This document shows positions 1-12,001 of a DNA stretch of 12,001 bases, one piece after another; positions within the stretch are counted from its first letter, which is position 1, and each line of letters begins with the position of its first letter. The stretch is from the NCBI GenBank assembly GCA_964648855.1, contig CAZYLT010000009.1:96968-108968 (forward strand), read 5' to 3'. The notes under the pieces are model-generated. The model was not told the DNA's origin. It made no database searches and saw nothing but the letters and a program-made list of their open reading frames with translations. A program made the translations under genes and the position numbers. Source of the stretch: an uncultured archaeon. Its GTDB lineage: Archaea > Asgardarchaeota > Thorarchaeia > Thorarchaeales > Thorarchaeaceae.

Positions 1-152
1 GAGGAGATTTTCTTTTTTGCAGCATCACGTGCTTCTTGCATAGCAGGACATCCATGACTCTCCGGTAGACGATGCTCTGTGCAATATACCATCCGACAAT
101 AAGGACATGTGAAACCTAGGTCTTCTTTTCCGCACAGGGAGCATTTTGCCAT
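1..152 (-). CDS. AN1-type zinc finger domain protein, N-terminal part only (3' end runs off the window)
   Basis: Not in the ORF track. Manual translation from the minus-strand ATG at 152 gives MAKCSLCGKEDLGFTCPYCRMVYCTEHRLPESHGCPAMQEARDAAKKKIS..., matching the AN1 pattern CxxC-x8-CxxC-x4-CxxHRLPExHxC. An SD-like GAGTGA lies just upstream on the minus strand. Confidence 0.92.
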   Translation of the reverse strand, partial: MAKCSLCGKEDLGFTCPYCRMVYCTEHRLPESHGCPAMQEARDAAKKKIS

Positions 153-258
153 CGGTATCACTCAGTCAATTTCGCTAATACTCTTCCAGTCGAAATTAGT
201 TGTCGCGCTGAAAAGGGTATGCCTAAGCCTATTGACTGTTTCCAGTTAGTTTCGAAGC

Positions 259-271
259 AAAGGCTTAAGTA
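259..271 (+). promoter_or_regulatory. Putative BRE/TATA promoter for the oxidoreductase gene
   Basis: Purine-rich AAAGG followed by CTTAAGTA in the divergent intergenic region, about 60 nt upstream of the start codon. Confidence 0.4.
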
Positions 272-328
272 ATCCAAATCAGGGACCCGCAATGGCTTAT
301 AGAGATGCTTTTCCTGGAGCGATGAGTT

Positions 329-1723
329 TTGGTGTATGATGTTGCCATTGTAGGAACAGGTCCTGCAGGTATATTTTGTGCTCTGGAACTAATTGAATAT
401 CAGCCAGGCCTGAAGATTGCTCTGATTGAACGTGGCAAGAGCATCAATGAGAGATCTTGTCCTAACTCAAAGATGGCACGAGGTTGTACAAAATGTGACC
501 CGTGTGCAATCCTTGCAGGATGGGGTGGTGCTGGTGCATTTTCTGATGGCAAGCTCACAATTTCCACTCAGGTGGGGGGCTGGCTGGATGAGATTATTGG
601 CGAAGAGCGGTTGCTGAAACTCATTGAATATGTGGACGGGAAGTATCTGAAATACGGTGCGCCCGAAAAAATCTATGGTGCTGATGAGGACTCCACCGAG
701 AAATGGGTAAGAGATGCATTCCGTGTCGGAATGGAACTGATCCCCCAAAAAGTTAGACACATGGGACGAGAAGGGTGCATCGATGTCATGACTGGGATGT
801 ACTCCACGGTGAAAGACAAATCTGATATCTTGTTTAGTACCGAGGCCAAAGATATCCATGTAAGAGATGGGAAGGTTGTGGGCGTTGAGACCAATGGCGG
901 GGATAATATATCTGCGCGCTATGTCGTTGCCGCGCCTGGCCGAGTTGGTAATCAATGGCTCTCTCAACAAGCTGACCGTCTATCAATTAACAAAGGAAAC
1001 AATTACGTTGACATTGGTGTCAGAGTTGAGATCCCTGCATCAGTCATGGAAGAAATAGCAGGAGACCTCTATGAACCGAAACTTATCTATTATTCCAAGC
1101 AATTTGATGACAAGGTCCGTCTCTTCTGTTTCAATCCTGGTGGCGTAGTGACCAGTGAATACTATGACGAAATCCTAACAGTGAACGGGCAATCTTTTGC
1201 GAATAGGAAGACAAGGAATAGCAACTTCGCGCTACTCGTTTCCACGAAATTCACCGCCCCCTTTAATTCGCCAATTGAATATGGACGGTCAATCGCCCAA
1301 CTTGCCAATATGCTTGGTGATGGCGTATTGGTACAACGGCTGGCCGACTTACGGCGTGGTAAGAGAAGCACAGAATCGCGCGTAAAGCGTACGCCAATTC
1401 AGCCCACTCTGCCCAGTGCATGTCCGGGTGATTTGAGTTTCGCACTACCTTATCGACATCTTAGTTCCATCTTGGAGATGCTGGACGCATTGGATAATCT
1501 ATGTCCCGGTGTGGCGGACGACGGAACCTTGCTTTATGGAGTGGAAGTGAAATTTTATTCTTCCCGCTTGAAGCTTGATGAAAATCTCGAAACAAAAAAT
1601 GTAGGGAATCTTTATGCCGCGGGTGATGGGGCTGGCATTACGAGAGGTCTCATGCAAGCTTCGGTATCCGGAGTATTGGTTGCTAGAGATATCCTTCGGA
1701 AAGAAGGTATCGATACACCATAA
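329..1723 (+). CDS. NAD(P)/FAD-dependent oxidoreductase (uncharacterised FAD-dependent dehydrogenase family, COG2509-like)
   Basis: N-terminal Rossmann motif DVAIVGTGPAG, Cys cluster C-x8-CxxCxxC followed by the family motif GWGGAGAFSDGKL, and C-terminal NLYAAGDGAGITRGL FAD-binding motif. Start is TTG 329 or GTG 332, with GGAG upstream. Confidence 0.9.
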   Translation: MVYDVAIVGTGPAGIFCALELIEYQPGLKIALIERGKSINERSCPNSKMARGCTKCDPCAILAGWGGAGAFSDGKLTISTQVGGWLDEIIGEERLLKLIEYVDGKYLKYGAPEKIYGADEDSTEKWVRDAFRVGMELIPQKVRHMGREGCIDVMTGMYSTVKDKSDILFSTEAKDIHVRDGKVVGVETNGGDNISARYVVAAPGRVGNQWLSQQADRLSINKGNNYVDIGVRVEIPASVMEEIAGDLYEPKLIYYSKQFDDKVRLFCFNPGGVVTSEYYDEILTVNGQSFANRKTRNSNFALLVSTKFTAPFNSPIEYGRSIAQLANMLGDGVLVQRLADLRRGKRSTESRVKRTPIQPTLPSACPGDLSFALPYRHLSSILEMLDALDNLCPGVADDGTLLYGVEVKFYSSRLKLDENLETKNVGNLYAAGDGAGITRGLMQASVSGVLVARDILRKEGIDTP

Positions 1724-1739
1724 CCTCATTCACCCTTCC

Positions 1740-1886
1740 AAAACCTTTTATACCAAACGGTCCCTAGTGCTATTGAACAAATGGTCTATAGTTGACCAAT
1801 TTGTAGTACGTATAAGTAGGAGCCTACTGGTGACTCAGATGGGCGGTTTGTCCGCCCATGGGCTCCGGACTACGGGAGGAATAATA
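1740..1886 (+). promoter_or_regulatory. Regulatory region of hsp20-cdc48: two TATA-like boxes, three inverted repeats and an SD
   Basis: AAAACCTTTTATA (1740-1752); TGGTC-N7-GACCA within a longer imperfect repeat (1777-1804); TATAAG (1811-1816); AGTAGG-AG-CCTACT (1815-1828); ATGGGCGG-N5-CCGCCCAT (1839-1859); SD GGAGG (1875-1879). Confidence 0.6.
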
Positions 1887-2324
1887 ATGATTGATGACGA
1901 ATTTGATAGGTTTGTACGCCAAATGTTCGAACGTTTCTTCAATGGACCAATGAGTCCTGACCCCGATAGAGATGTTCAGATTAGAATAAGTACGGGGTTA
2001 AGTCCTTCACCTAATAGAGGATTTAGGCATGAAGAGGTGGAGGCTCCAAATTCTGAAACAATCGACCTTGGCGATAAATTCATGGTCCTAGTGCAGGATA
2101 TTGATACCAATGCAGCTCCTACTGCACATATAGAAGGTCGAGAAGTAGTTTTGAATGTTGGAAACGAATCTGATGAAAACTTGGAGTTTGAGCTGCCTTA
2201 TGCAGTAGATACTGAAAACTCATCTTTATCATTCAGAAATGGGATAATTGAAATTGTATTACCTAAATCAACTGAGATAGAAACAAGCTCGGACACCAAC
2301 GAGATAACGCTGAGCGCAGATTGA
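1887..2324 (+). CDS. hsp20: Small heat-shock protein (Hsp20/alpha-crystallin family), 145 aa
   Basis: Start reassigned from 1614 to ATG 1887, which has GGAGG 7 nt upstream. Phe-rich N-terminus ([15 protein letters not shown]), alpha-crystallin signature ELPYAVD...[16 protein letters not shown]-like tail (ITL). Lies 19 nt before cdc48, a known archaeal gene pairing. Confidence 0.85.
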
Positions 2325-2343
2325 AAGGAAGGAGCAGGAAGAA

Positions 2344-4533
2344 ATGTCGGAAAATATCGAGAAGCTAAAAGTAGCTGCGGCTATGCCCAAAGACCAAGGC
2401 CGCGGAATTGTACGGCTGAATTCTCAAACAAGACGAGCACTAGACCTTAGGTCTGGAGATTATGTCCTTATCAAAGGCGAAAAGGAAACAGTGGCAATAG
2501 CATGGCCAGGATTACAGGAAGATGAAGCAATTGAAATGATTCGGATGGATGGATACATTCGAACAAATGCCGGAGCAAGGCTCGGCGAAATGGTTGAAGT
2601 GAGCAAGACCTCACCGCAGGAAGGACAGAGGATTGTTTTGGCACCAAGCCAACCAGTAAGATTTCAACCTGGCTTTGAGCAGTACATAAAGAAACAGCTG
2701 TTGAACAAGCCTCTAACCAGGGGCGATACTTTGGTTATTTCCTCAATTGGTCAAGGTCTAAAGTTCACAGTTGCACAAACAAATCCAGCAAAGCATGTTC
2801 GAGTTGCTCCCAGCACCAATCTCGAAATGATGACGCGACCGGTTAAGCCGGAAGAAATGACTGTTCCTCAGGTAACTTACGAGGACATTGGTGGCTTGAA
2901 CAAGGAGATTCAGAAAATTCGAGAAATAATCGAGCTCCCCATGAAATCTCCTGAGCTTTTCAAGCGATTGGGAATAGAACCACCAAAGGGTGTGTTACTC
3001 CATGGACCGCCAGGAACTGGGAAAACCCTGATTGCAAAAGCTGTTGCAAACGAGTCCGGAGCTAATTTCAAGGTCATAAATGGTCCTGAAATCATGTCAA
3101 AATTCTACGGAGAGTCTGAGAGCAAGCTTAGAGAAACCTTTGAGGAAGCCGAAAAGAATGCACCGAGTATCATCTTCATTGATGAACTGGATAGCATTGC
3201 TCCAAAAAGAGCTGAAGTAACTGGTGAGGTTGAAAGAAGAGTTGTAGCTCAGCTGCTTGCATTAATGGATGGTCTGGCTGGTAGAGGTCAGGTTATCGTT
3301 ATCGGTGCTACAAATCGAGTTGATGACGTTGATGAAGCTTTGAGAAGACCGGGCAGATTTGACCGTGAGATCGTAATCGGAGTGCCAGACAAAAAGGGAC
3401 GATTGGAAATTCTTCAGATTCATACCCGTGCAATGCCATTAGAAGAGGGATTAGATCTGGAGAAACTTGCTGCCACAACACATGGCTTTGTGGGTGCTGA
3501 TTTGGCATCACTTGCTCGGGAGGCTGCTATGCAAGCACTTCGTAGAGCTCTGCCTCATATAGATCCAGAAACTGGTGATATACCGCCAGATATCCTCAAT
3601 GACTTGTTTGTCACTCAAGAAGACTTTGATGTAGCGATGAATGACGTATCTCCTTCAGCACTTCGTGAAGTGTTTGTGGAGAAACCAAATATCCATTGGG
3701 ACGATGTTGGTGGTTTGCACAAAGTCAAGAGTCAGCTTAGAGAAGCTGTTGAGGCACCATTGAAACATCCTGAGGTCTTTCAAGAAATGGGAATCCGTGC
3801 CCCTAAGGGCGTTCTCTTGTTTGGTCCTCCTGGCACAGGCAAGACGCTACTAGCCAAGGCGGTTGCGACCGAGAGTGAAGCTAACTTCATCTCTATTCGC
3901 GGGCCGGAGATATTCAACAAATACGTTGGAGAATCTGAAAAGGCAGTTCGGGAGATTTTCAAGAAGGCTCGACAAACCGCACCTTGTGTCCTCTTCTTCG
4001 ATGAGATAGATGCTGTAATGAGTAGACGGGGCATGAGTGACAATACCGGTGTGAGTCAACGAATAGTCAATCAGTTTCTTGCTGAACTAGACGGTATGCA
4101 AGCCCTACAAAATGTGCTTGTTATTGGTGCGACGAACCGAGCTGATATTCTTGATCCTGCTATGTTACGCCCTGGGCGATTTGATGGGGTTGTCTTCGTA
4201 CCGGCACCAGACGAAGAAGCCCGACTCGAGATATTCGAAGTACACACCAGAGAAATGCCTTTGGCAGAGGATGTCAATCTGGAAGAATTAGCAGAGAAAA
4301 CCGATGGGTACTCTGGCGCTGATATCGAAGGTGTCTGCAGAGAGGCTGCTATGGCGGCAGTACGTGACGATTGGAAGTCGAAACCTGTGGAAATGGCACA
4401 TTTTGAGAGCGCATTGAAAGAGATTCGCCCAAGTATCTCAGATGAGGATGAGAAGCGTTACAAGAACCAAGCCGAACAGATATTGAGAAGAAACACGGGT
4501 GGCAAGACCGAACCACTTCCAGGCTACGTCTAA
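2344..4533 (+). CDS. cdc48: CDC48/p97/VAT family AAA+ ATPase
   Basis: N-domain ([21 protein letters not shown]) plus two AAA modules: Walker A GPPGTGKT at 3004 and 3823, Walker B IIFIDE and LFFDE, Arg fingers LRRPGRFD and LRPGRFD, pore loops KFYG and KYVG. SD GGAG at 2331-2334. Confidence 0.98.
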
Positions 4534-4595
4534 TCGTAGAGAGACAGAGTTGGGACTCATCGAGCATATGCCTATAAAGGTGAGACCCATCACAC

Positions 4596-4613
4596 CCTCT
4601 AGAGGTTTAAAAA
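4596..4613 (+). promoter_or_regulatory. Putative TATA box for a leaderless GH38 transcript, preceded by a 10-bp palindrome
   Basis: TTTAAA at 4606-4611 is 24-29 nt upstream of ATG 4635, which has no clear SD. The palindrome CCTCTAGAGG (4596-4605) abuts it. Confidence 0.5.
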
Positions 4614-4634
4614 GACCGCTAGGGGTCGCTCTGA

Positions 4635-7130
4635 ATGAAAGAAAGATGGATTCTAAATATATGCCCCTTTTTACATTTTGACAATGCCAGGACTAATACC
4701 TACGAGCATAATGTCAGTATTGCAGCTTGGAACATAAAGAGCATTATAGACTATCTAGAAGTCGATTCGTCACACAAATTCAGCATCGGGCAGGTCACAC
4801 TCTTAGAGGGCTTCAAGAGGCTTTTTCCAAATTATTGGGATCAGTTGCATCAGCGCATACTCGAGGGAAGAGTAGAGATTGTAGGTGGTACATATGTTAC
4901 GCCTGATTTCATCATACCCGACGGGGAGTCTATAGTTCGTCAGTTTCTATACGGAATGAGGTTCTTCAAGGAAGAACTTGGAATCACCGTAAAAACAGGT
5001 TGGGCTTTGGATTCATACGGTCACAGCGCCCAGCTGCCTCAAATCCTGCGCCAATGTGGACTAGAATCGTATTATTTCTATCGTGGCATGCCATTTGAAG
5101 CACCGAGTGAATTCGTATGGAAAGGACCGGATGGTAGTAGAATAGACACAATCTGGTTAATGCAGAATTTCGATTCAGCTGAATGGCTCTCTGAGAATAC
5201 GTTGGAAGCTTTCAGCGTTCTTATGGATTTGGTTGAGAAAAGGAAAGAGGCCTCTGTTTCGAATAATCTATTTTTGCCAGTGGGAGGCGTACTTGTACCT
5301 CCCCTTCCGCATCTTGCTGATATTGTAAAGAAGTGGAATGATACGTTTCCAGATATGCGGTCAGTAATCATAACTCCTTTGGAATTCTCAGAAAAGCTAC
5401 AAATCTCACGTTCTCGTCACCCGGTGATATCAGGTGAACTGAATAGCGGGCGATTTTCAGCAATTGCCAGTGGAGGCCTCAGCAGTAGAATAAGTCTGAA
5501 AATGAAGAATCGGGAGCTTGAAACCCTTCTCTATCTCACCGAATTGTTCTTAGGCTTTGCAGGCAATTCTTCAAAGCGGAATGAACTTGATAATCTATGG
5601 AAGATGCTGCTTTTCAATCAGGACCACAATATAATCAGAGGAACATGTGCTGATACCCCTGCCAAACTAGCGGAAAAGAGATATGGCAAAGCAATTGGTG
5701 CCGCCAACGAGCTGCTCACGAAGACGATTTCATCCATTTCATCGAGCATGAGCGTCAAGAATGCGGTTTCTGGCACGGTTGTATTCAATCCCGTTTCTTG
5801 GAAACGAAGTGGTCTCGTTATCATTCCTTTGGATAGAGCCTTGGCTGATACGGGTAAATTTGAGGTGAGAGATCATAATGATGAGCCTGTTCCCTATCAA
5901 TTGCTAAATGCGGTCACGAAGACCGAATCGCCTCAGCTGGCGTTTGTTGCAGAAGATATGCCCGCCCTTGGCTATCGTCTTTTCAGGATAGTTGAAACCG
6001 AACAAGTACCGACTTGCAAAAGCAAGATACAGCACGCAAACACGTGGATTGAATCAGATAGATTTCTATTAGAATTCGATGATTTCAATGGGAGCCTTAT
6101 TCGGTTTAGGGATAAGAAATTGAACTATGAGCTCTTTAGAGATAGTGGTAGTTCTGTTGTTTTTGAAAGCGACCTGGGCGATCTGTATCGTTATTCGAAA
6201 TCTGAGCTTTCGAGTAAATCTAGCGAACTCAATACATTGCGGAACAAAGCAATCATAAAGGTTCTCGAATCAGGTCCGGTCTTAGTTCGGATTTCAGTAG
6301 AACAAGATATTGAAGGAACAAAAGTGATTCAGCAATACGCCTGCTATAACGGAATAGACAGAATAGACATACAAATCCAACTGGATTCGCAAGCACGGAA
6401 TAAGAGAGTGCGAGTCAAATACCCCTTGAATATCTTCTCTGATTCCATGATTGCTGGCGCTCAGTTTATGGCAAGAGATGTGAAAGCAGAACCGGACATG
6501 TCTGGCTATATTGAAGCCAATAAGGCGATCTCAGCCTTGGATTGGTTGTCGTGTATTGGACCTGATGCAAGCATGATTTTATCTGCAATAGGACTTCACG
6601 AGTTTGAATACTCCGATGGGAACCTAATGTGCACACTCTTGAGAAGCGTTGACCAACTATCTAGGGGAATTGATGATGAACCAATCCGAACCAGACAATC
6701 CTTAGAGATAGGTAAGCATCTATTCAGTCTTTCATTAATCCCTCATGAATCAAACGTCGGCAGGTCGATGATATTCCGATCTGCTGTCGAACACAGACTT
6801 CCACTTCTCGCTCACCCGGTACCGATAGGCGAACTACAAGATGCAGAGGGAAGTATATTGGGAATAGAAGGCGCAAACATGATAGTTTCTTGTTACAAGC
6901 CCGGCACTAAGGACAATGAAGTAATTGTTCGTTTATTCGAAACCGAAGGCAGAGCAGAAGCGACCAAACTAATCTTTTATCGAGATATAGAGCAAGCTGT
7001 ACTTGTTGACTTGTTGGAACAAGATGTTGGGCAGTTGCCTATTGATGGAAATTGCGTATCACTTACTACGGATCCCTTCGGAATTGTAACAGTGCGGATT
7101 AGATACTGTAAAAGAAACAACAATGTATAG
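4635..7130 (+). CDS. Glycoside hydrolase family 38 (alpha-mannosidase-like) protein, possibly with a degenerate active site
   Basis: HxD near the N-terminus (HFD), VGGTYVTPD..PDGESIVRQF, nucleophile motif GWALDSYGHSAQLPQIL, EFVWKGPDGS, middle-domain LFNQDHNIIRG, VVFNPVSWKRS, PALGY, TLLRSV and C-terminal IVRLFE. 831 aa, no signal peptide evident. Confidence 0.93.
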   Translation: MKERWILNICPFLHFDNARTNTYEHNVSIAAWNIKSIIDYLEVDSSHKFSIGQVTLLEGFKRLFPNYWDQLHQRILEGRVEIVGGTYVTPDFIIPDGESIVRQFLYGMRFFKEELGITVKTGWALDSYGHSAQLPQILRQCGLESYYFYRGMPFEAPSEFVWKGPDGSRIDTIWLMQNFDSAEWLSENTLEAFSVLMDLVEKRKEASVSNNLFLPVGGVLVPPLPHLADIVKKWNDTFPDMRSVIITPLEFSEKLQISRSRHPVISGELNSGRFSAIASGGLSSRISLKMKNRELETLLYLTELFLGFAGNSSKRNELDNLWKMLLFNQDHNIIRGTCADTPAKLAEKRYGKAIGAANELLTKTISSISSSMSVKNAVSGTVVFNPVSWKRSGLVIIPLDRALADTGKFEVRDHNDEPVPYQLLNAVTKTESPQLAFVAEDMPALGYRLFRIVETEQVPTCKSKIQHANTWIESDRFLLEFDDFNGSLIRFRDKKLNYELFRDSGSSVVFESDLGDLYRYSKSELSSKSSELNTLRNKAIIKVLESGPVLVRISVEQDIEGTKVIQQYACYNGIDRIDIQIQLDSQARNKRVRVKYPLNIFSDSMIAGAQFMARDVKAEPDMSGYIEANKAISALDWLSCIGPDASMILSAIGLHEFEYSDGNLMCTLLRSVDQLSRGIDDEPIRTRQSLEIGKHLFSLSLIPHESNVGRSMIFRSAVEHRLPLLAHPVPIGELQDAEGSILGIEGANMIVSCYKPGTKDNEVIVRLFETEGRAEATKLIFYRDIEQAVLVDLLEQDVGQLPIDGNCVSLTTDPFGIVTVRIRYCKRNNNV

Positions 7131-7188
7131 CCACGATAGCCTTTTGAAGCTGTAAATGGTACCTCACAAGAAAATCCGAGGATTTACA

Positions 7189-8082
7189 ATGAGCGGATTC
7201 TATCCTATCTCTCCATTAGTGGGTCTCACGAACACAAGCTATGCGGCCCAAGCGGGAGTAATGAATGAGAAGTGGGCATGTAGAGTTGTTCGAGGCAAGA
7301 AGATTCTGACAGAGAAGACAATGCCTGACCTGAATCTGGAGAATTTCGTAGGCATCATCTATGGGCACATTCGTGTTGAAGGCTTGAGTCGTCACTCTGT
7401 GGCTATGTGTGCCGGTCGGCTTATGCAGTTTGCCAGAAGATACCAGCAATCTGGTGTTGCACCCGATTTTGAAGTAGCAGGCCTCATACGCCAAGACGGA
7501 ACCAAAACCGGAGTAGAAGCACCTATCTCCGAATCAACAGATGAGCAGCCATCTGGAGCTCCCGATATTTCTTCAGAGCCGCTGGGGACCTCTGAACTGC
7601 CTGGTTCACAGAGAATGAGTGATATTCCAGAGCTATCTCGGCTCAATCCAAAAGAAACTTGGGATCGGTTATCAACAGCATTTGGTGTTCTTCTTAGTGA
7701 AGTGGCAACTTATGGAGCTTCACTTCCAGAAGGGCATCTCGATGCAATGTTTGATAGGGCTGCAGACCGAGAAATTGCAGCCTGGACTGACCCTGAAAAT
7801 CCGGCTTCACTTGTTACAGGTTTTTGTGAGATGATGTATTCGTGTTCGGACGAAAGTCAGCTTCCCCTGACGGGGACTGATAACCTGACAATTGAGGTCT
7901 CTGGATGTAAATTACTGCGAATAGGAAGAGAGATTGCCTCCAAAAACGAATCGTATCCTGTTGGCTATCCATGCCAATATCATGAGAAAATTGCAAAAAA
8001 AATTGCGGAGATTACTGAATTGAATGTCTCTGTAAATACCTCCTCAACTGGATGCATGATCAAGATAGAACTTGGCACTTGA
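7189..8082 (+). CDS. Hypothetical two-domain protein: unknown N-terminal domain, acidic P/S/E linker, C-terminal V4R/ATC-hydrolase-like Cys-containing domain
   Basis: Long ORF; ATG 7189 preferred over 7156 because GAGGA lies at 7178-7182. The C-terminus LTIEVSGC...YPCQYH...VSVNTSSTGCMIKIEL resembles the strand-Cys / Pro-Cys-helix / strand-Cys-strand pattern of V4R-like folds. The CDS is confident, the fold is tentative. Confidence 0.7.
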   Translation: MSGFYPISPLVGLTNTSYAAQAGVMNEKWACRVVRGKKILTEKTMPDLNLENFVGIIYGHIRVEGLSRHSVAMCAGRLMQFARRYQQSGVAPDFEVAGLIRQDGTKTGVEAPISESTDEQPSGAPDISSEPLGTSELPGSQRMSDIPELSRLNPKETWDRLSTAFGVLLSEVATYGASLPEGHLDAMFDRAADREIAAWTDPENPASLVTGFCEMMYSCSDESQLPLTGTDNLTIEVSGCKLLRIGREIASKNESYPVGYPCQYHEKIAKKIAEITELNVSVNTSSTGCMIKIELGT

Positions 8083-8230
8083 ATGAAACTTTGCCATATT
8101 TCAATCCCTTAGAATGATTCAGTTGCTACCCCCTGATGGTTCTACAAAGGCAATAATCTTAAATCCCAACTCTAATATCATTAGAAGCTGATAGAGACTG
8201 CGTGGATTGCGTCTCTTGGGAGAATCAAAT

Positions 8231-8506
8231 ATGTCATACCTTACTTGGCGAGAATATGTCCGTTCCGGGCCTGTATGTTTGGGAGCAATTCTAATTATTG
8301 TCGGAGCCATTTGGGCACTGCTTCCAACGATGGAAATTACAGTGGTAGCGGGATACGATGCAATAATTGGCGCTGCTGTTGCTGTGATTGGCTTAATCCT
8401 AATTCTGATTGGCTTCTTCATGACAAAGAAGAAGAGAGACTCAGTACTCAGGCCAGTAGATACTAAACAGGAAGATGTTCCACCCCCGCCTCCACCACCA
8501 GACTAG
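8231..8506 (+). CDS. Small two-TM membrane protein with a C-terminal polyproline (Pro7) tail, 91 aa
   Basis: ATG 8231 preceded by GGGAGA. Two hydrophobic spans (VCLGAILIIVGAIWALL; AIIGAAVAVIGLILILIGFFM), a basic stop-transfer KKKR, and the tail DVPPPPPPPD. Confidence 0.85.
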   Translation: MSYLTWREYVRSGPVCLGAILIIVGAIWALLPTMEITVVAGYDAIIGAAVAVIGLILILIGFFMTKKKRDSVLRPVDTKQEDVPPPPPPPD

Positions 8507-8536
8507 ACTATATGCTGTAAATTCAACATGCGCTAC

Positions 8537-8588
8537 GCCCCTCGTAAAGAATTCTTCTATTCTAGAGGGGCAAATTACTCTTTTTCTT
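8537..8588 (+). terminator. Putative stem-loop with T-rich tract after the polyproline membrane protein gene
   Basis: GCCCCTC (8537-8543) pairs with GAGGGGC (8565-8571), with an inner AGAAT/ATTCT stem, followed by CTCTTTTTCTT. Confidence 0.45.
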
Positions 8589-8691
8589 GTTAATAGAGCC
8601 ATGTTCCTACGCTGGGTGTTCCATCCGCCAAATGCTAATATGTAATCGTGTTTTTCAGAATACCCAACAGACTAGGGATGGGACTGGTCAA

Positions 8692-8982
8692 ATGACAGTA
8701 TTAGAATATAAAGACAGCAAATTTCATGAAACATCGAATGAGCCGATGTCAGGTGTTACCCTGAAGGTAGATGATCAAGCAAAGAAACTGATACTTACAA
8801 TTCCAAATGATGTAAGTATGATTCAGCGTCGTGCTGCTGAGAGAAATGCTAGGGGTATCCAGAAGACAGGCTATATGACGAAACGAGGCGCGAGCATCGG
8901 AAGGGGGTACGAATTAGTTATCGAGGGCACCGGTGGCGGTCTCCCTGATAGGCTCAAACAATCTCCGAGAGAAGTCTACTAG
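8692..8982 (+). CDS. Small protein, putative single-domain gelsolin/cofilin-superfamily (Asgard ProGel-like) actin regulator, 96 aa
   Basis: Start reassigned to ATG 8692. Pattern: beta hairpin (VLEY...FHE), strand LKVDD, strand KLILTI, long basic helix SMIQRRAAERNARGIQK, strand YELVIEG, tail LPDRLKQSPREVY. This matches my recollection of Asgard gelsolin domains and was not verified by search. Confidence 0.6.
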   Translation: MTVLEYKDSKFHETSNEPMSGVTLKVDDQAKKLILTIPNDVSMIQRRAAERNARGIQKTGYMTKRGASIGRGYELVIEGTGGGLPDRLKQSPREVY

Positions 8983-9071
8983 ACAATATTGTGACTTCTT
9001 TTCAGTAATCAAATACCTGGAGCCACAATCCTGATAATGCATAACAACAATGCTGTCCAAAAGGAGTAGAT

Positions 9072-10835
9072 TTGTCAATGTCAGAGAAAGATGTCCGTAG
9101 AATGATTGAAGAGGCCACTAAAGAAGCGATGAAACAGTCATTTACGGAGGCTGGGCAAAAATACATCGCAGCAGCACAAGCCTATGATGAAGAGGGAAAA
9201 TTCGATGAGGCTGATGATCTTCGTAGACAGGCAGCAGAGAATTTTGTCAAGGCTGCTGAGAAGTACAGGTCATCAAAGAGCTTCAAAATTGCAGCTCTAA
9301 ACATGTGTTACGCTGGAGACGTCTATTCTGAACTGGCATCGACCGATCAAGCTCTTTCTACCTATGAAACGGCTGCAGAGGACCTTTATTCTGCTTCATC
9401 AGAGCATCTACTGTGGGGTGAGGATGCGGAAACTAAGAAGGGCACTGCCTTAGCAATGGCCGCAAGCATGCTCTATCTCATGATTGGTGAGCAAGAGAAG
9501 GCATTCAAAAGCTCCCGTCGTTTTGCCGCTGAGCATGGATCCAAATTAAGGTTTCCTGGAGTTGTAAGGCTCAGTCAAATTCCTCAGATGATAGAGGCTG
9601 CAATCAACTCGGTTGATTTGGATGCTTTTTCAGACGCAGAACGCGCAGCAGTCACTGAACTAAAGGCTGCCCTCGCAAGTGCAAATGCATCTGAGTTCGC
9701 ACCCTATGTCGACAAAGGCATCGAAATGGTTCGCGAGATTCTTCGGGGAAAACTGAAGGTACCCAAAATCTCTGCTCATCTGGACTTGCCCATCGACATG
9801 ACGTTCACAGAGGAATTTCCGCTTCAGGCGAATATCATGAATAATGGCGATGGAAGTGCGTTAGACCTCTCCATTGAATGGTTCTTGGATGATGGTCTTG
9901 ATATCGTGTCTGGCAAAAAGACAATGAAGCTCGGAATTTTGAAGGCAGGAGATGGAATATCTTTAGAGTTGCATGCTCGTGCAACTGATGAGCTAATTGG
10001 AGTTAAGGAATATTCCATCATCTTACGTGGCTCTTACAAAGATAAACTCAACACCGAATACTCTTTGCAAGCAGGTCCTGGAACGTTGGTCCTAAAGGAT
10101 TTCAAAGAAACCGAGAAATTAATGCATGACATCGACCTAACAGAAGGACGCATGGGAATCCTTTCCACATCTCTTATTGAATCTCCATTTGAACAAGAAC
10201 CCCTTTCTCGGCTAATCAACCAAACTTCGAAGAGCTTGGCTGGGGCTCGAGAGGATGTGCAGGAAAAGAAACTGCCCATCGCAAAGGCAAAAATCGCCGT
10301 GGTTAACAACTTAGTCGACACGATTGACCAGATTATCGCCGATGAAGAACTCTCTCAAAATATCATAGAGCGGCGAGAAGCAGAAAAGAAAAACTATGCA
10401 GCTTCTGAGATTCAATCACTCCATGGTAAGATAGCCTCGCTTATCGAGAAGCATCAGGATTCAATTCTCTCTGAATCTGACCGGGCTCTTGAGCAGTGGG
10501 ACCGGAGAGTAGAGCAAAAGGAAGAATTGTCTAAGAAACTAAAACAATCAGTGGACCATGCATCAGAAATCATTCATGAACTTGATGGTATCTATGACGT
10601 TTTACCGACGGCCGCTTCTACTGATGATCCTGAACTAGCTAAAGAGCGGTCGAAGATACGTAATTCACTGGATTCCGCAAGGTCTGATTTATCTGCTCTT
10701 CAGACTCAGCTAGAAGAGGCTAGAATGCATTCAGCTCTAAAGGCTGATGAACGTCCCAGTACTGCACCAAGCATAGAGCTGGCTCTCAAGACTCTTCGTG
10801 CTTTGAGGGATGAGATTGAGAGCCTATTAGCATAG
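9072..10835 (+). CDS. Hypothetical multidomain protein: alpha-SNAP/TPR-like helical repeats + Ig-like (CARDB/BatD-type) beta-sandwich + C-terminal coiled coil
   Basis: SD AAGGAG at 9061-9066; start TTG 9072 or ATG 9078. Ala-rich paired helices (EAGQKYIAAAQAY, AAENFVKAAEKY, AALNMCYAGDVY, ALSTYETAAEDL). Ig-like signature LQANIMNNGDGSALDLSI...LGILKAGD...SYKD. E/K/Q/L-rich heptad region to the end. No signal peptide or clear TM. Confidence 0.75.
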   Translation: MSMSEKDVRRMIEEATKEAMKQSFTEAGQKYIAAAQAYDEEGKFDEADDLRRQAAENFVKAAEKYRSSKSFKIAALNMCYAGDVYSELASTDQALSTYETAAEDLYSASSEHLLWGEDAETKKGTALAMAASMLYLMIGEQEKAFKSSRRFAAEHGSKLRFPGVVRLSQIPQMIEAAINSVDLDAFSDAERAAVTELKAALASANASEFAPYVDKGIEMVREILRGKLKVPKISAHLDLPIDMTFTEEFPLQANIMNNGDGSALDLSIEWFLDDGLDIVSGKKTMKLGILKAGDGISLELHARATDELIGVKEYSIILRGSYKDKLNTEYSLQAGPGTLVLKDFKETEKLMHDIDLTEGRMGILSTSLIESPFEQEPLSRLINQTSKSLAGAREDVQEKKLPIAKAKIAVVNNLVDTIDQIIADEELSQNIIERREAEKKNYAASEIQSLHGKIASLIEKHQDSILSESDRALEQWDRRVEQKEELSKKLKQSVDHASEIIHELDGIYDVLPTAASTDDPELAKERSKIRNSLDSARSDLSALQTQLEEARMHSALKADERPSTAPSIELALKTLRALRDEIESLLA

Positions 10836-10852
10836 ATTGGGGTAGTGCATCT

Positions 10853-12001
10853 CTATTTCTCGTGCCCAGCCATGAATGTCTCCAGTCTATCCATTGCATT
10901 CTCTATCATTTGAGGCGGTGGCAGAAATACGCTTCTGAAATGTGCAGCCCCATAAGTCTTACAGAATCCAGACCCAGGAACAAAGACAACACCCGTTGAG
11001 TTCAGGACATCTAGGACAAAATCCTTGTCACTCTTCCAGCGATCCTTCAATTCGATTCTAGGCATGATGTAAAAGGCTGCTTGAGGCAGGCGAGTAGAAA
11101 TGGAATCAATTTCGTTTAGCCGTTTATAGATGAGGTCTCTTCTCTCTCGTAGTCTTGACATCATCTCTGGAATGTGTGAACCGTCGCTTCGAAGGGCAGC
11201 TGCTGCCGCGAATTGAGTGGGTGCATTGGTGCAAATCCTCACACGAGCTTGGCGAACCATTGCATCACGAAGTGACTCAAGCTCTTTGTCCTCGTCGTGG
11301 AAGTATGCATAGCCGACTCTCCAACCTGGGGCAAGATAAACCTTGGATATACCATTGAATCCAACAACAGGTACATCTCCTGCAGCTTTGACCATAGGCG
11401 TCTGGGGTGTATCGTATGTTAGCTGGTCATAAATCTCATCGCTGATCAGTGGCAATTCATACTCACCAGCTATGGCTGCAATCTCACTGAGTGTTTTTCT
11501 ATCATAAACTGCGCCAGTTGGATTATTCGGATTGATGACCAAAATGCCTCGGGTCTTTCCATTTATCTTACTCCGAATGTCATCTGTATCGGGTATCCAG
11601 TCGTTCTCTTCATCCGTTCGGTATGTGATGGGCTCTCCGCCGAAAAAGGTCACGTACGATATGTACGGAGGGTATGCTGGCCCAGGTACTAAGAATTCTG
11701 AACCCGGTTCAACCAAGGCTCCCATCAGGAACTGAATGGCCTCTGAAACGCCAGATGTGACAATAATCCTGTTTGGATCGACATCAATCCCATTCACTCG
11801 CTTCTCTTTGTCAGCAGCGGCTTTCTTTACCTCATCTTCTCCTTCAGATGGAGCGTAGCCATTATTTCGACTCTTCGTGGCTTCACATAGAGCATCTTTC
11901 ATGAACTCTGGAGTTTCCCAATCATACTTGTTCGGGTCTCCAATATTGAGGTAGAGTGGCTCCTTGTTCTCTCTCTTTTGGTATTGTTTTGCTGCAACGA
12001 C
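10853..12001 (-). CDS. PLP-dependent aminotransferase class I/II (alanine aminotransferase-like), 5' truncated by the window edge
   Basis: The frame stays open from 11902 to the window end (VVAAKQYQKRENKEPLYLNIGDPNKYDWETPEFMK...). Motifs LNIGDP, GYAPSEG, INPNNPTG, ISDEIY, PLP-lysine motif NGISKVYLAPGWRVGY, VPGSGF. Confidence 0.95.
   Translation of the reverse strand, partial: VVAAKQYQKRENKEPLYLNIGDPNKYDWETPEFMKDALCEATKSRNNGYAPSEGEDEVKKAAADKEKRVNGIDVDPNRIIVTSGVSEAIQFLMGALVEPGSEFLVPGPAYPPYISYVTFFGGEPITYRTDEENDWIPDTDDIRSKINGKTRGILVINPNNPTGAVYDRKTLSEIAAIAGEYELPLISDEIYDQLTYDTPQTPMVKAAGDVPVVGFNGISKVYLAPGWRVGYAYFHDEDKELESLRDAMVRQARVRICTNAPTQFAAAAALRSDGSHIPEMMSRLRERRDLIYKRLNEIDSISTRLPQAAFYIMPRIELKDRWKSDKDFVLDVLNSTGVVFVPGSGFCKTYGAAHFRSVFLPPPQMIENAMDRLETFMAGHEK

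Follow-up and report, generated by a model that had tools for sequence, protein, structure and literature searches.

By sequence and predicted structure, the 96-residue protein P0001 is a very divergent branch of the gelsolin superfamily. Its gene lies within a 12,001-nt stretch (hereafter the window) of an uncultured Thorarchaeaceae archaeon (assembly GCA_964648855.1, contig CAZYLT010000009.1, positions 96,968-108,968 of the forward strand). P0001 founds an unannotated subfamily that is present in two copies in most Thorarchaeia genomes and has relatives across the Asgard archaea. What is new here is the sequence bridge that connects this subfamily to canonical gelsolins, its paralogue structure, the rejection of a WH2 motif in its tail and its phylum-wide distribution. 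We hold with high confidence that P0001 has a gelsolin/ADF-H fold and is homologous to the gelsolin superfamily; the whole statement, that it is a divergent gelsolin member acting as an actin regulator, is evenly balanced.

Locus, start codon and family

P0001 is a real gene that starts at position 8692. The mechanical open reading frame at 8587-8982 (+) predicts 131 aa from a TTG codon, exactly 35 codons more than the 96-aa frame, whereas homologues in a 34-sequence alignment begin MT(V/I/F)LEY. In orthologous loci the in-frame sequence 5' of the ATG is variable in length and without conservation, and in four of them (L062, L063, L067 and L058) a stop codon lies 0, 2 or 5 codons 5' of the ATG. 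Since the upstream stretch is unconserved and stops occur 0-5 codons before the ATGs of orthologues, the 96-aa form is right and the 35-codon extension is an artefact, as had been proposed by a reading made from the sequence alone. The same sequence-only reading described a 96-aa protein at 8692-8982, and all of the strings that it quoted are found in the translation: LKVDD at residues 24-28, KLILTI at 32-37, SMIQRRAAERNARGIQK at 42-58, YELVIE at 73-78 and DRLKQS at 86-91. It also gave DRLKQS as the tail of the protein; the string is present, but five more residues follow and the true C-terminus is SPREVY. The coordinates of these and the other features are collected in Table 1.

Table 1. Coordinates of the features discussed, given in window positions except for the last row
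Feature	Position	Strand	Basis
CDS of the 96-aa divergent gelsolin-superfamily protein P0001 (by sequence and predicted structure)	8692..8982 (stop codon counted)	+	Translation, homologues, model, bridged homology
Spurious 35-codon ORF extension (TTG start), really 5' untranslated/promoter region	8587..8691	+	Upstream sequence unconserved, stops in orthologues
N-terminal beta strands, residues 2-7, 10-14, 23-27, 32-36	8695..8799	+	DSSP, column statistics, HHalign
Long basic helix, residues 43-59	8818..8868	+	DSSP, column statistics, HHalign equivalence
Glycine-rich hairpin insertion, residues 60-72	8869..8907	+	DSSP, column statistics, HHalign
Last core strand (residues 74-78), G79-x-G81-G82 turn and short C-terminal helix L84-P85-D-R87-L88-K-Q	8911..8961	+	DSSP, HHalign, column statistics
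C-terminal hexapeptide SPREVY	8962..8979	+	Alignments; pLDDT ~60 here
Actin-gene insert loci (outside the window)	L098:2552-2616 (G009:C3); L095:1546-1610 (G008:C24)	+; -	

A search of ~5.8 billion clustered proteins yielded 91 relatives of P0001, most of them 96-97 aa long and 61-76% identical; those that are named carry the label hypothetical protein of Candidatus Thorarchaeota. The 34-sequence alignment has 22 invariant columns, including R47, A49, E50, R51, A53 and R54, and ends in the conserved pattern G-G-x-L-P-[DE]-[RK]-L-x-x-S-P-R-E-V-Y. For column statistics we used a set of 33 Thorarchaeota-type sequences, from which the chimeric P0089 was left out. P0089 is a 96-aa ENA metagenome protein whose first ~40 residues are an enolase N-terminus (PF03952) and whose remainder belongs to the P0001 family; it is probably an assembly chimera. 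The hexapeptide SPREVY is invariant in 33/33 of the Thorarchaeota-type sequences, while family members from other Asgard clades end in ...DQHEY or ...GYKYK, so that the feature common to the C-termini of all clades is a terminal or near-terminal Tyr.

A profile built from Thorarchaeota sequences only (A1) detects the family in 38 of 41 sampled Thorarchaeia genomes, including 24/24 of the high-quality ones and all 17 genera, with two copies per genome as the usual number. In the phylum-wide sample the same profile matches 90 of 151 Asgard genomes, a count that includes the bridge proteins described below. The second copy in the source genome, P0137 (L056:1774-2076:-, G000:C18), is ~100 aa long and also ends in SPREVY. 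Its flanking genes encode a multi-zinc-ribbon protein of 229 aa on one side and a PRC-barrel protein of 228 aa on the other. Zinc-ribbon and PRC-barrel genes are also found near a P0001-family gene in L002, a MAG that bears the label Lokiarchaeota and whose gene content suggests a genome of Thorarchaeota type; there, a gene for a histidine kinase stands between the family gene and the PRC-barrel gene.

Relatives in Helarchaeota carry the P0001-type domain C-terminal to a coiled coil of 150-250 aa, which by analogy would be a plausible dimeric cross-linker architecture. Pfam returned nothing, or generic coiled-coil noise, for these fused relatives; a homologue search with one of them, P0129, gave two matches, with low-complexity candidates dominating, and a profile search with a narrower family alignment (A5) recovered Helarchaeota-type members only. 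Two genes of this coiled-coil plus gelsolin-fold type (L129 and L135, on DATKTP01 contigs) occur in a MAG titled Candidatus Deferrimicrobium sp., a bacterial name that probably reflects mis-binning or mislabelling.

Predicted fold and homology to gelsolins

An AlphaFold2 model of P0001, built on the 34-sequence alignment, has a mean pLDDT of 82.3, with ten-residue blocks over residues 1-80 averaging 80-92 and the last 16 residues at ~60. DSSP applied to this model delimits the four N-terminal strands, the long helix and the last core strand as in Table 1, and places the hairpin at residues 61-69 and the C-terminal helix at 86-89, in agreement with the order strand-strand-long basic helix-strand that had been read from the sequence. 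The long helix is indeed basic (R46, R47, R51, R54 and K58), with R47, A49, E50, R51, A53, R54 and I56 invariant across the family; D27 and K32 are near-invariant in the N-terminal strand region, and G60, G66, R68, G70 and G72 of the hairpin are conserved family-wide.

The predicted model contains the mixed beta-sheet between a long helix and a short C-terminal helix that is expected of a gelsolin domain. Its best Foldseek match in the PDB is the Thorarchaeota ProGel in complex with actin (7c2f_B; E 9e-3, TM 0.60/0.65, rmsd 2.9 A), and the matches after 7C2F are nearly all domains of gelsolin, villin, adseverin, CapG and fragmin. A VIA-align scan of 48,161 chains, which is independent of Foldseek, again finds ProGel first (7c2f_D; Z 9.0, 72 aa, rmsd 3.0); a Z of 9 is by itself only moderately above the background of the tool, and the match spans the whole P0001 domain. 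Of the 31 rows that follow, 30 are gelsolin, villin, fragmin, ADF-H or cofilin chains, the exception being the gelsolin-like domain of Sec23a, with Z scores of 7.3-5.8 for gelsolin-family domains, 5.6-5.0 for ADF-H/cofilin and 5.2 for Sec23a. The gelsolin/cofilin fold suggested by the sequence-only reading is thus present in the AlphaFold2 model, on which both Foldseek and VIA agree. ADF-H/cofilin and the Sec23/24 gelsolin-like domains share this superfold with P0001 and score below the gelsolins; P0001 is missing the extra helices of cofilin, and the Sec23/24 domains are parts of large coat subunits.

Direct sequence comparison is far less telling. Scans of P0001 against Pfam and NCBIfam returned noise only, with no match to PF00626 (gathering score 21 bits) even at E<=1, a genome-wide PF00626 scan did not pick up the P0001 locus, and phmmer and A1 profile searches of PDB sequences retrieved nothing relevant. 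When the P0001 family is compared directly by HHalign with ProGel/1DGelX domains of Thorarchaeota (14 sequences), the alignment is colinear over the full length and weak (P 9e-4 to 2.5e-3), and the alignments to ProGel and 2DGel set KLILTIP against SIFLWKG or IYLWIG. The ProGel and 2DGel comparison sets were assembled from genome scans, a word-indexed search with the genome's own ProGel having given two sequences. The alignment with ProGel-type domains that the sequence-only reading had called for yields colinearity when made directly and becomes significant only by way of intermediates.

These intermediates are a group of Asgard proteins of 240-310 aa, from many families, whose N-terminal domains are matched by A1 with per-genome E values of 1e-7 to 1e-8. 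Eighteen of them were retrieved for comparison. They are recognized from both sides: by A1 at E 1e-6 to 1e-11 and by P0001-family HMMs at E 1e-6 to 1e-18, and likewise by a ProGel/1DGelX-only profile at E 2e-9 to 2.5e-4 and by ProGel-only and gelsolin-only HMMs at E 2e-9 to 1e-3. Six bridge proteins were scanned against Pfam; in five of them PF00626 comes out best, just below its threshold (12-20.5 bits). HHalign aligns the bridge group with the P0001 family, from which bridge sequences had been removed, over 99 columns (99.6%, E 1.8e-23), with the ProGel/1DGelX set (96.5%, E 8.3e-10) and with all Thorarchaeota gelsolin domains (95.4%, E 2e-8). Conversely, an HMM of the bridge group matches 66/66 P0001-family members and 14/14 ProGel/1DGelX domains, and the model of a bridge protein superposes on ProGel with a TM of 0.82 and an rmsd of 2.3 A. 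The bridge proteins combine the gelsolin LWxG motif with the helix pattern RR-x-A-x-R-x-A-x-SI-x-K-x-G[FY] of the P0001 family. It is because they link both sides that the homology of the P0001 family to canonical Asgard gelsolins is firm.

By sequence the bridge proteins are the closest relatives of the P0001 family, with which they share the helix motif and the G-x-x-IG hairpin; unlike P0001, they have kept LWxG, have a long C-terminal helix and a linker followed by a second domain, and are without the SPREVY end. Their N-terminal gelsolin-like domain is joined by a Pro-rich disordered linker to a C-terminal domain of one helix, four strands and another helix (model m203b62cf514d, pLDDT 77), and one 525-aa member of the group has two gelsolin-like domains. 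The source genome itself encodes a bridge protein (L128:1531-2325:+, G000:C1; further members are L110-L127). A homology of the C-terminal domain of the bridge proteins with domain X of the genome's own 1DGelX was considered and is unsupported (P 0.016 over 16 columns).

Relation to ProGel and the LKQS segment

PF00626 finds four gelsolin-domain proteins in this genome, two above threshold and two below: a 198-aa 2DGel, an 89-aa ProGel (29.6 bits; L010:1486-1755:-), a 92-aa ProGel-like protein and a 304-aa 1DGelX. Three further gelsolin-fold proteins of the same genome, namely P0001, its paralogue and the bridge protein, are missed. That P0001 is ProGel itself can be ruled out, as the genome has a separate ProGel and a ProGel-like paralogue and P0001 has no PF00626 match; because a canonical ProGel is separately encoded, P0001 is not its orthologue either. 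Run against a set of 74 sequences, a P0001-family HMM reaches the genome's own ProGel at E 0.076. Of the earlier description of P0001 as ProGel-like, a distant homology through the bridge proteins stands and the identification with ProGel falls.

ProGel (PDB 7C2F; Akil et al. 2020, PMC7444086) is nevertheless the natural point of comparison, being a stand-alone single domain of ~90 aa from the same lineage, the best structural match and colinear with P0001 from end to end in profile alignment. ProGel is without calcium-binding sites and none are evident in P0001. The two differ in that they share only 14-18% identity in structural alignments, without a direct significant sequence match, and in that P0001 has an Arg-rich long helix, the SPREVY tail and a glycine-rich hairpin ~9 residues longer than in ProGel, which has a gap there in HHalign. 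The LWxG signature of ProGel reads L-T-I-P in P0001: T-I-P stands where gelsolin domains have a conserved Trp-x-Gly behind their second core strand, the motif that Akil et al. 2020 call 'DWG'; this position is V/I-P in 30/33 Thorarchaeota-type sequences and W/F in other clades.

Domain 1 of gelsolin (G1) and of 2DGel likewise shares the fold and has an equivalent of the long helix, and P0001 differs from both in having no evident type I or type II calcium site. 2DGel is acidic (median pI 4.8), as is actin (4.95), and P0001 is basic (pI 9.5; family median 9.35). By alignment, the long helix of P0001 is the equivalent of the actin-contacting long helix of gelsolin G1 and ProGel; the actin-contacting role of this helix has been described for ProGel and 2DGel (PMC7444086).

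The sequence-only reading took P0001 for a ProGel-like protein with a WH2-like LKQS tail; such a tail would be an LKKT-type segment that makes a second contact with actin. Gelsolin G1 and the Asgard 2DGel do have a WH2-like motif after domain 1 (LRRV, and LRKV in this genome), L88 is invariant in the Thorarchaeota-type set and position 89 is K or R in 21 of 33 sequences. Both profile alignments, however, place E-G-x-G-G-x-L-P-D-R-L on the gelsolin D/E-G-x-E-P-x-x-F at the start of the domain's short C-terminal helix, and LPDRL falls on 'EPxxF', the C-terminal helix intrinsic to ProGel and the bridge proteins; the P0001 model has a helical turn at residues 86-89. LKQS begins two residues past the conserved Pro, whereas LRKV of the genome's own 2DGel lies ~22 residues past that Pro, and in the published 2DGel/actin structure the WH2-like motif is in the inter-domain linker (PMC7444086). 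The linker of P0001 would be too short to put an LKKT-like segment at the site that it occupies in gelsolin, and an amphipathic helix before LKQS is absent, the preceding residues being EG-x-GG-x.

Conservation points the same way. Position 89 is K14/T12/R7 in the 33 Thorarchaeota-type sequences, with T about as common as K; position 90 is H23/Q6; and position 91 is S33 in Thorarchaeota and S/D/E overall, never T or V. Other clades read LLRD or LLQE here, that is L, R/Q and D/E. What is conserved around the segment is P85, R87, L88 and the terminal Tyr. The WH2 assignment is not supported: the alignments make LKQS part of the C-terminal helix of the domain itself, homologues do not keep it as LKK[TV], and no amphipathic helix comes before it. 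A minimal ProGel with a WH2-like tail is the least probable of the readings considered here.

Actin or another partner

Actin binding is the default expectation for P0001 from homology and fold, and by this analogy we give it an even chance. P0001 would then be a stand-alone, single-domain and very divergent gelsolin/ADF-H member that binds actin through its long helix, as do ProGel and domain 1 of 2DGel; it may serve as a small calcium-independent regulator of the monomer or of the filament side, with the glycine-rich hairpin and the invariant SPREVY end conferring a specificity absent from ProGel. Every Asgard gelsolin-domain protein characterised so far acts on actin (PMC7444086, PMC9433394). 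The contrast in charge between the basic P0001 family and acidic actin can, by analogy, be put on the same side.

Several observations count against actin binding. In the P0001 family the long helix exposes a conserved face of charged residues (R, E, R, R), and the face that gelsolin G1 turns toward actin is apolar. The LWxG signature is lost and PF00626 does not match, and a gelsolin fold is not always actin-binding. ProGel itself binds rabbit actin weakly (Kd ~337 uM). The most conserved parts of the family, the glycine-rich hairpin and SPREVY, are without counterpart in actin-binding gelsolins, which suggests another partner. In the main text on Lokiactin co-immunoprecipitation from L. ossiferum, the enriched proteins given are only annotated gelsolins, a profilin and an ARF GTPase, a result that bears on the P0001 family only if L. 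ossiferum has a member.

Such a partner is the substance of a second, possible though doubtful reading: the gelsolin fold would have been turned to a partner other than actin, as in Sec23/24, and P0001 would be a small adaptor that docks through its free SPREVY carboxy-terminus, its basic helix or both. The partner could be, for example, the SNAP/TPR-like coiled-coil neighbour in a Thorarchaeota-specific membrane-associated module. Four co-oriented genes, in the order ~300-aa protein, two-TM protein with a Pro7 tail, P0001 and ~590-aa SNAP/TPR-like plus coiled-coil protein, are kept in three other Thorarchaeota genomes, in which the P0001 copies are 64-72% identical; TPR domains bind ligands of the type represented by an invariant free C-terminus. 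The match of the Sec23a gelsolin-like domain to the P0001 model (Z 5.2) fits this reading as well, as do the best-conserved surfaces of the family, which differ from those of actin-binding gelsolins. Against it, the genes of the block are separated by gaps of 90-186 nt and the block is undetected outside Thorarchaeaceae, with the paralogue and the non-Thorarchaeota members in unrelated contexts; no recurring neighbour was found outside Thorarchaeaceae, where the neighbours are unrelated housekeeping genes. The SNAP/TPR matches of the 587-aa neighbour fall far short of threshold (E 0.011-0.57), a search of PDB sequences found no relative of it, and actin-binding gelsolins match P0001 better than Sec23 does (Z 9.0 and ~7 against 5.2). 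A fully specified version, in which the C-terminal Tyr peptide plugs into the SNAP/TPR-like neighbour and, with the polyproline-tailed anchor, forms an Asgard-specific membrane-remodelling/trafficking module, is unlikely; the non-actin gelsolin-like domain of COPII Sec23/24 would be the eukaryotic parallel to such an archaeal adaptor module.

Directly 5' of P0001, at 8207-8506 (+) of the window with a probable start at ATG 8231, lies the gene of the small two-TM protein, whose seven C-terminal prolines are encoded by mixed Pro codons; the pair is conserved in other Thorarchaeota. Polyproline is a classical profilin ligand. The 308-aa protein at 7156-8082 (+) is without detectable family, and the 587-aa protein at 9072-10835 (+) has very weak N-terminal SNAP/TPR similarity and a long C-terminal coiled coil; searches of PDB sequences found no relatives of either, and these two genes adjoin P0001 conservedly only within Thorarchaeaceae. 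Farther away, the ORF at 1614-2324 (+) lies just 5' of cdc48 and overlaps with the FAD-dependent gene before it; its true length is probably much smaller (143 aa in L003). Its C-terminus resembles by eye a small heat-shock protein, and Pfam gives no match.

In a third reading P0001, small and basic, would bind something anionic other than a protein, such as phosphoinositide-like head groups or nucleic acid, on a gelsolin-like scaffold, with the Arg-rich helix and the G-x-R-x-G-x-G hairpin as the binding surface. The high pI of P0001 and its family fits, as does the invariance of R47, R51, R54 and R68 with flanking glycines, and gelsolin and cofilin are known phosphoinositide binders. Yet the basic face of the helix has an invariant Glu at its centre, no nucleic-acid-binding family or fold is among the top structural matches of P0001 or in its Pfam/NCBIfam scans, and to our knowledge phosphoinositide-type regulation is unproven in archaeal membranes. 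We regard this third reading as highly improbable.

The actin genes of two Thorarchaeia genomes, which belong to different genera, are interrupted at one and the same codon by a 30-nt insert that brings in an in-frame stop (...TFQ|insert|MWVSRKEF); the other 29 genomes sampled are without it. Both inserts fold alike, with a 4-bp helix (CCAG/CUGG), a 3-nt bulge (AAU), a UAA-containing bulge and compensatory changes in the hairpin; if both sides are cut behind bulge nucleotide 2, exactly 30 nt drop out and the conserved Q-K-M-W is read again. The insert looks like a candidate bulge-helix-bulge (EndA-type) intron in actin mRNA, and a limited search of the literature turned up no earlier description of it.

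At present the regulators of the Asgard actin cytoskeleton are tallied by database annotation. The set missed by PF00626, comprising P0001, its paralogue and the bridge protein, occurs throughout the class and in many further Asgard lineages, and the bridge proteins provide a graded series that shows the extent to which a gelsolin domain can diverge. Should the proteins of this set bind actin, the pre-eukaryotic toolkit for actin regulation would be larger and more diversified than assumed; if they do not, they would be a second example besides Sec23/24, and one on the archaeal side, of this fold being recruited to a different function.

Follow-up and report, generated by a model that had tools for sequence, protein, structure and literature searches.

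Introduction

Proteins of the SNAP family (alpha-, beta- and gamma-SNAP, Sec17; PDB 1qqe, 9cru, 2ifu) are built from Ala-rich antiparallel helical hairpins and carry a conserved penultimate Leu at a free C-terminal end. Sec17/alpha-SNAP is described as having an apolar, membrane-inserting loop near its N-terminus (PMC8143792), and the SNAP C-terminus is required for engaging NSF (PMC2139964). The protein studied here also contains Ala-rich antiparallel hairpins, and its N-terminal head has its repeat geometry in common with generic TPR scaffolds, i.e., designed consensus TPRs (CTPR), the SHNi-TPR proteins NASP/Hif1, the TPR-like domain of Gemin5 and HAP40. Its second domain resembles those of CARDB/TRAP-beta/macroglobulin type, which are typically extracellular, luminal or surface-exposed. 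A functional comparison that implies no homology can be made with dimeric coiled-coil tethers such as the golgins, i.e., elongated symmetric homodimers of heptad helices with globular modules at one end.

Forerunners of the eukaryotic trafficking machinery are being sought in Asgard archaea, so that an ancestral SNAP acting together with Cdc48 would be notable. Our literature search found no paper describing the present family or an Asgard SNAP-like protein, and the main text of two 2026 structure-based Asgard surveys mentions none of SNAP, NSF and Sec17. Here, we analyse a gene from a window of 12,001 nt (the whole stretch of DNA under study) of a Thorarchaeia genome, for which a sequence-only reading had proposed a possible Cdc48 adaptor or a tether/coat-like scaffold with a SNAP-like solenoid. 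The evidence does not support a SNAP ancestor. With a probability of about 0.6, we consider the protein a soluble non-enzymatic scaffold of an uncharacterised, Asgard-restricted family that works as a two-headed rod.

Gene model and domain architecture

Positions 9072-10835 of the + strand form a single ORF, which encodes 587 aa when opened at the TTG at 9072 given in the ORF list. Translation from the ATG at 9078 yields a protein of 585 aa with the N-terminus M-S-E. Since all aligned homologues (34/34) begin at the residue encoded by this ATG, 9078 is the likelier start. Based on the ORF list, the translation and the homologue starts, the coding sequence is thus assigned to 9078..10835 (+, including the stop codon). 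A putative Shine-Dalgarno-like motif, GGAG at 9063..9066 (+), can be read from the sequence 11 nt upstream of the ATG, i.e., 5 nt upstream of the TTG.

The full-length AlphaFold2 model (35-sequence alignment) averages 87.4 in pLDDT, with all segments at 50 or above. It places helices at aa 3-227 (window positions 9084-9758), eight strands at aa 231-340 (9768-10097) and seven helices at aa 344-584 (10107-10829). That is, the domain borders previously drawn from the sequence (9072-9758, 9759-10097 and the remainder) are accurate within a few codons. The claimed domain contents are recovered as well: the Ala-rich hairpins are modelled as an 11-helix head with 17.5% Ala, the Ig-like domain as an eight-stranded sandwich in a protein lacking an export signal, and the heptad-rich C-terminal helices (~240 aa) show a crude a/d heptad score of 0.40-0.47 over most of aa 341-540, compared with 0.16-0.33 for the head. 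Since the 19-residue Kyte-Doolittle mean peaks at only 0.88, the protein has neither a transmembrane segment nor a signal peptide. In a Pfam search of the whole protein, no family reaches its own cut-off. As analysed here, the protein is soluble and cytosolic and carries no enzymatic or membrane signature.

Conservation and distribution

The gene is confirmed to be genuine and well conserved. Full-length homologues (217 matches) show 44-89% identity, and the family profile finds matches in 215 of the 301 Asgard genomes, among them 69/76 genomes of the window's own family; almost all Thorarchaeia have a member. Distant relatives with 15-24% identity retain the domain order, the named ones stemming from Baldr-, Odin-, Wukong-, Kari-, Hod-, Loki-, Heimdall- and Njordarchaeia. 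All relatives bearing a name are Asgard archaea; judging by these named members, the family is so far restricted to this group. The wide distribution outside Asgard archaea, which the sequence-only reading had listed as speaking against its interpretation, is thus not observed for the family as a whole. The nearest sequence matches outside the family are bacterial multi-TPR proteins.

Mean column identity is 73% for the head and 64% for the Ig domain, with many invariant residues, while the tail is variable. Head, Ig domain and the subsequent three-helix bundle are kept in the diverged forms of other Asgard classes, and the cross-class alignment identifies the bundle as the last part conserved across them. 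Short forms of the family (437-475 aa) end soon past the bundle; Heimdall-type forms carry an E/K-rich coil of ~300 aa. With its fixed head-Ig-bundle core and predicted dimeric rod, the family is among the better-conserved uncharacterised ones that are apparently confined to Asgard archaea.

The helical head

Model, conservation and Pfam/PDB/fold comparisons describe aa 1-227 (9078..9758, +) as an Ala-rich helical-repeat head of 11 helices, which is TPR-like and loosely SNAP-like. Modelled alone, it reaches a pLDDT of 93.6 and a pTM of 0.88. Its predicted fold is a generic helical repeat, i.e., a solenoid of stacked helix-turn-helix hairpins with consensus/designed TPR or helical repeats among its best matches. 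The best PDB profile match is the designed CTPR (E 2.8e-4; Sec17: 6.4e-3), and designed repeats, NASP, Gemin5 and HAP40 show Z-scores of 9-10.7. TPR_12 of Pfam matches 26/35 relatives (best E 9.3e-6). The head differs from the generic scaffolds in missing the TPR cut-offs of Pfam: all TPR models score this protein below their cut-offs, the best one being TPR_7 with 16.6 bits vs 27.9.

Strongly conserved within the head are W113, R164, I168-P169-Q170 and E188; such family-specific invariant motifs are not known from the consensus TPR pattern. The same genome also encodes a canonical TPR_12 protein. Paralogy with the latter was rejected, i.e., the two are not close paralogues, because hhalign assigns it a probability of only 5.5% against the head profile.

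The Ig-like domain

According to the alignments, an L-K-V-P-K linker (aa 226-230; 9753..9767, +), in which P229 stays invariant even from one Asgard class to the next, connects the head to an eight-stranded Ig-like beta-sandwich (aa 231-340; 9768..10097, +). AlphaFold2 model and fold matches place it with the CARDB / TRAP-beta / macroglobulin-domain type. TRAP-beta (8b5l_v) matches with E 1.5e-6, TM 0.60 and an rmsd of 2.4 Å, a bacterial alpha-2-macroglobulin MG domain (4u48) with Z 12.0 and an rmsd of 2.5 Å over 107 aligned residues, and CARDB (3idu) with Z 9.8. In Pfam, CARDB matches 18/21 relatives (best 2.1e-5) and TRAP_beta 15/21 (best 1.1e-4); the present member stays below both cut-offs (TRAP_beta: 13 bits vs 22.4).

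The domain is thus a sandwich of the ordinary CARDB/macroglobulin type, in which N255, G257 and D322 are invariant across Asgard classes. While it has the eight-stranded sandwich in common with the CARDB/TRAP-beta/macroglobulin domains (PF07705, PF05753), it differs from their typical setting in being located in the cytosol, between a helical domain on either side.

C-terminal helices and predicted homodimer

The C-terminal region starts with a predicted antiparallel three-helix bundle (aa 344-421; 10107..10340, +), which is backed by the AlphaFold2 model, the cross-class alignment and a match to the designed three-helix bundle 9rgv_A (Z 11.8, rmsd 1.8 Å, 82 aligned). Model, heptad score and homodimer prediction indicate long heptad-patterned helices at aa 423-465, 467-508, 518-549 and 564-584 (10344..10829, +), a region that is lineage-variable. 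Fold matches of the C-terminal part, taken from the whole model, are designed bundles, the myosin VI lever-arm extension and the Chlamydia protein CT398.

A homodimer prediction for aa 343-585 (243 aa) yields an ipSAE of 0.68 in 3/3 runs, while the best control scores 0.00. Among proteins solved as pairs of one chain, 20 of 30 attain this ipSAE mark, compared with 1 of 23 among those solved as single chains; these counts apply only roughly here, as an alignment of our own was used. The predicted dimer has 242-249 contacts with at least 97% agreement between runs and a partner pLDDT of 89. Contacts are symmetric (441:441, 408:408, 404:404) and spaced by 3-4 residues. Within the alignment, 43% of the cells in the predicted interface columns are hydrophobic vs 17% elsewhere (permutation p < 0.0002), although such an enrichment would be equally expected of an intramolecular core. 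Bundle and long helices together form the predicted homodimer interface. In the monomer model, the same helices fold back on themselves, and amphipathic helices may easily be laid side by side, which weakens the predicted dimer. Since the long helices are unconserved across classes, the predicted dimer mode may furthermore hold in Thorarchaeia only.

Proposed function

That the C-terminal 243 aa are predicted to dimerise fits the two-headed rod named above. In this scaffold, bundle and long heptad helices would join two chains as an elongated, symmetric dimer, in which both chains expose their TPR-like head along with their CARDB-type Ig domain. Most likely, the head would bind a client or partner by one of its short peptides or helices, and the rod may have a bridging role. 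Given how strongly the surfaces of head and Ig domain are conserved, we infer one specific, conserved partner. Its identification would give a function to a protein of most Asgard genomes. The predicted elongated symmetric homodimer, with its heptad helices and globular modules at one end, is in line with the golgins, but the rod is short (~240 aa) and made of antiparallel hairpins instead of a single long parallel coil, and neither a membrane anchor nor a GTPase-binding motif was identified in the protein.

The idea of a tether/coat-like scaffold is retained in part: the three-domain architecture and cytosolic location are correct, and the predicted homodimer lends it some support. The suggested relation to TRAPP or adaptins is not borne out, their subunits being absent among the fold matches listed. 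The sole coat-protein row named is the COPI chain 5a1u_E, a weak match of the whole model with TM 0.12. Together with INTS7, beta-arrestin, Sec63/Brr2, AlkC and SbsC it was rejected, all of these whole-model Foldseek rows having TM <=0.17 and an rmsd of ~20 Å. Because of these values, rows of the INTS7/COPI/arrestin type are considered local single-domain matches. A BBSome row with Z 12.5 was also discarded as meaningless because its rmsd is 58 Å.

Gene neighbourhood

Clustering the neighbours of 44 loci with 17 lineage labels, we found no gene that is common to all 17 labels. Recurrent neighbours are mostly housekeeping genes (aminotransferase, ABC ATPase, geranylgeranyl reductase-like, PlsY, thiolase), the exception being Roadblock. 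A Roadblock subfamily (121-143 aa, Robl_LC7 30.4 bits) is encoded at most 4 genes away in Thorarchaeia f1 (the family of the window genome) and f2, in f16 and in f4/Wukong. The window genome has 12 Roadblock matches in total, and we estimate a chance proximity of ~3% per lineage; given that the lineages are related, their counts are not independent.

The protein could accordingly act on membranes or the cytoskeleton as part of a Roadblock/LC7 and small-GTPase regulatory module, be it as scaffold or as effector. Beside the recurrent proximity and the number of Roadblock matches, a gelsolin-fold gene directly upstream on the same strand would fit this, but the latter is found in Thorarchaeia f1 only and was thus dismissed as a conserved partner. 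The Roadblock gene itself varies in position and orientation and is separated from the target by unrelated genes, i.e., an aminotransferase in Thorarchaeia and, in Wukong, PadR and a 96-aa protein, which from its sequence, judged by eye, we take to be ribosomal protein eS26. Furthermore, the loci of f5, f14, f22, f27, f15 and others lack it. We thus regard a role in such a module as unlikely.

A Cdc48 gene is located 4.5 kb upstream of the gene under study; the genome has two Cdc48 paralogues, on contigs C9 and C2. Cdc48 is found less than ~8 kb away in all 7 loci of Thorarchaeia f1, where also the same-strand order Cdc48-(GH38)-~295 aa-91 aa-96 aa-target is kept (7/7). In the other lineages sampled, on the other hand, none of 37 loci, some of which are cut by contig ends, has Cdc48 or another AAA+ gene within ~8 kb.

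The co-oriented upstream Cdc48 of Thorarchaeia may hint at a proteostasis cluster, in which the protein would serve as a TPR co-chaperone that clamps C-terminal peptides like Hop/Sti1, SGT or Get4-type proteins. In terms of Z and E, the rows of Sti1 TPR2AB, FKBP52 TPR, Get4/TRC35 and the proteasome lid PCI indeed score near SNAP. But these rows tie with many unrelated helical repeats, all canonical TPR models of Pfam are below cut-off for this protein, as given above, and the gene linkage is confined to Thorarchaeia. Such a co-chaperone function is therefore quite improbable.

Comparison with SNAP and MIT domains

When the head is compared by Pfam, Foldseek and VIA-align, SNAP is the top-ranked named family. 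For the Pfam model (PF14938; 282 profile positions, gathering cut-off 25 bits), we obtain 15.8 bits with the whole protein, 18.3 with the head alone and 17.4 in the genome scan, i.e., all scores are below the cut-off. Only the profile positions 33-86 (54/282) are matched, namely by aa 51-104, and the Sec17 alignment of the PDB profile search is confined to aa 7-73. On the SNAP model, the genome's canonical TPR_12 protein reaches 47.3 bits. Heads of relatives are matched in 32/35 cases when E-values up to 1 are considered (best 1.3e-8). Among the 14 control genomes, all of them bacteria or non-Asgard archaea, the model exceeds its cut-off in two and gives matches in four, namely B. subtilis, D. 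radiodurans, B. thetaiotaomicron and M. acetivorans. The Pfam SNAP model is thus not discriminating, and its matches in archaea are no evidence of SNAP homology.

Structure comparison gives an equivocal picture. Sec17 leads the Foldseek results of the head with E 1.3e-4, but at TM 0.33 and an rmsd of ~12.8 Å. In VIA-align, Sec17 yields Z 11.2 at an rmsd of 11.8 Å and is tied with designed repeats (10.7). Gamma-SNAP (Z 10.8, rmsd 3.7 Å over 140 residues) is tied with NASP (10.7). Overall, the likeness of the head to SNAP is no greater than that of ordinary TPR repeats.

Functional hallmarks of SNAPs were also looked for. Neither loop sequence nor alignment reveals a conserved apolar N-terminal loop of SNAP type in the head: the loop between helices 1 and 2 reads K-Q-S-F-T-E-A with one Phe, and F-T-E is deleted in a 556-aa clade. 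A free C-terminal end of SNAP type is absent, as Ig domain and 240 aa of helices come after the head. The protein's own end is L-L-A, while most relatives are ~7 residues longer and the end is unconserved. With E-values up to 0.01 considered, the genome (94.6% complete) contains no match to SNARE (PF05739) or synaptobrevin (PF00957), although very divergent SNARE-like proteins could escape this search. With its partial match below the cut-off, the poor global superposition, the fusion of the head to an Ig domain and no SNAREs detected, the protein differs from SNAP and is not a demonstrable SNAP orthologue.

Two further readings involve SNAP. In the first, the family would be an Asgard invention that predates SNAP. 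Its members would be dimeric adaptors with two heads, the TPR head being a sister of the SNAP repeat, and would couple a conserved partner (an AAA+ ATPase such as Cdc48 or a Roadblock/small-GTPase module) to membranes or the cytoskeleton. If true, it would represent a prokaryotic forerunner of eukaryotic trafficking adaptors and tethers; we deem this very improbable.

In the second, which was the original proposal, the head docks on the N-domain of Cdc48 and delivers substrates as alpha-SNAP does for NSF. This would agree with SNAP/Sec17 leading several weak searches and with the Cdc48-to-target gene run in Thorarchaeia f1. But the TPR_12 protein scores higher on Pfam SNAP, which also matches in control genomes, CTPR outranks Sec17 in the PDB profile search, the superposition on Sec17 is poor, the end of the head is fused instead of free, SNARE domains were not found in this genome, and Cdc48 linkage is missing from the sampled loci outside f1. 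Furthermore, a regular-expression scan of the protein for the Cdc48-binding motifs VIM, VBM, SHP and FPR found none, and UBX, PUB/PUL and like Cdc48-binding modules have no Pfam match in it. The protein is thus not a demonstrable Cdc48 adaptor, and such a function appears highly improbable.

Hardly credible is an ESCRT-III binder whose helices 1-3 (aa 1-67) form an MIT-like domain recognising MIM motifs: while MIT domains fit this segment with Z 8-10 and rmsd 1.6-2.6 Å (katanin p60N: Z 10.1, 1.6 Å, 67 aligned; Vps4 MIT: Z 8.2, 2.3 Å; MITD1, calpain-7 and Vta1 also superpose), Pfam MIT matches 22/35 relatives (E up to 1, best 4.1e-4) and the Sulfolobus Vps4-like MIT chain 2w2u is matched with E 0.12, the designed three-helix bundle 8upa_C fits equally (Z 8.7, 1.6 Å), Pfam MIT (PF04212) gives 11.9 bits vs a 30-bit cut-off for this protein, helices 1-3 are not a free bundle but lead on into the longer solenoid, and no ESCRT gene is near any of the sampled loci.

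As a minor observation on these loci, the one of f2 contains an 86-aa gene that encodes a hydrophobic protein with a poly-Pro tail.

Gene and protein architecture

The protein is encoded by a single long ORF at positions 9072-10835 (+) of the window, whose first codon is a TTG at 9072. Two codons on, at 9078, there is an ATG, and since 34 of 34 aligned homologues start at the residue it encodes, we take 9078 as the start, i.e., a product of 585 aa. A GGAG motif (9063-9066) lies ahead of the gene start, and the window genome carries one copy of the gene.

The full-length AlphaFold2 model, based on a 35-sequence alignment, reaches a mean pLDDT of 87.4 and contains no disordered segments. It predicts 11 helices for aa 3-227 (the head), eight strands for aa 231-340 (the Ig domain) and seven helices for aa 344-584 (the tail), i.e., the three-part protein described by the sequence-only reading is recovered with domain borders that were right within a few codons. 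Given the full-length pTM of 0.48, it is uncertain how the domains are placed relative to each other; modelled alone, the head gives a pLDDT of 93.6 and a pTM of 0.88. Head, Ig domain and tail are each net acidic. No transmembrane segment or signal peptide was found in the protein (highest 19-residue hydropathy mean 0.88), which bears out the earlier remark that an export signal is missing.

The eight-strand model likewise agrees with the Ig-like domain proposed before. Its sandwich matches TRAP-beta (E 1.5e-6, TM 0.60, rmsd 2.4 A) and macroglobulin MG domains (Z 12.0, rmsd 2.5 A) as well as HAP2/fusexin domain III, pilins and a Pyrococcus CARDB domain (Z 9.8). Sub-cut-off Pfam matches among 21 relatives, i.e., homologues of the window protein, are to CARDB (18/21), TRAP_beta (15/21) and DUF11 (11/21), and the ESM Atlas neighbours are CARDB/NPCBM_assoc clusters. 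The domain is an ordinary CARDB-type one in an unusual, cytosolic setting. Within the tail, aa 344-421 are modelled as an antiparallel three-helix bundle, for which a designed bundle gives Z 11.8 and rmsd 1.8 A, and the helices that follow show a heptad-like pattern.

Predicted self-association of the C-terminal helices

We predicted the homodimer of aa 343-585 with two copies and the family alignment in three runs, along with three controls. All three runs yield an ipSAE of 0.68, while the best control yields 0.00; 242-249 contacts are predicted, with the runs agreeing on at least 97% of them and a partner pLDDT of 89. Among proteins of solved structure, 20 of 30 one-chain pairs reach this mark compared to 1 of 23 single chains, counts that are only rough since our own alignment was used. 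The predicted contacts are two-fold symmetric (e.g., 441:441, 408:408, 404:404) and extend over almost every helix with a spacing of 3-4 residues. Hydrophobic residues fill 43% of the alignment cells in interface columns vs. 17% elsewhere, a bias that a monomeric core would give as well.

The model thus supports, but does not show, self-binding of aa 343-585. This prediction is the main new evidence and would fit a two-headed rod. As the most likely mechanism, we propose a homodimeric cytosolic scaffold in which two chains would pair through their C-terminal helices, such that the TPR-like heads and Ig domains of the dimer would bind one conserved partner.

Family and distribution

With a word-indexed search, we identified 217 relatives; those ranked in the top 120 are full-length, 44-89% identical and from Thorarchaeota wherever labelled. 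Both the head (mean column identity 73%) and the Ig domain (64%) are strongly conserved; the tail varies, and 33 of its residues are missing in one subclade. We searched 1.8 billion representatives exhaustively with a profile and obtained 70 matches below 1e-10, many of which are 437-700 aa long with a single-stretch match spanning head, Ig domain and bundle. The sequence-only reading had named a wide distribution outside Asgard archaea as evidence against itself; the named clusters of this full-core type are all Asgard (Baldr-, Odin-, Wukong-, Kari-, Hod-, Loki-, Heimdall- or Njordarchaeia). In the cross-class alignment of 33 sequences, identity to the query drops to 14-24% while the domain order is kept, and L103, P229, N255, G257 and D322 are invariant. 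Short forms stop after the three-helix bundle, and Heimdall-type forms carry an extra E/K-rich coil of ~300 aa. Among the sampled phylum genomes, the Thorarchaeia profile matches 215/301, and 69/76 in the window's own family. The nearest sequence matches beyond the family are multi-repeat TPR or CARDB proteins, e.g., from a Caldilineaceae bacterium. We consider the family widespread, uncharacterised, built from known folds and apparently Asgard-only.

In three related Thorarchaeia genomes (G224:C37:6558-8321, G164:C30:26895-28652, G161:C288:7670-9433), the match reads through one in-frame TAG; these members may have a shorter C-terminus or be broken genes, or the TAG may be a sequencing error. 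A 660-aa Heimdall-type member with a long E/K-rich tail (fetched locus L005:8001-11718) lies ~400 bp upstream of a same-strand tubulin-family gene (PF00091).

The head: SNAP or generic TPR

The window protein scores 15.8-18.3 bits with Pfam SNAP (PF14938), below the cut-off of 25 bits and over profile positions 33-86 only. Some SNAP match (E up to 1) is found in 32 of 35 relatives, the best at 1.3e-8. Within the same genome, a 287-aa canonical TPR protein (TPR_12 113.6 bits) still reaches 47.3 bits for SNAP, and a 617-aa TPR protein reaches 43.6 bits. The SNAP model also finds matches in B. subtilis, D. radiodurans, B. thetaiotaomicron and M. acetivorans, and two of these genomes exceed the cut-off. 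Against PDB sequences, the head profile places a designed consensus TPR (2.8e-4) ahead of Sec17, the yeast alpha-SNAP (6.4e-3).

Structural comparison gives a similar picture. Foldseek ranks Sec17/alpha-SNAP first (E ~1e-4), but with a TM of 0.33 and an rmsd of 12.7 A. VIA-align assigns Z 11.2 to Sec17 (rmsd 11.8 A) alongside 10.7 for designed repeats, and Z 10.8 to gamma-SNAP (rmsd 3.7 A, 140 residues) alongside 10.7 for NASP, values to be read in light of helical repeats often obtaining Z 13 from arrangement alone. SNAP-specific features are absent from the head, which in contrast to SNAP has no free C-terminal end in the model, and a search of the window genome for SNARE and synaptobrevin domains gave none. 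SNAP is the most persistent named match of the head, but it is not discriminating. With a partial sub-cut-off match, higher scores for canonical TPR proteins and Sec17 tied with designed repeats, the earlier SNAP-like call is not upheld, and the most fitting description of the head is a divergent TPR-like solenoid.

The first three helices (aa 1-67, window 9078-9278) superpose on MIT domains (katanin p60N with Z 10.1 and rmsd 1.6 A; Vps4, MITD1, calpain-7, Vta1), and Pfam MIT matches weakly in 22/35 relatives; designed three-helix bundles fit this segment equally well. Elsewhere in the genome, a convergent gene pair (C3:79744-81816, partly in locus L048) encodes proteins of 415 and 273 aa. The former matches the family Ig profile with aa 328-386 (E 6e-7) and has a weakly TPR-like N-terminus; the latter scores 23.3 bits for Pfam SNAP. 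The pair probably corresponds to a distant paralogous 416-aa Thorarchaeota cluster of the ESM Atlas, in which SNAP is assigned to 25% of the members.

Genomic neighbourhood

The strand of the family gene carries upstream of it, in order, genes for an FAD oxidoreductase, a 236-aa ORF, Cdc48 (2344-4533, +), a GH38 mannosidase (4635-7130, +), a 308-aa ORF, a small ORF and a 96-aa protein. The last, with a putative gelsolin fold, is confined to Thorarchaeia f1, i.e., the family of the window genome. A convergent aminotransferase gene (10853-12001, -) has its end 18 nt past the family gene and is truncated by the end of the contig, where the window ends as well; in other Thorarchaeia it is followed by a Roadblock gene, which is thus outside what this assembly shows.

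We fetched 40 further loci, which together with earlier ones gave 44 non-redundant loci from 17 lineage labels, and clustered their crude ORF calls. Cdc48 or any AAA+ relative (E <1e-5) occurs near the family gene only in seven Thorarchaeia f1 loci, with three or four other genes in between. The Cdc48-GH38 adjacency is itself not fixed, since GH38, which sits between Cdc48 and a ~295-aa gene, is missing from two of the seven (L041, L043). We therefore regard the linkage as a Thorarchaeia synteny block rather than a conserved pairing. The window protein also contains no Cdc48-binding domain or motif of known type. Neither a Cdc48 adaptor nor a SNAP orthologue is supported, and the scaffold is the part of the earlier interpretation that is. 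A second Cdc48 paralogue is encoded at G000:C2:206616-206864 (-) of the window genome (CDC48_N 102.5 bits, 731-aa frame).

In the 44 clustered loci, we find no gene that stays with the family across classes. Housekeeping genes aside, only one Roadblock/LC7 subfamily (121-143 aa) recurs, at most four genes away in Thorarchaeia f1/f2, f16 and f4/Wukong (loci L042, L044, L040, L041, L045, L013, L031, L032, L029, L030, L004). With 12 Roadblock matches in the window genome, we estimate chance proximity at ~3% per lineage. Proximity in three or four lineages is suggestive, but order and orientation vary, unrelated genes lie between and the lineages are not independent.

On another contig of the window genome (C12:30500-36600; L046:2514-8594), a 287-aa TPR_12 protein (SNAP 47, TPR_12 114 bits) is encoded on the same strand as its flanking genes for a Ras-like small GTPase (238 aa) and a 1286-aa Peptidase_C25 protein. 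A strong Roadblock/LC7 gene (75.6 bits) is next on that strand, such that the cluster is a possible GTPase-Roadblock-TPR module.
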